A stretch of 64,000 nucleotides of DNA from Candidatus Woesebacteria bacterium RIFCSPLOWO2_01_FULL_39_23 (lineage in GTDB: Bacteria > Patescibacteriota > Microgenomatia > UBA8517): assembly GCA_001793095.1 (NCBI GenBank), contig MGHG01000007.1, positions 1,306 through 65,305 on the forward strand, written 5' to 3'. Positions within the stretch are counted from its first letter, which is position 1. Every line of letters begins with the position of its first letter. The notes under the pieces are model-generated. The model did no database searches and was not told the DNA's origin. It worked only from the letters and a program-made list of their open reading frames with translations. Shown here piece after piece: positions 1-64,000 of this stretch. A program made the position numbers and the translations under genes.

Positions 1-633
1 AACTCTGACTTTTTTTGCTAACCCGAGTTTTGTTGCAATTTCTACAATTTCAGAAACTACATCAGAGAGATTAACTATATCTTTTTTCACCTTTGCGCTC
101 TCGGCTTCGCTCCAGGCAAGATCAAGAATATTTTTCAAGGTAGTTGTGATCCTATTGTTATCTGAAAGTACTTCAGCAAGTACTTTTTTATACTCCTCGT
201 TGCTCCTTTCTTTAGTGAGAGCTATTTCGATATTACTTCGCTGCGTTGCCAGAGGAGTTTTGAGTTCGTGTGCGACATCACCTATAAATTGTCTTTCCCT
301 TTTAAAGGCTTGCAATAACCTATCTAGAAGTTGATTAAAGGAGAAAGCGAGTTCGCCAATTTCATCTTCACTTTCAATGTCAGTAACTTTTTCATTTAGG
401 TTTTTGCTTGTTATTGTCTTTATTTTCGAAGAAAGTTTAGATAATCCGTCGGTCATTTTGCGAACAATAAAAAAACCTTCAAGAGCAAGAAATATTAAAA
501 GAATGGTAAAAAAAATATTGCGATAGGGTAAAGTGTAAATATGAACCGCAAAGTAGAAAAAAGCGGTAACGGTAATAAGTGAGGTTATATACCAAAAAAA
601 GAGTTTTCCTCGGAGACTTTTTATCGGCTTCAT
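1..633 (-). CDS. Sensor histidine kinase, CopS-like; N-terminal part only, 3' end runs off the window
   Basis: Minus-strand ORF starts at ATG 633..631, 3 nt after the regulator stop. It translates to MKPIKSLRGKLFFWY..., with two TM segments and an H-box FIGDVAHELKTPLAT (rc of about 250-300). The frame stays open to position 1. Confidence 0.8.
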   Translation of the reverse strand, partial: MKPIKSLRGKLFFWYITSLITVTAFFYFAVHIYTLPYRNIFFTILLIFLALEGFFIVRKMTDGLSKLSSKIKTITSKNLNEKVTDIESEDEIGELAFSFNQLLDRLLQAFKRERQFIGDVAHELKTPLATQRSNIEIALTKERSNEEYKKVLAEVLSDNNRITTTLKNILDLAWSEAESAKVKKDIVNLSDVVSEIVEIATKLGLAKKVRV

Positions 634-636
634 AAG

Positions 637-1314
637 CTAATCAGATTCTACACTAATTTTGTAACCCACACCGTGTATGGTATGAATAAGTTTTACTTTT
701 GAACCCTTGTCAACTTTACGTCTCAAAGAAGCAACAAATACATCAACAATATTACTCATTCCATCAAAATTGTAATCCCAGACGTGCTCTATAATCATTG
801 TTCTTGTTACTACCTCATCTTTATGTCGAAGTAAAAGCTCCATTACTGAAAACTCTTTTGGAGTTAATGAAATTGGTTTACCACTCCGCTGCACTTTGTG
901 TTTTATCGGGTCTAATTCCAAATCTGAAATTTTTAAAGTCGGGGAGGGTTCTTGCTTACTTCTTCGAATTAAGGCGTGAATTCGTGAGCGAAGTTCCAGA
1001 AAAGAAAATGGCTTGGTCATATAATCATCTGCTCCAGAATCCAAACCTGCTACTTTATCTTCAACCTCGCTTTTTGCAGTAAGCATTAAAACAGGTGATC
1101 TTATATTTTTAGTTCTTAGCTCGCGGCAAATTGTTACACCATCGACCTTAGGGAGCATTATATCAAGCAAGATCAGATCATATTCTTCGGATTCGGCCAA
1201 ATATTGTCCTTCCTCTCCATCGTAAGCAGCATCAACCGCAAAGCCTTCCTCAGTTAGACCCTTTTTGATGATGTTGGCAAGCCTACGCTCATCTTCAACG
1301 ACCAATATTCGCAT
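637..1314 (-). CDS. OmpR-family two-component response regulator (receiver plus winged-helix), CopR-like
   Basis: MRILVVEDE...LILLDIMLP...LMLTA receiver motifs and a C-terminal GVGYKI winged helix. It is translationally coupled to the kinase. Confidence 0.9.
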   Translation of the reverse strand: MRILVVEDERRLANIIKKGLTEEGFAVDAAYDGEEGQYLAESEEYDLILLDIMLPKVDGVTICRELRTKNIRSPVLMLTAKSEVEDKVAGLDSGADDYMTKPFSFLELRSRIHALIRRSKQEPSPTLKISDLELDPIKHKVQRSGKPISLTPKEFSVMELLLRHKDEVVTRTMIIEHVWDYNFDGMSNIVDVFVASLRRKVDKGSKVKLIHTIHGVGYKISVESD

Positions 1315-1376
1315 TATCCCAATATTATATCAGTAATCATGAAGAAATTATGAAGATTTACAAAGTTTAGGTGTAT

Positions 1377-1508
1377 TTACTTTTTCTGTATCTGTTTCCA
1401 AAGCCAGATTCCTAAAAGTATAAGATCGATTAAAACAACGATTCCGAAAAGACTTCCAAAAACTCCAGCTCCTCCCATCATCCCCCCATATTGACCAAAA
1501 CCCATCAT
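1377..1508 (-). CDS. 43-aa Met/Gly-rich small membrane peptide (MMGFGQYGGMMGGAGVFGSLFGIVVLIDLILLGIWLWKQIQKK)
   Basis: Hand translation of the minus strand. GGGTGA lies about 8 nt upstream of a double ATG, with one C-terminal TM helix. It is not in the ORF track, which stops at 60 aa. Confidence 0.45.
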   Translation of the reverse strand: MMGFGQYGGMMGGAGVFGSLFGIVVLIDLILLGIWLWKQIQKK

Positions 1509-1543
1509 AAACATTCACCCCCCTTAAAATATAATATCAGTAT

Positions 1544-2191
1544 TCAGTTATAAGGGGCAAGTCGTGCTCTTACCACAAGCCTTCTCGGTTTTCTTGGATC
1601 TCCAGGAGGAACACAGGTAATTAGGCTAATGTAGGATCCATCGCTATTCTGCTCTAGAACTTGGATATCTTTTGGCAGCACCTCAAACTTTGTTTCAACA
1701 ACGTATTTGTAGGTAATTCCATCGTAGTTAACAATTATCTCGTCTCCTTCTTGGAATTTTGGCAGTGTCGAAAAAATTGTTTTGTAGTTTGTTGGACTGA
1801 AAAAGAGGGGTAAAGCAGAGTGACCGAATATTACACTGTTACCTGTTTTTCCAGGAACTGCAGTTCCTGGATAGTGAATAAGCGATTTTGCCAGGTCTTC
1901 GCCTCCGATAGTAACTGTTGCCGACTCAACACCCAGTTTTGGAATAGACATTGTGTAATATTTCACTTCTGTGGAGGTAAAATCTTCTTCTCTTGCACCC
2001 CCTTCAAACCAAGAACTCGCTTTAGTAGTTGCAGCTTTTGAATTAAAAGAATCATCATCTACTAATGGTGAAATAAGTGTAGGCGGAGCGGTCAACTCGT
2101 AAGAAATTATTGGAAAAACGGTAGCGAAAAGTATTGTTGAGCCTGATATAAAATTTATAGCGGCAAGAATTCGTTTAACAGTCTTACTCAT
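1544..2191 (-). CDS. Sortase family transpeptidase
   Basis: N-terminal TM anchor, a conserved His (IFGHSALP) and the catalytic TLITC motif (SLITCVPPG) followed by Arg. Confidence 0.75.
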   Translation of the reverse strand: MSKTVKRILAAINFISGSTILFATVFPIISYELTAPPTLISPLVDDDSFNSKAATTKASSWFEGGAREEDFTSTEVKYYTMSIPKLGVESATVTIGGEDLAKSLIHYPGTAVPGKTGNSVIFGHSALPLFFSPTNYKTIFSTLPKFQEGDEIIVNYDGITYKYVVETKFEVLPKDIQVLEQNSDGSYISLITCVPPGDPRKPRRLVVRARLAPYN

Positions 2192-2238
2192 TAACTACCA
2201 CTTTAATGAGTGATGAGTTAAGAAGTTATGAAGACAAA

Positions 2239-2439
2239 CTATTTTTGTAAAGCTTCAGCTTGTTTAGGTGGACATTTTATATCTGCATAAGAGCAAAATA
2301 CGCAACAATCGCCTTCTTTTGGTTTTAGCATTTCTCCACAATGAATACACTTATAAAAATGCTGGCAGGCATCAGTAGGCATCGTGGCTTCCTGCTTTTT
2401 CCCACATTTGGGACAAGTTAATATTGCTTCAGTTTTCAT
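2239..2439 (-). CDS. GDCCVxC-type Cys-rich zinc-ribbon mini-protein
   Basis: CPKCG...C..HFYKCIHCG...KEGDCCVFCSYADIKCPP. The GDCCVFCSY motif is typical of small metal-resistance-locus proteins. Confidence 0.7.
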   Translation of the reverse strand: MKTEAILTCPKCGKKQEATMPTDACQHFYKCIHCGEMLKPKEGDCCVFCSYADIKCPPKQAEALQK

Positions 2440-2457
2440 ATTGTGTCCTTACCTCTC

Positions 2458-2580
2458 TTATTTCTCTTCTTTACTTTCCTCCGGTACTAAATCCATTCCA
2501 CACTTCGGACAACTTCCTGGTTTATCCGACTTAACTTCCGGGTGCATTGGACATGTATATTTTTGTTTCTTTTCCTCCAC
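2458..2580 (-). CDS. 40-aa heavy-metal-binding-domain (CPMHPEV...CPxCGM) mini-protein
   Basis: Hand translation [43 protein letters not shown] start with GGAGGTGA 6 nt upstream. This is the CPMHP HMBD motif seen at the N-termini of CopA/CusB-type proteins. It is not in the ORF track. Confidence 0.6.
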
Positions 2581-2616
2581 AGGCTATCACCTCCTTTAAC
2601 CAAACTTTGTCGTTCA

Positions 2617-3033
2617 TTAATACCCCCAATCTTTTTGCCACTCCCGCATCATTTCAATCTCATCAGTTTGGGCGGCAATAATATCATCGGCCATTTGTTT
2701 GATCTCATCGTGCAAGGCAGCTGTTTTAGCTTGTTGGGCCATATCTATTGCCCCTTGATGGTGAACAATCATTGCTTCCATAAAGGCTTTATCAAAATCA
2801 TCACCCGTTTTGCCTTCCATAGACTCCATCATTTCCTCCATACTTGATGCTGTTCCCATCATCATTGATCCAACCGTATCTTCTTCTTGCTCAATCATAT
2901 TAAATCTTGCATTCATTCCCATCATCCGCATCATACCTGTGTTGTTGGCATTAACAGCATTTGAAGCAAAGAGCATTGTCAAAACAATCCCTGATAATAA
3001 ACCTATGATTCCATAAAGATATTCTTTTTGCAA
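2617..3033 (-). CDS. DUF305-family Met/His-rich metal-binding protein (CopM-like), membrane-anchored
   Basis: N-terminal TM, many Met runs (MMRMMGM, SMMMGTASSMEEMMESMEG) and the DUF305 helix motifs AFMEAMIVHHQGAIDMA and DEIEMMREW. Confidence 0.75.
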   Translation of the reverse strand: MQKEYLYGIIGLLSGIVLTMLFASNAVNANNTGMMRMMGMNARFNMIEQEEDTVGSMMMGTASSMEEMMESMEGKTGDDFDKAFMEAMIVHHQGAIDMAQQAKTAALHDEIKQMADDIIAAQTDEIEMMREWQKDWGY

Positions 3034-3069
3034 AAAATTTCACCTCCTTTCAAAAAACTTTGTTTAATT

Positions 3070-3591
3070 TTACTTTCCTTCAATGAATTGCACTAAGGCA
3101 TTTTTGTCAAGGTTATCAAATGTCTGAATTTTTCCCATCCTTGTTATCGCAATCTTTTTACTCATGTTTGAAAAAGGTGCAACATATACAAACTCGGAAT
3201 ATTTGTTTGCAATTTCTGCAAGTTTTTCTTTAAGACCGGGTTCGCATTCAAAGTCCTCGCAGTTGTAATTGATAATCACTCCAGGAGGTCCTTTTCCATC
3301 CGAATGCTCCAGCATGTGCTTTTGGACGGATAGGGACATTGGTTCATCCATAACGTGCGATGAGGGATTTTGTTCTATATGACCGGCCATGTCAGTAGGA
3401 GGTAAAATTTCTCTGTTTGTTGACCAATAATAAATGCCACCAATAAGGAGTACTGCAATAATTAAATCAATACTCCAATTACGAATTCTACCTATTAAAC
3501 TACTTTTTGATACATCTTGCGCTTTCAATGCTCTTATTTTTTTCTTGCGTTCTCTTTTTGGTAGTTCATTCCATTCTTCTGGATATTCCAT
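3070..3591 (-). CDS. Membrane-anchored extracytoplasmic protein with a His/Met-rich stretch and an NCEDFEC Cys pair (DUF3105-like)
   Basis: Lys-rich N-terminus, one TM, then HIEQNPSSHVMDEPM...KHMLEH and NYNCEDFECEP. The family assignment is tentative. Confidence 0.55.
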   Translation of the reverse strand: MEYPEEWNELPKRERKKKIRALKAQDVSKSSLIGRIRNWSIDLIIAVLLIGGIYYWSTNREILPPTDMAGHIEQNPSSHVMDEPMSLSVQKHMLEHSDGKGPPGVIINYNCEDFECEPGLKEKLAEIANKYSEFVYVAPFSNMSKKIAITRMGKIQTFDNLDKNALVQFIEGK

Positions 3592-3594
3592 ACT

Positions 3595-4116
3595 TCACCT
3601 CCTTCTACTTATTTTTATATTACATATTCCTAGAACCCTTTTAGACGTGTAGTAAAGCGTTAAAAGCATAATGATAATTGAAAGTAAGAGTATCATTTGT
3701 CTGTATTTCAGCAAAAGCAACACCCCTCCCAAACCTAAAAATCCAAAAATAGATCCCACACAGGAAGCGCAAGACGCAGTGGGACCAAAAATTGAACCCA
3801 ACATTCCAGACAAAGTACTAAAACTACTACGTCCAACTGTTGCTGTACTTAGAGAATTTTTTAACTCATTTCTAATAACAAAAATATTCATTGTTAAAGA
3901 GAGGGAGGTAAGGCTAGAGAGTAAGACAAGTAAAAACCAATCTTTCAGAGTAAAAATGGAAATTTGAAAAGAAAAAGTATTACCTGGAATTTGCCTGACA
4001 GGAATATAAATAAAAAACCAAAGAGCTAGAATTGACAAAGCAAAGAAGGTGATCAAAAAAATTTTCTCTTTAAAAACATTTTTCACCGCAAGAATAACCA
4101 ATTGAATATAATGCAT
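3595..4116 (-). CDS. Polytopic membrane protein with an intramembrane CASC (CxxC) motif
   Basis: Four or five hydrophobic segments and GPTASCASCVGSIFGFLGLGG. It sits 6 nt downstream of the DsbA-like gene. It is not recognisably DsbB or VKOR. Confidence 0.55.
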   Translation of the reverse strand: MHYIQLVILAVKNVFKEKIFLITFFALSILALWFFIYIPVRQIPGNTFSFQISIFTLKDWFLLVLLSSLTSLSLTMNIFVIRNELKNSLSTATVGRSSFSTLSGMLGSIFGPTASCASCVGSIFGFLGLGGVLLLLKYRQMILLLSIIIMLLTLYYTSKRVLGICNIKISRRR

Positions 4117-4122
4117 GTTTTA

Positions 4123-4905
4123 TCATGATTCTTTGAGCATGTTGTCTATCTCCGTTTTAAAGTTTTCGAATGGTAATGCTCCGGGAATTAATTTAGTTTT
4201 GCCTGTTTTTGTATCAAGCAGTATATTTCCGGGTGTTCCTGTTACACCGGCTTTTGCACCACTTTGGAAATCGCTTTCTACATGAGCTGCCGTCTTGCCA
4301 CTATCAAGACACGTCTTGAACGCACTTTGATTAAGGCCGACCTCACCTGCCAATTTGGGTAAATCATCCAGGTTCAAACCGTTATTGGAAGGGGTAACCT
4401 CAAAGATTTTATCGGTCAATTTCCAGAAACCATCATTACCCGCCAGTTCATATGCACACTCGGTAGCCTCAGCCTCTTTATCTGCTTTTTGATGGATTTG
4501 GTCTAATGGAAAATGCCTATAAACCCAAGCAACCTGACCTTTATATTCATCAACTATTTGTTTAGCAGTTGGATGAAATCTCTTGCAGAATGGGCATTCC
4601 AAGTCTGAATATTCAATTAGAAGCATCCTTGCATTCTTATCGCCTCTTACATGATCGTCGTTTCTCAACTTATCAACTTGGTCAGCATTACCGAAGGAAG
4701 GCTGAACTCCTCCTGCAGCTGGTTGTCCTCCTTGAGCACCTCCGGCGGCTCCAGCTTGTGTTCCGGCGATACGTGTGGTTCCACCACCTTCCAAGTTTTT
4801 GACTTTCTGCCAAAGCATTCCTACTGCAAAAGCAAGTCCAATTGACGCAACAAGAAGAATTGGAACTAATTTTTCAAGAAGATTACTCTTAGACTTTAAT
4901 ATCAT
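4123..4905 (-). CDS. DsbA-like thiol:disulfide oxidoreductase (thioredoxin fold, CPFC active site), membrane-anchored
   Basis: LIEYSDLECPFCKRFHP, with an N-terminal TM and a Gly/Ala/Gln-rich linker. The track start at 4932 is TTG. The ATG at 4905 (MILKSKSN...) is the more likely start. Confidence 0.8.
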   Translation of the reverse strand: MILKSKSNLLEKLVPILLVASIGLAFAVGMLWQKVKNLEGGGTTRIAGTQAGAAGGAQGGQPAAGGVQPSFGNADQVDKLRNDDHVRGDKNARMLLIEYSDLECPFCKRFHPTAKQIVDEYKGQVAWVYRHFPLDQIHQKADKEAEATECAYELAGNDGFWKLTDKIFEVTPSNNGLNLDDLPKLAGEVGLNQSAFKTCLDSGKTAAHVESDFQSGAKAGVTGTPGNILLDTKTGKTKLIPGALPFENFKTEIDNMLKES

Positions 4906-4912
4906 AGATATA

Positions 4913-4925
4913 CTACGAAGTGTAG
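4913..4925 (-). promoter_or_regulatory. Candidate BlaI/CopY-type operator copy (CTACGAAGTGTAG) just upstream of the dsbA-like start
   Basis: Same 13-mer (1 mismatch) as at 6250..6262. In both places TTCGTAGTATAT precedes the ATG on the coding strand. Confidence 0.45.
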
Positions 4926-4960
4926 TAGACAATAGTAAAGGTTGTCAATAAGTAAAAGGG

Positions 4961-5911
4961 TTAGTCAACGTTATTATTAAAAGAGGCGAATGTTGACTGA
5001 AATGCGGGGGTAATGTAAGAGCTTTGGTTAATATTATTTGTTGGGCAGTGTGTAGAACAGAGGTTATCCTCACAATTTGAAAGGTCTGAATTACCCATCG
5101 CCTGAATAGTATGAGTATCTCCTGGAAACTTGAAAAGGAAAAGACCAGCTAGAATGATTACCACAAAAACTAAAAAGTTAATCCTTTTGATTTTGTAGTC
5201 GGTTCTTCTTGAAAAGTTTGGGTAAATTTTGAAACGATTTTGAGAACTTACCGTTTCAAGTGCTAAATTCAGATGTCTTGTGGTCTTTTGTTGATTAGAA
5301 ACAAAAAGATCTGCTTCCTTCTCTAATACAGTTCTCATTTTCCTTGTTAAATCTCTTAAAACAGGCAGCATTAGTAGTGATGAAGATAAAATTTCCCCGA
5401 CAATAAGTAATAGTGGATGTCGATTTTTTAAATGGTAATATTCATGAAGTGTTACTGCTTCAAGCTGATTCTGATTTAGTTTTTCTATTAAGCTGGTCGA
5501 AATAACTATTTTTGGTGAAAACCAATCTATTGTAAAAGCATAAACATCTACCTCTTCTACAATAATAATTAAATCTTTTCGGATACCGTTTCTTTCTAGA
5601 ATAAATTTAAGTTTTTGAGGTAAAGAATAAATTTGTTTTTGCAAAAGTACCTCTAATTTTCTTTTTGTTTTAATACATGAAAGTAAAGTTTTTAGAAATA
5701 GTCCTAATGTAATCATTAAAACAATAGCTGTGAGAATAAATCCTACATAATGGGCTCCGGTTGAGAAAAAGCTCGAAGCAATAACTTTGCAAGTCTCTCG
5801 GAAATGTTCGAAGGTTAGACCCGAGTATCTTTTAAAGAGAGTAAAAAGAGAAACAACTGAGAAAGTAAAAACTAACAAAATGCTTAGGAAATAACTTATT
5901 TCTTTTTTCAT
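4961..5911 (-). CDS. BlaR1/MecR1-type M56 zinc metallopeptidase with a short Cys-rich extracytoplasmic tail instead of a penicillin-binding sensor domain
   Basis: Three N-terminal TMs, HEXXH (TLHEYYHLKNRHP), a later TM, then a roughly 50-aa tail containing NCEDNLCSTHCP. Confidence 0.8.
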   Translation of the reverse strand: MKKEISYFLSILLVFTFSVVSLFTLFKRYSGLTFEHFRETCKVIASSFFSTGAHYVGFILTAIVLMITLGLFLKTLLSCIKTKRKLEVLLQKQIYSLPQKLKFILERNGIRKDLIIIVEEVDVYAFTIDWFSPKIVISTSLIEKLNQNQLEAVTLHEYYHLKNRHPLLLIVGEILSSSLLMLPVLRDLTRKMRTVLEKEADLFVSNQQKTTRHLNLALETVSSQNRFKIYPNFSRRTDYKIKRINFLVFVVIILAGLFLFKFPGDTHTIQAMGNSDLSNCEDNLCSTHCPTNNINQSSYITPAFQSTFASFNNNVD

Positions 5912-5919
5912 ACAATCTC

Positions 5920-6246
5920 TTACTTGTGTCGTTTAAGTTCATCTGTAAATGCAGTTACCGCTTCGTGTCCGTATTGGTCAACTAAAGAGTTAACAATTTT
6001 TTTAACTATCCCTTTTGCGGTTTGCTCTTTGGTTTTTTTAGGTGAATATACATATGCCTTACCTTCCATCTTTCTTGCTAAAAAGCCTTTCTCGGTCAAA
6101 CGTGTCATTATTGTCATTACTGTTGTATAAGCAATTTTGCGTTCCTTTTGAAGACATTGATGGATATCCGAAACTGAAGCATTTTTCTCTTTCCACAGAC
6201 AATCCATTACTTCTTGCTCAAGCGGTCCTAAGTTATAGCTAGTCAT
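5920..6246 (-). CDS. BlaI/MecI/CopY-family winged-helix transcriptional repressor
   Basis: 108 aa. YTTVMTIMTRLTEKGFLARKMEGKAYVYSP winged helix, 8 nt upstream of the M56 gene. There is no C-terminal CxC metal motif. Confidence 0.85.
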   Translation of the reverse strand: MTSYNLGPLEQEVMDCLWKEKNASVSDIHQCLQKERKIAYTTVMTIMTRLTEKGFLARKMEGKAYVYSPKKTKEQTAKGIVKKIVNSLVDQYGHEAVTAFTDELKRHK

Positions 6247-6249
6247 ATA

Positions 6250-6262
6250 CTACGAATTGTAG
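6250..6262 (-). promoter_or_regulatory. Candidate BlaI/CopY-type operator copy (CTACGAATTGTAG), 4 nt upstream of the blaI-like ATG
   Basis: TAC-N-GTA dyad ends reminiscent of cop/bla boxes (TACAnnTGTA). It is duplicated at 4913. Confidence 0.45.
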
Positions 6263-6290
6263 GAGATTTAGAAGAAACTATCAATACCAT

Positions 6291-6884
6291 TCAGTAACTA
6301 ATCAGTCGTATTAAAAAAGGTACTATTCTAATAGTCGGCAACTTATAGTTATAGGCAACTTTGTAGTAGATACTTGTGTATTTGTTTACTTGATCGATTA
6401 GTTTTGTCTCAAATTCCTTATCATTCTCAATTATACTTAAGGAATTTCCAGCTACTCTTTCGATCGCTGGATAAAGCAACTGCTTTTGATAATCTTCCGC
6501 CGCAGTAGAATATTGGTCTAGTTTTTCACCTGAAAGTTTCGACAGCTCACTTTCGATTTCCAGATAAATTTTTATGGATGATGGAAGTCTTCTATATGGA
6601 GAGTCTGGTTCTATATTAAACAGGACAAGATCTCTAGCTTGTTTATATTCAAAAACCAAAACATTTGACAACTTTTTGATTACCTTTACCGATTTCTTGC
6701 CTTTGTATTTTTGGTTGTAAGTGGCATCTCCCTGATAGGAATAAATCAAACCGATAATACAGATAAGCTTACCTTTATTTTTCTTAAATCCGAAAAGGTC
6801 GAAAAACTTCTTGAAACTTATTCCCAACTTAAAGCGAGGGTTGAACCGATGTCCTACGTTGCAGCACAAAAGAAGCTCAAACAA
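6291..6884 (-). CDS. Hypothetical protein
   Basis: 197-aa ORF with no recognisable motifs. It overlaps small opposite-strand ORFs, so its start is uncertain. Confidence 0.35.
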   Translation of the reverse strand: MFELLLCCNVGHRFNPRFKLGISFKKFFDLFGFKKNKGKLICIIGLIYSYQGDATYNQKYKGKKSVKVIKKLSNVLVFEYKQARDLVLFNIEPDSPYRRLPSSIKIYLEIESELSKLSGEKLDQYSTAAEDYQKQLLYPAIERVAGNSLSIIENDKEFETKLIDQVNKYTSIYYKVAYNYKLPTIRIVPFLIRLISY

Positions 6885-6912
6885 ATGCTTTATTTATCGG
6901 GTAAAAAATAAA

Positions 6913-7092
6913 ATGCAACTATCCAAAGAGGCTATAGACGAATTCGTGGTAATCTGGAAAAAGGAGTATGGTAAATCAATAAGCGAAACTCTGGCTACGG
7001 TTTATGCCAATAAACTAATCAACCTTTTTACTGCTATTTACAGACCAATAACAAATGTGAATAAAATAAATCTTGAAGAAGATAAGGGTTAG
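6913..7092 (+). CDS. Hypothetical 59-aa protein upstream of the recombinase (possible accessory or directionality factor)
   Basis: ATG at 6913 (MQLSKEAIDEFVVIWKKEYGKSI...). Position only. Confidence 0.3.
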   Translation: MQLSKEAIDEFVVIWKKEYGKSISETLATVYANKLINLFTAIYRPITNVNKINLEEDKG

Positions 7093-7106
7093 ATATATGA
7101 TTATAT

Positions 7107-7186
7107 TGAACTCAAAAATACCTTTCGGCTTTTTTAATGGCCGTCTCAGACAAGTCCGAAAGGGTTTGAGTTCAACTGGGACGGCC
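7107..7186. other. Nested imperfect palindrome, a candidate recombinase att/recombination site
   Basis: ttgaactcaaa (7107-17) pairs with tttgagttcaa (7164-74). cctttcgg (7121-28) pairs with ccgaaagg (7156-63). ggccgtc (7139-45) pairs with gacggcc (7180-86). It lies 10-90 nt upstream of the recombinase start. Confidence 0.45.
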
Positions 7187-7195
7187 ATTTAAGTT

Positions 7196-8887
7196 ATGGA
7201 AAACAAACTAATATACGTCCAGTATTCAAGAAAATCATCAGAGTCTAGAGAAAAACAGGCATTATCTATTGATGAACAAAAAGAAGAGTGTGTAAAACTT
7301 GAAAAATTATTGGACTTGAACATCCCCTACAAATTAGAAGAATCCCGTTCCGCATACAAACCAGATAATAGACCTGAATTTGATAAGCTGATTTCATTAA
7401 TAGAAGCTGGAAAAGTAAATGCCATACTAACCTGGAAGCCTGATAGGCTTTGCCGTAATCCAAAAGAAGGTGGTTATTTACTCCAATTACTACAAGGTGG
7501 TGTCTTAAAAGAGATTCGGTGTGCTGATGGTGAAACTTATACTCAAGATTCAGACCATTTAATACTCCAAATTCATTTTGGCATGGCAAACCAATACTCA
7601 AGAAATTTAAGCAAGAATGTAAAACGCGGGAACAGCTATAAGTTCTTAAATAACAAACAATGGCTTGGTCCCGCTAAACCAGGGTACTTGAATGCTCAAG
7701 AAGGTAAAGATAAGACAATAGTTGTCGATGAAGAACGTTATCCGATAATTGAAAAGGCTATTAGGTTGATTCTCTCTGGAACTCATACTCCGATGGAAGC
7801 TCTAAATGTGTTGAATAAAAAATTTGGATATAGGAGTCGGAAAACAAAATGCCAAGGTGGTAAACCAATGCATAAAAGTGGTTGGTATCGCTATCTGAGT
7901 GACCCGTATCTTTATGGTTTAATGAAGAGGAAAGAAGGAGAAGTTATGGGTGATTTCAAACCGATGTTATCTAAACCAGAATTTGACAGGTTGCAAATTA
8001 GGTTGGGTAGAAGAGGCACCAGAATTTCCAAGCACGAGATACCCTATCGAGATGTGCTCAAGTGTGGAAGCTGCGGTGGCACTGTATGTGGTGACGATAA
8101 ATGGCAAGTATATTGTCCTGCCTGTAAGGAGAAGTTTCATAAGGGGAAGAATACAACCGAATGTAAATACTGCCACACTCCAATTGAACGGATGAAAAAT
8201 CCTACAATCCTTCATTACGTTTATCTGTTCTGTACAAAAAATAAAAACCCGAATTGTACTCAAAAGATAATCTCGGTTAAAGATTTTGAGAAACTTGTTG
8301 ATGATGAGCTCCTAAAGTTTACAATTCCAGATTCTTTTCGTGATTGGGCTATCAAACACCTGAATAATTGCAACACGAAAGAGGTGGGAGATAGAGAAAT
8401 TGTCAGAACAAACCTAAAAACTGCTTATGATGACTGTGTAAAAAAGCTAGATAGCTTACTTAGTCTCAAAATCAGCCCACAGAATATCGATGGTTCGGTA
8501 ATATCTGATGAAGAGTACAACACCAAACGAAAAACGCTCCTTGATGAAAAGACCAGTCTACTGGAACAGATAAATGGAGTAGATAAGAGGCAGAATGATT
8601 GGATGGAATTATCCGAAAGAACCTTTGATTTTGCAGTTTACGCACGGCATTGGTTGGAACATGGAGACGCTAAACAAAAAAGCTCAATTCTTGCAGCTCT
8701 CGGTTCGAACATAAGGATAATGGACAAGAAACTGCTGATAACACGGCATAAACAGTATTTCTTAATAGAAAAAGGGGTAGGAGAAATTAAACAATTAGCA
8801 AGACAATTCGAACCTGGTAAAACACCCGTATTATCGGAGCATTTACTCTCTTTTGAGCCTATTCGTTCTGCTTGGCTGGGAGACTAG
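7196..8887 (+). mobile_element. Large serine recombinase (resolvase/invertase catalytic domain, recombinase domain, zinc ribbon)
   Basis: N-terminal YVQYSRKSSESREKQALSIDEQ with catalytic Ser, then the TWKPDRLCRN region, then Cys clusters (CGSCGG...C..C, C.YC...C). 563 aa. Confidence 0.9.
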
Positions 8888-8947
8888 GATTCGAACCTAG
8901 ATATACAGATCCAGAATCTGTAGTCCTACCGTTAGACGATCTCCCAA
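8876..8947 (-). tRNA. tRNA-Gln (anticodon CUG)
   Basis: Cloverleaf read on the minus strand: TGGGAGA / D-arm GTCT..GGAC / anticodon stem ACAGA-TTCTGGA-TCTGT / T-arm CTAGG-TTCGAAT-CCTAG / TCTCCCA. Its 3' end overlaps the recombinase stop codon. Confidence 0.85.
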
Positions 8948-9017
8948 TACAAAACTCTGATTAAATTCGATCTTTTAGGAATCTACGCCCGAAGCCTGTT
9001 TTAAAATATTTTTCTCT
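8929..9017. repeat. Direct repeat copy 1: the last 18 codons of the GIY-YIG gene, an intergenic spacer and the first 19 nt of tRNA-Gln
   Basis: About 80% identical to 9283..9371. Seen by eye alignment. Confidence 0.7.
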
Positions 9018-9197
9018 TTTGATTGCTTTATTCTTATCTAAACAAGCTTCATAATAAACCAATTTGATTGGCAACCGAAATTTAGTTGAACTAACTAGTC
9101 CTAATTTGTGTTTATTTACTCTTTTCTCAAGATCATTACTCCATCCAACATAGCGTTTACCATCTCTTTTACTTAACAGCACATAAGTATAATACAT
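8961..9197 (-). CDS. GIY-YIG nuclease-family small protein (YhbQ/UPF0213-like)
   Basis: MYYTYVLLSKRDGKRYVGWSNDLEKRVNKH...LVYYE...KREKYFK, the classic GIY-YIG core. 78 aa. Confidence 0.8.
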   Translation of the reverse strand: MYYTYVLLSKRDGKRYVGWSNDLEKRVNKHKLGLVSSTKFRLPIKLVYYEACLDKNKAIKREKYFKTGFGRRFLKDRI

Positions 9198-9282
9198 AAA
9201 CGCTTCCTACCCGCCCGCCATCGCAAGCCCTGGCCGCCTCGCACTGCTCAGTAAGCAGGTTGGCTCAGGCGTTGCGGGCAGG

Positions 9283-9371
9283 CCATTAGACGATCTCCCA
9301 ATACAAAACTCTGGCTAAATTCGATTTTTCAAAAATCTTCTTCCAAAACCCGTCTTAAAATATTTTTCTCT
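9283..9371. repeat. Direct repeat copy 2: a GIY-YIG 3' remnant (encodes REKYFKTGFGRRFLKNRI*), spacer and a 19-nt tRNA-Gln 5' fragment
   Basis: The minus-strand translation of the remnant keeps the same peptide as copy 1 with mostly synonymous changes (one D to N). The tRNA fragment TTGGGAGATCGTCTAATGG diverges after nt 19. Confidence 0.7.
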
Positions 9372-9399
9372 TTGAATTATACCAAAAATGAGGCTGGAG

Positions 9400-10050
9400 T
9401 TACATCGAGGCTTCGAGTTCCAAGTTGGTCAAATTTTTTACTATAAATTTTTGACTTTTCCGAAAGATTAACCCTTTGCTTTGTAGTTTTTCTATGGAGA
9501 TACTTGCAGTTTCTCGTGTAATACCCGCCAAATTTGCGATATCCTGATGCGTAAGGGGAATATCAATGAGAACATTTTTATTTTTGAAACTCTTCCCGAA
9601 TCTTTTAGCAGAAACTATAAATGCTGAGGCGACCCGTTTATATGCGTTACCGTAAAGTAGCTGTTGGGTAGTTGATAAAAGTCCATCCATGCCGACCAAA
9701 AGGCGCCTAGTCAAATCATACAAAACATCCGGGTTGTCGTTGATGAATTTTAGTGCATCTCCTCTTGTGGCTTTAAAAACTTCAGTTGAAGTCATAGCCT
9801 GATAAAAGTAAGCATTATCCGAATCAGCGATTGCCCATAACATTGGGAAGAATGCACCTTGTTTAAAAATATTAACAGTCAGCTCTGACCCGTTTTCGAA
9901 AATAGACGCCATTTTTACGTAGCCGTTTATCATATAAAAAACTCCAGGCGGTTCTTCCTCGGCTCTTATCAATATTTCACCTCGTTTATATGACTGAAGA
10001 ACGTGTTTAGAGAAAAAACCCAGTAATTTTTGATTAATATCTTTATCCAT
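9400..10050 (-). CDS. Crp/Fnr-family transcriptional regulator (cNMP-binding domain plus HTH)
   Basis: 216 aa. C-terminal HTH LTHQDIANLAGITRETASISIEKL with an N-terminal beta-roll. Confidence 0.85.
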   Translation of the reverse strand: MDKDINQKLLGFFSKHVLQSYKRGEILIRAEEEPPGVFYMINGYVKMASIFENGSELTVNIFKQGAFFPMLWAIADSDNAYFYQAMTSTEVFKATRGDALKFINDNPDVLYDLTRRLLVGMDGLLSTTQQLLYGNAYKRVASAFIVSAKRFGKSFKNKNVLIDIPLTHQDIANLAGITRETASISIEKLQSKGLIFRKSQKFIVKNLTNLELEASM

Positions 10051-10251
10051 TTTAGTTAAGTTAGAAATCTAACTGAATCACTATTTTGCCTATTTTAAAA
10101 TGCTTTTATTAATAATGCAAAGCGTTCTAATCCATGAGATCAGATTATATTAGGTTGGGCCACAATTTGATAGTCTAGGACACCAAATGTGGTCACGTGA
10201 GATGTCTACGATGAAATCGGGACTATCTCACCGTGAGAGGTGGTGATTTTT

Positions 10252-10635
10252 ATGATTAAAATATTAGAGAGTTTAACATTATTTAGTGAAAATGCGAAGC
10301 AATTGGCGCATTTTTATCAGGATAAAGTCGGTTTAAAAATTACTGCCGAGGCGGTTTTCGGCGAAAATGACGAAGAATACTATGAACTAGAAGCCGGTGA
10401 CGGCACCCCCATCTATATCATTGATCACTCGGAAATCAAAGGAAAAAACAAAGACCCAAAAAGATTTCTTTTTAACCTGGAAGTTGACGATATTAAAAAA
10501 GCGTTTAAGAAATTAAAAAAAGCGGGGGTGAAAAAAATTGCCGACGTCTATCATATGCAGGAGTACGGCTATATAGCGACGTTTGCGGATGTGGACGGTA
10601 ATTATTTTCAGATTGTTCAGATACGTCCAAGTTAA
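10252..10635 (+). CDS. VOC/glyoxalase-bleomycin-resistance family protein
   Basis: About 127 aa with a glyoxalase-like fold pattern. The track start at 10240 is GTG. ATG 10252 is preceded by GAGAGGTGGTGA. Confidence 0.75.
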   Translation: MIKILESLTLFSENAKQLAHFYQDKVGLKITAEAVFGENDEEYYELEAGDGTPIYIIDHSEIKGKNKDPKRFLFNLEVDDIKKAFKKLKKAGVKKIADVYHMQEYGYIATFADVDGNYFQIVQIRPS

Positions 10636-10683
10636 AAACTGAGCCTCTTCTTTGTCGACTATACTGTTAATATTGTATTTAGC

Positions 10684-11874
10684 GTGAAAAAAATATTTAC
10701 TTATATTTTCCTGGTAGTTGTCTTTTTGGTGGTTATAGTCCTTATCGCAGCAAAATATTTAAATTTAGACAGAAAGACTACAATCTCATTAATTGAACCG
10801 AGTCGAAATAATGATTTAAAGAAATTACCCCAGGGATCAACTTTAGATAAACCTCTTAATATACCGGCGGACTTCAAAATGGCAATTTATGCAGATTTGA
10901 AGAGTGCATCCCCGAGAGTATTGGAATTTGACATGAACGGAGTACTTTTAGCGTCAATTCCCGGTGAGGGTAAAATTGTTGCATTACCCGATAGAAACGC
11001 GGACGGCATTGCTGACGGGGAAAATGTAGTTATTAATGGCTTGAATAGACCTCACGGCATGGCATTTAACAATGATTTTTTCTATGTTGCGGAAACGGAT
11101 AAAGTCGTTAGATATAAATATGATCCAATAAAATTTAAAGTAAGTGAAGGAAAAATACTATTTACTTTACCGGGGGGAGGTCGACATTTTACTCGAACAC
11201 TAAAAGTACTCGGGGACAAATTGTATACATCTGTCGGTTCATCTTGCGATACATGTGTGGAATCTGACGACAAAAGAGCGGCCATTCTAGTATCGGATTT
11301 GGACGGAGGCAATTTAAAGGTTTTTGCACAAGGCTTAAGAAATACAGTATTTTTTGCATTTGATCCTTCGGCAAGCTCAGGACAAGTAAGAATATGGGGA
11401 AATGATATGGGAAGAGATTTTTTGGGCGACGATCTTCCTCCTGATGAACTGAATATTGTTTCCGAAGGAAAAGATTACGGTTGGCCTTACTGTTACGGGG
11501 ACCGTATTAGAGACGCTAAATTTATGAATGACAAAGAACCCGACTACTGTCAACATACAGAGAAAGCACAGGTTTTTTATCCTGCTCATGTTGCCCCACT
11601 CGGAATTGTCTTTATTACATCCGACTTATTTCCTAAAGATGACTGGGGAAAAATTTTAGTTGCTTTTCACGGATCATGGAACAGAAGCAGCGCTGTTGGA
11701 TACAAAATAGTTAAAATAGACCCTGATACAGGCAGATTGGAAAATTTTATAACTGGGTGGCTAAATGCAAAGGGAAGTGTGTTAGGCAGACCGGTTGATT
11801 TGATATTTGCTAATAACGGAGTACTTTATATTTCAGATGATAAAGCTAATTTAATATATATCTTGACTAAATAA
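10684..11874 (+). CDS. Membrane-anchored soluble quinoprotein glucose/sorbosone dehydrogenase-like beta-propeller (GSDH family)
   Basis: N-terminal TM, then RPHGMAF, GDKLYTSVGS, DYGWPYCYG and GRPVDLIFANNGVLYISDD, typical of PQQ-dependent sugar dehydrogenases. GTG start. Confidence 0.7.
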   Translation: MKKIFTYIFLVVVFLVVIVLIAAKYLNLDRKTTISLIEPSRNNDLKKLPQGSTLDKPLNIPADFKMAIYADLKSASPRVLEFDMNGVLLASIPGEGKIVALPDRNADGIADGENVVINGLNRPHGMAFNNDFFYVAETDKVVRYKYDPIKFKVSEGKILFTLPGGGRHFTRTLKVLGDKLYTSVGSSCDTCVESDDKRAAILVSDLDGGNLKVFAQGLRNTVFFAFDPSASSGQVRIWGNDMGRDFLGDDLPPDELNIVSEGKDYGWPYCYGDRIRDAKFMNDKEPDYCQHTEKAQVFYPAHVAPLGIVFITSDLFPKDDWGKILVAFHGSWNRSSAVGYKIVKIDPDTGRLENFITGWLNAKGSVLGRPVDLIFANNGVLYISDDKANLIYILTK

Positions 11875-11925
11875 CCCTTTGAGTAAAATCTGCTACACTA
11901 GAAGCGAGATCTATGCCTTGCTAGT

Positions 11926-12666
11926 ATGAATATTTTTTGGGCGGTTTTTTTGGGTATTGTTCAGGGGTTAACTGAGTTTATTCCCGTTTCCTCCTCCGGC
12001 CATTTAGTTTTATTTCAAAATCTTATTCCGGGTTTTAACCAACCGGGAATTTTATTCGATGTTATTCTTCACCTCGCAACACTGACCGCGGTTTTTTATT
12101 TTTTCCGAAAAACATTAATGATGATCAGTAAAAAGTATATTTTACTTCTCGGTGTCGGGACTATACCAGCAGCACTAGCAGGGTATTTTTTTCATAAACA
12201 ATTTGTAGCACTCTTTGGCAGCATCAATGCTCTGGGGATAGAGTTTTTAATTACGGGATTATTAAATATGTTGGTTGATAGTGCTAAAACAGTCAAAAAA
12301 ACCATATCCTTGCCAGATTCTTTTGCAATCGGTATTGCACAGGCAATTGCAATTATTCCCGGAATTTCGCGCTCAGGTGCCACTATTTTTACGGGAGTTA
12401 AGCTGGGTATTGATCGCGAAAAAGTAGCAGAATTTTCGTTTTTATTGTCTATTCCCGCGATACTGGGTGCGAATATTTTGCAGCTTATTGATTATCAATC
12501 CGATGCAATAATTCATCCGAGCTATTATCTTGTGGGATTTATGTCAGCGTTGATTACCGGTTATCTCTCAATCGGAGTCGTTTATAAATTTATTCGTGAG
12601 AGAAAATTTCGATTATTCGGAGTTTACTGTATCCTCTTGGGGTTTCTTACGATTATTGTTCTTTGA
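11926..12666 (+). CDS. uppP: Undecaprenyl-diphosphate phosphatase
   Basis: VQGLTEFIPVSSSGHLVL and ISRSGATIFTG signature motifs. 246 aa, polytopic. Confidence 0.9.
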   Translation: MNIFWAVFLGIVQGLTEFIPVSSSGHLVLFQNLIPGFNQPGILFDVILHLATLTAVFYFFRKTLMMISKKYILLLGVGTIPAALAGYFFHKQFVALFGSINALGIEFLITGLLNMLVDSAKTVKKTISLPDSFAIGIAQAIAIIPGISRSGATIFTGVKLGIDREKVAEFSFLLSIPAILGANILQLIDYQSDAIIHPSYYLVGFMSALITGYLSIGVVYKFIRERKFRLFGVYCILLGFLTIIVL

Positions 12667-13035
12667 TCATTTGAGGATAAGAATAATTTTCGGCAGGAAG
12701 AGAACCGATCCTATTATTACCGATATTAATGCGGCCAGTAATACACATGCGGCAGAAACGTCCTTGGCAATTTTTGCAAATGGGCTCATCTCAGGCGAGA
12801 CTAAATCCACAAAAGCTTCCATGACAGTATTTAAAAGCTCAAGTGTGATGACGTAAAAAATTGTAAATAAAAGAAGTAACCATTCCAGGTAGCTAAGCTT
12901 CAGTATTAATCCTGTCAAGAGTGCAAGTGTACCTGCAACAATATGTATTTTTAAATTTGGTTCGGATTTAATCGCCGTTTTAAGACCAGTTATAGCGTAT
13001 GCAAAACTTCGGATTGTGGAATGCCTGATACCCAT
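12667..13035 (-). CDS. dgkA: Diacylglycerol/undecaprenol kinase
   Basis: 122 aa with three TMs and EMSPFAKIAKDVSAACVLLAAL DAGK_prokar motifs. Confidence 0.85.
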   Translation of the reverse strand: MGIRHSTIRSFAYAITGLKTAIKSEPNLKIHIVAGTLALLTGLILKLSYLEWLLLLFTIFYVITLELLNTVMEAFVDLVSPEMSPFAKIAKDVSAACVLLAALISVIIGSVLFLPKIILILK

Positions 13036-13104
13036 ATTAGTAGTCTAAGTTTAAGTCGGCGCAAATGCAAATTGCCATTTTCGGGTTGTTGTATACTTTA
13101 AATT

Positions 13105-13602
13105 ATGAATCCAATTATTATTTATAGTGAAAATAGTTTGTATCTGACTTTTATTACCTTTCTCGGAAGCTTCTTGATATGGTTCATGTTTGCCGGGCTT
13201 ATCTTTTTATGGGTAATAGACGGACGGATTAAAAAAGAAGTTGTTCTCCATGCCTTAACTGCTTGTCTAATTTCTTGGTTGATGGTATTGGTAATTAAAA
13301 GTTTATTACCGCATGCACGGCCTTTTGAGGTAAACGGCCGCTTGCCTTTGACTTTTACCATTCCGACTCCCGAAACTTCGTTCCCGTCTGCGCATTCCAC
13401 TGTCGCTTTTGCAATAGCAGCAAGTATTTGGTTACACAAGAAGAAACTTGGTATTTGGTTTATCGCTCTTGCTATATTAGTTGCCATGGGCAGGGTAGCA
13501 ACAAATGTCCATTATATGATCGATGTAGTAAGCGGGGGATTTGTCGGAGTGGGAACTGCATATTTAGTCAAAAAACTTCATGTATTTAAGCTTTTGGGAT
13601 AG
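13105..13602 (+). CDS. PAP2-family membrane phosphatase
   Basis: The SFPSAHS and GRVATNVHYMIDV motifs are the PAP2 signature pair (PSGH ... SRxxxxxHxxxD). Confidence 0.8.
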   Translation: MNPIIIYSENSLYLTFITFLGSFLIWFMFAGLIFLWVIDGRIKKEVVLHALTACLISWLMVLVIKSLLPHARPFEVNGRLPLTFTIPTPETSFPSAHSTVAFAIAASIWLHKKKLGIWFIALAILVAMGRVATNVHYMIDVVSGGFVGVGTAYLVKKLHVFKLLG

Positions 13603-13659
13603 TTTCGAGTCTTGACAATTAGCAGATAAATGTTTAGACTGCTAAAATACTAAATATCA

Positions 13660-16098
13660 ATGGAAAATCAGGTAACTAAAAATTTAAGAAGAATTCCCAT
13701 TGTCCCTATCCGGGGATCCGTTGTCTTTCCGCACACAGACGCTGTCTTGACCTTTGGCAGGAAAAAAAGTGTTGCCGCAATAAATAGCGCTTTTCAGGAA
13801 GATAAGGTTGTTGCGATATTTACACAAAAAGATCCGAGAATGGCTGAGCCTGGACAGGTTGATTTATACAAAGTTGGAACAATCGCGGTTATTACCCAGA
13901 TGATGTCGACAGAAGGTGAAATTCACGCAGTCGTTAAGGGACAAGTTAGAGTTAAGTTGGCTGAGATTATTTCACAGGAACCTTTTCTCGTGGGCATGGT
14001 CGAAGAAATTCCAGAGGAGTCTCCCCTAACCGATGAGGTAAAAGCACTGTCGAATAATCTCATTGAGCTCTTTAAGAAAGCGATTAATTTGGGAAAACAG
14101 GCTGAAATAATGACGGTTATGAATTTGGTTTCGGGTCAGCCCGAGGCATACCAGGTTGCCGACCAAGTGGCATCGCTTCTCGATATTAAAACTAGTGAAA
14201 AACAGCGACTCCTCGAAACCGTTCCAATGAAGAAACGCATTGATAAAATCCTTGAATATCTCGCACACGAGGTTAACGTCCTCGAGCTTGAGAAGACTAT
14301 TTCGACTAAAACCCAGCATAGATTTGAAGACCAAATGAGGAAAGCCATGCTTCGGGAAAAAAAGAAAACAATTGAAGAAGAGCTGGGTGAAGAAGAGCTG
14401 GGAGATTTATCTTCTGAAGAGGTTAAAACATATAGAAAGAAAATTAAGGCAGCAAGCATGCCCAGAGATGTTGAAGAAAAAGCCAGGAAGGAATTAGCCA
14501 GACTGATTCAGATGTCTCCCCACAACCCGGAGGGAGGCTACATCAGAAATTATTTAGATTGGCTGTGCGATATGCCTTGGAGTAAATTATCGCCCAACGA
14601 TGTGTCAATAAAACGTGCAGCAAAAATACTTGAAGATGATCATTATGGCTTAGATAAAGCAAAAGAAAGAATTTTGGAATATTTAGCCGTAATGAAAGTT
14701 AAAAGAGGATCTACCAAGAAATTGTTAAAAAGCGGAGATAAAGATGAAAGTCAACCGACAATTCTTTGTTTTATCGGCCCACCCGGAGTAGGTAAAACCT
14801 CAATCGGTAAATCGATAGCCAAAGCTTTAAAGAGAAAATTTGTTCGGGTTTCGCTTGGCGGTATTAGAGATGAAGCAGAAATAAGAGGTCATAGACGAAC
14901 CTATGTCGGAGCTCTTCCGGGGCGAGTTATTCAGGGGATTAAAAATGCTGGCACGAAAAATCCAGTCTTCATGCTCGACGAGATAGACAAATTGGGCGTC
15001 GATTTCAGAGGTGACCCGTCATCGGCACTCCTTGAAGCGCTTGATCCTGAGCAAAATAAGGAATTTTCAGATCACTATTTAGAAGTGCCGTTTGATCTGT
15101 CGCACGTCATGTTTATTGCTACAGGAAATGTTATGGAGAGTATTCCGGCTGCCCTAAAAGACAGAATGGAGATAATTAATTTCCCGGGTTATACGCAGGA
15201 TGAAAAGTTTAATATTGCCAAAAAGTTTTTATGGCCGAAACAACTTAGGCTGCATGGTCTGGCAGGAGAAAAACTTCAGATAAGTGATGCGGCTCTGAAT
15301 GAGATAATTGTTCGCTACACGAGAGAGGCGGGGGTAAGAAATCTGGAGAGAAATCTGGCAACAATTTGCCGAAAGGTTGCACGTTTTGTCGCCGAAAAGA
15401 AAAAGTTTTCTTTGACCTTAGACCTGCCCGAAGTCAGAAAGTTTCTCGGTCCTCAGAAATTTTCGTCATTAATTGCAGAGAAAAATGACGAAGTCGGTAT
15501 GGCAACGGGACTTGCGGTAACTGCGGCCGGAGGAGAGATTTTGTTTATCGAGGTAGCTTTAATGCCTGGTCGCGGTAAGCTTACCTTAACGGGACAGCTG
15601 GGCGATGTCATGAAAGAATCTGCCAAGGCAGCGTTTACGTGGGCTAAGGCTCACTGGAAAGAGTTGGGGCTAAAAGAAACTTTTGGTAATCGCATGGACG
15701 TACATATCCACGTTCCTGAAGGGGCTGTTCCGAAGGACGGGCCGTCGGCCGGAATTGCAATCACAACTGCACTAGTATCTGCTCTGACAGGAATACCGGT
15801 AAAAAGATATGTTGGGATGACGGGGGAAATAACACTTCGCGGCAGAGTGCTGGAGATTGGTGGCGTGAAAGAAAAAGTAATTGCGGGCCATTTAGCCGGA
15901 CTTAAAACAATTATTCTTCCGAAAGATAACGAAAAAGATATGGAAGACGTTCCCAAAAAAGTCAAAAAAGATATCAAGTTTATCTTTGCTGAACGCTACG
16001 ACGAGGTTTTGAAAATAGCTCTTAAAAAACTTCCGGAACCTAAAATTGAACAAGTTAAGAAAAGAGTTCCGTCTCCGAGCTACATTGCCACAGTTTAA
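13660..16098 (+). CDS. lon: ATP-dependent Lon protease
   Basis: LON N-domain, Walker A GPPGVGKTS and an S16 protease domain DGPSAGIAITTALVSALTG with Ser-Lys dyad context. 812 aa. Confidence 0.95.
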   Translation: MENQVTKNLRRIPIVPIRGSVVFPHTDAVLTFGRKKSVAAINSAFQEDKVVAIFTQKDPRMAEPGQVDLYKVGTIAVITQMMSTEGEIHAVVKGQVRVKLAEIISQEPFLVGMVEEIPEESPLTDEVKALSNNLIELFKKAINLGKQAEIMTVMNLVSGQPEAYQVADQVASLLDIKTSEKQRLLETVPMKKRIDKILEYLAHEVNVLELEKTISTKTQHRFEDQMRKAMLREKKKTIEEELGEEELGDLSSEEVKTYRKKIKAASMPRDVEEKARKELARLIQMSPHNPEGGYIRNYLDWLCDMPWSKLSPNDVSIKRAAKILEDDHYGLDKAKERILEYLAVMKVKRGSTKKLLKSGDKDESQPTILCFIGPPGVGKTSIGKSIAKALKRKFVRVSLGGIRDEAEIRGHRRTYVGALPGRVIQGIKNAGTKNPVFMLDEIDKLGVDFRGDPSSALLEALDPEQNKEFSDHYLEVPFDLSHVMFIATGNVMESIPAALKDRMEIINFPGYTQDEKFNIAKKFLWPKQLRLHGLAGEKLQISDAALNEIIVRYTREAGVRNLERNLATICRKVARFVAEKKKFSLTLDLPEVRKFLGPQKFSSLIAEKNDEVGMATGLAVTAAGGEILFIEVALMPGRGKLTLTGQLGDVMKESAKAAFTWAKAHWKELGLKETFGNRMDVHIHVPEGAVPKDGPSAGIAITTALVSALTGIPVKRYVGMTGEITLRGRVLEIGGVKEKVIAGHLAGLKTIILPKDNEKDMEDVPKKVKKDIKFIFAERYDEVLKIALKKLPEPKIEQVKKRVPSPSYIATV

Positions 16099-16553
16099 CA
16101 ACTAGCGGACTCTCGAAAAAAAGTGATATACTGCTATATGGTAGTAGAAATTACTCCTGCCAGATCTTCACAGTACGGGACAACTACAGGTGAACGTAAA
16201 ATGGGACATATTAATCGATGCATTACGAGTATGCGTCTCCGGGGTTTTGTTTTTGATCGGTTAAAACACCGTTTTATTAAAATTCAACCTGTTGGCGATA
16301 GATCCGATGTAAGTAAGGAAGAATCCGAACCGCCAATTAGTATTAATTAAATCAAGATATGTGACCAGGCTTTAGTCTGAACCTGCTAGCAGTATACACG
16401 CGTCTGTGATGGCTTCACGTATCCGGGATTATTTAATTTAATCTACTGAAACCCACGGTTTTGTTGTCTTTTAGCTTCAATTAAAGTAAAATTGTAGTAG
16501 TCAATCTTATTGAAGTGACGCCGTTGTCAAAAGTTAGTAAATCGAGAAAAAGA

Positions 16554-16628
16554 GGCCCCATCGTCTAGTGGCTTAGGACGTCAGGTTCTCATCCTGAAAA
16601 CTCGGGTTCGACTCCCGGTGGGGTCACC
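16554..16628 (+). tRNA. tRNA-Glu (anticodon CUC)
   Basis: GGCCCCA / D-arm GTCT-AGTGGCTTA-GGAC / TCAGG-TTCTCAT-CCTGA / T-arm TCGGG-TTCGACT-CCCGG / TGGGGTC-A. Confidence 0.85.
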
Positions 16629-16705
16629 GACCTACGCTAAAGCTTCGGCCGGCAGGCTAATATAAATAAAGGTCGTCGTCCGAAGCCTTGGCGAAGGATG
16701 AAAGT

Positions 16706-16942
16706 ATGCATTATGTCTACATACTGAAATTAAGTAATAACTCAAACTATGTAGGCCAAACATCTGATCTCAAAAATAGAATCAAAGATCACAACAAAGG
16801 AAATACAAATCACACCAAGAAATTCTTACCTGTTAAATTAATTTTCTATTGTGCTTTTGAATCAAAAAAGAAAGCATTAAATTTCGAAAAATATCTCAAA
16901 TCAGGGTCTGGAAAAGCATTTAAGAAAAAAAGATTAATATAA
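16706..16942 (+). CDS. GIY-YIG nuclease-family small protein (YhbQ-like), second copy
   Basis: MHYVYILKLSNNSNYVGQTSDLKNRIKDHNKGN...LIFY...KKKALNFEKYLKSGSGK. The track start at 16688 is TTG, so ATG 16706 is preferred. Confidence 0.75.
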   Translation: MHYVYILKLSNNSNYVGQTSDLKNRIKDHNKGNTNHTKKFLPVKLIFYCAFESKKKALNFEKYLKSGSGKAFKKKRLI

Positions 16943-17326
16943 AAGTGCAGGATTCATGAGGTTAAACTTTCTAAAATTAGTAATCTACTTCATATTTTGA
17001 GGCTAATTCCGTTTGAATCCGAGCGAGGTGTTTCTATCAAATGTTATTAGTTAAAGTATATCAATTTTGATAAACTACGATTATGGTAGAAGAAGAAAGA
17101 CAGAAGCTGGGTACTTGCGTCATTATTGTTAATTCTAAAAATGAAGTTCTACTGGGTGAACGCTTATCTGTACATGTCCTGCGTGACCATGGTAATTTGC
17201 GAGTTTGAAATAAGGGAACCTTGGCACTGCTTCGCATTGTAAGGGAACCTTGGCCGAGTCAGACTCAGTAAAATAACTTTGTGAATTGAATAAGTCGGTG
17301 AGTTTATTTGGTGTTATACTTCTTGT

Positions 17327-18100
17327 ATGAAAAAGTTCCGTAAATACGGAAAACCTCCATACATCGTAGTTGTAGTTCATGGTGGCCCTGGTGCACCCGG
17401 AGAAATGCAGCCGGTGGCAGAGAAACTATCAAAATTATACGGAGTATTAGAGCCATTGCAGACAAAAGACTATATGAACGGACTGATAGAGGAATTAAGG
17501 AAAGTAATTATTAAAGAAGGAAATCCTCCTGTATATTTAATCGGCTGGTCATGGGGAGCGTGGTTGAGCTTTATTGCTGCTTCAAAGTATCCGGAATTAG
17601 TTAAGGAATTAATCCTCGTTAATAGCGGTCCATTTGAGGCAAAATATGCAAAAAGCATCATGCAAACGAGATTGGAAAGGTTAACTAATGAAGAAAGACG
17701 AAGGGTAAAAGCGATTCTGGGTTTAATGGGAGAAGGTAATTCGGGTAATAAAATGTTAAAAGACTTCGGTTACTTAATGGGAAAAGCCGATGCTTTTAAT
17801 CCATTACCTGGTGTCAAAGACATTAATGTAAACAGTAATATTTATAAAAAAGTCTGGGGTGAAGCAGAAGAGTTAAGAAAAAGCGGAGAGCTTCTTAAAT
17901 ATGGTGAAGGTATTAAATGTCCCGTTGTCGTAATTCATGGAGATTATGATCCGCATCCTTTTATCGGAGTAAAAAAACCACTTACGAAGGTTTTAAAAAA
18001 TGTAAAATTTATCCTTCTTAAAAATTGCGGCCACTATCCATGGTTAGAAAAAAATGCAAAAATTATTTTTATCAGAAAATTAATTGAAGAAATCAGATAA
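17327..18100 (+). CDS. Alpha/beta-hydrolase fold protein
   Basis: HGGPG oxyanion region, a GWSWG nucleophile elbow and a C-terminal His (CGHYPW). Confidence 0.8.
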   Translation: MKKFRKYGKPPYIVVVVHGGPGAPGEMQPVAEKLSKLYGVLEPLQTKDYMNGLIEELRKVIIKEGNPPVYLIGWSWGAWLSFIAASKYPELVKELILVNSGPFEAKYAKSIMQTRLERLTNEERRRVKAILGLMGEGNSGNKMLKDFGYLMGKADAFNPLPGVKDINVNSNIYKKVWGEAEELRKSGELLKYGEGIKCPVVVIHGDYDPHPFIGVKKPLTKVLKNVKFILLKNCGHYPWLEKNAKIIFIRKLIEEIR

Positions 18101-18115
18101 TTTTACGAAATCTTG

Positions 18116-19063
18116 TTATTTTGAAAAATCATCAATGTGTATGTCAGTTCCGAAATAATCATTTACAGATCGACCAATAGCTCCCACACCTTCTATAATT
18201 CGTTTAGCCCAATGATAAACCGGTATGAAGCATATCTCGTTTTCGGCATGTTCCCAACTGCCAATTGATGTAACTCCTACAACTTTTCCTGTAGTACGGT
18301 CGCACCAGACACCTCCGCTTGCACCTCCTGAATCGGTACCTTCTGTCCATATTTCGCTTGGTTCGCCTTCTTCTTTTTCAGTATCAATTACATTTAATGT
18401 AAGTTCGGATATAAAGCCGCTTTCGTCTGCAACCCATGGGAACGAGACGGATACAAGAGCTTCATTATTAGGGATGTCTTTAGAAATTGTAAATGGTTCT
18501 ACTTGCTTAAATATTGGATGTTTACTTTTTAGAATCAAAACCCCCATATCAACTGGGGATGTGAAGTACGTAAATTCATCGGGTTCGAAATTACTCCTGT
18601 TTAAATTTGAGTTATTTATTTGAGGTTGGCTAATCTTCGCCCACTTTATTTCATAACCTGTTTGTGCAATCAGATGACCTGCTGTAATTAATACAGCTAT
18701 GTACTCACCGTCCGAAGTTTCTCTTTGATCAATTACGAAACCTGTTCCTTGTGATGGTCGACTTTCGCCCATTCCCTCTATTTTTACGGTATTATATACG
18801 CAGGAACGAGGTAACTTATCAAGTTCAGGGTTTATTTCAGGATTATTCTCTCGTGCTGTTTCTGTAGCGCGGACATCCTTGTCAAGTGGAGTCTCATACG
18901 ATACAGGATTCGAACACGCACCAATCAACGCCGGTAAAAGACAACCAACGGCAATTAATATTTGATCTCTCTTTCTAAATGGCTCGTGAGTTGATACTTT
19001 TTTGGGTGTACCTAATTCAGCATATTCTTCCATACTTGATAATTCTAGCGTGATGGAAGACAT
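18116..19063 (-). CDS. Secreted/lipoprotein trypsin-like (S1) serine protease
   Basis: Lipobox-like LIGACS, His motif TAGHL and Ser motif GTDSGGASGG. Confidence 0.8.
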   Translation of the reverse strand: MSSITLELSSMEEYAELGTPKKVSTHEPFRKRDQILIAVGCLLPALIGACSNPVSYETPLDKDVRATETARENNPEINPELDKLPRSCVYNTVKIEGMGESRPSQGTGFVIDQRETSDGEYIAVLITAGHLIAQTGYEIKWAKISQPQINNSNLNRSNFEPDEFTYFTSPVDMGVLILKSKHPIFKQVEPFTISKDIPNNEALVSVSFPWVADESGFISELTLNVIDTEKEEGEPSEIWTEGTDSGGASGGVWCDRTTGKVVGVTSIGSWEHAENEICFIPVYHWAKRIIEGVGAIGRSVNDYFGTDIHIDDFSK

Positions 19064-19086
19064 TTATGAAGATTAAGTTTTGCTTA

Positions 19087-19296
19087 TCATTCCATACCTA
19101 ACCCCAAAGCCGTAATTACATCATCGGCAGATTTATAAGTTCCTTCAGGAAGATGTTCCATAAACCACGTTTTATCTTCTTCTGAAAAATCTGATAAATT
19201 GTCGCATTCTGCTTTTAATTCTTCACTTGTTGCCGGATATTTTTGGTGTTTTTTAAGATGGTCAATTGCACCAGTTTTATTCTTCATAATTATCAC
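19087..19296 (-). CDS. Small conserved protein (DUF2795-like)
   Basis: 69 aa. KYPATSEELKAEC... resembles DUF2795 small proteins. Weak call. Confidence 0.45.
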   Translation of the reverse strand: MIIMKNKTGAIDHLKKHQKYPATSEELKAECDNLSDFSEEDKTWFMEHLPEGTYKSADDVITALGLGME

Positions 19297-19447
19297 CTCC
19301 CCTCACAGTGAGATAGCTTCTAAAAAGCATCTCACGTGATCCCATTGAGTGTTCTAAGAACTACTCAATTGGGACAGTTTTTTTCGAGACAGTTTCAGAG
19401 TATTACATTCGAAGCAAATAAAATCAGTAAGAAATCTAACTTTTTTT

Positions 19448-20554
19448 CTAGAAGCTTGTGACTATGAAGTCGTGAATTTGTTGCCAGTTTTCCTCGCCGT
19501 CTTTGGGTAGTAAAATATACTGTCTATCACTGCTTACTGCTTCTTTGAGGACGTTGTCGGTAGATAAAGAAACTGATTTTATTATGACGTCATTCATCTT
19601 ACCCTTCTCTTCCAGTAGTCCTATTGCAGTTTTAATGTCAATATCAGTCATGACGTTTCTTGAAAACGAATTAATTATAGGAGCTATTTTGGGGATAGAG
19701 CTGATCCTAAGGATCTTATTTTTTATGGCAATTATTAATGCCTGCTGCCTGAGACTTCTTCCGAAGTCGTTGCCGTTTGTTTCGGAATGGCGAGACCTAA
19801 CAAATTTCAGTGCATTTTCTGCATCGAGAAGAGTTTTGCCTTTGGCATAGTTAATAGTTTCAAAACGACAAGTAAATTGCTGTTCGAGAAGCTGGCCGGA
19901 CATCGTTGCCTGGATTATCTTAAGATTGTCATCACTTTTCCCGCAGGTATCCTTTTCTTTACCCGTGATCGGATAAAATTTATCTTCAAACGCATAGGGT
20001 ATATTTACTTCAACTCCTCCTAAAATAGTAATAATATTTTTGAATCCTTCGAAGCTGATGGCAATATAATTATCTATCGGAAGACCCGTAACTTTGGATA
20101 CGGTATCTTTTGCCAAGGCTCCACCACCCGCCAAACCTTTGTATTGAGGAGGTTTATTGGGGTATTTTTTATCATCGAGTCCAATGGCAAAAGCATGATT
20201 GATCTTAAATTTTTCCTCTTTTTCTGTTTCGACTTGTAATGGGACAAAGAGATCCCGCGGAATTGATATTAAGGTAATATTGTTTTCTTTGGGTACAATG
20301 TGTGCGATGATTAGTGTGTCAGTAAGAGTCGCGCCTTCATGATCTCCGCCGGCATATCCAAGCAGTAAAATATTACGGGGAGCTAGTGGATCCGGTGTCG
20401 GAGTTGGTGATGGGGTAATTTTTGTATTAAGGATTGTTATAACATTAGGTTGGTTCACAACAACCCTTTTATAGATAGTTATTAAATAAACTATAAAAAC
20501 CAAGAAAGTGATTAAAAGAAGGGGGAGGAATAGTTTTTTGATTTTTATTCGCAT
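19448..20554 (-). CDS. LytR-CpsA-Psr (LCP) family cell-envelope phosphotransferase
   Basis: TM anchor plus an LCP core (LLLGYAGGDHEGATLTDTLIIAHI, SIPRD). The start is set at MRIKIKK (ATG 20554). The track's 20749 start would add a 65-aa extension that coincides with GC-rich hairpins. Confidence 0.75.
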   Translation of the reverse strand: MRIKIKKLFLPLLLITFLVFIVYLITIYKRVVVNQPNVITILNTKITPSPTPTPDPLAPRNILLLGYAGGDHEGATLTDTLIIAHIVPKENNITLISIPRDLFVPLQVETEKEEKFKINHAFAIGLDDKKYPNKPPQYKGLAGGGALAKDTVSKVTGLPIDNYIAISFEGFKNIITILGGVEVNIPYAFEDKFYPITGKEKDTCGKSDDNLKIIQATMSGQLLEQQFTCRFETINYAKGKTLLDAENALKFVRSRHSETNGNDFGRSLRQQALIIAIKNKILRISSIPKIAPIINSFSRNVMTDIDIKTAIGLLEEKGKMNDVIIKSVSLSTDNVLKEAVSSDRQYILLPKDGEENWQQIHDFIVTSF

Positions 20555-20564
20555 TTCAAGAATA

Positions 20565-20596
20565 CCCCATCTGGAGGCGATAGCCGGAGGATGGGG
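20565..20596 (-). promoter_or_regulatory. GC-rich hairpin 1 in the LCP gene leader
   Basis: CCCCATC-tggaggcgatagccggag-GATGGGG, a 7-bp stem. Confidence 0.5.
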
Positions 20597-20645
20597 ATGA
20601 ATTGAATTAAGAATGTAACCTCGTTTAGACAGATCCGAAAGGATA

Positions 20646-20677
20646 CCCCGCCAGAGAGCGATAGCGAGAGGGCGGGG
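20646..20677 (-). promoter_or_regulatory. GC-rich hairpin 2 in the LCP gene leader, a paralogue of hairpin 1 with compensatory stem changes
   Basis: CCCCGCC-agagagcgatagcgagag-GGCGGGG. Both loops share GCGATAGC. It lies 81 nt from hairpin 1. Confidence 0.5.
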
Positions 20678-20767
20678 AGGTTTCATCTTCTTCACAAGTA
20701 ATAAATATACGTGATTTGGCTTAAAATTACCATATAAGAAAGTTAGCATTTGATACGGTGTGCATTA

Positions 20768-20796
20768 TTGACAAGATATACTCTAAGCCTTAGAAT
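20768..20796 (+). promoter_or_regulatory. Consensus sigma70-like promoter (TTGACA, 17 nt, TAGAAT) for greA
   Basis: ttgaca at 20768-73 and tagaat at 20791-96, with exact 17-nt spacing. Confidence 0.55.
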
Positions 20797-20829
20797 ACCA
20801 TCTATTCACGATATGGGTTATTAATTACT

Positions 20830-20851
20830 CCGCCTACTGGGCGGTTTTTTT
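20830..20851 (+). terminator. Intrinsic terminator-like hairpin plus T7 tract inside the greA leader
   Basis: CCGCC-TACTG-GGCGG followed by TTTTTTT, 22 nt before the greA ATG. Confidence 0.5.
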
Positions 20852-20872
20852 ACAGCCTATATAGTAATCAAC

Positions 20873-21337
20873 ATGCTTGATAGCAAACAAATACAATTTA
20901 CAAAAGTAGGATTAGCGACCTTAGAAAAAGAGCTTGACGAGCTTTTGAATGTAAAAAGGCCGAAGCTTGTCGATAGACTTTCTAATGCCAGGCTTCAGGG
21001 TGATTTAGCTGAAAATAGTGATTACCAAAACGCAAAGGACGAGCTCGAGTTTTTAGACGGAAGGCTTAATGAGTTGCAAGCTGTGTTGAAAAATGCTGTT
21101 GTTGCCGAGTCTAATAATGGTGGCGGAGTTTCAGTTGGTACAAAGGTTACCCTTAAAGTAGGCGGGACAACTCACATATATGATATAGTCGGTGATTGGG
21201 AGGCAGATCCGGTCAATAAAAAGATCTCGCACACCTCTCCCTTAGGAGTTGCTTTAGTCGGAAAGAGAGTTGGGGACAAGGTCGAAGTCGAAGCTCCGGC
21301 CGGGAAAATTACATACGAAATTCTTTCATTGGATTAG
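20873..21337 (+). CDS. greA: Transcription elongation factor GreA
   Basis: 154 aa. N-terminal coiled coil with acidic tip (DLAENSDYQNAKDE) and a C-terminal FKBP-like domain. Confidence 0.9.
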   Translation: MLDSKQIQFTKVGLATLEKELDELLNVKRPKLVDRLSNARLQGDLAENSDYQNAKDELEFLDGRLNELQAVLKNAVVAESNNGGGVSVGTKVTLKVGGTTHIYDIVGDWEADPVNKKISHTSPLGVALVGKRVGDKVEVEAPAGKITYEILSLD

Positions 21338-21483
21338 TTGTATACTTCGTTTTTATTGCATACTAGCGAAAACCACGATTATTAAATCGTGGATGGAGCT
21401 AGAATCTAAACTTGGCGGCAAAAAACCACGGGCTTTAGCCCGTGTGTAGATTATTTTGCTTTCTTTGAGATATACTTAACGCA

Positions 21484-22977
21484 ATGGCCGAAGAGAAATT
21501 GGAAGAAATAAGGAGTATTCGTCTTCATAAAATAAGTGAGCTGAAAAAACTTGGAATAAATCCTTACCCTTCAAAAGTAAAGGGATTACACGAGCCTGTC
21601 AGTATAGTAAGGACGCATTTGGATGACAAGAGAGCCGTAACGGGGAGGCTTATGGGGTGGAGAGAGCATGGTAACGTTATTTTTGCAGATCTTAAAGATG
21701 AAACTGGGAAAATTCAGTTGTTTTTTCAAAAGAAAAATCTTCAGGATAATTTTAAGATGCTTAAGTTGTTTGATGTCGGCGATTTTATTTGGTCGATGGG
21801 TAAAGTTTTTAAAACCACGGCTGGCGAGATCACTATCGATGTTTTGGATTTTCAGGTATTGTCTAAATCCATCCGGCCTTTGCCTTCAACTTGGTTTGGT
21901 TTGAAAGACGACGAGGAAAGATACAGAAAAAGGTATCTTGACCTCCTACTCAATGATGACCTGAAAGCTCTGTTTAGAAAGAAAGCTATATTTTGGCAAA
22001 GCATGCGCGATTTCCTGATAAGTAAAGGGTTTTTAGAGGTAGAGACTCCCGTTTTAGAAACTACAGCAGGAGGTGCTGATGCAAACCCGTTTATTACCCA
22101 CCACAATGCCCTAGATATTGATTTATATTTGAGGATCTCGATGGGTGAATTATGGCAAAAAAGGTTAATGGTTGCAGGTTTTTTAAAAACTTTTGAAATA
22201 GGGAGGCAGTTTAGAAATGAAGGTATTAGTCGTGAGCATCTTCAAGACTATTCACAGATGGAATTTTACTGGGCTTACGCTAATTATGATGATTCAATGA
22301 AATTAGTTGAAGACATGTATAAATATGTTGCCGAAAAGACTTTTGGTACTTTAAAATTTGTAATTAATAAGGCTGAAATTGATTTGGGAGGAACATGGAA
22401 GAAAATTGATTATTGTGCAGCAATTCAAGAACATGCAGGAATTGATATTAGGAGTGCTTCTAAAGGGGAGATTGAAGCTAAACTTAACGAGTTGAAACAA
22501 GATTTCAATAAGAATGATTCCAAAGGAAGGCTAATAGATTCCTTATGGAAGTCTGTAAGGCGGAAAATTATGGGTCCCGCCTTTTTAGTAGGACATCCCG
22601 TTGATGTATCACCTTTAGCCAAAAGGCAGGAAGAGAGACCTGACTTTGTTGAGAGGTATCAAGTTATATTGGGAGGTAGTGAAATGGGTAATGGATATTC
22701 AGAGCTTAATGATCCAATTGACCAGGCCGAGAGATTTAAGGATCAAGAAAAAATGAGAGAAGCAGGGGATTTAGAAGCTCAAATGAATGATAAAGATTTT
22801 GTTGAAGCGCTGGAATACGGCATGCCGCCAGTTTCAGGCTTCGGGGTAAGCGAAAGATTGTTTTCATTTCTGGTGGATAAACCAATTAGAGAGACTGTAT
22901 TATTTCCACTCCTACGACCAGAAAGCGAAAATATAAAAAGGCAGAGGGTTAAGAAAGCTCGCAAGAGTAAAACTTAG
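21484..22977 (+). CDS. lysS: Lysyl-tRNA synthetase (class II)
   Basis: OB-fold N-domain and class II motifs (FRNEGIS, GGSEMGNGYSELNDP..., GMPPVSGFGVSERL). Confidence 0.95.
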   Translation: MAEEKLEEIRSIRLHKISELKKLGINPYPSKVKGLHEPVSIVRTHLDDKRAVTGRLMGWREHGNVIFADLKDETGKIQLFFQKKNLQDNFKMLKLFDVGDFIWSMGKVFKTTAGEITIDVLDFQVLSKSIRPLPSTWFGLKDDEERYRKRYLDLLLNDDLKALFRKKAIFWQSMRDFLISKGFLEVETPVLETTAGGADANPFITHHNALDIDLYLRISMGELWQKRLMVAGFLKTFEIGRQFRNEGISREHLQDYSQMEFYWAYANYDDSMKLVEDMYKYVAEKTFGTLKFVINKAEIDLGGTWKKIDYCAAIQEHAGIDIRSASKGEIEAKLNELKQDFNKNDSKGRLIDSLWKSVRRKIMGPAFLVGHPVDVSPLAKRQEERPDFVERYQVILGGSEMGNGYSELNDPIDQAERFKDQEKMREAGDLEAQMNDKDFVEALEYGMPPVSGFGVSERLFSFLVDKPIRETVLFPLLRPESENIKRQRVKKARKSKT

Positions 22978-23020
22978 TATACCTTGCAGAGGTAACCCCT
23001 TAAAGGTAATTCTTAAATAT

Positions 23021-23584
23021 ATGACAAGAGAAAAGGCTCTTAAACTTCTTCATGCCCATATGCAAAACCAGAATTTGCGAAGGCATTGTTATGCTGTTGG
23101 GGCAGTAATAAAAGCGCTTGCAAAACACTTCAGTGCGAATGAGGGTTTGTGGGAGGTTGTTGGACTTCTGCACGACGGGGATTATGAAGTGACAAAAGGA
23201 ACTCCTGAGTTACACACGTTAAAAATGGTGGAATGGCTTAAAAAGGAGGACGTCAAGGATAAGGAAATTCTTGAAGCAATCTTGTCGCATAACTTCTCCC
23301 ATACAGGCCAAAACTCTCCAAAGAATATGCTTGAATGGTCGCTATATTGTTGCGACGAGTTGACGGGTTTAATTGTTGCCGTTGCTCTTGTGAAACCCGA
23401 TAAAAAACTGGCTTCTGTCAGCGTTGATTCAATTTTGAATAAGTGGAAGCAAAAATCGTTCGCAGGAGGTGTAAAACGAGAGCAAATTGAAGAGTGCGAA
23501 GAGCGTTTGGCAATTCCCCTTCGGGAATTTATCGAAATCGCCCTCACTTCGATGCAGGAAATCCACGAAGATTTAGGTTTGTGA
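23021..23584 (+). CDS. HD-domain phosphohydrolase
   Basis: H...HD (HCYAVGAV...LLHDGDY) metal-binding motif. 187 aa. Confidence 0.8.
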   Translation: MTREKALKLLHAHMQNQNLRRHCYAVGAVIKALAKHFSANEGLWEVVGLLHDGDYEVTKGTPELHTLKMVEWLKKEDVKDKEILEAILSHNFSHTGQNSPKNMLEWSLYCCDELTGLIVAVALVKPDKKLASVSVDSILNKWKQKSFAGGVKREQIEECEERLAIPLREFIEIALTSMQEIHEDLGL

Positions 23585-23625
23585 AAGCTTTATTTGAATT
23601 GCTTCAAGTGCTATAATACACGCAT

Positions 23626-23946
23626 ATGTTTGGACGAGGAAATAAAGGAAATGGTGGAAACGGGAGTAAAGAACGTGTCACGGGTAGCTTAGAACCAAGA
23701 TTCAGGGTAGTAAATCCTGTTATTGAAGAAGTTAAGGGGTATCCGGTCAACGGAAACTTACAGAAACTGGTTGTTTTAAATAGAGTGGTTACGATTCATC
23801 ATATCGGTAGTTATCTATCCAGTGAAGAAGCTAACAAGAGAGCGGCAGAATTAAATTCACAAAAACCTGCCATTCAAAGAATTAGACCCTCCTTAAGAGC
23901 AAGAGTTGAAATTGATGAGGCTGGAAATATTAATGGCCATAGATGA
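23626..23946 (+). CDS. Hypothetical protein
   Basis: 106-aa ORF with a Gly/Asn-rich N-terminus and no recognised motif. Confidence 0.35.
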   Translation: MFGRGNKGNGGNGSKERVTGSLEPRFRVVNPVIEEVKGYPVNGNLQKLVVLNRVVTIHHIGSYLSSEEANKRAAELNSQKPAIQRIRPSLRARVEIDEAGNINGHR

Positions 23947-24195
23947 TTAGATTTGACTTAGAATATTACTTTCTATAAAATAACTGAATTGATAATTAAC
24001 TAAAAGCTACGATGTTGGCTTTCCACCAACGGAGCTTCTTGGGGTAGACGGCACGCTTAGAATAGTCGATGTAAACCAAGACGTAATACCACGTAACGGT
24101 AAAATTAAGAAAATCCAGTTAGATTATCTAACAGGACGAATTTTACGCTGGCACCTCCTAAATTTTAGGGCGTAATTACCTAAAAATAAAAGGAG

Positions 24196-24402
24196 GTGAT
24201 TTTTTTGAGAGAAAATAGATTCGAATCAGAAATAGACAGAGATTACAGAAGATATTTAATTGAAGAGAAGAAAGCAAACAGGTTGAGTGTTAACAATAAT
24301 AAAATATTACCGGAACGTGGAGCAGCAAATACAGAGGACTATATAGTGGACGGAGCTTTGAATACTTTTAATAGATTTGAAGATTTACACAGAGCTAAGT
24401 AA
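24196..24402 (+). CDS. Hypothetical small protein
   Basis: AAGGAGGTGA is followed by GTG/TTG starts. The likely start is TTG at 24208. 64-68 aa. Confidence 0.35.
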   Translation: MIFLRENRFESEIDRDYRRYLIEEKKANRLSVNNNKILPERGAANTEDYIVDGALNTFNRFEDLHRAK

Positions 24403-24404
24403 CT

Positions 24405-24620
24405 TTGTTTAAAGAATGTATGGCATTTAATATATTGAAGAAAAAGCAAAATTCCCAAAAAGCTACTGAAGGTAGTAGGAGCGTTATTATCCTAAGAGAC
24501 GAATATGGTACGATTATTTCTAAGAGAGAATTAAAACCAGGTGATTTAATTGATGGAGAACTCGTTGCTAAAGGGTTACAGCAAGGTATTAGTGTTATTA
24601 TTAAGGAAAGAGGTAAATAA
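24405..24620 (+). CDS. Hypothetical small protein
   Basis: 71-aa ORF that abuts serS. No motifs. Confidence 0.35.
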   Translation: MFKECMAFNILKKKQNSQKATEGSRSVIILRDEYGTIISKRELKPGDLIDGELVAKGLQQGISVIIKERGK

Positions 24621-25867
24621 TGTTAGACATTAAATATATCCGGGAAAACCCGGACAAAGTAAAAAAGGGTGTTGCCGATAAGCAATACGACTCTACTTTG
24701 GTTGATAAAGTATTGGACTTGGATGAGAAAAAAAGAAAGCTGGGAGTAGAGATTGAAAATCTGAGAGCGGAAAGGAATAAATTAAGCAGCAAGGAGCATG
24801 TAGCAAGTAGCAAGGGAAAAGAAATTAAAGAAAATTTAAAAGAGTTGGAACCCAGTTTAGTAAAACTTGAAGATGTACTAAATGAACTGCTTAATCTAAT
24901 TCCTAACCTGCCATCAGAAAAAGCTCCGGTAGGAAAAGGGGAGAAAGAGAATGTTGAAGTACGAAAATGGGGGGAGCCGCGAAAATTTGAATTTACTCCG
25001 AAAGACCATCTGGAACTCGGTAAGAATCTTAATATTTTGGATTTTGAAACCGGTGCAAAAGTGAGCGGGTCGCAATTTTACTTTTTGTACGGTGACGGAG
25101 CGTTAATGGAGCTGGCATTGGTTCAATTTGCATTCGAATTATTATCGAAAGAAGGATTCCTTCTTGTTATTACCCCAGATTTGGCAAAATCAAGATATTA
25201 CTTGGGAACCGGTTACGCGCCGAAAGGCAATGAAGCCCAAACATATACAATCGAGGGCGAGGATTTGGGATTAATCGCTACTGCTGAAGTTACGCTCGCA
25301 GGAAAGCATGCTGATGAAGTAATACCCGAAAGCAAACTACCCTTAAAGTATATCGGTTATTCACACTGTTTCCGCCAGGAAGCAGGAGCTTACGGAAAAT
25401 ATTCAAAAGGACTTTATCGGGTTCATCAATTTACAAAAGCGGAGATGTTTATTTACTGTACTCCTGAAGAATCCGATAATATGCACGAACATATATTGGA
25501 AATGGAAGAAAAAATATATCAAAGTCTGGAACTTCCCTATCGAGTATTGGAAATGTGTACTGGAGATTTGGGAGCTATGGCCGCAAGAAAGTTCGATATC
25601 GAAACATGGATGCCGAGCAGGGGAGAATATGGAGAAGTTACTTCAACCTCAAACTGTACGGATTACCAAGCAAGAAATCTGAATATTAAATTAAGAAGAA
25701 AAGACGGGAAAGCGGAGTATCTTCATATGTTAAACGGTACTGCTATTGCCACCTCCCGTACTCCTTTGGCAATTCTTGAAAATTATCAGAACGAAGACGG
25801 ATCGGTAACTGTTCCTGAAGTATTAAGAAAATGGATGGGGAAGGATAAAATAGTAGTTGGTAGTTAG
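24620..25867 (+). CDS. serS: Seryl-tRNA synthetase
   Basis: N-terminal coiled coil and class II core (FRQEAGAYG, TWMPSRGEYGEVTSTSNCTDYQARNL, LNGTAIATSRT). Confidence 0.95.
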   Translation: MLDIKYIRENPDKVKKGVADKQYDSTLVDKVLDLDEKKRKLGVEIENLRAERNKLSSKEHVASSKGKEIKENLKELEPSLVKLEDVLNELLNLIPNLPSEKAPVGKGEKENVEVRKWGEPRKFEFTPKDHLELGKNLNILDFETGAKVSGSQFYFLYGDGALMELALVQFAFELLSKEGFLLVITPDLAKSRYYLGTGYAPKGNEAQTYTIEGEDLGLIATAEVTLAGKHADEVIPESKLPLKYIGYSHCFRQEAGAYGKYSKGLYRVHQFTKAEMFIYCTPEESDNMHEHILEMEEKIYQSLELPYRVLEMCTGDLGAMAARKFDIETWMPSRGEYGEVTSTSNCTDYQARNLNIKLRRKDGKAEYLHMLNGTAIATSRTPLAILENYQNEDGSVTVPEVLRKWMGKDKIVVGS

Positions 25868-26141
25868 TGGATGGGTAGATAGATTATTGTTGAGAATTAT
25901 TATGGGTACAATACAAGAAGCAAAAGACAGAATTAAATTAGCTTTGACTTTTCAAAATCCTGACAAGGATCGTATTTTAGCAATAAATAAAGCTAGGGAG
26001 ATTGGCCGATATAAATTAAGAAAAGGTGAGAAGGTGGGAACTGCTGTAGGGATTGAAGATAGAACGAGTGCTGTTTTAACTTTCGATAGTGGTAGTGTGT
26101 TAACCGCTAAGGTAAACACAGATGATACAACCTCTAGATAA
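25857..26141 (+). CDS. Hypothetical protein
   Basis: 94-aa ORF overlapping the serS end. The start may be the internal Met (MGTIQEAK...). Confidence 0.3.
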   Translation: MVVSGWVDRLLLRIIMGTIQEAKDRIKLALTFQNPDKDRILAINKAREIGRYKLRKGEKVGTAVGIEDRTSAVLTFDSGSVLTAKVNTDDTTSR

Positions 26142-26322
26142 TTGTGTATCCGGAGGTTTTGAGGGTCTGTTTTATTTTTTCCTCGTCAAACTCACCTTCT
26201 ACTTCGAGTGTTTCTTTTAGGTAGTTGCATGAGGCTTTGACCCCGATGTCTTCCAAATCAAGCTCGATCATCTTGGCGCAAGCTGTGCAATCCATGCCCT
26301 TTACTTTGTAACTTTTCTTCAT
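26134..26322 (-). CDS. copZ: Copper chaperone CopZ (HMA domain)
   Basis: 62 aa with a GMDCTAC MxCxxC motif and a ferredoxin-like fold pattern. Confidence 0.85.
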   Translation of the reverse strand: MKKSYKVKGMDCTACAKMIELDLEDIGVKASCNYLKETLEVEGEFDEEKIKQTLKTSGYTII

Positions 26323-26345
26323 AAGTTATAAGTTATTAGTTAGGC

Positions 26346-27356
26346 TCATTGAACTACGTTAAATGAGCCAGTATACATGCCCATTGAACAGGAAAAAGCC
26401 AGCCGGCCAGGTTTAGTCGGAGTAAATTCAATTTCTGTAACTCCAGTATCGGGGAGTATCTTTGAGATATTTAATGACGGAATAGTAAACGCCCGTGCAC
26501 AGCTGAAAACGTTATCGGTAATGAGTTTTAATTTAACTGGAACCCCGGCTTTTAAGGTACTGACATCTGGGGTATAACCTCTACCTGTGACATTAATAGT
26601 TGCTTGTTGGATACCCTGGGTGACTCCCGCGGATCTTGCAACCGGAACGAGCTTATCATTTCCACTGATAATAATCCAATAATTTCTGAGAGTATGAGGT
26701 GAACCGAAAAGACCCATTGCATTACTGAGTGCAAGTACACCGAATACAAAAATTACAATGGAGGAGATGTATGCGAAGGCTTTTTTCCGAAGTAAGCCCA
26801 GTGCAGCTACGCCAAGCGTAAAAAATACCGGGCTGGTTCCGAGGGTAAAAGCAAACATTGTTGCTCCTGCGTAGAGCGGATTTCCTGTTCCGAGTGCCAC
26901 GAGCATCATAGCTTGGGTGACGCCGCAGGGCATTAGAACTGTTAGTGCGCCCAGGATTGCCGGTGCAAAAAGAGACGTTTTCTTACTTTGGTTTCTGGCT
27001 AATCTTAATACAAACTTAGGTGGTTGAATGACGAAGTATCTGAAAAATGGATGCAAGCCCAGAAGTCTACCCGCTGTTCCGATTAGGAAGATAGCAATAA
27101 CAAGCTGCAATACAGCCAGAAACTTAGGGGAAGGAGTTAAGATGGAGCCTACTATTCCCAAAAGCACCCCAAGGATAGTGTAAGCCAAGATTTTACACCC
27201 TAAAAACATTGCAACAAACTTCCAGTTGCCACCTTTCACCTCTTTATTTTCTTTTTGTAGTGTTAATGTTGAGGTAAGAAGGCCACCCTGTACTGCAAGG
27301 CAGGAGATTCCTCCGGTTGTCAAGCCTGTAATAAAGGCCAGCCAGACGTTGTTCAT
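26346..27356 (-). CDS. Polytopic membrane permease-like protein with a C-terminal cupredoxin-like (Cupredoxin_1-type) domain
   Basis: Gly-rich N-terminal TM (FITGLTTGGISCLAVQGG) and 6-8 TMs. The C-terminus VTEIEFTPTKPGRLAFSCSMGMYTGSFNVVQ matches the F-x-C-x-M-x-M-Y-x-G tail of the 29976 protein. Confidence 0.6.
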   Translation of the reverse strand: MNNVWLAFITGLTTGGISCLAVQGGLLTSTLTLQKENKEVKGGNWKFVAMFLGCKILAYTILGVLLGIVGSILTPSPKFLAVLQLVIAIFLIGTAGRLLGLHPFFRYFVIQPPKFVLRLARNQSKKTSLFAPAILGALTVLMPCGVTQAMMLVALGTGNPLYAGATMFAFTLGTSPVFFTLGVAALGLLRKKAFAYISSIVIFVFGVLALSNAMGLFGSPHTLRNYWIIISGNDKLVPVARSAGVTQGIQQATINVTGRGYTPDVSTLKAGVPVKLKLITDNVFSCARAFTIPSLNISKILPDTGVTEIEFTPTKPGRLAFSCSMGMYTGSFNVVQ

Positions 27357-27419
27357 AGTGATAGATTTTATAGAAAATAGTGCTTATTGACAAGTCCTAA
27401 AGTTGAATGATAAAGTAAT

Positions 27420-27445
27420 ATACCCTATCCCCCGGGTAGGGATAT
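27420..27445. promoter_or_regulatory. CsoR-type operator: GC-rich pseudo-palindrome ATACCCTATCCCCCGGGTAGGGATAT
   Basis: It resembles known CsoR boxes (TACCC...GGGGGTA type). It sits between a TTGACA -35 (27387-92) and the csoR ATG, in the divergent intergenic region. Confidence 0.6.
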
Positions 27446-27449
27446 AAAA

Positions 27450-27719
27450 ATGGATGAATCTGCAAAAATCTCAGCTGCAAAACGACTGGCAATTATCAGG
27501 GGTCATCTCAATAAAGTAATAGACATGGTATCGGATGATGCTTATTGCCCTGATGTTATTCACCAATCGCAGGCGATTCAGGCAGCGTTAAAAAATGTTG
27601 ACGAAATAATCCTTCATGGCCATCTACATCATTGTGTACTCAAAGATATACACGAGAAGGGATCGAAAAAAGAGAAACTAATTAACGAAATACTTGACGT
27701 ATTCAGCAAACAAACATGA
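27450..27719 (+). CDS. csoR: CsoR-family Cu(I)-sensing transcriptional repressor
   Basis: YCPDV...HGHLHHC: the Cys, His(+25) and Cys(+29) spacing matches the CsoR Cu(I) triad. 89 aa, four-helix-bundle type. Confidence 0.85.
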   Translation: MDESAKISAAKRLAIIRGHLNKVIDMVSDDAYCPDVIHQSQAIQAALKNVDEIILHGHLHHCVLKDIHEKGSKKEKLINEILDVFSKQT

Positions 27720-28222
27720 GAGGCGAGTCAAAAATTCTTGTCGCAGCTATAATTTTTTCGGTGCTTTTAATTATTGGGTTTGTTGCACTTAGTGGAAAAT
27801 CATCTTCGGAAGAAATTAAACCTATGGGAGATGTAAGTGGTATTTCCGTCGAACCCTCTAATTACAATTTGGGTGATGTTCCAATAAAAGGAGGAACCGT
27901 TACGAAGGAGTATAAAATTAAAAATACTACAAATAATACAATTAAACTTAAAAAATTGGCAACGTCGTGTATGTGTACAAAAGCTAAGGTAAAAATTGGA
28001 GATAAGGAAACTAGGTTGTTCGGTATGGAGGGTATGGGTGATAAAAATCCTTCTGTTAACTTGGAAGTTGCTCCAAATGAAGAAATGTTGGTTACCGCGA
28101 TTTTCGATCCTGCTGCTCACGGACCTCAAGGAGTAGGACCTTTTGATAGAAGCGTGTTCTTAACATTTTCTGATCCATCTGGGGTAAGGGAGCTCAAATT
28201 TAGCGGGAAAGTAGTCAGCTAA
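27716..28222 (+). CDS. Membrane-anchored beta-sandwich protein with a CxC motif (DUF1573-like)
   Basis: N-terminal TM. VPIKGGTVTKEYKIKNTTNNTIKLKKLATSCMCTKA resembles the DUF1573 S-C-x-C-T core. Tentative. Confidence 0.5.
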   Translation: MRGESKILVAAIIFSVLLIIGFVALSGKSSSEEIKPMGDVSGISVEPSNYNLGDVPIKGGTVTKEYKIKNTTNNTIKLKKLATSCMCTKAKVKIGDKETRLFGMEGMGDKNPSVNLEVAPNEEMLVTAIFDPAAHGPQGVGPFDRSVFLTFSDPSGVRELKFSGKVVS

Positions 28223-28746
28223 TGAATAAGATAGTTTTTATAACGTTTATAATAATTATAAGTATTGTATTATTTGGATTTCCTAGGGAAATCCAGGCGC
28301 ACTGTCCGCTTTGCGTGGCCGGCGCTGGAGTTGGATTAACGCTATCAAGACTGTTGGGAATTGACGATAGCATTACCGGAGTTTGGTTGGGGGCTTTTTT
28401 GGGGGCGATGGCGTTTTGGACACAACGATTACTTGCCTCAAAAAATAAAAACTTTTCTTCTACTTTTTTTGGGATTTTTATTTACTTGGGAATTTTTGCA
28501 GCGACTATATGGTCTTTTTATAAATATAATCTGATTCTAAAACACGGAGATATTTTTGGATTAGATAAATTGACTTTCGGAATGGTAATAGGCGGATCCT
28601 TATTTTATATAGTTGATATCGTCAATGGCATTATAATCATGAGACACGGTAGGTCTTTTTTCCCATATCAAAGGTTAGTTACAGGACTTGGAAGTATGTT
28701 TTTATTAAGTGGAGCAGTCTTTATCTTAATTAACTACTATATATGA
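28222..28746 (+). CDS. Polytopic membrane protein with an HCPLC (CxxC) motif
   Basis: 174 aa. Signal/TM, then AHCPLCVAGAGVG at a membrane boundary, then three more TMs. Confidence 0.5.
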   Translation: MNKIVFITFIIIISIVLFGFPREIQAHCPLCVAGAGVGLTLSRLLGIDDSITGVWLGAFLGAMAFWTQRLLASKNKNFSSTFFGIFIYLGIFAATIWSFYKYNLILKHGDIFGLDKLTFGMVIGGSLFYIVDIVNGIIIMRHGRSFFPYQRLVTGLGSMFLLSGAVFILINYYI

Positions 28747-29948
28747 AAAAACTTAAGAAGAAACAAAAATTACTGTTGAGTAAATTTCTAACCTCTTCTT
28801 TTTTGATATTGTTTGGTTTTATTTTGAGTTTTACGTTTTTCAAAACCAATGTCCAAACTTTAAATTTCCTTCCGTCTATTTCAAATAGTGTGGCAGCAAT
28901 TAACTCTAAAGATTTAATTAAGAAATTAGAGAATAAGAATTTTACGCTAATAAATGTTCATACGCCGTATGAGGGTGAGATTGAAAAAACGGATATCTTT
29001 ATAAATTACGATGAAATTTTGGCTAGTAAGGATAAACTTCCCCAAGATAAGAATGCCGAAATAGTACTCTACTGTAAAACTGGAAGAATGAGCACAGAGG
29101 CTGCAGCAACTCTCCTGAATTTAGGTTATACAGATGTTAAACACCTGAACGGTGGAATGGACGCGTGGAAGAAAGAGGGCGGGAGCCTAATTGATTTGTC
29201 GAAACTTCCAGAACAAGTACTTCCACAGGAGGGTTTTACACTTCCTGTTTCTTGGGGTAGTTTAGGTCCGAGATTAATCCAACTTGGTGTAATCGATCAG
29301 GCAAAGTTTGAAAAGGTTGTTAAGATGGATAATACACAAAAGGAAATTTTGACCAAAGGATCGGATTCGCTAATTACAATTAATACTCAGAATAGTCAGT
29401 TTGTTGTTGATATGCTTTGGGCTGTTGGGCTCGGACAAAAGAGTCTTGTTTATGACGAAGGGCCGATGGGAAAAGAGTATAAAAATAAAGCCGGTAACTT
29501 TGCCTCAACCGGAGGGTGGAGCTTAGCGAAAGGCAGCGCGATGGCTCATTATAATAAACACGACCTGATCTCACTAACAGCTGAGCAGCATAAAAGAGTG
29601 ATGGATATCGCAGGACATGTTTATAGACCGTGTTGCGGTAATCACACGGCATTCCCCGATTGCAACCATGGTATGGCAGCCTTGGCAGCAATTGAAATGA
29701 TGGTATCCTTAAATATGAGCGATGAAAGTATTTATAAGAGCGTACTCGAACTGAATTCATTTTGGTTTGGGAGTACGTATATGACTACTGCAACTTATTT
29801 TGCCAGACAGGGTATATCCTGGGACAAGGTGGATGCTAAAGAGGTGTTAGGTGCCAAATATTCTTCAGGTCAGGGAGCAGCTGAAATAGCTAAGAAAGTT
29901 AATCCCCTGCCTTATGAAAGTAAATCAGGTGGTGGTTGCGGTGCTTAA
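28743..29948 (+). CDS. Membrane-anchored rhodanese (sulfurtransferase) fused to an unrecognised Cys/His-rich C-terminal domain
   Basis: Rhodanese with active-site loop LYCKTGRMS and ...LNGGMDAW. The C-domain carries PCCGNHTAFPDCNHGM and a terminal GGGCGA. Confidence 0.7.
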   Translation: MKKLKKKQKLLLSKFLTSSFLILFGFILSFTFFKTNVQTLNFLPSISNSVAAINSKDLIKKLENKNFTLINVHTPYEGEIEKTDIFINYDEILASKDKLPQDKNAEIVLYCKTGRMSTEAAATLLNLGYTDVKHLNGGMDAWKKEGGSLIDLSKLPEQVLPQEGFTLPVSWGSLGPRLIQLGVIDQAKFEKVVKMDNTQKEILTKGSDSLITINTQNSQFVVDMLWAVGLGQKSLVYDEGPMGKEYKNKAGNFASTGGWSLAKGSAMAHYNKHDLISLTAEQHKRVMDIAGHVYRPCCGNHTAFPDCNHGMAALAAIEMMVSLNMSDESIYKSVLELNSFWFGSTYMTTATYFARQGISWDKVDAKEVLGAKYSSGQGAAEIAKKVNPLPYESKSGGGCGA

Positions 29949-29975
29949 TTAAGTAAATTAAGTATAAAATCGTAT

Positions 29976-30332
29976 ATGGATAAACTAGTTGTTACTATTG
30001 GTGGATTGTCGGTTTTAAGTTTTATTTATTGGTTTTTCTTTGGAAAATCCAAGGATGAAATTGTTGAGGTCAAAGATAATATTGATGTTATTGTTGATGG
30101 GGGTTATAAGCCAGCCGCAATAAAAATAAAAAAAGGAAAAACAGCGACACTAAGAATAAAAAGACTGGATACAAACAGTTGTTTAGAAGAGATAATAATA
30201 CCTGACTTCAAAGTTAAAGAATATTTACCGCTAAATAAAGAGGTTGAGATTAAGATTAGCCCTAATAAAAACGGAGAGTTTAATTTCCACTGTGGAATGA
30301 ATATGTATCATGGAAAGATCATTGTCGAATAA
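29976..30332 (+). CDS. Small membrane-anchored cupredoxin-like (Cupredoxin_1/EfeO-like) protein
   Basis: TM, then a beta-rich domain ending [18 protein letters not shown]. It overlaps the copA start by 23 nt. Confidence 0.65.
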
Positions 30333-32625
30333 TAATCAAGCTAGTCAAAAATTGTCATTTCCAATAATCGGGATGCACTGCGCGTCATGCGCCAGACTTA
30401 TAGAGAGGCAGCTCGTGCGAACACCCGGTGTTTTAAGCGCTGCAGTCAATTATGGGAGTGAAACGGCTTCGGTTGAATACACATCCGACGTAAAGGAAGA
30501 AGATTTAGCTAAAGCTGTAGAAGGAGCGGGTTATAGAGCGATATTAGACCAAAGGACAAAGGACAGAGGACAAAGGACATCGGATGAAATCAAAGAGGAG
30601 GCGAAGAAGAAAGAGATTAAGGAGTTAAAGCTGAAAGTTATAGTCTCTTCAATACTTTCGGTCCTTATATTCGCCGGAAGTTTTCCGGAATGGATTACTT
30701 TTGTACCCAAAATATTGAGTAATAATATTGTTCTATTTATACTCGCTACCCCCGTTCAGTTTTGGGCAGGATGGCAATTCTATTTAGCCACGAGATCAGG
30801 CTTGAAAAATAGAACTGCAAGTATGGATACGTTAATTGCAATCGGGACTAGTGCAGCCTATGGCTATTCCGTTTGGTCAATGATCTTTGGAGGAGACAAA
30901 TATTTTGACACTGCGGTAATAATTATTACCTTAATACTTCTTGGAAGATATCTTGAAGCCAGAGCAAAACTGCATACAAGCGATGCCATAAGGAAACTTT
31001 TAGCCCTTCAGGCGAAAACCGCACGCGTCATACGGGGGTCGACTGAAGTTGATATTCCTATCGAAGAAGTTAAAGTCGGAGATATAATCCGTGTAAGACC
31101 GGGTGAAAAAATTCCGGTTGACGGTGTTATAACGGAAGGAGTGAGCTCAATTGACGAATCTATGGTAACGGGTGAATCTATCCCTGTTGATAAGACTGTA
31201 GGCAATTCCGTTATCGGTGCAACAATCAATAAATCCGGAACCTTTTTATTTAAAGCTACAAAAATCGGCTCGGATACTATGCTCGCCAGAGTAGTAAAAA
31301 TGGTTGCCGAAGCGCAAAGTTCAAAAGCCCCTATTCAAAGACTCGCTGATGTCGTTTCGTCGTATTTCGTCCCGATAGTTTTAATTCTGGCAGTTCTGAC
31401 ATTTGTTATATGGTTTGACTTCAGTCCCATATCTTCCGAAGCATTCAAGCACGCATTTACGAATATGGTAGCGGTTCTTATCATCGCCTGTCCTTGTGCG
31501 CTCGGATTGGCAACGCCCACAGCAATAATGGTAGGTACAGGGAAAGGCGCTGAGCACGGAATACTGATAAAGGATGCAGAAAGTCTGGAAATCGCAAATA
31601 AAATAAAAACTATCGTTTTTGACAAGACGGGGACATTAACGGAAGGAAAACCAACCGTTACGGACGTTATTTCAAGTCAAAAGTTAAATGTCAAAAGTCA
31701 AAAGTTGTTACAGCTTGCTGCATCTCTTGAGCAAGGTTCAGAGCATTCGTTGGCGGAAACAATAATTAAAAAAACTCATAGCTTAAAACTTAAAACTCAA
31801 AAAGTAACTAATTTCAAAGCAATACACGGGATGGGAATCGAAGGGGAAATTGAAGGGAAAAAGTATATTTTTGGGAATAGAGCATTGATGGACAAAGAGA
31901 AGATAAATTATAAAAATCAGGAGTCAAGAATTATGAATTTAGAAGAAGAAGGTAAAACTGTAATGTTATTAGCCCTTCGACAAGCTCAGGGTAAACTATT
32001 AGGAATCATCGCCGTTGCTGACACTTTGAAGGCAAGTGCAAAAGATGCTGTAGCGATGTTACAAAAGAGAAAAATAGATGTTTGGATGGTGACTGGGGAT
32101 AATGAGCGGACGGCAAAAGCCATTGCTCGTGAAGCGGGTATTAACAATGTTTTAGCCGGAGTACTTCCTAATGAGAAGGCAAGTAAAGTAAATGAATTAC
32201 GAATAAAGAATAATGTATTAAGCAATTGGGATAATTCAAAATTCATTAAACATAATACTGAACCCGTCATCGCGTTCGTTGGTGACGGTATTAATGACGC
32301 ACCTGCACTTGCAGCGGCGGATGTGGGAATTGCAATGGGCAGCGGGACAGATATTGCAATGGAGTCGGCTGGAATTACTCTCTTGAACCGTGATTTAAAT
32401 AGTGTGGTTTCGGCAATTGAGTTAAGCAAAAAAACTCTCAATGTGATAAAACAAAATCTTTTTTGGGCCTTCGGATACAATATTGTTTTAATACCCGTTG
32501 CAATGGGGGTTTTATACCCCTTTTTCGGTTGGCTTCTTAACCCTGCAATAGCAGCATTTGCTATGGCTGCCAGCTCCATTTCCGTCGTCGGGAATTCCCT
32601 TCGGCTGAAAAGTGTTAGACTTTGA
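30310..32625 (+). CDS. copA: Copper-translocating P1B-type ATPase
   Basis: N-terminal [16 protein letters not shown] motif [19 protein letters not shown], and the GDGINDAP hinge. 771 aa. Confidence 0.95.
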
Positions 32626-32691
32626 CAAGGAGAAATCGTAGTTGAGGTGGATGATGATACAGATTGGGATGATGAATTAGATTAGTCCTTG

Positions 32692-33639
32692 TTAACCTCT
32701 TATTCTGCTCAACCAGTAGATATAAGCAAGGAAGCAAAGTATTAATATTATTCCTACCCACTTACTGACCCTTTCTCCGCTGTATTTCCTTATAACTATT
32801 AAAAACAAAATTGCTGATAAGGCTAAAATCACCCAATCGGTATAAGGTATAAAAGTTTTTGTACGATAAAGATCAATTATGCCTCCTATAAAAAGTAAAT
32901 TATAAATATTACTGCCCAAGATATTGCCGATTGTTAACTTTTCCTGATGTTCCTCCTGTGCGAAAACTGTAGTAAAAAGCTCCGGAAGAGATGTCGCGAA
33001 TGCGGTAACAGTTAGGCCTAAAACTGTGGTTGAATAACCTGTTATCGTTGAAAGCATCTGGGTTGAGGTTACGGTAATATAACCACCCGCTACAATACCA
33101 ACGGCTGAAAAAACTAGAGTTATCACCTCCGAAAGTGTAAACTTTTCTTTTTTAAGGTGTTTCATTTTAGAAGAGTCTTCATGTTTCCTTCCAAAGATTG
33201 CCCAATTATATTCGGCAATAGTTAAAATAATGCCGCTGATAATAAGCACTAAGCCCGACGGAAAATTTGGAGAGATAATGGTGTTGAGGAAAATAAAGAG
33301 AGCTGTAACTGCAATTAGAATCAAGGCATTTCTCTGTGTTTTTGTCGTGCCTATTCTTAATTTTCCTATTAATATACCTATCGGAAAAACAAGTAATACA
33401 TTGACAATATTCGATCCGATGATATTACCCATTGCCAGTCCGATGTCATTCCGCATTAGTGCAACCGCAGAAACTGCCAACTCAGGAAGGGATGTACCCA
33501 GTGCGACAACCGTAATTCCGATAAACAAAGGGGAAATTTTAAAAGAGGAGGGCAACTTTTCTGCGAGTTTAACAAGGGCTCTGGCGGAAAAAAGCAGCAG
33601 TCCGATACCAAGAACGAGCTGTAGGGCAATTTCGCTCAT
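32692..33639 (-). CDS. CaCA-family cation/Ca2+ antiporter (YrbG-like)
   Basis: Two alpha-repeats containing GTSLPEL (ALGTSLPELAVS and AFATSLPELFTT). 315 aa with 10 TMs. Confidence 0.85.
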   Translation of the reverse strand: MSEIALQLVLGIGLLLFSARALVKLAEKLPSSFKISPLFIGITVVALGTSLPELAVSAVALMRNDIGLAMGNIIGSNIVNVLLVFPIGILIGKLRIGTTKTQRNALILIAVTALFIFLNTIISPNFPSGLVLIISGIILTIAEYNWAIFGRKHEDSSKMKHLKKEKFTLSEVITLVFSAVGIVAGGYITVTSTQMLSTITGYSTTVLGLTVTAFATSLPELFTTVFAQEEHQEKLTIGNILGSNIYNLLFIGGIIDLYRTKTFIPYTDWVILALSAILFLIVIRKYSGERVSKWVGIILILCFLAYIYWLSRIRG

Positions 33640-33728
33640 ACATTCATATTACTTGAATTTTCGGAAAATAATTAGTAGCTGAAAAATATTTGCAAGAAGG
33701 AATCTGATTCTTATATAATTTCGCTTCC

Positions 33729-33983
33729 ATGGCTGAAAGAGAAAAAACACCAGAGGAAAAGAGAGCTATTTCTAAAGTTTTGAGGATTGTCAGAGGAAGT
33801 ATGGTTTTTGGACCAGATCAAAAACCAGTTACTTGTCCGCGGTGCTTTAACAGAATAGGTATACTTAATAATGTCGGGATACCTGAGGGAACTTCGCTTG
33901 GCCCGATGGGTTGTGTGGGAGTAGAGGATGAAGAGTGTAAATTGCGCGAAATGTTATTTGAGCTTTATAGAAACAAACCTTAA
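33729..33983 (+). CDS. Hypothetical protein
   Basis: 84-aa ORF with a CPRC...C Cys pattern and no clear family. Confidence 0.3.
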   Translation: MAEREKTPEEKRAISKVLRIVRGSMVFGPDQKPVTCPRCFNRIGILNNVGIPEGTSLGPMGCVGVEDEECKLREMLFELYRNKP

Positions 33984-34006
33984 GAAAAAATAAAACTGTA
34001 AATGTT

Positions 34007-34264
34007 TTACATTCCTTGCTTATAAATAATAACTTTTTTACCGGGGACCATTTTAGTATCAGAAACATTAACAACGATTGCTCTTTCTCCATTCACGGTT
34101 ACTAAATTCTCATTAATCACAGTTGCTGAAGTAGGAAGGGGGTATTGTTTCCCATATGGGAGTGCTTTTAATGCCTTAATCCAACCCTTTATACTCCTTT
34201 TTGTAGCTTTAGTTTCAAGCTCAGGTTGAATATCGTAAATTTTATATTCAGTTTCTTTTCCCAT
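34007..34264 (-). CDS. Hypothetical protein
   Basis: 85-aa ORF with no motif. Confidence 0.3.
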   Translation of the reverse strand: MGKETEYKIYDIQPELETKATKRSIKGWIKALKALPYGKQYPLPTSATVINENLVTVNGERAIVVNVSDTKMVPGKKVIIYKQGM

Positions 34265-34460
34265 AAGACTAAGTTATGTTATAAAATTTAATTATTATAT
34301 GCAAACATAACAGGCTTAGTCAAAATAAGTAAGAAGGTTCGGACTGCGTTTGTTGTTGCCAATCTTTACCAAAGCAAAAACTCTCCGCAAGAAAACACTT
34401 AAAGAAATTTCAGATTTCAGTGGTAATTTGATGTATGTTAGTTTTAACTTCGTAGGACTT

Positions 34461-35468
34461 TTATATCCGGATTAACTTTTCCAACCAGGCTAAGTTTTGA
34501 CTTTTACTTTCCTTCCCACGATAGCTTTGTTCAAGTAAGTGTAGGCGCGTCCACCATAAATCTTCCCAGATATAATGAACTGCCAATTGTTTATATTTAC
34601 CGAATTTCTCAAAGTGTTTCAATAGTTTTTCGACAGATACAGGATTTTCAGGATCTTGGTCAAAAAACACTTTGGAATATATTTTTTGTTCCCATGGCGA
34701 TATATGGTTAAAGAAATCCCAATGATGAAATACGTCAAACAAGAGATACCAAACTGTAGCCGGCCCTACCCCGTAAAGTTTAAGAAGTTCTGTCATCTGT
34801 GTTTGCCTATCTTTCTTCCTTAAGATCATCTCGTCCATTAAACCTTGAGCAAAATAATCATCAATTTTCTTAATTGATTTGGCGCGATAACCGACTTTTA
34901 AGTTCCTTAATTCTTGCTCTGTCACGTTAGTAAGACTTCCTCCTTTCCAGAAACACCAAAGTTCTTTTCCGTCATATTCTAATTTTGTTCCGTAATTTTC
35001 CAATAATGCCCTGAACATCTGAACAGACCTTTTAACTGTTGCGTTTTGAAGAACTATTCCAATTATTAAATATTCATATAATGAGCTTGGATGTCCGGGT
35101 CGCATTCCATGCCACTTCTTAATTATCGGAGCCAACACTTTGTCATTTTTGAATGATTTGTAAAAATCTGTTAAGTCCAAGTCGAGGTTATACCTGAAGC
35201 GAATTTCTTTGATTAACGAGTCAATTGTTTCCTGCTTTGGTTTGCGGTCTGTCCAAATATCGATTTTTATTTTTGGTTTTTCTCTTGTTCCAATATTTAC
35301 AAACTTTAATCCGTATGGTTTACCGCCATATAGCCAGGTTTGCCACCTTGTCCCTGGTTCCCAATAATTATCACCGCTCGTAAAGTGATCTGGTTTATGA
35401 AAAGTAGCATCAAAATTAAAAGGTGAAGTTGGAGTAATTTCTATAGTAGCTACTTTTATTAGTTTCAT
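34461..35468 (-). CDS. HhH-GPD superfamily DNA glycosylase (AlkA/Ogg-like)
   Basis: LYGVGPATVWYLLFDVF helix-hairpin-helix GPD motif. The start is set at MKLIKV (ATG 35468), 1 nt after the rarA stop. The track start at 35546 would overlap rarA. Confidence 0.65.
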   Translation of the reverse strand: MKLIKVATIEITPTSPFNFDATFHKPDHFTSGDNYWEPGTRWQTWLYGGKPYGLKFVNIGTREKPKIKIDIWTDRKPKQETIDSLIKEIRFRYNLDLDLTDFYKSFKNDKVLAPIIKKWHGMRPGHPSSLYEYLIIGIVLQNATVKRSVQMFRALLENYGTKLEYDGKELWCFWKGGSLTNVTEQELRNLKVGYRAKSIKKIDDYFAQGLMDEMILRKKDRQTQMTELLKLYGVGPATVWYLLFDVFHHWDFFNHISPWEQKIYSKVFFDQDPENPVSVEKLLKHFEKFGKYKQLAVHYIWEDLWWTRLHLLEQSYRGKESKSQNLAWLEKLIRI

Positions 35469-35469
35469 A

Positions 35470-36726
35470 CTATGAGCGTCGGTAATATTTTTTATTTTTA
35501 ATTTTTTCAGGTAATGACGAACCTTTGTCATATTTCTCGTACCCACTTCCGTATCCTATTTCCTTCATAAGTTTTGTAACGGGATTTCGGATTTTTAAGG
35601 GAACCGGAAGATTGCCGTGTTTTTTAACATCCTCTAAGGCTGCTATATATGCGTTATATGCTGAGCGATCCTTTTTAGCTAAAGCGAGATAAACAACTCC
35701 ATGTGCTAAATTTTCCTGGCACTCAGGGAAGCCTATTGTTTCGCAGGCTTTGAAAACTTCATTAGCAATAACCAAAGCTGTAGGTTGGGCCATGCCAATA
35801 TCTTCCGAAGCAAAAACTACCATTCGCCTTGCAATATATAGAGGATCTTGTCCTGCAGCAACCATCCGTGCCAAATAATAGAGCGCCGCATCAACATCGC
35901 TTGCCCGCATACTTTTAATAAATGCTGATATTATGTTGTAAAAATCTTCTCCCTGTTTATCGAAAGTGAGTTGTCTTCGCTGTAGGGCAGATTCGATGTC
36001 TTTTAAACTGATTGCACCCCCGAGGTGTTTGAATTTTTCACCTCGGGGGTGGTTTGGCGCCGTTAAATTAACTGCGATTTCCAGGACATTCAGCAATACC
36101 CTCGCGTCACCATTACTTGCCGACAGTAAAAAGCTTAATGCTTTGGGTTCAATCTTAACTTGTAATTCTTTCAAGCCTCTTTTTATAATTTTTTTTAAGT
36201 CGTTTTCACTTAGTTGGTTCAGTACAACAACGCGGCACCGTGACATGAGAGGTCCAATTACTTCGAACGAGGGATTTTCGGTTGTTGCACCGATTAGGAC
36301 AATATCTCCTTTTTCAACATGGGGTAGTAGTTTATCCTGCTGGGCTTTGTTAAAGCGGTGAATTTCATCAATGAATACGATAGGAGCGGAATTCTGAATA
36401 CTGTATTGTGAATTATGAATTATGGGTTGTTGCTGACTCTTAGTGCTTGATACTTTGTTCATAATAGTGTTTATTTCTTTAATAGAGGTGTTGACGGCGG
36501 AAAACTCATAAAACTCGCGATTTAATTCATTAGCAATAATCCGTGCAAGTGTAGTTTTTCCTGATCCTGGCGGTCCCCAAAAAATGAGTGAAGGAATGAA
36601 GTTTTTACCTCCGGGATTATTCAGTAACTTGGAAATAAATCCATTTTTACCGACCAAGTGTTCCTGTCCGACGAATTCTACAAGTTTTCTCGGCCTTAAT
36701 TTTTCGGGTAACGGAATATTTTGCAT
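35470..36726 (-). CDS. rarA: Replication-associated recombination protein A (RarA/MgsA AAA+ ATPase)
   Basis: Walker [10 protein letters not shown], Walker [10 protein letters not shown], sensor and a C-terminal MgsA helical domain. It has a Ser/Gln-rich insertion. Confidence 0.9.
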
Positions 36727-36810
36727 ACAGTATTATTTTACTCTATAGCCAAAGAAAAGGCGAAAAAGGAACGTATAGATTATGCTGTTTAGTTAATTTA
36801 TACTGATTAT

Positions 36811-38628
36811 GTGATTAAAATTGCATCTTTACGAAAGTTGATAACCAATATAACGGGGAACCTTGTTCGAATGCTAGGAATTGCCTGGCAGATGGATAGA
36901 TTTATAACATTCGGATACTTTGCCTCGTCTGGTGTTGGTGCACTATTCCCGATATTAGCGAGCTATTTATTTAAAATATTTTTGGATGAGCTAATTTCCA
37001 GCAAGGGTATTGCTGTAAGCATTCCTTTAATTTTAGTAACTCTTTTAGCTTCAAGATATTTTGTAAATATTGTCTGGGATTTTGTCAGTTGGGGACTGAA
37101 AAACATATATTTTGATTTTCTTTTTCGCTCCAAAATCCAAAATGCACTTAATTTTCTTTTCTATAAAAAAGTAAGTAAACTTGACATTGCTCACTTAGAG
37201 GATACCAAGACACAGGATTTAATTGCTAAAGCTTCAGATACTTTTACCTGGCGTTCTCCTGATTTATTGAGGCATTTTTCGTACATGTTTAATAATTTCG
37301 TTTCCTATGTTTCATCTTTTATTATATTAATTCCGTTCGGATTGGTAACTCCGTTTTTTGTAACCTTAGTCACACTTCCAAGATTTTTTTTGCGTGCTAA
37401 ATACGGAAGACTTCAATGGTCAATTTATGGAGCAGGGACGCCCGATGTGAGAAAATTGTGGTATTTCCGAAGGATTCTTTCAGATAAAACTTCTGTTATA
37501 GAGTCGAGAATATTCCAATCACGCCGTGTTCTTTTAAGGAGATTCAAAAAGATTCAAAACCATCTATTTGAAATGAATAAGAAGCCCGTAGTTGAATTTC
37601 TTCGGATTCTTGCATTTCCTCAGTTGTTAGAGGGCGGAGTAATATTTTTCTTTGCTTACCTGAAACTACCCGATGTTTTAAGCGGGAAAATATCAATAGG
37701 TGATTTTACCTTTTTTATTAGTTTGCTGGACAGAATTACGACGAGTGCAGGGGATATGATTTTAAATTTCGGGGATTTGTATGACGATAATTTATATGTT
37801 AACCATTATTTCGAGGTATTGAATCTACCTAAACTTGTTAAAAAACCAAAAAATCCGAAAGAAATAGATATTGATAAACCAATAAGTTTTGAATTTAGAA
37901 ATGTTTCTTTTAAATATCCAGGAACGGAAAACTTTGTTCTAAAGGATATTAATTTCTCCATCGAACCGAAAGATAATATTGCGATTGTCGGAGCAAATGG
38001 TGCAGGAAAAACTACAATTGTAAAACTGTTGTGTCGGTTTTATGACGTAACATCCGGAGAAATTTTAGTGAATGGCGTAAATATTAAGGACTTGGATTTG
38101 GATAACTGGTATAGGTGTATAGGTACACTTTTTCAGGAGTTTATGCATTATGATTTTACGGTCAGGGAGAATATCATGCTCGGAAATCCAAAGGTAAAAA
38201 ATGAAGACAAGATGAGATTGGCTGCCAATCAGAGTGGTGTGTCGGAATTTGTGGAAGCATTGCCGAATAAATATAACCAACTTCTTGGGAGGCAGTTCGA
38301 AGGGGGAGTCGAGCTTTCGCAAGGTCAATGGCAGAAATTAGCCATAGCACGGGCTTTTTATGAAGGAGCACAAATATTGATATTGGATGAGCCTACCTCA
38401 GCAATTGACGCCGAATCAGAATATGAGATTTTTCAGAATCTTAATAAACACTATAAAGATAAAACACTTTTTTTGATTTCTCATAGATTTTCAACAGTCA
38501 GAAATGCCAATAAGATTATCGTATTAAAAGAAGGCAGGATCTTGGAGACTGGGAGTCACGATGAACTTTTACGGGTAGGGGGTCTTTATGCTAGGATGTT
38601 TAGGAAGCAAGCATTGGGCTACCAATGA
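36811..38628 (+). CDS. ABC exporter, fused permease and ATPase (MsbA/MdlB-like)
   Basis: Six N-terminal TMs, Walker A GANGAGKTT, signature LSQGQWQKLAIARAF and Walker B ILILDE. Confidence 0.9.
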   Translation: MIKIASLRKLITNITGNLVRMLGIAWQMDRFITFGYFASSGVGALFPILASYLFKIFLDELISSKGIAVSIPLILVTLLASRYFVNIVWDFVSWGLKNIYFDFLFRSKIQNALNFLFYKKVSKLDIAHLEDTKTQDLIAKASDTFTWRSPDLLRHFSYMFNNFVSYVSSFIILIPFGLVTPFFVTLVTLPRFFLRAKYGRLQWSIYGAGTPDVRKLWYFRRILSDKTSVIESRIFQSRRVLLRRFKKIQNHLFEMNKKPVVEFLRILAFPQLLEGGVIFFFAYLKLPDVLSGKISIGDFTFFISLLDRITTSAGDMILNFGDLYDDNLYVNHYFEVLNLPKLVKKPKNPKEIDIDKPISFEFRNVSFKYPGTENFVLKDINFSIEPKDNIAIVGANGAGKTTIVKLLCRFYDVTSGEILVNGVNIKDLDLDNWYRCIGTLFQEFMHYDFTVRENIMLGNPKVKNEDKMRLAANQSGVSEFVEALPNKYNQLLGRQFEGGVELSQGQWQKLAIARAFYEGAQILILDEPTSAIDAESEYEIFQNLNKHYKDKTLFLISHRFSTVRNANKIIVLKEGRILETGSHDELLRVGGLYARMFRKQALGYQ

Positions 38629-39272
38629 ATATGTGGAATTTTTTAACAGGCACGAAAGTTTTGGAAGAAGTGGAATCACCCATTAACGGTAAAATCACCG
38701 TTCAAAAAAGTTTGGGGTTGGGGACATATTTACAAGTCGGCGGCTTGACTCAATCGGGGGGGATTCTCGTTAGTATTTGGAAGTCGACAATAGACGAAGT
38801 TATTAGGCGCAAACCGCAAATATCAAGCTGCTTGATTCTCGGTTTAGGGGGAGGGAGTGTCGCGCAAATTATTAATAAGCATTGGCCTGATACAATAATT
38901 ACAGGCGTTGATTTTGATCCTGTGATAGTTAATTTGGGTAAAAAGTATTTAGGCCTCGGAAAAGTTGAGATAAGGCTTTTTGTAAATGACGCGTTTGAAT
39001 ATTGCGTGCAAGCTATAGCCGAGGAGAAAAAATTTGACCTCATTTTAATTGATCTTTATAAAGGTTCAGAGTTCCCGGTTCAGTTTGAAGGAGAAGAGTT
39101 TCCGAAAATGATTTGGAAGTTACTTTCAGGTGATGGCTTAGCAGTATTCAACAGACTTTATTCAGCAGAAAAAAGGATTAAAGCTGTAAAATTTGGAGAA
39201 AGATTGGAGAAAATATTTAGAAAAGTTGATGCTTATTACCCTGAAGCAAATGTCATGTACTTTGCCACTTAA
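38625..39272 (+). CDS. Spermidine-synthase-like class I methyltransferase-fold protein
   Basis: [11 protein letters not shown] and VDFDPVIV resemble the PABS/spermine synthase core. Confidence 0.65.
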
Positions 39273-39754
39273 TTTTTGTTACTAAGTACAGCGATCCCCA
39301 GAAGGATTAAAGTAACCGGCCAGAATTTTGCAAAATAAAATATATTGAAAAATCCAAAGTTTGAGAGAAGTAGCATGATACCCAGTGCAAGAATAAATAT
39401 GCCGATAAGAGCGCGTGAATTTGCACTTTCTGCTCTTTCTCTTACTCCACCCGCAAATTTGTAGGCTTTGTCTTTCATCTCTTTTACATTTTCATTGATG
39501 CTCTCCTCAGTAATAAGTGATGCAGATGAAGACGAAGGAATAATAAGCCACAAAATAAGATAAATTAGGATACCGCCACCTCCGAATATTGCAACAAGAA
39601 TAAATATGAGTCTAATGAGTGTCGGGTCAACGTTAAAATATTCTCCCAGCCCTCCGGCGACCCCGCTTAATACTCTATTTGTGCTTGATCTATATAAACG
39701 ATTTACCTTGTATTGGCCTTCTTTTTTGTCGTTTTTGACCACAACTTTCGGCAT
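39269..39754 (-). CDS. PspC-domain membrane protein
   Basis: [35 protein letters not shown], a canonical PspC domain, plus C-terminal TMs. Confidence 0.8.
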
Positions 39755-39830
39755 GCCTTGATATTATACCAATAATTTAGCGCTTTCAACTGATGTTTGC
39801 CAGAAATTCTATTACAGTGTAAACTAGTTA

Positions 39831-42602
39831 GTGATGTTGAAGCTATTTTCAAAATTTCTTGACGTTAATCAAAAAGAAATAGATAAGTTACAAAAAACGG
39901 TCGATAAGATTAATACTTTTAGCGACAAAACTGGTAAATTAAAGGACGAGGATTTTGCGAAAAAAACTGAAGAATTTAAAAAGCGATTTACAAAGGGTGA
40001 AACCTTGGACGATATTTTACCCGAAGCTTTTGCATTAGTCCGGGAAGCTGCTTGGAGAAGGGTTGGTATGAGGCCGTATGATGTTCAGATGATGGCAGGT
40101 ATTGCGCTTTACCAGGGAAAAGTCGCCGAGCAAAAGACGGGAGAAGGTAAAACTCTTTCTGCCGTACCCGCTCTTTATCTCCGTGCATTAACGGGTAAAG
40201 GTGCACACTTAGTTACGGTTAATGATTATCTGGCAAGACGAGACGCGGGCTGGAATGCGCCTATATTTAGCCTTCTGGGGATGAGTGTCGGGGCTATTGT
40301 CCAGGAAATGAAGTCCTATGTCTTTGATAGTGAGTATAACGATACAAGTCATGGAGATGAGAGACTTGCGCACTTAAAACCGGTAGATAGGAAAGTGGCA
40401 TATTCGGCGGATATAACCTACGGGACTAATAATGAATTCGGGTTTGATTATCTAAGAGACAATATGGTTTCGGCGCTTTCTGAGATGGCTCAAAGCCACC
40501 GGTCCGGAGGGACCTCTGGCCCGGAGGGGGAGCATTATTTTGCTATCGTTGACGAGGTAGATTCAATACTAATCGATGAGGCGAGGACGCCCTTAATTAT
40601 TTCTGCACCGGATACTGAACCGACCGATAAATATTATAAATTTGCTTCTCTTGTTAGCCAATTAAATCCCGATACGGATTTTACAATGGACGAAAAGTCC
40701 AAAAGTGCTTCCCTAACTGAGCATGGAATTACCAGAGTCGAGAAGGTTTTGGGGGTAGATAATCTTTACGAAAAGGATTTCGATGCCATCCACCACATAG
40801 AAAATGCCCTGCGTGCCACAACTCTATATTTAAGGGATAGAGAATACGTTGTTAAAGATAACCAAGTTATTATCGTTGATGAATTCACAGGACGGCTTAT
40901 GTTCGGACGTCGCTGGAGTGACGGACTTCACCAGGCTGTTGAAGCTAAAGAGGGAGTTAAAATACAACAGGAAAGTAAGACACTTGCGACGATTTCTTTT
41001 CAGAATTACTTCAGAATGTATGACGTTTTATCTGGAATGACGGGAACCGCGGCTACCGAAGCCGAGGAATTTAAAAAAATATACGATATTGATGTCATCG
41101 TAGTTCCGACTCATCGGGAGATGGTAAGGAAAGATAATCCCGATGCAATTTATAAGACATTACGCGGGAAATACGGGGCTATCGTTAAAGAGATTGAAGA
41201 TAAGAATAAAAAAGGCCAGCCGGTTTTGGTGGGTACGACTTCAATTGAGAAAAATGAAATTATAGACGACTATCTCAAGCGGAAGAGAATTCCCCACAAT
41301 GTTCTCAATGCGAAAAACCACGAAAAGGAAGCGACGATAATTGCTGATGCAGGGAAGCCGGGAGCGGTTACCGTTGCAACGAATATGGCTGGGCGCGGGG
41401 TAGACATCGTACTTGGAGGTTCTCTTCCGGACAAACCAGAGGGGATGACCAACGATAAGTGGCAAAAGTCCGCTGAAATTAAGAGGTGGAAAGACTTGCA
41501 CGAAAAAGTTGTTAAAGCCGGAGGACTCCATGTAATCGGAACCGAACGGCACGAATCCCGAAGGATTGACAACCAACTTAGAGGCCGTTCCGGCAGGCAG
41601 GGAGACCCAGGTTCATCGAGGTTTTATTTATCCCTTGAGGATGACTTGATGAGAATTTTCGGCGGTGAACAAATTGGTAGCCTGATGGACAGACTGCACT
41701 TACCTGAAGATCAACCTATCGAAAACAGGTTTGTTTCTAAAGCAATAGAATCTGCGCAAAGTAAAGTTGAGGGATTCCATTTTGATGCCAGAAAGTCACT
41801 TGTTGAATACGACGATGTTAAAAATCAACAAAGAGAGATTATCTATAACCTAAGAAGGCGAGTTCTGGAATCCGATAATTTGCACGTTGAAATAAATGAG
41901 AAAATTTCGAAAGAAGTAGATGTGATTTTGGCGGCGAGTGCGGACTTAAACGGGGATGCAATCGATTATGAAAAATTGGTAGTTGGATTGTCCGAAATTG
42001 TTCCGTTTGATGATGCTTCAAGGGACAGAGTCAAAAAGGAAGCATTAAAAATTGGGCAAGATGGAGAACTGAAAGAATTTTTAGACAAGGTTGTAAAAGA
42101 TGTTTACGGCTCCCGCGAAAAACAAGTTGGAGTCGACGTCATGAGACAAATTGAAAAGTTTGCCTACCTGGGAGCGATTGATCACATGTGGATAGATCAT
42201 CTTGATAATATCGACAGCATTGAAGATGCTGTCAAACTTCGCGGATACGGACAAAGGGATCCGTTGGCTGAATTTAAAAATGAGGCGTTCGGACTATTCG
42301 AAGGACTGATTGACAGGATTGACCAGGAATTATCAAGGCGAATATTCAGGATTGGCGTCTCAAGAATACCCCAACCCGAAATTCCTATTTCGCAAGCGAG
42401 AACAAACGTTGATCAACTCGATCAGACAGGATTGGCTCCCGCTCCTGAAGATTTGGTTGCACAAGCAGGTGAACCCGCATATGCAGAACAAAGTATTAAC
42501 AACAAAGGACAAAGTGTGAAGAAAAAGATCGGACGAAACGATCCATGCCCATGCGGGAGCGGGAAGAAATACAAGAAGTGTCATTATCCGCAATATGGGT
42601 AA
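39831..42602 (+). CDS. secA: Preprotein translocase ATPase SecA
   Basis: DEAD-like motor (QKTGEGKTL, DEVDSILIDEARTPLIIS), preprotein cross-linking domain, and a C-terminal zinc finger CPCGSGKKYKKCH. 923 aa. Confidence 0.95.
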   Translation: MMLKLFSKFLDVNQKEIDKLQKTVDKINTFSDKTGKLKDEDFAKKTEEFKKRFTKGETLDDILPEAFALVREAAWRRVGMRPYDVQMMAGIALYQGKVAEQKTGEGKTLSAVPALYLRALTGKGAHLVTVNDYLARRDAGWNAPIFSLLGMSVGAIVQEMKSYVFDSEYNDTSHGDERLAHLKPVDRKVAYSADITYGTNNEFGFDYLRDNMVSALSEMAQSHRSGGTSGPEGEHYFAIVDEVDSILIDEARTPLIISAPDTEPTDKYYKFASLVSQLNPDTDFTMDEKSKSASLTEHGITRVEKVLGVDNLYEKDFDAIHHIENALRATTLYLRDREYVVKDNQVIIVDEFTGRLMFGRRWSDGLHQAVEAKEGVKIQQESKTLATISFQNYFRMYDVLSGMTGTAATEAEEFKKIYDIDVIVVPTHREMVRKDNPDAIYKTLRGKYGAIVKEIEDKNKKGQPVLVGTTSIEKNEIIDDYLKRKRIPHNVLNAKNHEKEATIIADAGKPGAVTVATNMAGRGVDIVLGGSLPDKPEGMTNDKWQKSAEIKRWKDLHEKVVKAGGLHVIGTERHESRRIDNQLRGRSGRQGDPGSSRFYLSLEDDLMRIFGGEQIGSLMDRLHLPEDQPIENRFVSKAIESAQSKVEGFHFDARKSLVEYDDVKNQQREIIYNLRRRVLESDNLHVEINEKISKEVDVILAASADLNGDAIDYEKLVVGLSEIVPFDDASRDRVKKEALKIGQDGELKEFLDKVVKDVYGSREKQVGVDVMRQIEKFAYLGAIDHMWIDHLDNIDSIEDAVKLRGYGQRDPLAEFKNEAFGLFEGLIDRIDQELSRRIFRIGVSRIPQPEIPISQARTNVDQLDQTGLAPAPEDLVAQAGEPAYAEQSINNKGQSVKKKIGRNDPCPCGSGKKYKKCHYPQYG

Positions 42603-42765
42603 GAAATGCAAAGTCCTGAGTGAATGAAAATGGTGAGCTTCGTCGAACAAAGTCGAAGGAGAAAAAGTGCTATTATCCACAGTAACGATAAAGTCAGTTA
42701 ATTGAAGATACCGTTTTTGGTGTTGATAACTATATATAAATAATTCTTCCTGTTAAAATAAGTCT

Positions 42766-43617
42766 ATGTCGTGGCAGTTACTTGCTTTAATTAGCGTTAC
42801 TTCATTATCGGTATCGAATTTACTGGGAAGAGTATTAATGAAAGACGATAAAAGTGACCCGATAGGTTACGGGATTATTTTTCAATTTGGATTAGGATTA
42901 GTTGCTCTAGTATTTGCTTTAGTATTTAATAAGTTTGTCTGGCCACAAGGATACGGCTTTTCGATTAGGTTCTTGATTTCCACTCTTTTGTGGACTTTAA
43001 CTACTGTATTTTCGTTTTCATCAATTAAAAGAATCGGAGCCAGTGAGGCAACTATATTGGTTTCATCGGGATCTCTTGTGTCAATATTTCTTGGTATAAC
43101 TGTTTTGGGAGAAAGCATCACAATTAAATTATTTTTAGGATCTTTATTAGTTTTAGTGGCCGTTTGGATTGTAACCACAGAAAAACTAAAATTTACTTCT
43201 AGAAAAGGAGTTGTTTTTTCCCTCCTAGCAGCACTATGTTCCGGGATTGCGGTAGTGAATGACGCAATAATATTGAGAACTTATGAGGCATTTTCCTATA
43301 CCACTATTATGTCATTCTTGCCGGGAATTTTGCTTCTAATGCTTTTTCCATTAAAATTTAAGACTACCGTAGTTAACATTGATAGGAATTTTCTGTGGCG
43401 AATGTCTATTTTATGTCTTTTATATGCCGTACAGGCAATAACTTATTATTTAGCCTTTCAGGTTGGTGCTCCGGTTTCGCAACTTTCACCTATTACAAGA
43501 TCTTCGGTCGTATTAACAGTAATATTGGCTGCAATTTTTATAAATGAACGTAATAATCTTTTCAGGAAGTTAATAGCTGCAGGTGTAATGATATTCGGAG
43601 TAATACTGTTAGGATAA
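42766..43617 (+). CDS. EamA/DMT-superfamily transporter
   Basis: 283 aa with 10 TMs and a two-EamA-repeat topology. Confidence 0.8.
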   Translation: MSWQLLALISVTSLSVSNLLGRVLMKDDKSDPIGYGIIFQFGLGLVALVFALVFNKFVWPQGYGFSIRFLISTLLWTLTTVFSFSSIKRIGASEATILVSSGSLVSIFLGITVLGESITIKLFLGSLLVLVAVWIVTTEKLKFTSRKGVVFSLLAALCSGIAVVNDAIILRTYEAFSYTTIMSFLPGILLLMLFPLKFKTTVVNIDRNFLWRMSILCLLYAVQAITYYLAFQVGAPVSQLSPITRSSVVLTVILAAIFINERNNLFRKLIAAGVMIFGVILLG

Positions 43618-43771
43618 TATTATGTGATTTCCTATTCGAACAACATTAAAAAAATGTCACTATTCTCAATTACCTCCCCGCTGATTTTTCCGATATCTTC
43701 CAAAATCTGCTAATTTATTCTGAATTGTATGATATCCTTTGAATAATCCTTAATTTTCCATTGATATCCAT

Positions 43772-44281
43772 ATGAGAAATCCTTTGGGATATAAAGTGTT
43801 GAGAACTTATCAGCAAGGTGAAGAAATCTACGATTTAGTTAAACGATTTACCTCCACCCATTTGCATCTAATGTCGGATTCTCGGCTAATTGGCCATATG
43901 GACGATTCTGCTAGAAGCATACCAAGAAATATTGCCGAAGGATATGGTAGAAACAACACTAAGCAGTATTATGAATTTTTAGGGTTTTCGTTTGGTTCGC
44001 TACTGGAACTGTTAGAAGATTCACTGGAGTTGGAGAAAGATATTAAAGGAGGACGAAGGAAAACAAAGGATGACAACGGAGCATTAAAGGAGTTATCAAT
44101 AATTATAAAATTGTGTTTTGGCGAAAAGACGATGTTGACAAACCAGATGGACAGAATTGAGAAAATGGTTTGGGAGCAAGGATTAATGTCTCAAAATCAA
44201 AAATTAGCTAAAATAATGGAAGAGAATAAAAGAAAAAATGAGCAATTCGATAAATGGCTGAAGACTATTGTTAGAAAATGA
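43772..44281 (+). CDS. Four-helix-bundle protein (23S rRNA intervening-sequence protein family)
   Basis: YKVLRTYQQGEEIYDLV...SIPRNIAEGYGRNNTKQYYEFLGFSFGSLLEL pattern. Confidence 0.7.
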   Translation: MRNPLGYKVLRTYQQGEEIYDLVKRFTSTHLHLMSDSRLIGHMDDSARSIPRNIAEGYGRNNTKQYYEFLGFSFGSLLELLEDSLELEKDIKGGRRKTKDDNGALKELSIIIKLCFGEKTMLTNQMDRIEKMVWEQGLMSQNQKLAKIMEENKRKNEQFDKWLKTIVRK

Positions 44282-44305
44282 TAGAAACTTGTTCATGTTA
44301 ATTCT

Positions 44306-44842
44306 ATGAATAATAAATTTAACCCATATTCAAAAAACGTAATTTTCTTCGACTCGGAGTTTTCGAGCATGGATCCCTATATTGGGGAGATTCTTTCCGT
44401 TGGGCTTGTGAAATTGACTGGTGAGTATCTATATCTGGAATTGGAATATAACGGACCGGTTGATTCCTGGGTTGAAAAGAATATTATTCCGACTTTATTA
44501 GGACCTAAAATTAATCGGCTGGAAGCAATAAATAAAATTAATGAGTTTGTAGGCGATAGTAAACCCTACGTCGTCAGCTACGTAGATCAGTTTGATGTTA
44601 TCTACTTGCACAAGTTGTTTAAGTCTCAATCGATAAAAAACTCACCGTTTTTTTGGATACCGGTTGACTTTGCATCTATTTTATTTGGGATAGGAATTAA
44701 TCCCGAAGCATATTTTCCCAAAGATAAAGATAATTTCTTTAAAGAGATTGGAGTAGATGCTTTGGAGTTCAAACATACTCACAACGCTCTCGACGATGCT
44801 CGACTTTTAAGAGAAGTTTATTTAAAAATGTCGGATTTGTGA
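44306..44842 (+). CDS. DEDDh 3'-5' exonuclease domain protein
   Basis: FFDSEFS (DxE) and HNALDDA (H-x4-D) motifs. Confidence 0.75.
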   Translation: MNNKFNPYSKNVIFFDSEFSSMDPYIGEILSVGLVKLTGEYLYLELEYNGPVDSWVEKNIIPTLLGPKINRLEAINKINEFVGDSKPYVVSYVDQFDVIYLHKLFKSQSIKNSPFFWIPVDFASILFGIGINPEAYFPKDKDNFFKEIGVDALEFKHTHNALDDARLLREVYLKMSDL

Positions 44843-44971
44843 GGTAACTTCCAATATGGACAATATTACAAGAAGTATCATTACCCACAGTTAGGATAAA
44901 TAGTCCCTCGAATGGGTTACGATCCGTAAATTAGTAATTAAAACTCCAAATTAGTGTAAACTTCTTTATAA

Positions 44972-46156
44972 ATGACTCGGTGGCGCAACGAAAATTTATT
45001 AAGAAGTATTGCAATTGTTTTTATCTTTTTTTGCGTAGTATTTTCTTTATTTACTCTTTTCAGAATTTTACTGCTCTACCGGCTTTTGGACTTCGGTGTC
45101 TATTACCAGGCGGTAGAAAAAATTATTAATGGATGCAATCCTTACGTTTCTTCTGTCGGTGAAATGGTGTTTATTTATCCTCCTACCGCTTTATTGTTTT
45201 TGCTACCTTTGCATTTTTTCCCGATTTCTATTGCCGAAGACTTATGGACCTTAACTTCATTTATTGCATTTAATTTATCAATATATTTTTTATTAAAATC
45301 CGTAATGAAGAAGGTAAAAGTACTATGGTTTCTAATTATTTACAGCTTTTTTGTTCTATCTTTTCCTATAAAGTTTAGTTTTGGAATGGGGCAGATAAAT
45401 ATGTTTATTCTATTTTTGCTTTGTTTAACTTTCTATTTTTATACTAGAGAAAAAGATAAGTTCAGCGCTACATTTTTATCGATTGCGATTTCGCTTAAAT
45501 TGGCGCCGGCAATTTTATTATTCTTTTTTGCAAGAAAAAAGAAGTGGAAGGTTGTAACATTCACACTTTTTATTATTGCTTTATTACATTCGGTTGTTCA
45601 GTTGCTCAGCAAGCAACACTTGCTGTCTTATTATTATCTAAAAGTATTTCCCTCAATATCTTTAATAGGCAATTCGGCTTATTATAACCAAGCGTTTACG
45701 GGATTCCTTGCTCGAATGAATTTATCCGACAATACATCCTTTTTGCTGAATTATCTTTTATTAATTATTCTATTAATCTTTACATATAGAATAATTAATA
45801 CGCGAAGGATGAAGCCGGAAAACGAACTCATTCAGTTCGGAATGTTGATCGTTGTTATGCTGATTGCCGGTGGTCTTACCTGGCAGCACCATCTTGTTTT
45901 ATTAGTAATACCATATATAGGTGTTATTGTTAGCGTTTTTCCGCGGTTAAAAATATATTTAAAACACAAAGTCTTTATCATTTTTGCTATCCTACTTTCG
46001 TGTTTTCTTTTTTCAATAAATTTAAAAAACCCTTTTATATTTTCGACCGGTGCATTAGTCTTAGTCCAATCGCACGGCTTATATTCAATGCTAATATTAT
46101 TTGGAGTATTATGGTACATAAACTCGAATACTATCTTAGTACGGAACAAACGATAG
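44972..46156 (+). CDS. Polytopic membrane glycosyltransferase, GT87/DUF2029-like
   Basis: LDFGVYYQAVEKIINGCNPY...FIYPPTALLF and 9-11 TMs. Confidence 0.65.
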   Translation: MTRWRNENLLRSIAIVFIFFCVVFSLFTLFRILLLYRLLDFGVYYQAVEKIINGCNPYVSSVGEMVFIYPPTALLFLLPLHFFPISIAEDLWTLTSFIAFNLSIYFLLKSVMKKVKVLWFLIIYSFFVLSFPIKFSFGMGQINMFILFLLCLTFYFYTREKDKFSATFLSIAISLKLAPAILLFFFARKKKWKVVTFTLFIIALLHSVVQLLSKQHLLSYYYLKVFPSISLIGNSAYYNQAFTGFLARMNLSDNTSFLLNYLLLIILLIFTYRIINTRRMKPENELIQFGMLIVVMLIAGGLTWQHHLVLLVIPYIGVIVSVFPRLKIYLKHKVFIIFAILLSCFLFSINLKNPFIFSTGALVLVQSHGLYSMLILFGVLWYINSNTILVRNKR

Positions 46157-46229
46157 CTTTTAACATGTAATCAATGACACATCGTTTCGCAGACGGGATA
46201 ATGTTTGACCGATAGTTTATAATCATGCC

Positions 46230-46568
46230 ATGACACCCGACAGGCCTTATATACCACTTATAGAGTTAGGGAAAGAACTTTCTCCAAGTGACTTTGTTCC
46301 GGGTCCCAATCCGTGTGATAATCTTGATTTGTACATTCCTGTGGTTAGAATTCCTGTACATTTGATGGATACCGAAAAAGTTAAAGCGGCCCAACGGACA
46401 TTAAACAAGTGTCAAAGAATTGCCGGAAGTTATGGGGAAAAGACATCAAATATGAATAGAAAAGAATATAAAAAGGCAGCGGATGCTTTTAAGGCCGCTA
46501 CGGGTGTCGACATTTCTGAAGTATTTAGTTACGCTCGAGAACAGTTATACGAACAGGAATACTTATAA
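46230..46568 (+). CDS. Hypothetical protein
   Basis: 112-aa ORF with no motif. Confidence 0.35.
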   Translation: MTPDRPYIPLIELGKELSPSDFVPGPNPCDNLDLYIPVVRIPVHLMDTEKVKAAQRTLNKCQRIAGSYGEKTSNMNRKEYKKAADAFKAATGVDISEVFSYAREQLYEQEYL

Positions 46569-46621
46569 GGGTTGAGTAAAGAACTGAGTTATTACAACTT
46601 CGATAATGATAAAATGTTTCC

Positions 46622-47197
46622 ATGACCGCAAGAACTCATGACGCCTTTGCGTTAGCTTCCCTAATTAGTGTAGCGGCTTTTTTCCCTCCGGCATCTCTTA
46701 ATCTAACAACATTAATAGTTTCAGTTATTGGAGCCCATATCGGTGGTTTAATCCCCGATATGGACCAGGCGGGAAATCGGCTGTGGGATATGTTTCCTTC
46801 GGGAAATAGTTTGGGAAGAATATTCAGGAGAATTTTTTATAAACACAGGACTATCAGCCATTCTCTTATCGGCGTTTTTATTTTCTATAAATTTCTTGAA
46901 TTTGTTGTAACGAGGTTGATTAACACATCTTTCATTGATCCGAAACTTCTGATTGCCGGAATTATAATTGGGTATTTATCACATTTATTAGCTGACAGTT
47001 TTACAGAAGAAGGACTCCCGCTTCTTTTCCCATTAAGAATTGCGTTCGGTATACCCCCTATTAAGAAAATACGGATAAAAACAGGTCAATGGTTTGAGAA
47101 CTTGGTTATTTACCCCGCTATCTGGATTTATCTTTTCTCACTGATCCAGAATAAAAAAGAGGTGTTACTAGAAATATTAAAAATGGTGAAAAGTTAA
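46622..47197 (+). CDS. Membrane-bound metal-dependent hydrolase (DUF457/YdjM-like)
   Basis: MTARTHDAFAL...HIGGLIPDMD...SHSLIG His motifs plus TMs. Confidence 0.65.
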   Translation: MTARTHDAFALASLISVAAFFPPASLNLTTLIVSVIGAHIGGLIPDMDQAGNRLWDMFPSGNSLGRIFRRIFYKHRTISHSLIGVFIFYKFLEFVVTRLINTSFIDPKLLIAGIIIGYLSHLLADSFTEEGLPLLFPLRIAFGIPPIKKIRIKTGQWFENLVIYPAIWIYLFSLIQNKKEVLLEILKMVKS

Positions 47198-47200
47198 AGC

Positions 47201-48049
47201 ATGTATAAAGATCTTAGGCAAACCGGGGATTACACAAAATACGCAAAAAACATTGGGTGGGAGGTAGAAAGGGTAGGCAAGAACTATTGTTTTATAAAGA
47301 AATTCTCTATAGTTGGCTCTGTTGTTAAACTACAGAGACCGGGAAAAATTGGTCATAAAGATATTAAGATATTAGGATATTTAGCGAAAAGATATCGCGC
47401 TTATCAAATTGGTGTTGAACCAACAACCTCTGAACATGTTCCGTTGCTCGTGAAGTTCGGATATAAGATAAGTAGATATCCGTCTCTGCCTTCTAAAACT
47501 ATTCTTATAGATTTAAACAAGAATGATAAGGACTTGATGAACGGGATGCATTATAAAACTCGGTATAACATTGGAAAAGCAAAGAGGAATAAGTTAGCTG
47601 TTCACCGTTCGGAGAATATTAAAGAATTTGCTGATTTATGGCAGAAAAATTCAAAAAGTTGGGGCATGTTTTTACCGCAAACGAGTGAAATTACTGCTTT
47701 ATTCAAGGCATTTGATGGAGATGCAAAGATTATTTTCGCAAAGAAAGGTAAAGATATTGTAGCCGGCGTGATGGCTGTAAATACCAAGGACATCATCTAT
47801 TATATGTACGCTTTTTCGACTCCGTTGGGGAATAAACTTTTCGCACCGACTCTTTTGGTTTGGGAAATAATAAATTATGCAAAAGAAAAGGAGCTAAAAC
47901 TTTTTGATTTCGGGGGAGTATATGATGAGCGATTTCCGCTTCCGAGTTGGATTGGCTTCACCAGATTTAAGGAAAGTTTTGGGGGAATGGTCGTTGAGTA
48001 TCCCGGACTCTATGTTAAATCACTTCTTCCTTTCGGGCTTACTTTCTAA
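47201..48049 (+). CDS. FemAB-family peptidyltransferase-like protein (peptidoglycan interpeptide bridge)
   Basis: Acyl-CoA N-acyltransferase-like duplication and a conserved ...YYMYAFS...FDFGG region. Confidence 0.6.
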   Translation: MYKDLRQTGDYTKYAKNIGWEVERVGKNYCFIKKFSIVGSVVKLQRPGKIGHKDIKILGYLAKRYRAYQIGVEPTTSEHVPLLVKFGYKISRYPSLPSKTILIDLNKNDKDLMNGMHYKTRYNIGKAKRNKLAVHRSENIKEFADLWQKNSKSWGMFLPQTSEITALFKAFDGDAKIIFAKKGKDIVAGVMAVNTKDIIYYMYAFSTPLGNKLFAPTLLVWEIINYAKEKELKLFDFGGVYDERFPLPSWIGFTRFKESFGGMVVEYPGLYVKSLLPFGLTF

Positions 48050-49250
48050 TAAATAGAATGACATTGGGAAGGTTTCTACCTGGGCCGACTTTGTAGCCGC
48101 CACTCCAAAGTGCAGTTGAGCCGCCATCATCAAGGTTTAATGCATTCTCCATTCCGAGTGCTTTCATTACCCTTGCGGATTCGGCAACAGTCGCGTTATG
48201 AACGACTCCAATAAAAACAGTATTTCCTTTGTTAGCAACAAAACTTCTAGCGCCTTTTGATCCCTTTTTCGGATCGTCGTCGCCTCCAAAAGATATGTTT
48301 GAATTAAATACCAAAAGCGGGTAATTGGATAAAACCCCATTTGGGCCGGTATCTCTACCCCATTGCGATATGGCTGAAACAAATCTGATGTAGCCGTCTC
48401 CGAAAATAACACCCGGGTTGGTGCTATAAACATTATTGCCTGAATTAAAGTAAGTTTTATCTTTATTCATAACAAGTAGGTCAAAAGAGTTTGTTTTTCC
48501 GGCGCATGTCGGATATGTCGCAGGACAAAAATAGGTTCCGTTCACGCCGGCATATGCCCCGTTTCTGGAGATATAATCAGCTAAAGGAAGGACCGGACAA
48601 GCGTTTGCACAGTCGGAAGTACTCGCCGTATCGACGATAACTTTCGTACTTCCCAAATCCCCCGAAACAATATCCACCATAAATGTTCCAGCATCTACCT
48701 GCACGCTTTGTCTTCGGTAACCGGAGGACGGAGGAGTATTTTCGACCGGTAAATTTTCGGGAATCGTAAATGCAGATGAGATTTTATCCGTCTCGGCTTT
48801 AATATCATGTGACAGTTGAGTTATTTGGTCATTAGCTTTTTGATATTCCTGATTTGAAAGCAGTGTAAAAATTTCGGCCAATTGGTCGTCAAATTTAGAC
48901 GTATTTTTCGATATCGCTTTTAAATCGAGTAAACTTTCATACACGAGGACGGCATTTTTATATGCTTTTCGAATGCTCTCTATCTCGTCTTCAAGCTCTT
49001 TATTCTTCTTTCTTTGGTCTTCGTGTTCCATCTCATTTATTCTTTTTTGACTTTCTTCATAGCTTTTTGTAAGTTGGCTTTTTTCATTCTCAATAGACTC
49101 GATTTGTATATTCAGTTTCTGAGATTTTTGATATGTGAAACCTACGAAAACAAGGAGAGATAATGTTGAAAGTGATATCAAAATTAATATTAATATCTTT
49201 TTGTTGTATTTTATTTTAATCGCAGGCTTTTTAAATTTCGGAATTCTCAT
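48039..49250 (-). CDS. Membrane-anchored coiled-coil protein with a C-terminal phosphodiester glycosidase (NAGPA/DUF2233) domain
   Basis: TM, coiled coil, then NALNLDDGGSTALW, the signature of phosphodiester glycosidase family proteins. Confidence 0.65.
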   Translation of the reverse strand: MRIPKFKKPAIKIKYNKKILILILISLSTLSLLVFVGFTYQKSQKLNIQIESIENEKSQLTKSYEESQKRINEMEHEDQRKKNKELEDEIESIRKAYKNAVLVYESLLDLKAISKNTSKFDDQLAEIFTLLSNQEYQKANDQITQLSHDIKAETDKISSAFTIPENLPVENTPPSSGYRRQSVQVDAGTFMVDIVSGDLGSTKVIVDTASTSDCANACPVLPLADYISRNGAYAGVNGTYFCPATYPTCAGKTNSFDLLVMNKDKTYFNSGNNVYSTNPGVIFGDGYIRFVSAISQWGRDTGPNGVLSNYPLLVFNSNISFGGDDDPKKGSKGARSFVANKGNTVFIGVVHNATVAESARVMKALGMENALNLDDGGSTALWSGGYKVGPGRNLPNVILFIRK

Positions 49251-49277
49251 TTTTATTTTTATATAGTATTATGTTGC

Positions 49278-50549
49278 ATGATGATTAGTGCTTTTGCAAA
49301 TGCGAAAAAGCAAATTGATGACGTCGCAGAACTGTTAGGTGAGGATTATAGTAACAAAAAACGGTTTAAGATAGCCGTAGAACTTCTTAAAAAGCCCCAA
49401 AGAGTTTTAACAACTAATTTAAAAGTAAAATTAGATACCGGGAAAACAAAAAGTTTTAGAGCGTTTCGTAGTCAGCACAATAACGCCAGAGGCCCCTATA
49501 AAGGAGGCATAAGGTTTCACCCGAATGTTTCCGAAGATGAGATAAAAGCGCTCTCGACATGGATGAGCATAAAATGCGCAGTAGTCGATATTCCCTATGG
49601 TGGGGCTAAGGGTGGAATTATTTTTGACCCCAAGAAAGTATCTGAGTCGGAACTTCAACGGATTTGTCGGGCATATGCGAAGTTTCTAACTCCGCATATT
49701 GGAGCATGGGTTGACGTTCCGGCACCTGATGTTAATACGGGAGAGAAAGAAATGGCTTGGATGCTCGAAACTTATGAGGAAAAAATTGGTTATCATTCTC
49801 CTGCTACATTTACGGGTAAACCTATAGCGCTTGGAGGTTCACTTGGTAGAACAGAAGCAACTGGACAGGGCGGTGTTTTTGTTTTAGAAAGTTATGCCAA
49901 GCACCAGGGATTGGAGAGAGATAAATCAACACTAGCAGTTCAGGGTTTTGGTAACGTAGGCTATTGGTTTTCAAAATTGGCTGAAGAATTGGGATATAAA
50001 ATTGTGGCTGTTTCTGATTCGAGTGGGGGATTATACAGCTCCAAAGGATTGGAGATAGACGAGTTGGCTGAACTGAAAGAAAAACACGGATCGTTCAGCA
50101 ATCTTCCCAGGTCTAAAAACTATGAACTGATAACTAACGACAAATTACTTACTTTGAAAGCGGATATACTCGTTCCGGCAGCCTTAGAGAATGCGATATC
50201 CGTTACAAATGCTAAAAATGTTAATGTCAAAACAGTTCTTGAGATGGCGAACGGTCCGACGACTCCGGAGGGTGAAAAAATTCTGCTTAGAAAAAAAATA
50301 AATGTTTTACCGGATGTTTTATGCAACGCAGGAGGTGTGACAGTGTCCTATTTTGAGTGGGTTCAGAATCTGCACGGTTACCAATGGACTAAGGAGCGGG
50401 TGAATGAGGAACTTAAGGTTATTATTACCAATGCTTTTGAAGAAATTCACACTGTTGTCCATCAGAAAAAAATCTCCTACAGAAAAGCAGCTTACTACAT
50501 TGCAGTAAAGAGAATAATCGACGCAATGATGCTTCGGGGAAGAATTTAG
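49278..50549 (+). CDS. gdh: Glutamate dehydrogenase (Glu/Leu/Phe/Val dehydrogenase family)
   Basis: KGGIRFHP...ALSTWMSIKCAVVDIPYGGAKGG catalytic Lys region and GFGNVG Rossmann motif. Confidence 0.9.
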   Translation: MMISAFANAKKQIDDVAELLGEDYSNKKRFKIAVELLKKPQRVLTTNLKVKLDTGKTKSFRAFRSQHNNARGPYKGGIRFHPNVSEDEIKALSTWMSIKCAVVDIPYGGAKGGIIFDPKKVSESELQRICRAYAKFLTPHIGAWVDVPAPDVNTGEKEMAWMLETYEEKIGYHSPATFTGKPIALGGSLGRTEATGQGGVFVLESYAKHQGLERDKSTLAVQGFGNVGYWFSKLAEELGYKIVAVSDSSGGLYSSKGLEIDELAELKEKHGSFSNLPRSKNYELITNDKLLTLKADILVPAALENAISVTNAKNVNVKTVLEMANGPTTPEGEKILLRKKINVLPDVLCNAGGVTVSYFEWVQNLHGYQWTKERVNEELKVIITNAFEEIHTVVHQKKISYRKAAYYIAVKRIIDAMMLRGRI

Positions 50550-50558
50550 TCAAATTTT

Positions 50559-50798
50559 CTAAATATTGTTATATTTTTCTAATAGTTTTTCAATTGTTGT
50601 ATATTGAGTTTTTGCCATGCGTTCAAAAAGAGCACCCGTATCATATGCATCCCAAGTTTGAATTCCGGAATCACCGAAAGGAGGTAATTCTACTCCTTGT
50701 AATTCGAATAACTCCTTAATTATAGGAATTGCCCTAACGCCATAGTAATATTTTTCGTAACCTTTTAGAACTCCTTGTCTTGCACACTCTGCTGACAT
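50559..50798 (-). CDS. Hypothetical protein
   Basis: 79-aa ORF downstream of tdh. Confidence 0.3.
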   Translation of the reverse strand: MSAECARQGVLKGYEKYYYGVRAIPIIKELFELQGVELPPFGDSGIQTWDAYDTGALFERMAKTQYTTIEKLLEKYNNI

Positions 50799-50819
50799 AA
50801 TTTAGACTATAACACTGTA

Positions 50820-51851
50820 TTATGGAATCATTACCACCTTTCCGCTATTACCGCTTTCCATAACTTCGAATGCTTTCTCAAATTCTTCAAGCTTGAAGGT
50901 GTGAGTGACGATAGGTGAGAGATCAACTTTACTGTTATCTACTAAATTCTCTAGCTGTTCCCAGGTTGTCCACAAAAGCCTGCCGACTACTCCGTGAATA
51001 GTTATTCCTTTGAAGATAACAAACGAATTAATATCAAAATTAATTGGTTTTGGGTATAGGCCGAAAGCTATAACGTCGCCTCCCGCTCTGACGCTTTTTA
51101 TACCATCCAACATTGCTGACTCTGCTCCGGACATTTCAAGGAGTACATCAACTCCCACTCCATTGGTTTTTTCAGATATGAATAGTGGAAGATTAGTATT
51201 TTTAGGATTAACAGTAAAATTTGCGCCTAATTTTTTGGCAAAATTGATCCTGTTGCCGCTAATATCTGATGCAATAATAAGTTTAGCTTTTTGTTCTTTT
51301 GCAGCAAGTAAAGACATTAAACCCACAGGTCCACAACCAGCGATGAGAACGGTTTTTCCGGTCAATGGAATTTTGAATGCTGCATGAACAGCATTGCCAA
51401 AATTTTCCTTTAAGACAGCAATATTAACATGTAAATCTTTCGGATTTCTGCGTGCATTTTGCCAGGGAAGCGCGATATATTCTGCAAAACTTCCGTTTGT
51501 GTCAACACCTATAATTTTTGTCTCGGGAGCGACGTGACCTAAATTGTTTTTATAAAATTCACCATTGTAATCGACTATATGGCTTTCAGCGCTGATAAAG
51601 TCTCCTGTTTTAAGTTGTTTAACGTTTTTTCCCGTTTTTACAATCTCTCCGCATAGTTCGTGGCCTTGAATCAAAGGCAGATTTTTTACCCGTAACTTAG
51701 CCCAGTTGTCCCAGTTATAAATATGTAGGTCTGTCCCACAGATAGATGTCGCTTTAACTTTAATGAGAACATCACTTGACCCAACTTTAGGTGTTGCTAC
51801 ATCAACCAATTTAAGTCCGGTTGTTTTTGCGGTTTTTACTAGTGCCTTCAT
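50820..51851 (-). CDS. tdh: L-threonine 3-dehydrogenase (Zn-dependent MDR family)
   Basis: ATSICGTDLHIY...GHE zinc ligands and GCGPVG Rossmann motif. It is adjacent to kbl. Confidence 0.9.
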   Translation of the reverse strand: MKALVKTAKTTGLKLVDVATPKVGSSDVLIKVKATSICGTDLHIYNWDNWAKLRVKNLPLIQGHELCGEIVKTGKNVKQLKTGDFISAESHIVDYNGEFYKNNLGHVAPETKIIGVDTNGSFAEYIALPWQNARRNPKDLHVNIAVLKENFGNAVHAAFKIPLTGKTVLIAGCGPVGLMSLLAAKEQKAKLIIASDISGNRINFAKKLGANFTVNPKNTNLPLFISEKTNGVGVDVLLEMSGAESAMLDGIKSVRAGGDVIAFGLYPKPINFDINSFVIFKGITIHGVVGRLLWTTWEQLENLVDNSKVDLSPIVTHTFKLEEFEKAFEVMESGNSGKVVMIP

Positions 51852-51925
51852 TGAATAACTTTTCCAATAATTTCTAAATATCTTGCCTCATCTTGCTCTA
51901 TTGCTATATAGCAATAGAGCGGACA

Positions 51926-53131
51926 TTAGGTAATTACATTAAGCAAGAACCCAACCCTCTTAAAAGACTTGAGCGCTTTGTCTAAATTGTCTTTAGTGTG
52001 TGATGCACTGATCATTACTCTGATTCTGGCTTTTTCTAAGGGTACTGTAGGGTAGGTTATCGCTGTTGCAAATATTCCGCTATCAAATAATAATTTACTG
52101 AATTCTTTTGCAAGTTTAGCCTCTCCCAGCATTACCGGAACAATCGGAGTCTGTGAATTTCCAATATCAAAGCCAAGTCTTGTCATCGCGTTTTTAAAAT
52201 AATATGTGTTTTCCCAGAGTTTTTTAACTAACTCATCCGATGCTTCGAGGATTTTAACTGCTTCCAAACAAGCAGCAGTATCGGGTATCGTCATCGCCGA
52301 AGAAAACAGAAATGGTCTTGCTTTTTGTCTTAACCAATCAATTATTAATTTTCTTCCTGCAACCATGCCGCCGACTACGCCAAAAGCCTTACTCATTGTT
52401 CCTACCTCCACATCTACTTTTCCATGAAGGTTAAAGTGGTCGGTAATTCCCCGACCTTTACCCCCTAAAACACCCTCACCGTGTGCGTCGTCGACCATTA
52501 AGAGTGCACTATATTCTTCGGCAAGTTTAGTCAGTTCAGGCAGGGGAGCAATATCTCCGTCCATACTAAAAACGCCGTCCGAAATAATAAGTTTTTTCGT
52601 TACTTCGTTACTTTGTTTCTTCGTTTGAATAAATTTCTCCTCTAAATCGCTGGTGTCAAGGTGGTGATACCTTATTACTTCAGCTTTGGATAAGCGGCAA
52701 GCGTCAATAATGCTTGCGTGATTTAGTTCATCCGAGAAGATAATATCCCCTTCCCCAACAAGAGCGGGGATAGTTGCCAAATTTGCCATAAAACCAGACT
52801 GAAAAATTATAACGTCTTCGGCTTTTTTAAACTTGGCTAATGCCTTCTCAAGATCATTATGGAGGCTATTTGTTCCCGCTATGGTTCGTACAGCTCCCGG
52901 TCCAACCCCGAATTTATCAATTGCATTTTTGGCAGCTAATTTTATCTTCGGGTGATTTGCAAGCCCCAGATAATTATTAGAACAAAAGTTCAGGACACTC
53001 TTGCCGTCGATTACCAAGTTTGCTCCCATCGGACTTTCAATCTCGCGGAAATTGATAAGCAGCGACTTCTCACGGAGATTTTGCATCTCTTTTTCTATCC
53101 ATGAAATTTTCTTGGGAATTTTTGTATTCAC
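51926..53131 (-). CDS. kbl: 2-amino-3-ketobutyrate CoA ligase (glycine C-acetyltransferase)
   Basis: PLP-dependent alpha-oxoamine synthase motifs (GTMSKAFG with the PLP Lys, SNNYLGL). Confidence 0.9.
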
Positions 53132-53192
53132 TTTAGTTGTGTCGAGTGTAGCATACCGAAGCTCGGTGTTACCAGTTGTGGTATATTTAAGT

Positions 53193-55652
53193 ATGGAATT
53201 TTTGAGCTGGCATTATAGTGAGGGGATCACTTTTTATATTAAAAGATGGGTCTATGGTCTCAGATTTATTAACCACTATTTTTCACTTCCATTACTTTTG
53301 GAAACACTTTTTTCTCCCTGGAAAAGGCTTGAGTCGGACGACAATCAACCCGGATTTAATATTTCAAGATATTTCGAAAACTTAACATTTGATGTGATAT
53401 CAAGAGGAATTGGTGCGGTTGTTAGGATTACCCTTTTCATTATTGGAGTATTTTCTTTAGTTATTATTTTTGTCGGCGGTGGGGTGGGAATTCTTGTTTG
53501 GCTAATTCTCCCTTTTATCGGCTTACCCGCTTATGTCAGATTTCAAATGCGGCCGAGTATTTTTGTTAAGAAAACAATGGCTGATTATAAAAGCGGAAAA
53601 GATCCCTTTAAGTCATTTTTTGTAAATCCGGCAGGAAAATTTCTGATAGATCACCTAGGCCTGACAGCTAGTGATTTTAAAGAGATAACATTTTTAGATC
53701 GGTCAAAAATTCCCAATTTTACACCCCAATCATATACGGATATTATAGAAAAGTTTATAAAAATTAATGTTTGGCGGGAAGATATACTGAGCAAAAAGTC
53801 TTTAATTTTTGACGATCTAATGCTTACGGCAAAATGGTGGGACGATTTAAGAAAACTTCAAGCCCACCTCGACGATCACGAGAACTATGGCAGGCCGGGA
53901 TTGGGACTCGATCTTATCTTCGGTTATATTCCGATACTATCTCAATATTCATTAGATCTGACAGGCGCAAAACCCTTCCAACATAAATTAATAGGAAGAG
54001 AAGACGTTGTAAAAAGAATGGAGAGAGTGCTGTCAGGCGGAAGCAGTATTATATTACTTGGTCAACCCGGAGTCGGTAAAAAGACTGTTGTCCTGGAATT
54101 TGCACAAAAAGCAATAACGGGTGAGCTCGGTGAAAAAATGTCCTTTAAAAGAGTTTTGGAATTTGACTATAACTCTCTTTTATCCGGATCGTTTGACCTT
54201 AATACTAAAAAAACCCGGCTTGCGCATATTTTCAGAGAAGCTTCGGCAGCAGGGAATATCATCCTGTTAATTCGCGATATTCAAAGACTGACGAATCCGG
54301 AAGTTGAAGGATATGACTTTACGGATGTTTTCGAAGAGTATTTGGAAAAAAGAAATCTTAAGCTGATTGTTATCTCCTCGCCGGTTGAATATGAACGTTT
54401 TGTCGCTGGGAACCTGCGACTCCGAAAGTTTTTTGAAACCGTTGAGGTTACGCCTCCTTCGATGGAAATTGCGATGGATATATTAATAGAGGTGGCAAAA
54501 AATTGGGAGTATTCAACAAATATTACAATTACGGTTCCCTCCCTTCGCAAGATTCTTGAAGAGTCCGACCGCTATATTACTGAAACACCTTTTCCTGAAA
54601 AAGCGCTGGAGCTGTTGGACTCAATAGTAAATTACCGCAAACTTAATGGAGGAGGTGTTGTAACAATTAGCGATGCAAATACGGTTTTGGCTGAAAAGAC
54701 GGGTGTTTCTTTTTCTGCATTAACTGAAGTAGATAAAACCCGTCTTAATAATCTGGAGGAACTGATTCACAAAAGATTGATCAATCAGGAGGGAGCTGTT
54801 TCGATGATAGCAAAAAGTATGCGCGGCAGGAGTGTCGGGGCGATTAAACCCGACAGACCAATCGGATCCTTCCTTTTTATGGGGCCAACCGGTGTTGGTA
54901 AAACCGAGACGGCGAGAGTTTTAGCGTCTGTTTATTACGGTAGTGAAAATCAGATTTTACGTTTTGATATGGCGGAGTATGCAGGGGCGGAGGGTATTTC
55001 CCGGCTTATCGGCTCAGTTGCCGGAAATAGGCCAGGAGTTTTAACTACTGCCATAAAAAATCGCCCGGCATCGTTACTACTTTTGGACGAGATAGAAAAA
55101 GCGCCGAAAGATATTTTTAATCTCTTTTTAGCAATGCTCGATGAAGGTATGCTTACGGACGCTTTCGGCAGAAGGATAAATTGCAGACACCTTTTTGTTA
55201 TCGCAACTTCGAATGCAGGGGCGGAGTATGTTAGGCAATTGGTTTCAAGTGGTGTGAGAGGCGAAGAGTTGCAAAAGGAAGTTGTTAATTACGTTCTTGA
55301 AAAAGGAATATTTTCCCCCGAGCTGATTAATCGTTTTGATGGGGTGATTGTTTACGAGCCGCTATCGCGCGATGATTTGGTAAAAATAGCTCGGCTTCTT
55401 CTCGAGGATTTGGCAAAAAACTTAAAGAAACAGGATATAAATATCGAGGTATCAGAAGAAGCTGCAATAAAGTTAGCAGCTGATGGTTATGATCCGGCTT
55501 TCGGTGCCCGTCCAATGCGAAGAATAGTCGATCTCTATATAGGTGATTTAGTGAGTCGGGCAATTCTGGAAAATCAGATTACAGGAGGGGACAGGATAAA
55601 ACTTATTCCGGGTAGCGGCGTTCGAGAATTCACTTGGGAGAAAGTAGCCTAA
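53193..55652 (+). CDS. ClpA/ClpB/ClpC-like double-AAA+ ATPase with an N-terminal membrane-anchor region
   Basis: D1 ([13 protein letters not shown]) and D2 ([28 protein letters not shown]...TSNAG). The first 120 aa hold two or so TM helices. The start is set at ATG 53193 because the track start at 53001 overlaps kbl. Confidence 0.8.
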
Positions 55653-55654
55653 CT

Positions 55655-56605
55655 ATGGCATCTGCTAAAATTGATTCCTTACTGAAGTTTCTCGCGGAAA
55701 AAGGAGTTATTTTGAAGATACTCTCGATTTTAACTACCTTGATTTTAGCCTCGACACTTATATTTTTCTATTTTTTTATCTATCTGTCTCCCAAGGCAAT
55801 TCTTTTAAGAGCTTTCCATAATATTAATCAGACCGATGCGTTTAAATATTCCTTGGACTTAAACTTAAAATTTGATAGTAATTCCGGTAATTATTTAGGT
55901 AGTCAGGAGGGCGCGATTGAGGAGATAGTTAAGTCAAAAGAAACGCATCTAAACTACAGAATAGTGACAGATGGCCAAATCAGATTAAGCGGAAATGCAG
56001 ATATCGAATCAGCAGTAAATATACTGACCGATGGAAAAAAAGTAGTAAATTTTGATCTTCTTTACAAGGATGCGAGTATCTTTTTTAAGATAAATGATTT
56101 TCTTTACAAGGACTATGTGGATAAGCAGTTACAGGGTGGTTGGATAAAAATTGAAAACGATTTTTGGAAAAACAAAAATATTTTAAATGAGCTTGGTGAT
56201 ACTCCCAATATATCTACTGATTCGTCCGAGTTTTCGGTGTTCCGAAATTTTCCTTTAGTAATAACCGACAAGCTGCCTTCTGATAGGGTTCGCGGGGCCA
56301 TTAGCTATCATTTTAAATATAAGGTTAATAAAGATAAGTTAAAAAGGCTAATTTCGGAAAAAGTAAATTTTTTTAATCCAAATTTATTTAAGTTTATCGG
56401 AGGTGCAGAATTCAGTGAGGGCGATCTCTGGGTCGCTAAGGGGGGAGATCTATATAGAATTAAAGGATCTGTGCATATAGATAACGTCGGTTCAGTCGGT
56501 AATTATTTAGATTTACCATACGATATCACCTTTTATAGAAGTAATGACATAAATGACATTAAACCGCCTCAAAGTTATAAAAATATCGACGACATACTAA
56601 AATAA
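55655..56605 (+). CDS. Hypothetical membrane-anchored extracytoplasmic protein
   Basis: Start at MASAKID, 2 nt after the Clp-like stop. One TM (ILKILSILTTLILASTLIFFYFFIY), then a 270-aa hydrophilic domain. Confidence 0.5.
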   Translation: MASAKIDSLLKFLAEKGVILKILSILTTLILASTLIFFYFFIYLSPKAILLRAFHNINQTDAFKYSLDLNLKFDSNSGNYLGSQEGAIEEIVKSKETHLNYRIVTDGQIRLSGNADIESAVNILTDGKKVVNFDLLYKDASIFFKINDFLYKDYVDKQLQGGWIKIENDFWKNKNILNELGDTPNISTDSSEFSVFRNFPLVITDKLPSDRVRGAISYHFKYKVNKDKLKRLISEKVNFFNPNLFKFIGGAEFSEGDLWVAKGGDLYRIKGSVHIDNVGSVGNYLDLPYDITFYRSNDINDIKPPQSYKNIDDILK

Positions 56606-56716
56606 TTTTAGCCTCAAACTTGATTCATCGGTACAAATATGTACCGGTATACTATTATTAGTACTTGACTTCGAAATGCATAGGTCTAATACTGGAATAA
56701 TTGGTGCACATAAATC

Positions 56717-57922
56717 ATGAATCCTCGTGTATTGATGATTGGCTGGGAGTTACCGCCTTTTAATAGTGGCGGTCTCGGTGAGGCTTGTTTGGGGCTTGCA
56801 AAAGCGCTTTCAAAGAAGGGAGTTAAAATTACTTTCGTTCTACCCCAGAAAGTTGATATCAATGTTGATTTTATGGATGTCGTTTTTGCTGACATTGAGG
56901 ATAGTTTAAAAATGATGTTAAGCTCGTACGTGACATACTCAGAATGGGCAAAACAATTCGGTACGGATGGAAAAAACATTAATCCGTTCGATTTTTTAGG
57001 TGGAGCTTTAGAATACGCAGAAAAGATTGGAAAAATTGCGAGAAGGTGTAACTTTGATCTAGTACATTCTCATGATTGGTTAACATTTCCGGCAGGTATA
57101 GTTGCCAAGAAATTAAGCAATAAGCCTTTCGTGACCCATGTCCATCAGACTGAAATGGACCGTACGGGTGGTCATAATTTAAATCCTATTGTCTATAATA
57201 TTGAAAAAGTGGGAATGGAAAAAGCGGATAAAGTTATTTCCGTCAGTCAGTTTACAAAAAATATCTTGGTTAATAATTATGCGATAGACCCAAATAAGAT
57301 AACCGTAGTTCATAATGGGATTGAAGAAATTTCCAGGAAAAGACTTCCCCCGGCTTTGGCCGCGATGAAAAAATTAAATTACAAACTCGTGCTCTTTTTA
57401 GGGAGAATTACCCTAATGAAAGGACCGGAATATTTTGTCAGGGCTGCAAAGACGGTTCTAGAACATCGACCAAAGACAATATTTGTCGTAGTCGGATCCG
57501 GCGATATGCAGGAGCAAATGATGGCTGAAGCGGGCAATTTGGGTATTATGGATAACTTTCTTTTTACCGGTTTTTTAAGAGGTGAGGAGAAGAATAGAAT
57601 TTGGCAGTCAGCAGATCTTTTTGTCATTCCTTCTGTTTCTGAACCTTTCGGAATAACCGCACTTGAGTCGATAGCCAATGGAACTCCAGTCCTCTTATCT
57701 AAGCAATCAGGAGTTGCTGAAGTTTTATCACACGTTCTGAAGGTGGACTTTTGGGATACAGATGAGATGGCTAATAAAATTATTTCAGTCCTTGCTTATC
57801 CATCATTGAAAAAAGTGCTGAAACAGGAAAGTTCAAAGGAACTTCCGCTTATCAATTGGGATAAATCAGCCGACAAGTGTATTGGAATTTATAGAAGCAT
57901 TCAAGAAAACCACGGGTTTTGA
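56717..57922 (+). CDS. GT4/GT5-type glycosyltransferase (glycogen/alpha-glucan synthase-like)
   Basis: N-terminal GWELPPFNSGGLGEA and a C-terminal EPFGITALES motif, typical of the GT-B retaining family. Confidence 0.75.
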   Translation: MNPRVLMIGWELPPFNSGGLGEACLGLAKALSKKGVKITFVLPQKVDINVDFMDVVFADIEDSLKMMLSSYVTYSEWAKQFGTDGKNINPFDFLGGALEYAEKIGKIARRCNFDLVHSHDWLTFPAGIVAKKLSNKPFVTHVHQTEMDRTGGHNLNPIVYNIEKVGMEKADKVISVSQFTKNILVNNYAIDPNKITVVHNGIEEISRKRLPPALAAMKKLNYKLVLFLGRITLMKGPEYFVRAAKTVLEHRPKTIFVVVGSGDMQEQMMAEAGNLGIMDNFLFTGFLRGEEKNRIWQSADLFVIPSVSEPFGITALESIANGTPVLLSKQSGVAEVLSHVLKVDFWDTDEMANKIISVLAYPSLKKVLKQESSKELPLINWDKSADKCIGIYRSIQENHGF

Positions 57923-57925
57923 CCC

Positions 57926-59281
57926 GTGGATGAATTGAACGCTTATATGTCATCCTCCTTTAGAGGAAACCCTGCCTTTAAAGGCAGGGAGGATGTCATA
58001 ACCAACTACTATGAAATTTTCCATTTACCATTTGTCATTTATCACTTGTTATTTATATTGATGCCTTCTATCTGTCTTTATTTTCAGGTTCATCAGCCGA
58101 TGCGGGTTAAAAAATACCGCATTTTTGACGTTGGGACTGATCATGACTACTTTAACGATACAGGTGAATCCAATCTTAATAATAAAAAAATTCTCAGGAA
58201 GGTTGCTGATAAGTCTTATCTGCCTGCAAATAAGTTACTCTTGAAACTTCTGAAAAAATATCCTGAACTTCGTCTCAGTTATTCTTTTTCGGGAGTTTTT
58301 CTGGAACAGCTTAAAGACCAGCTTCCGCATGTTCTAGGCTCATTTAGGGATTTGGTAAAGACCGGACAAGTTGAAATATTAAATGAAACTTATTATCACT
58401 CGTTGGCGTTTTTCTACTCGAGGGCAGAATTTGAGAGCCAAGTTAACATGCATAAAGATTTAATATGGAAACTGTTCAAAGTAGAATCTGAGGTTTTCAG
58501 AAACACCGAGCTCGCTTACAATAATGATTTGGCTATGTGGGCTGATTCGAAGGGATATAAAGGCATTTTAGCTGAAGGTTGGGATTCGTTCCTCGGCTGG
58601 CGGAGTCCGAATTTTGTCTATCAACCGACAGGTACTAAAAAAATTAAACTGCTTCTTAAAAATTATAAATTATCGGACGATATCGCATTCAGGTTTTCAG
58701 AGAAAAGCTGGAAAGAATGGCCGCTGACCGCGGATAAGTTTGCGCGGTGGGTTGATGCAATAAACGGCAATGGCCAGATAGTTAATCTTTTTATGGATTA
58801 TGAAACTTTTGGTGAACATCAATGGAAGGAACAGGGCATTTTTGGGTTTTTAGAGCACTTGCCGTCAGAAATATTAAAACACCAAGACAATAATTTTGTG
58901 ACGCCCAGTGAGGCTGTAAAAAAATATCCGGCAATGGATGAGGTTGACGTTCCCGGTGTTGTAACATGGGCAGATACGGAAAGAGATCTGTCTGCGTGGG
59001 TCGGTAATTCTATTCAATCGTCTGCTCTTACGCTTTTATACAAAATGGAAAAAAAGATCTTAGATACCGGAAACCCCAAAATTATTCAAGACTGGCGCAG
59101 GCTCCAAACATCGGACCATTTTTATTATATGTGTACAAAATGGTTCTCTGATGGCGATGTGCATAAATATTTTAACCCCTACGAATCTCCTTATGATGCG
59201 TTTATCAGTTATATGAGCGCGCTGAGTGATCTTAAGTTAAGGACAAAGGCGACCAGGAAAAGGAGAGTGAAAAATGTCTAA
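57926..59281 (+). CDS. Glycoside hydrolase family 57 (alpha-amylase, branching or 4-alpha-glucanotransferase type)
   Basis: HQP motif (FQVHQPMR), catalytic region DYETFGEHQW and GH57 (beta/alpha)7 barrel pattern. Confidence 0.8.
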   Translation: MDELNAYMSSSFRGNPAFKGREDVITNYYEIFHLPFVIYHLLFILMPSICLYFQVHQPMRVKKYRIFDVGTDHDYFNDTGESNLNNKKILRKVADKSYLPANKLLLKLLKKYPELRLSYSFSGVFLEQLKDQLPHVLGSFRDLVKTGQVEILNETYYHSLAFFYSRAEFESQVNMHKDLIWKLFKVESEVFRNTELAYNNDLAMWADSKGYKGILAEGWDSFLGWRSPNFVYQPTGTKKIKLLLKNYKLSDDIAFRFSEKSWKEWPLTADKFARWVDAINGNGQIVNLFMDYETFGEHQWKEQGIFGFLEHLPSEILKHQDNNFVTPSEAVKKYPAMDEVDVPGVVTWADTERDLSAWVGNSIQSSALTLLYKMEKKILDTGNPKIIQDWRRLQTSDHFYYMCTKWFSDGDVHKYFNPYESPYDAFISYMSALSDLKLRTKATRKRRVKNV

Positions 59282-61268
59282 AGCTGCTGTACTCGGTAAC
59301 GGAAAAGTATTAATCGGTTATGACCATTTCGGTCAGATTAAAGACCTTTACTACCATTATCCGGGACTTGAAAATCACATAGGCCGGGATATGGCTCATA
59401 AAATAGGAGTTTGGGCTAACGATAGATTGAGTTGGTTTTCCGATCAGGTTTGGGATGTAAAGGTTAGAAGCGTAGATGGCACCATGGCTGTGAATGTAAG
59501 CGCAGAAAGTCAGGATTTGGGGCTTAAGTTTGTATTTAACGATGTCGTTTATAACGAAAAGAACATTTTTGTAAGAGAGATTGGTGTTGAGAACCTGTTC
59601 GATGTCAGACGAACGGTAAAAGTATTTTTTAATCAGGAATTTAATATCAGCCAGACTCAAAAGGGTGATACATCTTATTATGATCCTGAAGATAATGTAA
59701 TTATTCATTATAAGGGGAGGCGCGTATTTCTTGTAAATATAGAATGCGATGGTCGTGGGTTTGACGATTACAGCGTCGGACTAATAGGTATTGAAGGCAA
59801 AGATGGAACTTTTAAGGACGCCGAGGATGGTAAATTAAGTAAGAATCCGATAGAACACGGGCAGGTGGATTCCATAATAGGAATAAGCTTGGATATAGGA
59901 GCACGGGATAAAAAGACTTTTTACTACTGGATGACGATCGGCAAGTCTATATTAAATGTCAAAGCACTTAACAAACTTGTCAAAGAGAGAACACCTGGGG
60001 ATATTATAAAAAGTACGGAAGATTATTGGCAAGCTTGGGTAGACAATCAAAATTTCAGTTTTTATTCATTGAGTGACACAATTATTAATGAGTTTAAAAG
60101 GTCACTTCTTATTATCAGAACCCATGTAAGCTATAACGGAGCTATTATTGCCTCGGGTGACTCGGATATGCTCCAGTATGGGCGGGATACTTACTCATAC
60201 GTTTGGCCGCGAGACGCTGCTTTTGCAAACCTAGCTTTGGTTAAATCCGGGGATTTTAATGCGTCCAGACGCTTTTTTGAGTTTTGCCGGGATATTATTT
60301 CTCCCGAAGGTTTCTTTATGCATAAATATCGACCCGATCATGCTCTTGGATCGTCCTGGCATCCTTGGGTGCACGAAGGAATTAAAAATCTTCCCATTCA
60401 GGAAGATGAAACAGCTCTCGTAATCTATGCTCTTTGGACGCATTTTGAGATGTCAAAGGATTTGGAGTTTATCGAGAGTCTGTATAATCCGCTAATTAAA
60501 AAAGCTGCTGAGTTTATGGCGGATTATATTGATGAAAAAACTTTACTTCCAAAGGAAAGTTACGATCTATGGGAGATGAAATATGGCGTTTCAACTTTTA
60601 CAGCAGCCTCGGTTTATGGGGCATTAGTTGTTGCTTCAAAATTTGCTGAAGTTTTGGGGAAAGATAAAAGTGCTGCGAAATATAAAGCTACGGCCGAAAA
60701 AATCAAAGATGCGATTTTAAAATATTTATATGACGATAAAGGAGGTTATTTTTATAAGCTTGTAGCTTTGGAAAAACAAGGTATTGTTATTGATAAAACA
60801 CTCGATATGTCGAGTGTTTATGGCATCTATAAATTTGGTGTTTTAGCATATAATGATCCGAGACTTAAAAAAGCATTTGAGATTACAAAAGAAAAGCTTG
60901 GGGTTAAGGGCGGGGTGGGAGGGTTAGCCAGATTTGAAGGTGACCAATACCATAATCCGGGCGGTAATATTCCGGGTAACCCGTGGATTGTAACGACACT
61001 ATGGGAAACTGAATATAATATTGATTTTCTTAAAAAACAAAGCGAACTTCCCGATGTCGTTAAGGATTTTACTTGGGTAACACAAAAAGCCCAACCTTCC
61101 GGAGTATTGCCCGAACAGCTCAATGCGTATACTGGCCAGGAGCTCTCAGCATCTCCTTTAATATGGAGCCATGCCCAATATGTTCTCGTCATCATCAAGT
61201 ATTTGGAAAAACTTGAAGAATTGGGGATTTGTAAAGCATGCTACCCCCTTGGGAAAAACAGTAAATAG
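59274..61268 (+). CDS. Glycoside hydrolase family 15 (glucoamylase/glucodextranase-like) with N-terminal beta-sandwich domain
   Basis: GH15 (alpha/alpha)6 motifs: YVWPRDAAF, LWEMKYGVSTFTAASVYGAL and SWHPWVHEG. Confidence 0.85.
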   Translation: MSKAAVLGNGKVLIGYDHFGQIKDLYYHYPGLENHIGRDMAHKIGVWANDRLSWFSDQVWDVKVRSVDGTMAVNVSAESQDLGLKFVFNDVVYNEKNIFVREIGVENLFDVRRTVKVFFNQEFNISQTQKGDTSYYDPEDNVIIHYKGRRVFLVNIECDGRGFDDYSVGLIGIEGKDGTFKDAEDGKLSKNPIEHGQVDSIIGISLDIGARDKKTFYYWMTIGKSILNVKALNKLVKERTPGDIIKSTEDYWQAWVDNQNFSFYSLSDTIINEFKRSLLIIRTHVSYNGAIIASGDSDMLQYGRDTYSYVWPRDAAFANLALVKSGDFNASRRFFEFCRDIISPEGFFMHKYRPDHALGSSWHPWVHEGIKNLPIQEDETALVIYALWTHFEMSKDLEFIESLYNPLIKKAAEFMADYIDEKTLLPKESYDLWEMKYGVSTFTAASVYGALVVASKFAEVLGKDKSAAKYKATAEKIKDAILKYLYDDKGGYFYKLVALEKQGIVIDKTLDMSSVYGIYKFGVLAYNDPRLKKAFEITKEKLGVKGGVGGLARFEGDQYHNPGGNIPGNPWIVTTLWETEYNIDFLKKQSELPDVVKDFTWVTQKAQPSGVLPEQLNAYTGQELSASPLIWSHAQYVLVIIKYLEKLEELGICKACYPLGKNSK

Positions 61269-61291
61269 TTTTGAGTTATAAGTTATATCTT

Positions 61292-62104
61292 ATGTATTTA
61301 CTATTTGATATAGGTGGGACTAAAACTCGATTGGCTATCTCAAGAGACGGTGAGAATTTTATGTCATTTGAGATAAAAGACACTCCCGAGGATTTTGAAA
61401 GCGGGATCACAATGTTTGGGGAATATGTAAAATCTCAGGGAATCGGGATCCAGAAAGTAGTGGGAGGTATTGCCGGCGTTTTGAATAGCGAAAAAACTAC
61501 TTTGACATTTTCTCCAAATCTTGCTGGTTGGATCGGAAAAAATCTGAAAAGTTCGCTTTCAAGAATTGTCGGCACAAAGGAAGTTTATCTTGAAAATGAT
61601 GCAGCCCTTGACGGATTGGGTGAGGCGGTTTTCGGATCAGGAAAGGGAGCGAGAATAGTAGCCTTTATCACAGTCAGTACCGGAGTTGGCGGGGCGCGGA
61701 TAGTTAATAAAAGAATTGATGTGAGTAATTATGGGTTTGAGCCAGGCCATCAAATTTTGGAAGTTGGCCAAAAAGGGTTAATTGATTTAGAGGGATTAAT
61801 TGGAGGAGCGTCAATACAAAAAAAATATAACATTAGTCCGATGGATTTAAAAGATGACAATATCTGGCAGGAAATTTATCATCATCTTGCTATCGGGTTA
61901 ACTAATGTATCTGTATTTTGGTCTCCGGATATTATTGTTTTGGGTGGTGGGGTTGTCGCATCAGATTACTTTTCTATAGATTCGCTGACGGCAAAGTTTA
62001 AAGAGGTTTTCAATGTTTTTCCCGAAATCCCAATTATTAAGAAATCCACTCTAGGCGATCATGCGGGATTGTATGGTGCCCTACACTTACTTAAACAAAA
62101 CTAA
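61292..62104 (+). CDS. ROK/glucokinase-family sugar kinase
   Basis: LLFDIGGTKTRLAI phosphate-1 motif and DAALDGLGEAVFG. The ATG at 61292 is preferred over the TTG at 61271. Confidence 0.7.
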   Translation: MYLLFDIGGTKTRLAISRDGENFMSFEIKDTPEDFESGITMFGEYVKSQGIGIQKVVGGIAGVLNSEKTTLTFSPNLAGWIGKNLKSSLSRIVGTKEVYLENDAALDGLGEAVFGSGKGARIVAFITVSTGVGGARIVNKRIDVSNYGFEPGHQILEVGQKGLIDLEGLIGGASIQKKYNISPMDLKDDNIWQEIYHHLAIGLTNVSVFWSPDIIVLGGGVVASDYFSIDSLTAKFKEVFNVFPEIPIIKKSTLGDHAGLYGALHLLKQN

Positions 62105-62126
62105 ATCCGGTGTATAATTAGCTCTC

Positions 62127-63215
62127 ATGAAAAACTATTTTAAATCTTCTGTGGGGAATATTCTCTTACCTCTTTTCTTTCCTGATGCAACCCAGTCGGT
62201 AGTAAAAACTTTGGACTCTTTGGATATCGAGGCGACTTCAACCCCGGGGGTCTTAGTGAATACCTATCATCTATATAGAGAGTTGGGTAATACTATTTTT
62301 GAAAAATTTGACGGTATAAGAGAATTTATGGGCTGGAAAGGTGCAGTAATTTCAGATTCGGGCGGCTTTCAAATTATGAGTATTATTAAATCCAAATCAG
62401 GGAAGGGCAAGGTTAGTGATGTTGGTATAGCCATTCATACTTCTAAGAACAAAAAAATACTTTTAACACCGGAAAAGTCTATTGGATATCAGCTTCTCCT
62501 AAGAACTGACTTGGTGGTTGTTTTGGATGATTTTACTCCAATGTCAGCAACTTATGAGGAAGCAAAAGAATCCGTTGAAAGAACGATTTCCTGGGCTATT
62601 AGGTGTAAGAAATATTTTGATGAACATACAACCAAAGATTATAAACCCTATATTATAGGCGTGGTTCAAGGAGGAAAATATTTAGATTTAAGAAAATACT
62701 GTTGTGAAGAACTGGTTAAGATAGGCTTTGACGGGTTAGGTTATGGGGGTTGGCCAATTAATGAGTCAGGAAAATTTGATTATGAGATAGCGGAGCTGAT
62801 AGCAACAAACTCACCCAAAAGTTGCCTGCTGTATGGTTTGGGAATCGGAAAGCCTGATGAAATTGTAAAGCTTGTTAAAATGGGTTATCGGATTTTTGAC
62901 TGTGTCTTACCTACGCGCGACGCTAGACACAAAAGACTGTATGTATACACCGCTAAATCAATTGATGAAATTAATTTGGATTCGGATAAATTTTACAGAT
63001 ACTACGTTCCTGACAAGCAAATGTATTTCGCAGATAAAAATCCAATATCTTCGGCTTGCGATTGTCTTCTCTGCAAGCATTACTCACGCTCGTATCTAGC
63101 GCATCTTTTTAGAATTGGTGATATGAGTGCGCTAAGGTTGTCGACCATTCACAACTTAAGATTCTACTCAATCCTCATGGAAAAATTGCAGTATAATTAC
63201 CTTCATGGAAAATAA
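62127..63215 (+). CDS. tgt: tRNA-guanine transglycosylase family protein (Tgt-like)
   Basis: DSGGFQ catalytic motif and a zinc site CDCLLCKHYSRSYLAHL (CxCxxC...H). Confidence 0.8.
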   Translation: MKNYFKSSVGNILLPLFFPDATQSVVKTLDSLDIEATSTPGVLVNTYHLYRELGNTIFEKFDGIREFMGWKGAVISDSGGFQIMSIIKSKSGKGKVSDVGIAIHTSKNKKILLTPEKSIGYQLLLRTDLVVVLDDFTPMSATYEEAKESVERTISWAIRCKKYFDEHTTKDYKPYIIGVVQGGKYLDLRKYCCEELVKIGFDGLGYGGWPINESGKFDYEIAELIATNSPKSCLLYGLGIGKPDEIVKLVKMGYRIFDCVLPTRDARHKRLYVYTAKSIDEINLDSDKFYRYYVPDKQMYFADKNPISSACDCLLCKHYSRSYLAHLFRIGDMSALRLSTIHNLRFYSILMEKLQYNYLHGK

Positions 63216-63696
63216 CACAAAAATAGTGTTTAACAGGAAAAATTTAACCATTATTGGAGTATTTGTTTTAGTTATGAGTGCAATATTGGTTAGTTCCTTA
63301 TTAATAATCGGGTCGAGATCTGCTAAAGTAGATAAAGAGGAGGTGACTCAAGTGACCGATACGACTGCAACTAATACCGAAATAAAGATAGAAGACTTAA
63401 AAGTCGGTACGGGTAAGGAGGCGAAGAGTGGTAACAAAGTCAGTGTTAATTATCTGGGAACTTTAACAGACGGAACGAAATTTGACAGTTCATATGATAG
63501 GAACCAGCCTTTTAGGTTTGGTTTGGGAGCGGGTGAGGTAATACCCGGTTGGGATCAGGGTGTTGTCGGTATGAAAGAAGGCGGGAAGAGAAAGCTCACT
63601 ATTCCACCTGCTCTTGGTTATGGTGACAGGGAAACGGGTCCTGTCCCTGCCAATTCTACACTCGTCTTCGAAATCGAGCTTCTCAAAGTCGAATAA
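63205..63696 (+). CDS. FKBP-type peptidyl-prolyl cis-trans isomerase, membrane-anchored
   Basis: YLGTLTDGTKFDSSYDRNQPFRFGLGAGEVIPGWDQGVVGMKEGGKRKLTIPPALGYG FKBP core. Confidence 0.9.
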   Translation: MENNTKIVFNRKNLTIIGVFVLVMSAILVSSLLIIGSRSAKVDKEEVTQVTDTTATNTEIKIEDLKVGTGKEAKSGNKVSVNYLGTLTDGTKFDSSYDRNQPFRFGLGAGEVIPGWDQGVVGMKEGGKRKLTIPPALGYGDRETGPVPANSTLVFEIELLKVE

Positions 63697-63767
63697 TTTT
63701 CTTGACAAGGTCTCACCTTGTCATTTGGTTTTTTATTCTGCAGGTTGAAGGTGATATTATTAAGCTA

Positions 63768-64000
63768 ATGCAAAGATTTACTCCTTTGGTTGATTTTTTG
63801 AGCCGAACCTTAACTCCTTTTAAAGTCGGAAGGGTATATATCGAACCGACGTATTGGCAAGCGGGAACAATAATAATTCTTCTTTTTCTTTTAGTCTTTA
63901 CCTTAGCCAGGATGAGGTGGTTATATGTGAACTGGCATTTGGGTAAACACTCCTTTTCGATGCTATTTTGGGGCTTTTTGTTGGCAATTATTATCGAAGG
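63768..64000 (+). CDS. Hypothetical membrane protein (N-terminal part; runs off the window)
   Basis: ATG 63768 gives MQRFTPLVDFLSR...IIILLFLLVFTLA TM. It is open to the window end. Confidence 0.4.
   Translation, partial: MQRFTPLVDFLSRTLTPFKVGRVYIEPTYWQAGTIIILLFLLVFTLARMRWLYVNWHLGKHSFSMLFWGFLLAIIIE

Follow-up and report, generated by a model that had tools for sequence, protein, structure and literature searches.

Upstream part of a probable modular copper and thiol-disulfide stress island in Candidatus Woesebacteria

In Synechocystis sp. PCC 6803, PetR and PetP form a BlaI/BlaR1-type pair without a penicillin sensor, and the repressor is degraded when copper is present. Their regulon is the plastocyanin/cytochrome c6 switch of four genes, and for PetP the candidate ligands are a pair of Met residues in the loop that joins helices two and three. 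Cyanobacterial copMRS combines CopM, in which two stretches match DUF305, with a heavy-metal-type two-component system at the same locus and on the same strand. The copper-tolerance loci known as Scs in Salmonella, Proteus and Caulobacter encode a DsbA-like CxxC protein together with a membrane thiol partner, and in CopZ-CopA pairs a small soluble protein copies the pump's own N-terminal metal-binding domain. Mer transporters carry a CxxC motif in a membrane helix and cytoplasmic C-terminal cysteines. CopRS of Corynebacterium glutamicum, which has an OmpR-type regulator, is autoregulated, and its regulon contains a tlpA thioredoxin-like gene, a copper ATPase and secreted proteins of unknown function; the CopR box TGAAGATTTnnTGAAGATTT, of which the genome has one site, was proven by gel shift (PMC3140484).

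We analysed a stretch of 64,000 nt (hereafter, the window) from Candidatus Woesebacteria, an uncultivated groundwater bacterium, and its positions 1-6284 probably make up the upstream part of a modular island that answers copper (thiophilic-metal) stress and thiol-disulfide stress. The whole island measures ~15 kb; the window edge cuts it, and the source contig carries it on for >10 kb, where the remaining part of the kinase is encoded along with CcdA, a TlpA-like redoxin, a regulator of the CsoR family, an HMBD-type CopA ATPase and YHS.

Table 1. Genes and promoter-proximal elements in the island part of the window, in order of position.
Feature	Position	Strand	Evidence
Histidine kinase, first 211 of 332 aa	1-633	-	HAMP + HisKA; window edge cuts gene
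OmpR-family response regulator, heavy-metal (CopR/CusR) type, 225 aa	637-1314	-	Response_reg + Trans_reg_C
Regulator promoter: AAATCTTCAtaATTTCTTCA, 9 nt, TATAAT	1320-1358 (box core 1340-1355)	-	perfect CTTCA-N6-CTTMA match
Met/Gly-rich single-helix membrane peptide, 45 aa	1377-1514	-	ORF; extended -10-like promoter at 1531-1560
Sortase, N-terminal anchor, 215 aa	1544-2191	-	PF04203 94.1 bits
Regulator-type direct repeat CTTCATAACTTCTTAA	2218-2233	-	26 nt upstream of sortase start
GDCCVxC cysteine-rich protein, no signal peptide, 66 aa	2239-2439	-	NF041374 99.6 bits, cut-off 40
Free-standing HMBD mini-protein (CPMHP...CPKCGM), cytoplasmic, 40 aa	2458-2580	-	PF19335 62.9 bits
CopM-like DUF305 protein, 138 aa	2617-3033	-	PF03713 63.7 bits
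DUF3105-like membrane-anchored protein, motif NYNCEDFEC, 173 aa	3070-3591	-	PF11303 20.3 bits, under cut-off 25
CASC membrane protein, 173 aa, four membrane helices	3595-4116	-	no family model
Membrane-anchored DsbA-like thiol-disulfide oxidoreductase, CPFC active site, 260 aa	4123-4905	-	PF13462 76.7 bits; PF01323 54.3 bits
dsbA promoter-like site TTGACA-18-TACACT with perfect operator TACTAC-ACTTC-GTAGTA	4911-4948 (operator 4911-4927)	-	repeat + promoter predictions
BlaR1/PetP-like membrane zinc protease, 316 aa	4961-5911	-	PF01435 (Peptidase_M48) 35.3 bits
BlaI/CopY/PetR-family winged-helix repressor (blaI), 108 aa	5920-6246	-	PF03965 (Penicillinase_R) 96.6 bits
blaI promoter-like site TTGATA-17-TACAAT with BlaI-type operator TCCTACAATTCGTAGTA	6248-6284 (operator 6248-6264)	-	repeat + promoter predictions

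Gene content and its recurrence in related loci

All twelve genes lie on the minus strand, and from blaI to the kinase gene the intergenic gaps are 8, 55, 6, 3, 36, 36, 18, 47, 29, 62 and 3 nt. A sequence-only reading had placed the twelve genes within 1-4932, with gaps of 3-62 nt and several overlaps. The gap range is borne out by the measured values, no overlap was found among the twelve genes, and ten of them lie within that interval whereas blaR1 and blaI lie outside it, at 4961-6246. The genes and every domain call (DUF305, HMBD, GDCCVxC, sortase, DsbA, regulator, kinase and BlaI) were upheld by profile searches, and the proposed metal and thiol character agrees with the presence outside the window of CopA, the CsoR-family regulator, YHS, CcdA and the TlpA-like redoxin. 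What that reading observed is confirmed, and its interpretation is supported in part.

The synteny comparison that it had suggested was carried out, and the core gene order was found again in more than 15 independent loci, so the arrangement is not due to chance. The order blaI-blaR1-dsbA-CASC(-DUF3105) stands beside CopA, multicopper oxidase, cupredoxin and CsoR genes in L007, L008, L010, L011, L015 and L020-27, the multicopper oxidases and cupredoxins being additions of the related loci. Judged by gene order, the conserved core is blaI-blaR1-dsbA-CASC-DUF3105, and DUF305, HMBD, GDCCVxC, the sortase and the two-component system are shuffled cargo; because of this shuffling, the description "copMRS-like" fits only loosely.

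The BlaI-like repressor does not have the C-terminal CxCx4CxC copper motif, and the CopY_TcrY model gives it 61 bits (cut-off 122). The BlaR1-like protease passes the Peptidase_M48 model and stays under the cut-off for PF05569 (Peptidase_M56; 23.7 vs 31 bits). Its active-site motif is HEYYH at 156-160 with E197, a penicillin-binding domain is absent, and hydropathy places helices at 8-26, 49-67, 167-185 and 244-262; H36 and C41 lie in an outward-facing loop and C280, C285, H288 and C289 in the C-terminal tail. When 21 BlaR1-like sequences were aligned, with identities down to 21%, C41, HExxH, E197 and C280 were invariant and H36, C285 and C289 were at least 90% conserved. The HExxH motif, the missing penicillin-binding domain and the link to copper, all shared with PetP, together with the adjacency of the repressor and membrane protease genes in both systems, suggest that this protease resembles copper-responsive cyanobacterial PetP. 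However, its conserved Cys/His group is placed in loop 1 and the C-terminal tail, the helix layout is not that of PetP, and the regulon here would be envelope thiol/copper defence and copA.

Both Thioredoxin_4 and DSBA domains were detected in the DsbA-like protein. We set its start at ATG 4905, not TTG 4932, because a conserved operator fills the positions just upstream, and gene callers likewise give a protein of 260 aa. Among its relatives in the PDB are 4n30, Wolbachia DsbA, ScsC from Proteus (E about 1e-10) and from Salmonella, and BdbD, with ScsC no nearer than ordinary DsbA proteins. CASC, which adjoins dsbA in most loci, has a CxxC at 116-119 in its third helix and Cys165 near the C-terminus. 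It matched no Pfam or NCBIfam model and belongs to a family of membrane proteins that is undescribed and comprises 396 clusters at 50% identity; in the family alignment C116 is invariant and C119 and C165 are at least 90% conserved. The structural model of CASC was mediocre (pLDDT 66) and matched no known fold. Orthologues of the DUF3105-like protein at the same position in L007 and L010 do carry PF11303. The combination of a DsbA-like CxxC protein and a membrane thiol partner with CcdA/DsbD-type and TlpA-like proteins encoded nearby is reminiscent of Scs, but ScsB and ScsA are absent here and CASC belongs to an unrelated small four-helix family.

The DUF305 protein consists of an N-terminal anchor, a Met-rich linker and a single DUF305 unit. 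It scored 63.4 bits against the NCBIfam CopM model (cut-off 90), and its best solved relative is Synechocystis CopM (PDB 5ffa, E 4.6e-22). The HMBD mini-protein, found again in L010, L014-16 and L034, shares 70% identity across 33 aa with the HMBD at the N-terminus of the island's CopA. The island thus encodes a small soluble copy of the pump's domain as CopZ-CopA pairs do, but the fold is HMBD and not HMA ferredoxin-like, and transfer to the pump is only putative here. The GDCCVxC protein was found again in L007 and L018 and matched 354 plasmid records; on the two plasmids examined, its gene lies directly behind merP or merT, in modules where no merA is annotated. Since proteobacterial GDCCVxC proteins accompany mercury transport genes, the metal of the island could be broader than copper.

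The best matches of the regulator and the kinase, both under cut-off, are TIGR01387 (267.9 bits, cut-off 279.2) and TIGR01386 (214 bits, cut-off 292.6, covering profile positions 171-450 only), which suggests a two-component system of the heavy-metal kind. The kinase has two membrane helices ~8 residues apart, followed by HAMP and HisKA, and because so few residues separate the helices it has no CopS/CusS-type extracytoplasmic sensor domain. The CsoR-family protein encoded outside the window is a third regulator and, in a by-eye alignment, seems to be without the canonical His/Cys ligands.

Two families of DNA sites

A 17-bp palindrome, TACTAC-N5-GTAGTA, occurs three times, ahead of blaI, of dsbA and, outside the window, of the copA unit, each time overlapping the predicted -10 box. 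The blaI operator TCCTACAATTCGTAGTA ends 1-2 nt ahead of the ATG and the dsbA operator lies 5 nt ahead of its ATG, start codons being 1-10 nt downstream of all three sites in the island locus (L001). Three sites with at most 2 mismatches compare with 0.57 expected for L001, and 0/100 shuffles reached 3. In window 1-9300, two of the operator sites fall on the two highest-scoring promoter predictions for the minus strand; the generic promoter scan as a whole found 23 vs 27.9 expected from shuffles, showing no enrichment, and promoter rules for the host group are not established. The palindrome was seen at equivalent positions in about 16 other Microgenomates loci, before blaI in L008, L010, L011, L015, L017, L020-24 and L034 and before dsbA in L008, L010, L011, L015 and L020-L027. 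Across 22 related loci (333 kb) we counted 29 sites with at most 1 mismatch, nearly all just 5' of blaI, dsbA or csoR, and none in six loci (~90 kb together) without detectable blaI or blaR1. Position, co-occurrence and family precedent point to BlaI as the probable binding protein; the operator core TAC-N5-GTA parallels the PetR core GAC-N5-GTC, both being dyads of the form xAC-N5-GTx.

The second site is a direct repeat, CTTCA-N6-CTTMA, ahead of the sortase gene, the regulator gene and five downstream units. The only two perfect matches in the 64-kb window are those before the sortase and regulator genes. L001 contains 13 repeat sites vs 2.9 expected (0/100 shuffles reached 13), and seven of these, placed on the coding strand, precede gene starts by roughly 25-65 nt. 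The repeat is kept before the sortase gene, the regulator gene and ccdA in L014 and L015, the sortase-preceding copy in both being identical to the one in the window; it is also kept before the regulator gene in L007 and L021 and before a multicopper oxidase gene in L007, and is absent from L017, a locus without the two-component system. The regulator-promoter box agrees with the reverse complement of the C. glutamicum CopR box at 16/18 positions (PMC3140484). The sortase box is a poor fit to the longer 18-bp CopR consensus (~12/18 by eye), its support being the 16-nt core and conservation in L014. The regulator is the likely binding protein, again by position, co-occurrence and family precedent. 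The island nevertheless differs from CopRS in its seven promoter-proximal sites, in the short extramembrane part of its kinase and in the sub-cut-off scores of both proteins.

Proposed circuits and their alternatives

We propose two circuits, in which the protein-motif pairings, the signal and every biochemical role are predicted from sequence. In the first, the BlaI-like repressor would bind the palindrome over the -10 box and repress three units, blaI-blaR1, dsbA-CASC-DUF3105L-DUF305-HMBD-GDCCVxC, and the copA unit. The BlaR1-like membrane zinc protease would relieve this repression by cleaving the repressor, as PetP does to PetR with copper, and the signal may be read by the outward-facing group of H36, C41, C280, C285 and C289, which would stand in place of the penicillin-binding domain of BlaR1. 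In the second circuit, the CopRS-like system would activate promoters with the direct repeat at the -35 position. Its targets would be the sortase (probably with the Met/Gly peptide) and its own genes in the window, and a 72-aa gene, ccdA-tlpA, an ICMT-like gene, a 339-aa gene and csoR outside it. The DsbA-like protein and CASC may handle copper-damaged envelope disulfides in the manner of ScsC, the CopM-like DUF305 protein may bind copper outside the cell, and the HMBD mini-protein, a paralogue of the CopA N-terminal domain, and the GDCCVxC protein may bind Cu(I) inside. Two regulatory layers over one array had been envisaged earlier; two DNA-site families are indeed seen, but with promoter/operator elements in its interior the array more plausibly comprises at least four transcription units in the window, under two distinct families.

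Several features would fit an island that mainly answers thiol-disulfide (oxidative or envelope folding) stress, with the BlaR1-like cysteines sensing redox via disulfides and copper as one of several triggers: dsbA comes first behind its operator, CcdA and a TlpA-like redoxin are within the island, the four conserved outward-facing cysteines of the protease could make two disulfides, and the CASC family has two CxxC motifs in the fashion of a thiol relay. We regard this as unlikely, because the same operator is also found before the copA unit here, before csoR-copA in L007 and L025 and before the multicopper oxidase gene in L007, and copper genes make up the great majority of the neighbours.

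An operon of the copMRS kind, transcribed as one unit with DUF305 as the CopM partner of the regulator and kinase, would agree with the co-directional genes and short gaps, with the lack of a convincing intrinsic terminator between array genes, and with the DUF305 protein being a true CopM homologue. However, dsbA, the sortase gene and the regulator gene, all internal to the array, are each preceded by conserved promoter/operator elements, and the array does not look like one operon. The mirroring of copMRS that had been claimed for DUF305, regulator and kinase also fails: four genes separate DUF305 from the regulator, DUF305 sits behind the BlaI-type operator and not behind a regulator box, and the two parts are not co-inherited (DUF305 occurs without the system in L008, and the system without DUF305 in L014-16 and L021). 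The DUF305 protein also has a single unit, against two matched stretches in CopM. With a kinase that has no sensor domain, such an operon is very doubtful. That the island serves mercury or other soft metals, CASC being a MerT/MerC-like cysteine-lined importer that feeds cytoplasmic GDCCVxC and HMBD, would suit the mer context of GDCCVxC on both plasmids and the Mer-like cysteines of CASC (a CxxC within a membrane helix and cytoplasmic C-terminal cysteines), but is highly improbable because MerR, MerA, MerP and MerB were not found here or in any related locus, copper-specific multicopper oxidase, cupredoxin and CopM homologue recur, and the regulator box matches the site of a copper regulator.

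The sortase and the Met/Gly-rich peptide

The sortase has the His (FGHS), Cys (LITC) and Arg (VRAR) in place, it stays under the cut-off of every sortase class model, and no substrate was found nearby. Its presence in a metal island had been called unexpected, which is a fair remark, yet the association is recurrent and not a one-off: all short Woesebacteria sortases examined (199-215 aa, 5/5) were in copper islands, and all long ones (221-229 aa, 3/3) were in an AlaRS-RuvX-YceG-RpoB neighbourhood. Under the preferred reading as a modular copper and thiol-disulfide stress island, it would be an additional copy, induced under stress, of an enzyme that metals can harm at its catalytic cysteine. 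The Met/Gly peptide is kept between the sortase and the regulator in L014, and in L021 a 188-aa Met/His-rich protein that bears a signal peptide ends in this helix.

Extent of the array and its conserved core

The twelve genes of the array all lie on the minus strand, and from blaI to the histidine kinase gene they are separated by gaps of 8, 55, 6, 3, 36, 36, 18, 47, 29, 62 and 3 nt. A sequence-only reading had described twelve co-directional, tightly packed genes with several overlaps in 1-4932; the common orientation and the gaps of 3-62 nt were reproduced, but ten of the twelve genes fall inside that interval and no overlaps between genes were found. The domain calls of that reading were all confirmed by profile searches. 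Proteins identical to those of the window's island are encoded by Candidatus Woesebacteria bacterium RIFCSPLOWO2_01_FULL_39_23 (Microgenomates) and on many metagenome contigs; GCA_001792575.1 and GCA_001792065.1, from aquifer samples, are among the matching assemblies. On public contigs the co-directional array runs on past the window start, so that the whole island measures about 15 kb, of which the genes seen here make up the upstream third.

Table. Genes and other features of the array, its flank and its continuation beyond the window.
Feature	Position	Strand	Remark
Large serine recombinase, 563 aa	7196-8887	plus	
tRNA-Gln(CTG)	8873-8946	minus	
197-aa ORF between recombinase and blaI	6291-6884	minus	no Pfam/NCBIfam match
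blaI	6246-5920	minus	
blaR1-like	5911-4961	minus	
dsbA	4905-4123	minus	
CASC four-helix membrane protein	4116-3595	minus	
DUF3105-like protein	3591-3070	minus	
DUF305	3033-2617	minus	
HMBD peptide, 40 aa	2580-2458	minus	
GDCCVxC protein, 66 aa	2439-2239	minus	
Sortase	2191-1544	minus	
Met/Gly membrane peptide, 45 aa	1514-1377	minus	
OmpR-type regulator	1314-637	minus	
Histidine kinase	633-1	minus	cut by window edge
Rest of kinase	beyond window start		332 aa in total
72-aa DUF2933-like protein	beyond window start		
CcdA (DsbD_TM)	beyond window start		
TlpA-like redoxin	beyond window start		
ICMT-like methyltransferase	beyond window start		
339-aa Cys-rich protein	beyond window start		
CsoR-family regulator	beyond window start		
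ATP-cone/Mrr-like protein	beyond window start		
CopA ATPase	beyond window start		N-terminal HMBD
Two small proteins	beyond window start		140 and 151 aa
SRPBCC protein	beyond window start		
YHS protein	beyond window start		

For comparison we used 22 loci encoding either an island-type sortase or a protein of the CASC family, to which the array's 173-aa membrane protein with the residues CASC belongs. Synteny, proposed earlier as a check, was conserved: the core order blaI-blaR1-dsbA-CASC is kept in about 14 of the 22 loci, often followed by the gene for the DUF3105 protein, and its neighbours are always copper genes (CopA, CsoR, multicopper oxidase, cupredoxin, HMBD peptides and YHS). The presence of DUF305, HMBD, GDCCVxC, the sortase, the Met/Gly peptide and the two-component system varies among the loci; the array thus consists of a conserved core and shuffled cargo.

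Directly upstream of the island, the 3' end of the recombinase gene overlaps the 3' end of tRNA-Gln by 15 nt. A direct repeat (8931-9020 and 9285-9375; 40-nt core, 95% identity) is composed of the first 15 nt of the minus-strand tRNA-Gln and upstream DNA, and its copies flank a 78-aa GIY-YIG gene (9197-8961) along with a stretch of unusually high GC content (9209-9284); repeat and gene together look like a small insertion beside the tRNA. This pair was the only one returned by a search for tRNA-derived repeats, and an Rfam search of 1-10500 returned only the tRNA. We make no claim that the island is a mobile element carried by the recombinase, given that the island of L021, a related locus, lies near the same GSDH and orf246 neighbours without a recombinase. 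The ORF at 6291-6884 is called consistently on public contigs, with 178-197 aa in six loci.

DNA elements and their candidate regulators

The BlaI-like repressor carries a Penicillinase_R winged helix (PF03965, 96.6 bits against a cut-off of 22.6), and the gene 8 nt behind it encodes a BlaR1-like protease of 316 aa with four hydrophobic segments, HEYYH at 156-160, E197 and a C-terminal Cys/His tail of about 54 aa. The protease matched PF01435 (M48) with 35.3 bits (cut-off 20.3) and PF05569 (M56) with 23.7 bits, under the cut-off of 31. Unlike BlaR1/MecR1 proper, it has no penicillin-binding (class D beta-lactamase-like) sensor domain, and it covers only positions 110-254 of the 585 in the NCBIfam BlaR1 profile. 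When 21 protease sequences were aligned (18 of 40 relatives found plus three from the related loci, down to 21% identity), C41, C280, H156, E157, H160 and E197 were invariant and H36, C285 and C289 nearly so. By the positive-inside rule, and because HExxH and E197 must face one and the same side of the membrane, the loop 27-48 as well as the C-terminal tail would be extracellular; the conserved Cys/His residues may thus form an outward-facing module in place of BlaR1's antibiotic sensor. Assignment of the repressor to the CopY/TcrY copper repressors was rejected, as it reached 61.3 bits on TIGR02698 (cut-off 121.95) and its C-terminus, ending ...TAFTDELKRHK, has no CxCx4CxC.

A 22-nt repeat with copies at 4908-4929 and 6245-6266 (91% identical) contains the palindrome TACTAC-N5-GTAGTA, and the BlaI-type operator, the candidate target of the BlaI-like protein, reads TACTACACTTCGTAGTA. 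Among the minus-strand promoter predictions, the two best lie before blaI and dsbA; in both, the palindrome overlies the -10 hexamer, and a -35-like TTGACA or TTGATA stands upstream. Genes directly behind the palindrome have no Shine-Dalgarno sequence; GGAGG precedes several genes within units. L001, the extended contig with the whole island, adds a third copy, a perfect one, 10 nt ahead of the ATP-cone/Mrr-copA unit; this gives 3 sites against 0.57 expected, a number reached in none of 100 shuffles. Allowing at most one mismatch, 29 sites were detected in the 22 related loci (333 kb), nearly all immediately upstream of blaI, dsbA or csoR, and none in six loci without detectable blaI or blaR1 (~90 kb). 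At lower stringency (2 mismatches), the related locus L007 has a site 96 nt ahead of a multicopper oxidase gene. The window's two further matches (24461 and 36313), likewise with 2 mismatches each, are no more than chance would give.

BlaI-family proteins are autoregulatory and bind dyads, and the cyanobacterial family member PetR recognises GAC-N5-GTC (PetRP preprint). On these grounds we assign the operator to the BlaI-like protein as its probable binder. As a separate observation, the copA unit behind the perfect operator opens with a 279-aa protein combining an ATP-cone and a restriction-endonuclease-like Mrr_cat domain (L001 16050-16916), an odd opening gene for a copper pump operon.

The second pair of regulatory genes encodes the two-component system. 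The best family of the regulator is the heavy-metal family TIGR01387 (267.9 bits, narrowly under the cut-off of 279.2) and that of the kinase is TIGR01386 (214 bits against 292.6), of which only profile positions 171-450 are covered. The kinase has no extracytoplasmic metal-binding domain of the copMRS/CusRS/CopRS type; its membrane helices (12-30 and 39-57) are separated by a loop of about 8 residues, so it cannot detect metal in the manner of CusS or CopS.

The promoter of the regulator gene contains AAATCTTCAtaATTTCTTCA at about 1339-1358, followed after 9 nt by TATAAT, and the regulator-type box, the candidate target of the regulator, reads AAATCTTCATAATTTCTTCA. On the extended contig, 13 sites fit CTTCAT-N5-CTTCAT with two mismatches or fewer (2.9 expected; 0 of 100 shuffles reached 13). 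Seven of the sites are on the coding strand, roughly 25-65 nt ahead of a gene start; the genes concerned are ccdA, csoR, the sortase and regulator genes, and the genes for the 72-aa protein, the ICMT-like methyltransferase and the 339-aa protein. Perfect copies of CTTCA-N6-CTTMA were found only twice in the 64-kb window, before the regulator gene (1340-1355) and the sortase gene (2218-2233). The repeat is kept before the sortase gene, the regulator gene and ccdA in the related loci L014 and L015 and before the regulator and multicopper oxidase genes in L007, and is absent from L017, an island without the two-component system. CopR of C. glutamicum binds TGAAGATTTgaTGAAGATTT in gel shifts, and its direct-repeat site at its own promoter is TGAAGATTTnnTGAAGATTT (PMC3140484). 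Compared as sequence, the putative box at the window's regulator promoter equals the reverse complement of the C. glutamicum site at 16 of 18 positions.

The Met/Gly peptide, whose gene immediately precedes that of the regulator, has no match in Pfam or NCBIfam and is conserved in L014. In L021, a 188-aa Met/His-rich protein with a signal peptide (12264-12830), likewise encoded just upstream of the regulator gene, has the Met/Gly helix as its C-terminal anchor, and the 45-aa peptide of the window may be a shortened form of such a protein. Its conservation in L014 and the Met/His-rich secreted form in L021 make the peptide a candidate, though speculative, co-sensor.

From the elements before blaI, dsbA, the sortase gene and the regulator gene we infer at least four transcription units in the window. 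BlaI-type operators would control blaI-blaR1 and a six-gene unit from dsbA through GDCCVxC, in which three genes have strong ribosome-binding sites. The regulator-type repeat would control the sortase gene, probably with the Met/Gly peptide gene, and separately the regulator and kinase genes; the Met/Gly peptide gene also has its own extended -10-like site. Two regulatory layers had been proposed for one array: the two families of elements agree with this, but they divide the array into at least four putative units, each family standing before two. Outside the window there is a third regulator, of the CsoR family (L001 15767-16045), whose gene is preceded by its own GC-rich dyad, GTACCCTCCCCTGGGGGATCTGGTA. 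It contains Cys-x-Cys (RSCTC), and in a by-eye comparison with B. subtilis CsoR, Tyr and Asp apparently take the places of His70 and Cys74, so its effector may not be Cu(I).

The likeness to copMRS was also reexamined. The DUF305 protein matched PF03713 with 63.7 bits, and its closest solved structure is Synechocystis CopM (5ffa, E 4.6e-22); it consists of a single DUF305 unit and scored 63.4 bits on the NCBIfam CopM model, under the cut-off of 90. The families are therefore shared, but the copM-copR-copS adjacency was not seen: four genes and two regulator-type promoter elements lie between the DUF305 and regulator genes, DUF305 belongs to the putative BlaI-type unit, and either of DUF305 and the two-component system can be present without the other in related loci, which together speak against a copMRS-like unit.

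Thiol proteins, mini-proteins and the sortase

The DsbA-like protein matched DsbA, BdbD and ScsC structures about equally, the ScsC structures (E 1e-10 to 1e-6) ranking amid other DsbA proteins. The DsbD-like ScsB is absent, and the candidate partners are CASC and the separate CcdA. The DsbA-like protein (window 4830-4905) and the 339-aa Cys-rich protein (L001 14646-14760) have a near-identical N-terminal membrane anchor, LVPILLV.SIG.A.A.G..WQK..NLE.

CASC had no match in Pfam or NCBIfam, and a sample of its family had none in Pfam. An exhaustive profile search gave 396 clusters at 50% identity, all of small stand-alone proteins, with C116 invariant, C119 and C165 at least 90% conserved, and a consensus ending in a second CxxC. 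In distant lineages (loci L031 and L033), CASC directly adjoins CopA. A 140-aa four-helix membrane protein with the motif SCCAHY is repeatedly found with a 151-aa protein after CopA (L001 19142-20016, L010, L017 and L018), and aligns weakly with the CASC family around its cysteines (14% identity). The DUF3105-like protein scored 20.3 bits on PF11303 against a gathering cut-off of 25; proteins at the same position in L007 and L010, 30-31% identical to it, carry PF11303. A literature search on DUF3105 found nothing relevant.

The HMBD peptide matched PF19335 with 62.9 bits (cut-off 23.6) and contains the CPMHP...CPxCGM motif. The CopA of the island carries an N-terminal HMBD, with which the peptide shares 70% identity across 33 residues. 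CopZ stands in the same relationship to HMA-type CopA, and this parallel suggests that the peptide is a cytoplasmic Cu(I) carrier. The GDCCVxC protein scored 99.6 bits on NF041374 (cut-off 40), its motif reading GDCCVFC, and has matches on 354 plasmid records. In the two plasmids examined, its gene directly follows merP or merT in modules without annotated merA, and it recurs in Woesebacteria islands beside the regulator gene or CopA (L007 and L018). Most probably it binds soft metals in the cytoplasm; a literature search for 'GDCCVxC' returned no papers.

The sortase matched PF04203 with 94.1 bits, and the alignment shows conservation of FGHS, LITC and VRAR, which hold the catalytic His, Cys and Arg; none of the class models A-F reached its cut-off. 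A sortase inside a metal island had been noted as unexpected, and the comparison agrees, adding that it is recurrent and not an accident of one genome: all five of the short (199-215 aa) Woesebacteria sortases examined lie inside copper/thiol islands (the window, L014-16, L017, L018 from the complete genome CP011214.1, and L035), adjoining the two-component system or CcdA-TlpA. The longer ones (221-229 aa; 3 of 3) are located in a conserved neighbourhood of AlaRS, a ~700-aa protein, sortase, RuvX, YceG and RpoB. The possibility that the island sortases form a separate clade was rejected on identities of 58-66% both within and between contexts; all catalytic residues are common to the two kinds, which a quick neighbour-joining tree does not separate. 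In L021, a close relative of the window's island, the sortase is missing, which marks it as optional cargo. Neither the island loci nor the 64-kb window yielded a substrate with a C-terminal sorting signal in a pattern scan, which is a weak test for these bacteria. With low confidence, we prefer the interpretation that the sortase is a stress-induced spare, the catalytic cysteine of such an enzyme being vulnerable to copper and oxidation, and that it would be co-induced with the CcdA-TlpA reducing pathway.

Known systems and a possible envelope programme

The nearest known system for the proteolytic switch is PetR/PetP, a BlaI/BlaR1-type pair without an antibiotic sensor whose repressor is degraded when copper is present (PetRP preprint). 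For the regulator and its box the nearest is CopRS of C. glutamicum, for the DsbA-like and membrane thiol part Scs, and for the HMBD pair CopZ-CopA, whereas copMRS and the island have no more than protein families in common. A defining feature tested here is lacking in each case for BlaR1/MecR1 proper, for CopY/TcrY and for sensing of the CusS/CopS type. A system of this kind is not in itself novel, since copper islands, CopRS and, in PetRP, one BlaI/BlaR1-type copper switch have been described before. New is the clean case for a BlaI/BlaR1-type proteolytic switch over copper/thiol defence outside cyanobacteria, with sites conserved across many loci; its cysteine-rich sensor module differs from that of PetP and bears on how PetP-like proteases sense copper. 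Also new are the CASC family (about 400 clusters at 50% identity, no Pfam model), tied to DsbA and CopA, the paralogous sortase found repeatedly in copper islands, and the free-standing HMBD and GDCCVxC mini-proteins as candidate cytoplasmic Cu(I) carriers. Both DNA motifs are short and can serve as ready probes when regulons are mapped in uncultivated bacteria.

Whatever we propose beyond genes, domains, gene order and motifs is inference from sequence. To our knowledge, Woesebacteria and other Microgenomates have neither quinones nor a respiratory chain. One possible interpretation is a lineage-specific envelope copper/thiol stress programme in these bacteria with three parts, although we think this interpretation unlikely. 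First, the BlaR1-type protease may sense Cu(I) or thiol damage directly via its outward Cys4/His module, which, if true, would be a new sensor head on a BlaR1/PetP chassis. Second, CASC, with a CxxC in a membrane helix and another at the C-terminus, may be a membrane redox relay for DsbA, and may replace quinone-dependent DsbB or VKOR, or DsbD. Third, the sensorless kinase may read copper via a Met-rich single-helix partner and turn on the spare sortase, which may keep surface-protein anchoring going while the cysteine of the housekeeping enzyme is poisoned.

Finally, the Microgenomates-type island is also present in several GTDB representative assemblies (L021, L024-L028 and L034) titled 'uncultured Gammaproteobacteria bacterium', in all likelihood a placeholder or a wrong label.

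Follow-up and report, generated by a model that had tools for sequence, protein, structure and literature searches.

There is a precedent for a BlaI-like repressor that is removed by proteolysis when copper is present. In Synechocystis sp. PCC 6803, the BlaI-like repressor PetR is degraded in a copper-dependent manner by PetP, a sensor-less M48/M56 protease (bioRxiv 10.1101/2020.07.31.226407; commentary PMC7896320). The site of PetR, GACN5GTC or in its extended form GACA-N3-TGTC, lies inside promoters (bioRxiv 10.1101/2020.07.31.226407). The BlaR1 homologue of Mycobacterium tuberculosis is likewise without a sensor domain, and what such a sensor-less homologue senses has been noted as open (PMC9834060). 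The cop/bla box has been defined experimentally as KACANNTGTA, with two bases (N2) between ACA and TGT (PMC7253601). The scs operon of Salmonella is induced by copper, and control of Scs lies with the two-component system CpxRA (PMC10907172; PMC5524982).

The locus described here lies within a copper/heavy-metal island of an uncultured Woesebacteria genome and was analysed in a stretch of DNA of 64 kb, referred to below as the window. By analogy, the copper-sensing PetR/PetP pair is the closest counterpart of the putative regulatory system found at this locus. The neighbours encoded in the window include a CopM-like protein, a GDCCVxC protein, a CopR/SilR-like response regulator (637-1314) and a Crp-like protein (9400-10050). 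The genes concerned are the following:

5920 to 6246, minus strand: BlaI/MecI-family winged-helix repressor of 108 aa (PF03965, Penicillinase_R, E = 1.5e-27)
4961 to 5911, minus strand: BlaR1-like M48/M56 membrane zinc protease of 316 aa (Pfam M48 and alignment to BlaR1 8EXS)
4123 to 4905, minus strand: DsbA/ScsC-like membrane-anchored thioredoxin-fold protein of 260 aa, counted from ATG 4905, with the active site CPFC
3595 to 4116, minus strand: membrane protein of 173 aa whose hydrophobic segment includes a CxxC (CASC); gene closely coupled to dsbA on its downstream side, gene order conserved
3070 to 3591, minus strand: DUF3105-like protein of 173 aa (weak PF11303 match, E = 6e-4)

The repressor belongs to the BlaI/MecI family, with a match to PF03965 over residues 6-104 at 96.6 bits (gathering score 22.6). 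Its nearest solved structure is 2G9W, followed by MecI and BlaI. The chain ends in ...TAFTDELKRHK, its sole cysteines (C16 and C31) are both in the DNA-binding domain, and neither a CxCx4CxC nor a CxC metal motif is present at the C-terminus. Assignment as CopY proper was rejected on the missing C-terminal Cys motif and on the score against CopY_TcrY (NCBIfam TIGR02698), which at 61.3 bits is under the equivalog cut-off of 121.95.

The protease gene begins 8 nt past the blaI stop. The protein scores 35.3 bits against Pfam M48 (gathering score 20.3) and 23.7 bits against M56 PF05569, which is below the gathering score of 31. Residues 63-209 align with residues 111-254 of BlaR1 8EXS (E = 7e-8), and its LHEYYHLKNRH and EKEADLFV segments, a gluzincin core that follows a membrane helix and is invariant in orthologues, align with LHEYAHAKNR and EVEADRFV of 8EXS. 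A penicillin-binding sensor domain was not matched in Pfam or NCBIfam, and the chain ends 50 residues past the last membrane helix. Beta-lactam sensing was rejected on the lack of this domain and of a beta-lactamase gene in any relative examined. By the hydropathy profile and the orthologue alignment, three invariant cysteines (C280, C285 and C289) are located in the tail past the last membrane helix, H36 and C41 are invariant in the outer loop and H54 is at the loop edge; a conserved Met pair is absent from the alignment. C280, C285, C289, H36 and C41 are all placed on the predicted outer face. In homologues from CPR lineages, the cysteines predicted to face outward are arranged as a C-x4/5-C-x3-C tail accompanied by a Cys/His loop, and Bacillota-type proteins have a terminal Cys.

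The DsbA-like protein has a DsbA/ScsC thioredoxin fold with a CxxC active site, as in an Scs-like module. It matches Thioredoxin_4 (E = 2.9e-21) and DSBA (E = 1.7e-14), and its PDB matches include 4N30 and the ScsC-type structures 6NEN, 6MHH, 4XVW and 4GXZ (E = 3e-10 to 1e-6 for the ScsC type). The 173-aa CxxC membrane protein has no match in Pfam or NCBIfam; a DsbD_TM protein stands in its place in two relatives, L087 and L091. The DUF3105-like gene, which has a DUF3105 counterpart at the equivalent position in L085, L087 and L089, is probably the third gene of the dsbA transcription unit.

The two copies of the dyad and their predicted promoters

The initial annotation had pointed to one 13-nt motif adjoining the starts of both the blaI-like and the dsbA-like gene, in near-identical surroundings. 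Both copies proved exact. On the plus strand the motif reads CTACGAAGTGTAG at 4913-4925 and CTACGAATTGTAG at 6250-6262, and on the coding (minus) strand CTACACTTCGTAG and CTACAATTCGTAG, respectively, with the common string TTCGTAGTATAT(CT)ATG at the two places. The gap between the 13-mer and the start codon is 7 nt for ATG 4905 (dsbA-like) and 3 nt for ATG 6246 (blaI-like). The exact sequence CTACGAAKTGTAG occurs twice in the window and in none of 100 dinucleotide-preserving shuffles. Looser patterns are at chance level, with 2 matches against 1.9 expected when up to two mismatches are allowed and 11 against 8.8 for the bare TAC-N5-GTA, so the signal sits in the full 13-17-mer and not in its three-base ends. 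A weight matrix was built from 17 sites of relatives only, with the window sequence excluded, and its two best matches in the window (32.8 and 30.9 bits) are these sites; the third-best match scored 10.3 bits and the top score across 20 shuffled windows was 19.4 bits. Two further candidates were dropped for falling under this shuffled maximum, namely CTAC-N5-GTAG at 24463 (2.5 bits) and the 10.3-bit match at 5394-5414 within the protease gene.

The entire element is a 17-bp dyad, TACTAC-N5-GTAGTA, which extends the 13-nt motif on both sides. In the form TACTAC(A)-N3-(T/C)GTAGTA it overlaps the -10 of the predicted promoter of the repressor's own operon; operators of the BlaI/MecI/CopY family likewise overlap the promoter of their own operon. 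The predicted operators and promoters are as follows:

6248 to 6264, minus strand: predicted operator 1, 17-bp dyad TCCTACAATTCGTAGTA with the 13-nt core at 6250-6262, matrix score 30.9 bits; outer left arm imperfect, dyad end 1 nt from the blaI-like ATG
4911 to 4927, minus strand: predicted operator 2, perfect 6+6 dyad TACTACACTTCGTAGTA with the 13-nt core at 4913-4925, matrix score 32.8 bits; dyad end 5 nt from the dsbA-like ATG
6256 to 6284, minus strand: predicted sigma-70-type promoter of the blaI-protease operon, -35 TTGATA (6279-6284), 17-nt spacer, -10 TACAAT (6256-6261)
4919 to 4948, minus strand: predicted promoter of the dsbA operon, -35 TTGACA (4943-4948), 18-nt spacer, -10 TACACT (4919-4924)

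The two promoters are the joint best sigma-70-type matches in a scan of 2000-7300, at 10/12 each, and at both sites the -10 hexamer falls within the left arm of the dyad. Part of the conservation of the motif is thus promoter function and not repressor binding. The blaI transcript is predicted to start at about 6247-6251, with a leader of 1-5 nt. Only 4 of the 37 genes in the window have a Shine-Dalgarno-like sequence and many have a TATAAT-like box directly ahead of the ATG; the rarity of Shine-Dalgarno sequences indicates that leaders are probably very short, which would explain why the motif adjoins the ATG. The choice of ATG 4905 over TTG 4932 as the dsbA-like start was upheld, because 6 of 7 orthologues have no in-frame start codon upstream and the N-termini of orthologues align from the position of ATG 4905, while TTG 4932 sits between the -35 and -10 of the predicted promoter and was ruled out. 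On sequence grounds, the dsbA start is ATG 4905.

As the arms of the dyad are able to pair (6 bp at dsbA, 4 bp at blaI), it could also be read as an RNA hairpin at the transcript 5' end or in read-through RNA, acting on stability or translation. This was rejected as extremely improbable, since folding energies of -5.2 (dsbA) and -2.4 (blaI) kcal/mol are no better than those of shuffles (z = -1.1 and -0.4). In addition, the arms are kept as sequence, with no compensatory changes in relatives, and the left arm lies ahead of the predicted transcription start, which means that it would be missing from promoter-proximal transcripts.

Occurrence of the dyad in relatives and in other phyla

Close relatives were found by exact protein look-up, which gave 7 independent relatives with repressor identities of 65-91%. 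Both sites are present in all 7, while their flanks diverge, and phylogenetic footprinting shows invariance at the -35 and at the dyad only. The blaI-proximal site has the form [TA][CA]CTACAAT..GTAGTA in relatives, in which TACAAT and the TTG of the -35 are kept. The dsbA-proximal site, TACTACACTYTGTAGTAT, is near-invariant in 7/7 relatives, and its -35 TTGACA is invariant across all eight aligned sequences. The suggested second transcription unit starting at dsbA is supported by this site and a perfect TTGACA 17-18 nt upstream of it, both of which are kept in every relative. The dsbA-proximal site was found again by a motif-first metagenome scan. Adjacency of blaI and the protease gene is seen in all close relatives examined, and additional operator copies stand ahead of a multicopper oxidase gene in L085 and of a gene for an HMA-DsbD_2-cupredoxin protein in L105.

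The association extends well beyond these relatives. Across 80 distant loci, 94 sites were found against 1.2 expected from composition. The protease gene is adjacent to blaI in 75 of these loci, a site is upstream of blaI in 37/80 and just past the protease gene in 33/71, and 24 loci have both. This layout, with one site ahead of blaI and a second past the protease gene, is common to many phyla, and there the second site stands ahead of thiol-disulfide or copper genes; third genes include those for DsbD, DsbD_2-cupredoxin, GILT-like, FtrD-like and MerB proteins. The motif-first metagenome scan backs the linkage of motif and BlaI as an enrichment only: a BlaI-family ORF was found on 15 of 120 stretches (13 of the 15 with an adjoining protease gene); among the 21 stretches that reach 2.5 kb or further in each direction, 4 have such an ORF. 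About 105 of the 120 exact-match stretches have no BlaI gene, many of them being short contigs or chance matches. A literature search, which cannot prove absence, found no prior description of the cassette in Patescibacteria.

It could be argued that the shared sequence is a duplicated promoter core only (-10, discriminator and start region) that serves RNA polymerase and leaderless translation, with no repressor involved. The -10 hexamers TACAAT and TACACT inside the motif, the weight matrix, which is orientation-specific with reverse-strand scores of only 5-6 bits, and the start-codon context of the window genes given above would all fit such a core. It is nevertheless improbable. The right arm, GTAGTA, mirrors the left one exactly as its reverse complement and is as strongly conserved as the -10, although promoters need no such arm; the sequence occurs at no other promoter-like site in the window; in phyla with long Shine-Dalgarno leaders the dyad is still 20-54 nt upstream of blaI; and it specifically accompanies BlaI-family genes.

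The metal-responsive and Crp-type regulators encoded in the window raise the possibility that the dyad is bound by one of them, such as the CopR/SilR-like response regulator or the Crp-like protein. Typical sites of OmpR-family response regulators are direct repeats, not inverted ones like this dyad. From phylum to phylum, the motif goes with the blaI-protease pair, whereas the regulators encoded nearby change or are missing, and the half-site fits the BlaI/CopY family consensus (PMC7253601). Binding by such a neighbour is judged very improbable, more so than a bare promoter core.

Taken together, the motif is very probably the DNA site of the neighbouring BlaI-type repressor, lying over two predicted promoters, that of the repressor's operon and that of the DsbA operon, as far as can be judged from sequence. 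The operator reading of the initial annotation is strengthened by the presence of the dyad upstream of blaI homologues in close relatives and in many phyla. The likeness to BlaI/MecI/CopY boxes that it had drawn also holds, in that the half-site agrees with KACA/TGTM (PMC7253601), with a centre that is one base longer (N3 instead of N2). Its overall interpretation is thus supported by the comparative evidence, with refinements: the element is a 17-bp dyad with an N3 centre and the -10 inside, and the repressor is not CopY proper.

Putative mechanism and signal

The best explanation of the locus as a whole, with a probability of about 0.8, is a BlaI-family operator at two promoters that is relieved by the protease, with copper, a thiophilic metal or a thiol signal as the most likely trigger. 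A repressor dimer would occupy the dyad, and because at both places the -10 and the position where transcription is predicted to start are overlapped by the dyad, bound repressor would block RNA polymerase. Operator 1 would provide autoregulation of the repressor-protease operon, and operator 2 would control the unit of dsbA-like, CxxC membrane protein and DUF3105 genes. At the dsbA site the palindrome is perfect, while at the blaI site the outer part of the left arm consistently departs from it; this points to autoregulation that is leakier and to a tighter hold on the effector operon. Derepression would most likely follow the logic of BlaI/BlaR1 and PetR/PetP, in which the membrane zinc protease, activated from outside the cell, would cut the repressor near Ala99-Phe100. 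The invariant Phe100 lines up in a profile alignment with Phe102 of 1SD4, which occupies P1' where S. aureus BlaI is cleaved (PMC9834060), and the residue at the candidate P1 position is Ala99, where S. aureus BlaI has Asn. Copper, a different thiophilic metal or the damage done to thiols by such metals is the most likely activating signal, and the Cys and His residues of the protease that are invariant and predicted to face outward are the candidate sensor. Copper is proposed as the signal on the basis of genomic association only.

The same operator could instead respond to a shortage of envelope disulfide-forming capacity. DsbA would then act on the Cys-rich tail of the protease as a substrate, and proteolysis of the repressor would be gated by whether the tail is oxidised. 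This would give a homeostatic feedback on DsbA, loosely comparable to the way in which NlpE, a Cys-rich sensor, signals to Cpx. In most lineages the genes under control encode thiol-disulfide oxidoreductases, the invariant cysteines and histidine on the predicted outer face and the terminal Cys of Bacillota-type homologues could serve such a role, and a Cys-rich sensor of envelope redox stress is known (PMC10907172). Copper is favoured by genes directly concerned with copper behind the operator in relatives, namely those for a multicopper oxidase and an HMA-cupredoxin protein, by the placement of the locus in a copper/heavy-metal island, and by the copper response of the sole experimentally studied sensor-less homologue. 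The two signals are mutually compatible, since copper itself mis-oxidises thiols. A disulfide shortage in place of copper is considered unlikely, although far less so than the alternatives to a BlaI operator weighed above.

Tentatively, and at less than even odds, it is proposed that the locus is one example of a widespread, undescribed class of sensor-less BlaR1-like proteases that would sense copper, other thiophilic metals or thiol-oxidation stress via outward cysteines. By way of a BlaI-like repressor and a fixed layout of two operators, they would in many phyla switch on genes for envelope disulfide repair and for copper. If true, the question of what sensor-less BlaR1 homologues respond to would gain an answer that can be tested. 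The two-operator cassette before disulfide-exchange and copper genes across phyla hints that protease-coupled BlaI is a general switch for envelope metal and thiol stress, beyond antibiotic resistance, an idea that extends the single experimental precedent of PetR/PetP in cyanobacteria.

The element itself is a well-supported prediction of a fairly ordinary kind of regulatory element. For an uncultured member of the CPR bacteria, among which, to our knowledge, hardly any transcription-factor binding sites are known, it offers a concrete regulatory circuit that can be tested. The data also suggest that promoters here are set directly against start codons, so that pipelines expecting Shine-Dalgarno leaders could misplace starts.

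Comparison with known systems

The locus shares with ScsB/ScsC a predicted output that consists of a DsbA-like thioredoxin-fold protein and a putative membrane redox partner among copper genes. Its predicted control is by a BlaI/protease pair instead of CpxRA, and the candidate membrane partner is the uncharacterised 173-aa CxxC protein, not ScsB. With CopY/CopR and the cop box it shares the family of the DNA-binding domain, the KACA/TGTM half-site and copper-related targets (PMC7253601; PMC11672702). It differs from them in the N3 centre of the dyad, in the missing C-terminal metal site and in the score under the CopY_TcrY cut-off; moreover, sensing here is presumably by the protease, whereas the CopY/CopR repressor binds metal itself.

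Like BlaI/BlaR1 and MecI/MecR1 of S. aureus, the system has a winged-helix repressor, a predicted autoregulated operon, a dyad overlapping the promoter and an adjoining gluzincin protease with HExxH...ExxEAD (PMC9834060). As in S. aureus BlaI, which is cleaved at Asn101-Phe102 within its C-terminal dimerisation helix (PMC9834060), Phe is found at the candidate P1' position, with Ala in place of Asn at the candidate P1. Unlike in those systems, the protease carries no penicillin-binding sensor domain, neither a beta-lactamase nor PBP2a is among the targets, the operator has one extra central base, and there is a single dyad per promoter instead of paired dyads. M. tuberculosis BlaI (Rv1846c, 2G9W), the nearest solved structure (family-profile E = 1.3e-18), has the recognition helix AYTTVM in common with the repressor described here. 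In the 2009 work of Sala et al., the targets of M. tuberculosis BlaI were reportedly the beta-lactamase and others, which differ from the dsbA-type targets at this locus.

The likeness to PetR/PetP is the closest. Both have a BlaI-family repressor paired with an M48/M56 membrane protease without a beta-lactam sensor domain (predicted to be co-transcribed here), an inverted repeat with five central bases within promoters, and a link to copper, which here is one of genomic association. The half-site is TAC(TAC) here and GAC in PetR/PetP, and the targets are DsbA/DsbD-type and copper-resistance genes instead of those for plastocyanin and cytochrome c6 (petE/petJ). The candidate sensing residues are the Cys/His of the first outer loop and the three-Cys tail, in contrast to the Met pair that is conserved in PetP in the outer loop ahead of its protease domain. 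PetR also activates a promoter, of which there is no sign here, and the predicted role of the BlaI-type repressor at both operators is repression.

The dyad and the genes around it

The initial annotation described a 13-nt motif repeated on the minus strand and abutting the ATG codons of a blaI-like and a dsbA-like gene, and the coordinates of both copies are borne out:

4913-4925: 13-mer at the dsbA-like gene, CTACGAAGTGTAG on the plus strand and CTACACTTCGTAG on the minus strand, ending 7 nt from ATG 4905
6250-6262: 13-mer at the blaI-like gene, CTACGAATTGTAG on the plus strand and CTACAATTCGTAG on the minus strand, ending 3 nt from ATG 6246

A scan of the 64 kb window returned only these two matches to the exact degenerate 13-mer, and none in 100 dinucleotide-preserving shuffles. 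Two looser versions occurred at chance level in the window, so the bare three-base ends by themselves carry no signal. Extension of the alignment revealed a 17-bp dyad at both places, perfect at the dsbA site (TACTAC-N5-GTAGTA) and imperfect in the outer left arm at the blaI site (TCCTAC-N5-GTAGTA). A 21-column weight matrix built from 17 sites of relatives only scored the window sites at 32.8 and 30.9 bits, against 10.3 for the next match and a shuffled maximum of 19.4, which leaves exactly two sites in the window. An RNA hairpin formed by the dyad is a poor alternative: the predicted folds are weak (z = -1.1 and -0.4), and compensatory changes are absent from the arms.

The locus genes around the motifs all lie on the minus strand, and the best protein matches assign the window to Candidatus Woesebacteria. 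The genes are as follows:

637-1314, minus: CopR/SilR-like response regulator, downstream of the dsbA unit
2239-2439, minus: Cys-rich GDCCVxC-domain protein, 66 aa, downstream of the dsbA unit
2617-3033, minus: CopM-like DUF305 protein, downstream of the dsbA unit
after the 173-aa membrane protein gene, minus: DUF3105 gene, weak match
3595-4116, minus: CxxC membrane protein after the DsbA-like gene, 173 aa, CASC in a hydrophobic segment
4123-4905, minus: DsbA-like gene after the protease gene, Thioredoxin_4/DSBA
4961-5911, minus: membrane HExxH protease, 316 aa, next after the repressor gene; M48 above and M56 below threshold
5920-6246, minus: repressor, 108 aa, Penicillinase_R (PF03965) winged helix, E = 1.5e-27
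6291-6884, minus: ORF upstream of blaI, 197 aa, no family match
7196-8887, plus: serine-recombinase (Resolvase) N-terminal domain protein, 563 aa, just upstream of the metal gene cluster
8961-9197, minus: small GIY-YIG protein, just upstream of the metal gene cluster

The GDCCVxC, CopM-like DUF305 and CopR/SilR-type genes mark the region as a heavy-metal island. The 173-aa CASC protein, without a match in Pfam or NCBIfam, could be a redox partner, so far unrecognised, for the DsbA-like protein. The repressor-protease-dsbA cassette may lie on a mobile or recombining island.

Predicted promoters and leaders, and the dsbA start codon

A consensus scan over 2000-7300 found promoter-like sites at roughly the frequency of shuffled sequence; the top two matches (10/12 each) fall exactly on the two motifs:

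6284..6256, minus: predicted blaI promoter, TTGATA-17-TACAAT
4948..4919, minus: predicted dsbA promoter, TTGACA-18-TACACT

At both, the left arm of the dyad encloses the -10 hexamer. A promoter element without any repressor could account for this overlap, but the conserved symmetric right arm is not needed for a promoter. With transcription starting about 7 nt downstream of the -10, leaders would measure about 1-5 nt (blaI) and 5-9 nt (dsbA). Shine-Dalgarno-like sequences occur within 20 nt upstream of only 4 of the 37 window ORFs of at least 200 aa, and many long ORFs carry a TATAAT-like box 5-12 nt ahead of the start codon, which suggests that leaderless or very-short-leader mRNAs are the norm in this genome. 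The motif thus probably abuts the ATG because promoters here sit against start codons and the operator overlaps the -10. Only 5 nt separate the end of the 197-aa ORF from the blaI -35 hexamer, and the 44-nt gap between it and blaI is nearly all promoter and operator.

The preference of the initial annotation for ATG 4905 over TTG 4932 holds. The TTG falls between the predicted -35 and -10 of the dsbA promoter. In six of seven DsbA-like orthologues the reading frame is closed by a stop 9-42 nt before the conserved ATG, and the stretch between the two offers no other start. The orthologue N-termini line up from that ATG (M..K.K..LLEKLVPILLVASIGLAFAVGMLWQK). The start codon is ATG 4905.

Conservation of the two sites

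Exact-protein look-up gave seven independent close-relative loci (repressor identity 65-91%). All seven keep both sites and the gene order repressor, protease, DsbA-like, membrane protein and DUF3105-position gene; the membrane protein is of the 172-180-aa type, or DsbD_TM in L087 and L091. In the window the gene for the 173-aa CASC protein directly follows dsbA, a place kept in relatives and taken in some by the DsbD_TM protein. Neighbouring genes include multicopper oxidase, CopC/cupredoxin, HMA P-type ATPase, DUF305 and CsoR-like genes, and those upstream of blaI vary by locus (Lon protease, DUF305, histidine kinase). Apart from the -35 and the dyad, no part of the aligned upstream regions is invariant. 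The blaI site reads [TA][CA]CTACAAT..GTAGTA, then ATG; the dsbA site reads TTGACA, 17-18 nt, TACTACACTYTGTAGTAT, with ATG 2-12 nt on. The asymmetry is systematic: all seven blaI sites deviate from the perfect dyad in the outer left arm (by one base in six, by two in L090), and six of the seven dsbA sites are perfect palindromes. Extra operator copies precede a multicopper oxidase gene in L085, the gene after DsbD_TM in L091 and, in the closest named relative (L081, 7294-7879), a 190-aa gene of no family match between the protease gene and dsbA; this last copy is perfect, runs directly into the ATG (TACTACATTATGTAGTATG) and has its own TTGACT -35. In L087 (5930-6000) a 54-nt insert holding a near-repeat (GCAAAGCTTTGC ... 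GCTAAGCTTTGC) parts the blaI operator from the called ATG, unlike the ATG-abutting layout elsewhere.

The distant sample comprised 80 loci among the matches listed for the repressor alignment (36-68% identity), from Patescibacteria, Chloroflexota, Actinomycetota, Bacillota, Gemmatimonadota, Acidobacteriota and others. When up to one mismatch to TACTAC-N5-GTAGTA is tolerated, these listed loci hold 94 sites, where base composition alone predicts 1.2. A site lies within 170 nt upstream of blaI in 37 of the 80 and just after the adjacent HExxH protease gene in 33 of the 71 with enough sequence; 24 have both. What is encoded behind the second site varies: a DsbA-like protein in CPR lineages, DsbD_N/DsbD_TM/thioredoxin in Longimicrobium, an FtrD-like, Cys-rich PF10080 domain in Bacillota and Actinomycetes, and further DsbD_2-cupredoxin, a GILT/thioredoxin-like protein, MerB, MacB/FtsX or proteins of no family. 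The dyad stands -1 to 9 nt from the start in CPR; where mRNAs have Shine-Dalgarno leaders it lies 20-54 nt upstream. A promoter-only element would not be expected to persist away from the start codon, yet the dyad does in other phyla. Binding by a regulator other than the BlaI-like repressor is unlikely, since the motif tracks the blaI-protease pair while neighbouring regulators vary. At locus L002 (4923-4990) blaI is preceded by two tandem operators, TACTACATTTTGTAGTA and TACTATAATCTGTAGTA, spaced 51 nt apart, an arrangement reminiscent of the dyad pairs in classical bla/mec and cop operators.

A motif-first scan of metagenome contigs for exact TACTACANNNTGTAGTA returned 120 stretches (701 kb). 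Fifteen carry a BlaI-family ORF, 13 of them with an adjoining protease gene; there the motif follows the protease gene, mostly with TTGACA 17-19 nt upstream. Eight loci have the motif ahead of a gene BLAST-matched to the window DsbA-like protein; another stretch (L127) resembles them but is too truncated for scoring, and in L105 the motif precedes an HMA-DsbD_2-cupredoxin protein. About 105 stretches have no BlaI gene, but many are short and a 14-base pattern has chance matches in a large collection, so the motif-BlaI linkage is one of enrichment, not exclusivity.

Proposed mechanism and comparison with known systems

Conservation, promoter overlap and blaI-protease linkage support, at the level of sequence, the earlier interpretation of the motif as an operator for autoregulation and for a second unit starting at dsbA. 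A repressor dimer would bind the dyad at each promoter, covering the -10 together with the point where transcription begins. A candidate outward-facing Cys/His module of the protease would sense copper, a different thiophilic metal or the thiol damage that follows; a pure disulfide-shortage signal instead of copper is a serious alternative. Under the proposed mechanism the protease would then cut the repressor near Ala99-Phe100 and both promoters would fire, the weaker blaI site letting the sensor pair be expressed at a basal level and the perfect site at dsbA keeping the effectors under tight control. Such two-operator cassettes with Cys-bearing, sensor-less proteases across many phyla might repay experiments.

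The system is a new, uncharacterised member of the BlaI/BlaR1 kind, similar to the PetR/PetP repressor-protease pair of Synechocystis, with an envelope disulfide and copper module as its predicted output. The DsbA-like active site is CPFC, and ScsC-type copper-resistance proteins are among its solved-structure matches. The Salmonella Scs DsbA/DsbD-like system is copper-induced via CpxRA (PMC10907172).

The protease aligns with BlaR1 (8EXS, E = 7e-8) across membrane helix, HExxH and ExxEAD; it has no sensor domain and ends 50 residues past the last membrane helix. In this tail C280, C285 and C289 are invariant among orthologues. The orthologues also share H36, C41 and H54, which lie within or border the loop that leads into the helix aligned with BlaR1 111 onwards. 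By homology with BlaR1 and PetP, tail and loop probably face outward. The loop corresponding to that of H36/C41 touches the sensor domain in BlaR1 (PMC9834060) and is the site of a proposed copper-binding Met pair in PetP (bioRxiv 10.1101/2020.07.31.226407). More distant CPR homologues keep C-x4/5-C-x3-C. Bacillota-type proteases (L023, L027, L028, L033, L036, L053, L057, L059, L060, L062, L076) terminate in a lone Cys that immediately follows the final membrane helix, and their second operator usually precedes the gene of an FtrD-like (PF10080) Cys-rich membrane protein. Limnocylindria-type Chloroflexota homologues have neither tail Cys nor TACTAC sites.

The nearest solved relatives of the repressor are 2G9W (M. 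tuberculosis Rv1846c), MecI and BlaI; 2G9W shares its recognition-helix sequence AYTTVM. The repressor is not a CopY in the strict sense: a Cys motif at the C-terminus is missing, and its CopY_TcrY score of 61 bits is below the 122-bit cut-off. Its family-invariant Phe100 (..EAVTAF-TDEL..) aligns by profile with Phe102 of S. aureus BlaI, which occupies P1' at the Asn101-Phe102 cleavage site (PMC9834060); P1 here is Ala, not Asn. The canonical BlaI/MecI/CopY site is KACANNTGTA, extended RNYKACANNTGTMRNY (PMC7253601). The window operator keeps this half-site but has three central bases, one more than the classical box, a spacing geometry identical to that of the PetR site GACA-N3-TGTC (bioRxiv 10.1101/2020.07.31.226407).

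Follow-up and report, generated by a model that had tools for sequence, protein, structure and literature searches.

A BlaI/BlaR1-type repressor-protease pair with a predicted cysteine sensor module and a constant DsbA-like partner gene in the Candidate Phyla Radiation

The window, that is, the whole 64-kb stretch of DNA that was analysed, encodes a repressor and a membrane protease that very probably form a proteolytic relay of the BlaI/BlaR1 type controlling a DsbA regulon. The predicted sensor module of the protease is a loop cysteine (C41) together with one or three cysteines in the C-terminal tail, in place of the beta-lactam-binding domain. The constant partner of the pair is a DsbA-like gene and not the metal genes. 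Sensor-less BlaR-like systems are known. A cysteine version tied to DsbA was not found described in the literature searched.

The repressor gene lies upstream of the protease gene on the minus strand, and the two are separated by 8 nt (Table 1). They are adjacent in the window and in every other locus. An earlier note on this DNA had read the two open reading frames as a BlaI/BlaR1-type pair. Both reading frames are at the stated positions, and the assignment is confirmed by a Pfam match of the repressor to Penicillinase_R (PF03965; E 1.5e-27, 96.6 bits where the cut-off is 22.6) and by profile and fold matches of the protease to BlaR1. The pair had also been taken as the head of a metal/thiol operon. 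The DsbA-like, CxxC, DUF305/CopM and HMBD genes that had been listed downstream are all present, but the single operon does not hold. Instead, dsbA has its own predicted operator-controlled promoter, so that there would be two transcription units. The DUF305/CopM gene is probably in the same transcript as the genes upstream of it. A TTG at 4932 was rejected as the dsbA start, and the ATG at 4905 was taken as the true start.

Table 1. Features of the repressor-protease locus (positions in the window; promoters and operators are predicted).
Feature	Position	Strand	Details
Putative P1 promoter and operator, repressor-protease operon	6250..6284	(-)	-35 TTGATA, spacer 17 nt, -10 TACAAT
BlaI/MecI/CopY-family winged-helix repressor	5920..6246	(-)	108 aa, without C-terminal CxC
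Sensor protease, M48/M56 (BlaR1-like) type	4961..5911	(-)	316 aa
Extracytoplasmic C-terminal tail of the protease	4964..5122	(-)	residues 264-316
Putative P2 promoter and operator, dsbA operon	4913..4948	(-)	-35 TTGACA, spacer 18 nt, -10 TACACT
DsbA-like thioredoxin-fold protein	4123..4905	(-)	membrane-anchored, CPFC active site
CxxC (CASC) polytopic membrane protein	3595..4116	(-)	173 aa, C-terminal Cys, no Pfam family
DUF3105-like protein	3070..3591	(-)	173 aa, contains NYNCEDFEC
DUF305/CopM-family protein	2617..3033	(-)	same strand as dsbA operon
Stand-alone HMBD (heavy-metal-binding domain) mini-protein	2458..2580	(-)	40 aa; PF19335, E 2.5e-17
GDCCVxC-domain Cys-rich protein	2239..2439	(-)	66 aa

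The protease carries the zinc-protease motifs HEYYH (residues 156-160, nt 5432-5446) and EKEAD (residues 197-201, nt 5309-5323), and the catalytic motifs are invariant among orthologues. In Pfam, it scores 35.3 bits against M48 (GA 20.3) and 23.7 bits against M56 (PF05569; GA 31), and most orthologues have a precomputed PF05569 match. It scores 39.7 and 17.2 bits against the NCBIfam BlaR1/MecR1 models NF000326 and NF033108, which have cut-offs of 1200 and 400. The protease-family profile matches residues 108-319 of BlaR1 (E 6e-10). The top structural match in Foldseek is S. aureus BlaR1 (E 2.6e-7), with a TM-score of 0.60 to the TM and protease chain of 8exr_A. No Pfam match to the transpeptidase (PF00905) or another penicillin-binding domain is present in the protease, which ends 53 residues past the last TM helix (245-263). 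In the HMM search that had been proposed, with Peptidase_M56 and Transpeptidase, the transpeptidase is absent, and M48 and not M56 is above threshold.

The earlier description of a BlaR1 core and topology is correct for the HEXXH motif but not for the TM helices, since there are two N-terminal helices and not three. The tail contains no Lys or Arg in 53 residues, whereas the cytoplasmic segments have 14 and 13. In short-N variants of the protease (n=25), the conserved cysteine is about 10 residues from the N-terminus. Both observations support the assigned topology. Disorder is predicted for the tail. AlphaFold models were made from 30- and 90-sequence alignments, and neither places the tail or the loop with confidence (pLDDT below 55 for both in the 90-sequence run), so that any proximity of the cysteines is presumptive. 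Full-length close homologues (n=40) are 310-332 aa long and the shorter entries are fragments. Among the best 150 of 4579 representatives, almost all are 270-361 aa and the few shorter ones are fragments. At E<=1e-10 the family counts 784 hits. Truncation from proteins with penicillin-binding domains, which had been named as a check on the pair, is not the pattern seen.

The best NCBIfam match of the repressor is CopY_TcrY (TIGR02698), with 61.3 bits, half of the cut-off of 121.95. Its PDB relatives are 2g9w, MecI and BlaI, and the best of these is M. tuberculosis Rv1846c (2g9w). The repressor is BlaI-like and has no C-terminal CxC or CxCxxxxCxC metal site, as previously stated; it ends in ...AFTDELKRHK, which contains no cysteine. 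Neither of the two cysteines in the window repressor is conserved, and the orthologue in locus L001 has no cysteine at all. Because the CxC motif is missing and the L001 orthologue is cysteine-free, the repressor cannot sense metal in the manner of CopY. In alignment, F100 (nt 5947-5949) falls on the P1' Phe of the site between N101 and F102 at which BlaI is cleaved, and this Phe is invariant. Its retention at the scissile position fits a proteolytic relay. These sequence features favour the relay, as first proposed, over direct metal binding by the repressor.

The tail contains the motif CEDNLCSTHC (nt 5045-5074), which includes C280, C285 and C289. C41 (nt 5789-5791) is in the loop between TM1 and TM2. 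In 30 orthologues with 41-100% identity, C280, C285 and C289 are invariant. In 145 diverse representatives, conservation is 99% for C41, 91% for C280, and 77% for each of C285 and C289. The conservation of the triad, another point raised earlier, is therefore upheld. C41 and C280 are the sole strongly conserved extracytoplasmic residues, and they are located in fast-evolving, unstructured segments with a mean column identity of 27% in A5. The tail has three cysteines in 107 of the 145 representatives, one in 28 and two in only 3. Gain or loss of C285 goes with that of C289. The spacing between tail cysteines varies across the family (x4-7 and x3-5), and in a clade with approximately 30% identity the cysteines persist with a changed spacing. 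H288 is clade-specific. No conserved His or Met ligand is found in the sensor segments of the 145 representatives, and the TM1-TM2 loop of the window protease (residues 27-54) contains no Met. The tail had been described as about 50 residues with CxxxxCxxxC plus His; the cysteines and the length (53 residues) stand, but the His is not a family-wide feature. The tail had also been regarded as the whole sensor, which is incomplete, since the invariant loop C41 belongs to the module too. The NCEDNLC of the tail resembles the NCEDFEC of the DUF3105-like protein. Mimicry was weighed as a reason but not adopted, as most DUF3105 orthologues do not have the motif, and the likeness was left without an explanation.

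A DsbA-like gene follows the protease gene in 18 of 18 non-redundant loci, among them a locus that has no copper genes and loci with less than 30% identity. In six loci, a CcdA/DsbD_TM gene comes after the DsbA-like gene. In the window, this slot is filled by the CxxC membrane protein, in which the CxxC is invariant. Profile comparison gave no support for a relationship of this protein to CcdA/DsbD_TM (probability 0.2%), and no Pfam family matches it at E<=10. A literature search on DUF3105 returned nothing relevant. Around orthologous modules, there are genes for CopC, multicopper oxidase, CsoR, P1B-ATPases, DUF305 and YHS proteins. In locus L024, copper genes are absent nearby. The copper efflux genes are under their own CsoR, without a copy of the operator, and the window contains a CsoR-ATPase copper unit elsewhere. 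No bla or mec gene is near the pair in any locus. The earlier question whether these tails are always next to DsbA and DUF305 genes can be answered with yes for DsbA, while the metal genes are not constant.

A candidate operator was identified by comparing the upstream regions of the loci. At P1, the palindrome CTACAATTCGTAG (6250-6262) overlaps the -10 element. The repressor ATG is 9 nt past this -10, so that the mRNA would be leaderless or nearly so. At P2, the palindrome CTACACTTCGTAG (4913-4925) overlaps the predicted -10 of the dsbA promoter and begins 36 nt past the protease gene, where no transpeptidase remnant is found. The two sites are copies of one 22-nt repeat (6245-6266 and 4908-4929) with 91% identity, and the repeat was detected independently. 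Exact CTACANNNNGTAG is present in only two copies in the 64 kb, each over a predicted -10, one before blaI and one before dsbA. Across the loci, the palindrome is found between the protease gene and dsbA in 19 of 19 and upstream of blaI in 15 of 19. Further copies precede a CC/CCC-rich exported protein (L001 and L008) and DUF3105 (L010). The putative consensus is ACTACA-N1-3-TGTAGT, which is cop-box-like, or CTACA-N2-3-YGTAG across loci. A distant clade carries the canonical TACAnnTGTA, as published for the cop box (PMC7253601). In the window, the canonical form TACANNTGTA has a single, irrelevant match, at 38013; the actual site differs from it by a spacer of 3 nt and a degenerate base. From its position and recurrence, the palindrome is likely the operator of the repressor, over two near-leaderless promoters.

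Among the closest published systems is PetR/PetP of Synechocystis sp. PCC 6803 (slr0240/slr0241), a copper-dependent BlaI/BlaR pair without a sensor domain in which degradation of PetR needs both PetP and copper. The earlier suggestion that a metal- or redox-sensing BlaR1 variant was undescribed is therefore not supported. Both systems consist of a BlaI/CopY-family regulator without the CopY copper site that is co-transcribed with a sensor-less M48/M56 protease. PetP, by its description, has four TM helices, and its proposed copper ligands are two Met in a short extracytoplasmic TM2-TM3 loop. Unlike PetP, the window protease has two N-terminal TM helices, a loop cysteine with one or three tail cysteines, and a Met-free loop. 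The PetR site is GACN5GTC and the site here is ACTACA-N-TGTAGT. The PetRP regulon is petE, petJ and slr0601-2, whereas here it is dsbA-like plus thiol/metal genes with no petE or petJ. PetRP is found in the Cyanobacteria and the window system in the Candidate Phyla Radiation.

The pair shares with S. aureus BlaI/BlaR1 and MecI/MecR1 the repressor fold, the operon order and an HEXXH...ExxxD zinc protease between TM helices. As in BlaI/MecI, there is a TACA/TGTA operator core over the promoter (here predicted) and a Phe aligned to the cleavage site. Unlike BlaR1/MecR1, the protease has no penicillin-binding domain of about 250 aa and there is no linked beta-lactamase or PBP2a gene. BlaR1 and PetP have three N-terminal TM helices and the window protease has two. 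The window-clade repressor is without the last C-terminal helix of BlaI/MecI (108 versus 126 aa).

Other M56 proteases paired with a BlaI-like repressor are found in CenIR (C. difficile), PvmSR (P. aeruginosa) and BlaIR (M. tuberculosis and M. abscessus). These systems also have a short, undefined and largely disordered protease C-terminus, the arrangement that most family members show. In a 2026 survey, only about 6% of M56 proteins have a transpeptidase domain. About 96% of M56 family members have an adjacent BlaI-family repressor gene (PMC13492132). The regulons of CenIR, PvmSR and BlaIR are unrelated to the one here (cell-wall hydrolase, virulence and energy metabolism), and neither a conserved cysteine module nor a DsbA linkage is reported in those papers. 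No paper in the literature search connected DsbA or a cysteine tail with BlaIR-like systems. One text match to BlaI in a paper on Patescibacteria was the author name Blainey and was discarded.

In the proposed mechanism, the repressor would sit on two operators, one in the promoter of its own repressor-protease operon, which would give autoregulation, and one in the dsbA promoter. The second promoter would drive the DsbA-like oxidoreductase, its membrane partner and the DUF3105 protein, and then the DUF305/CopM, HMBD and GDCCVxC genes. A change at the outward-facing cysteines would activate the cytoplasmic zinc protease. The active protease would cut the repressor near the bond between A99 and F100, and both promoters would be derepressed. 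The most likely trigger would be a soft metal, with Cu(I) as the main candidate and Hg or Ag as further possibilities, that links the thiol of the loop to the thiol or thiols of the tail. The bridging metal would clamp the tail onto the loop, akin to the acylated BlaR1 sensor domain engaging the extracellular loop. With a metal trigger, the system would be to the extracytoplasmic side what the CsoR-ATPase copper unit of the window is to the cytoplasm.

A metal trigger is suggested by the copper genes around orthologous modules and by the extra operators before the CC/CCC-rich protein and DUF3105. It also has precedents in the copper dependence of PetP and in ScsC-type proteins. ScsC binds Cu(I) with sub-picomolar affinity, and ScsC-type DsbA-like proteins, held reduced by a DsbD-like partner, confer copper tolerance. 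A DsbA-like gene beside a DsbD/CcdA-type membrane reductant transporter in copper-resistance settings is a feature shared with ScsB/ScsC; CcdA/DsbD_TM comes after the DsbA-like gene in six loci. This likeness is an analogy of the regulated genes and not of the regulator, and the partner in the window is the CxxC protein and not CcdA. Several observations argue against a metal. Cu(I) and Hg(II) are typically bound by three thiolates, and the two-Cys tails that could supply such a site together with C41 are found in only 3 of 145 representatives. There is no conserved His or Met and the cysteine spacing is variable. The invariant partner is DsbA and not a copper exporter, L024 is without copper genes, and efflux is under CsoR. 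A metal is a plausible trigger with slightly less than an even chance of being correct, and the explanation as a whole, i.e. relay, regulon and soft-metal trigger, can be offered only tentatively.

The relay and regulon would be unchanged if the cysteines formed disulfides and the sensor read the extracytoplasmic thiol-disulfide state, with copper acting only indirectly. This alternative is the rather less likely one. C41-C280 would staple the tail to the loop and C285-C289 would be a local pair. When these disulfides are unmade, broken or scrambled, the protease would be switched and more of the DsbA-like enzyme and its partner would be made, a direct feedback loop. Reductive stress could bring this about, as could an overloaded oxidoreductase or mis-oxidation catalysed by copper. 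The tail counts are consistent with disulfides, as together with C41 they give two or four outward cysteines, and an even number is typical of exported proteins with disulfide bonds. C285 and C289 also come and go as a pair. The variable spacing and the absence of conserved His or Met point the same way, as do the DsbA-like gene as the one invariant neighbour, the operator before dsbA in all 19 loci, and the separate service of copper efflux by CsoR. However, the CcdA-type reductant transporter after the DsbA-like gene in six loci suggests a reduced, ScsC-like enzyme. Regulon members such as the CC/CCC-rich protein, DUF305/CopM and HMBD resemble metal binders, and the literature search found no precedent for a BlaR-type disulfide sensor. 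It is conceivable, though doubtful, that the controlled DsbA-like enzyme itself has the loop and tail cysteines as substrates, making the protease a dedicated sensor of extracytoplasmic disulfide status that adjusts oxidoreductase supply.

It is improbable that the cysteines are purely structural, for example as a stabilising disulfide, and that the signal is envelope or membrane stress, a misfolded exported protein or something else. The majority of BlaR-like proteins have no defined sensor domain, the tail is predicted to be disordered, and the signals of CenR and PvmS remain elusive despite testing, all of which would suit such a role. Cysteine conservation of 99% and 91% in fast-evolving, unstructured segments is hard to reconcile with the stabilisation of a disordered tail, and the regulon is one of thiol chemistry.

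In a classical CopY mechanism, copper would bind to the repressor and release it from the DNA, and the M56 protein would be accessory or unrelated; this is highly improbable. Firmicutes CopY/CopR share with the window repressor the Penicillinase_R winged helix and a metal context, CopY_TcrY is the best NCBIfam match (61 bits), and the candidate operator resembles a cop box, here with a 3-nt spacer. Unlike CopY, the repressor has no CxCxxxxCxC site, scores half of the TIGR02698 cut-off (122), and has cysteines that are unconserved and, in L001, absent. It also has a protease partner, absent from CopY systems, whose gene is in an operon with the repressor at every locus. A decayed or truncated BlaR1 pseudogene that has lost its penicillin-binding domain can be dismissed almost entirely, since only the short length suggests it, and the lengths among homologues, the invariant catalytic motifs, and the conserved operator past the gene with no transpeptidase remnant all argue against it.

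Most of the M56 family consists of sensor-less BlaR-like proteases. In the recent work on CenIR, PvmSR and PetRP, the mode of activation is given as unknown or is guessed at. The cysteine subfamily is unusually legible within this family, with two or four conserved cysteines, a candidate operator and a small DsbA-centred regulon. Because these parts are compact, the question of activation is testable with few point mutants. The locus also draws attention to the CxxC membrane protein and DUF3105, both of them uncharacterised families of partner proteins. It shows how streamlined, uncultured groundwater bacteria of the Candidate Phyla Radiation may control extracytoplasmic thiol and copper defence. 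If the protease were a sensor of disulfide status, the system would be a direct feedback circuit for the thiol chemistry of exported proteins that is widespread in the Candidate Phyla Radiation, and it would provide the first defined non-antibiotic input mechanism for sensor-less BlaR-like proteases.

The repressor and protease ORFs lie at the positions given in the earlier note, both on the minus strand. The window matches the Candidatus Woesebacteria MAG RIFCSPLOWO2_01_FULL_39_23, in which a protein annotated as 'hypothetical protein' has 100% identity to the protease. The protease has the motifs HEYYH (residues 156-160) and EKEAD (197-201). In Pfam it scores over threshold for M48 and under threshold for M56, although most orthologues carry a precomputed M56 hit. 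A profile built from 30 orthologues matches S. aureus BlaR1 residues 108-319 at E 6e-10, and the BlaR1 segment surrounding the autocleavage site also aligns with this profile. AlphaFold models reach a pLDDT of 74 with 30 sequences and 85 with 90 sequences. Their top PDB match is BlaR1 (best E 2.6e-7; TM-score 0.60 to a TM+protease-only chain). The window protease has two N-terminal helices, whereas BlaR1 and PetP have three. Its last TM helix (245-263) is followed by a 53-residue tail bearing CEDNLCSTHC. The tail contains no Lys or Arg, whereas the two cytoplasmic segments contain 14 and 13. In 25 variants without TM1, about 10 residues separate the conserved Cys from the N-terminus, consistent with this Cys facing outward on the same side as the tail.

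Among 40 homologues with 43-100% identity, the complete close homologues are 310-332 aa long. When 1.84 billion cluster representatives were searched exhaustively with a profile, 4579 relatives emerged, of which 82 reach E<=1e-30. The best 150 are nearly all 270-361 aa in length; the few below this range are fragments, and a penicillin-binding domain would not fit into any of the 150. The protease is therefore not a truncation, since orthologue lengths are conserved.

The tail Cys triad singled out by the earlier note (C280, C285 and C289) is invariant in 30 orthologues, as are C41 and H36 of the TM1-TM2 loop. In 145 full-length representatives, C41 is conserved in 99%, C280 in 91%, and C285 and C289 in 77% each; H288, the tail His joined to the triad in that note, is not conserved. 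A clade at about 30% identity retains three tail cysteines with altered spacing (for example, CSEGTGCQTTGC). The tail Cys count is sharply bimodal: 28 representatives have a single Cys, 107 have three and just three have two, which together with C41 makes two or four outward-facing cysteines. Judged from these alignments, the protease cysteines are under selection.

The repressor contains a Penicillinase_R winged helix (Pfam, E 1.5e-27). Its top NCBIfam match is CopY_TcrY, at 61 bits or half the cut-off of 122, and its closest solved structures are M. tuberculosis Rv1846c, MecI and BlaI. The C-terminus (...AFTDELKRHK) lacks a CxC, as had been claimed. In the repressor alignment, a Phe matching the P1' position of the BlaI cleavage site between N101 and F102 (BlaI sequence verified) is invariant. 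The window-clade repressor is short, and a cut between A99 and F100 would remove just nine residues.

Comparison of upstream regions between loci reveals a palindrome, the likely operator, directly 5' of the repressor start codon; the window has CTACAATTCGTAG at this site, and relatives have CTACAATNTGTAG. In a distant clade, the palindrome at the repressor start is the canonical cop box CTACACTTGTAG (consensus TACANNTGTA; PMC7253601). The palindrome overlaps a good predicted promoter of the repressor gene, TTGATA-17-TACAAT. Its -10 and the ATG are 9 nt apart, which would make the transcript leaderless or nearly so. Across all 64 kb of the window, just two sites match CTACANNNNGTAG exactly. 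One is at the repressor gene; the other, at 4913-4925, overlaps the -10 of TTGACA-18-TACACT and immediately precedes the dsbA-like ATG at 4905. An independent repeat search recovered both sites as a 22-nt repeat with 91% identity. Of 19 loci drawn from public genomes and metagenomes, all 19 carry the palindrome in the spacer between protease and dsbA, and 15 carry it before the repressor gene. Extra copies are hardly present elsewhere in the 13-17 kb of these loci; they precede the CC/CCC-rich exported protein (L001, L008), DUF3105 (L010) and a SurA_N-like gene (L023), whereas copper ATPase, multicopper oxidase and CsoR genes have no copy in front of them. The DUF305 and HMBD genes are preceded by a strong minus-strand Shine-Dalgarno within a 24-nt repeat (88% identity; 2587-2610 and 3040-3063), unlike the near-leaderless starts of blaI and dsbA.

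Features of the module and its surroundings (window positions unless a comparison locus is named)
Feature	Position	Strand	Remarks
Repressor gene, 108 aa	5920-6246	-	ORF with Penicillinase_R
Membrane protease gene, 316 aa	4961-5911	-	8 nt downstream of repressor gene
DsbA-like gene	4123-4905	-	CPFC active site
~175-aa polytopic membrane protein, CxxC	3595-4116; L003 9802-10341; L025 7855-8409	- (window)	always directly after dsbA-like gene
DUF3105-like protein	3070-3591	-	contains NYNCEDFEC
Stand-alone 40-aa HMBD mini-protein	2458-2580	-	PF19335, E 2.5e-17
CC/CCC-rich exported protein, ~190-260 aa	L001 10544-11134; L008 ~7980-8560; also L011, L020		QGACCGAM..., GGPCCCRCWRW
197-aa ORF	6291-6884	-	TTG start; just upstream of repressor operon
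Large serine recombinase gene	7196-8887	+	
tRNA-Gln	8873-8946	-	
GIY-YIG gene	8961-9197		
18-nt copy of tRNA-Gln 5' part	9283-9300		past GIY-YIG gene
DsbD_2-cupredoxin fusion	26346-27356	-	divergent from copper operon
Separate copper operon	27450-32625	+	CsoR, DUF1573, 174-aa protein, 401-aa rhodanese protein, cupredoxin, HMA P1B-ATPase

The metal/thiol genes reported downstream on the same strand are present (DsbA-like, CxxC membrane protein, DUF305/CopM and HMBD), together with GDCCVxC. A DsbA-like gene is downstream of the protease gene in 18 of 18 non-redundant loci that extend far enough, with one gene between them in L008. This linkage also holds for members with <30% identity, a member with one tail Cys (L023) and a short-N member (L024). 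The gene after it encodes CcdA/DsbD_TM in six loci and otherwise the uncharacterised ~175-aa membrane protein. In this family, an invariant CxxC lies within a Gly-rich segment and the C-terminal Cys is conserved; the two subtypes of the family are distant kin (hhalign E 9e-5). It has no Pfam family and no relation to CcdA, and is a candidate for a new redox partner of DsbA-like proteins. The next gene usually encodes a DUF3105 protein. The DUF3105 family retains a His-rich motif (PPTSGxH ... HxLEHGG), suggestive of a metal site. The NYNCEDFEC of the window DUF3105-like protein resembles NCEDNLC of the sensor tail, but these cysteines are missing from most canonical DUF3105 orthologues and the similarity may be fortuitous. 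HMBD is normally the N-terminus of P1B-ATPases, and the 40-aa ORF is easily overlooked by ORF callers. The CC/CCC-rich exported protein, absent from the window, has no assigned family and only a weak DUF5714 match. Its genes in L001 and L008 each have an operator copy of their own and a near-leaderless start, and the protein therefore appears to belong to the same regulon. The 197-aa ORF has no Pfam match; homologues occur in two metal islands, at 47% identity in L003 and 57% in L010.

CopC, multicopper oxidase, CsoR, P1B-ATPases and YHS surround many but not all modules. The operator palindrome is absent from the separate copper operon of the window. A CsoR-DUF1573-x-rhodanese cassette directly adjoins the BlaI module in L001 and L005. 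The recombinase gene shares 15 nt with the 3' end of tRNA-Gln, an overlap that places the thiol/metal operon probably on an element integrated at this tRNA. The other boundary was not found within the window and may lie beyond its start. Named source genomes are Woesebacteria, Roizmanbacteria, Collierbacteria, Pacebacteria, Microgenomatus and Saccharibacteria. Several CPR-type module MAGs (among L008, L009, L012, L013, L015, L018, L020 and L021) are labelled 'uncultured Gammaproteobacteria', 'Pseudomonadales' or 'Methanosarcinales', which look like automatic mis-assignments.

To the observed parts, conservation, operator positions and DsbA linkage, homology to BlaI/BlaR1 adds a putative mechanism in which the repressor binds the palindrome and the protease cuts the repressor. 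The invariant P1' Phe and the aligned autocleavage region support this homology. The trigger could be a thiol-based switch in which a metal bridges loop and tail, a tentative reading that we consider slightly likelier than disulfide status. Several points favour a soft metal, copper first: the metal-island context, regulon members resembling metal binders, kinship with the cop box and CopY, PetRP as a precedent, and the model of ScsB/ScsC, in which a DsbA-like protein is reduced and binds Cu(I). The protease may instead sense disulfide status, which we place second, as somewhat less likely. Such a sensor is favoured by the parity of two or four cysteines, the coupled gain and loss of C285 and C289, the variable Cys spacing and the lack of a conserved His or Met. 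It is also favoured by an invariant partner that is DsbA and no copper gene, and by copper efflux under a separate CsoR unit. The soft-metal and disulfide-status readings are nearly balanced.

The earlier claim that a metal- or redox-sensing BlaR1 variant is undescribed was too strong, as this kind of system is already known. The BlaI/BlaR-type pair PetR/PetP depends on copper and lacks the sensor domain; its ligands are proposed to lie in an extracytoplasmic loop. A 2026 survey puts the share of M56 proteins with a transpeptidase domain at just ~6%, the most frequent architecture being M56 with a short undefined C-terminus. PvmSR and mycobacterial BlaIR are further sensor-less BlaR-like examples. 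In the papers searched, no description was found of a conserved cysteine module made up of loop and tail, of tails with either one or three cysteines, of the arrangement with two operators, or of an invariant DsbA regulon in CPR bacteria. The cysteine module is a small, mutable and testable input for how sensor-less BlaR-like proteases become activated.
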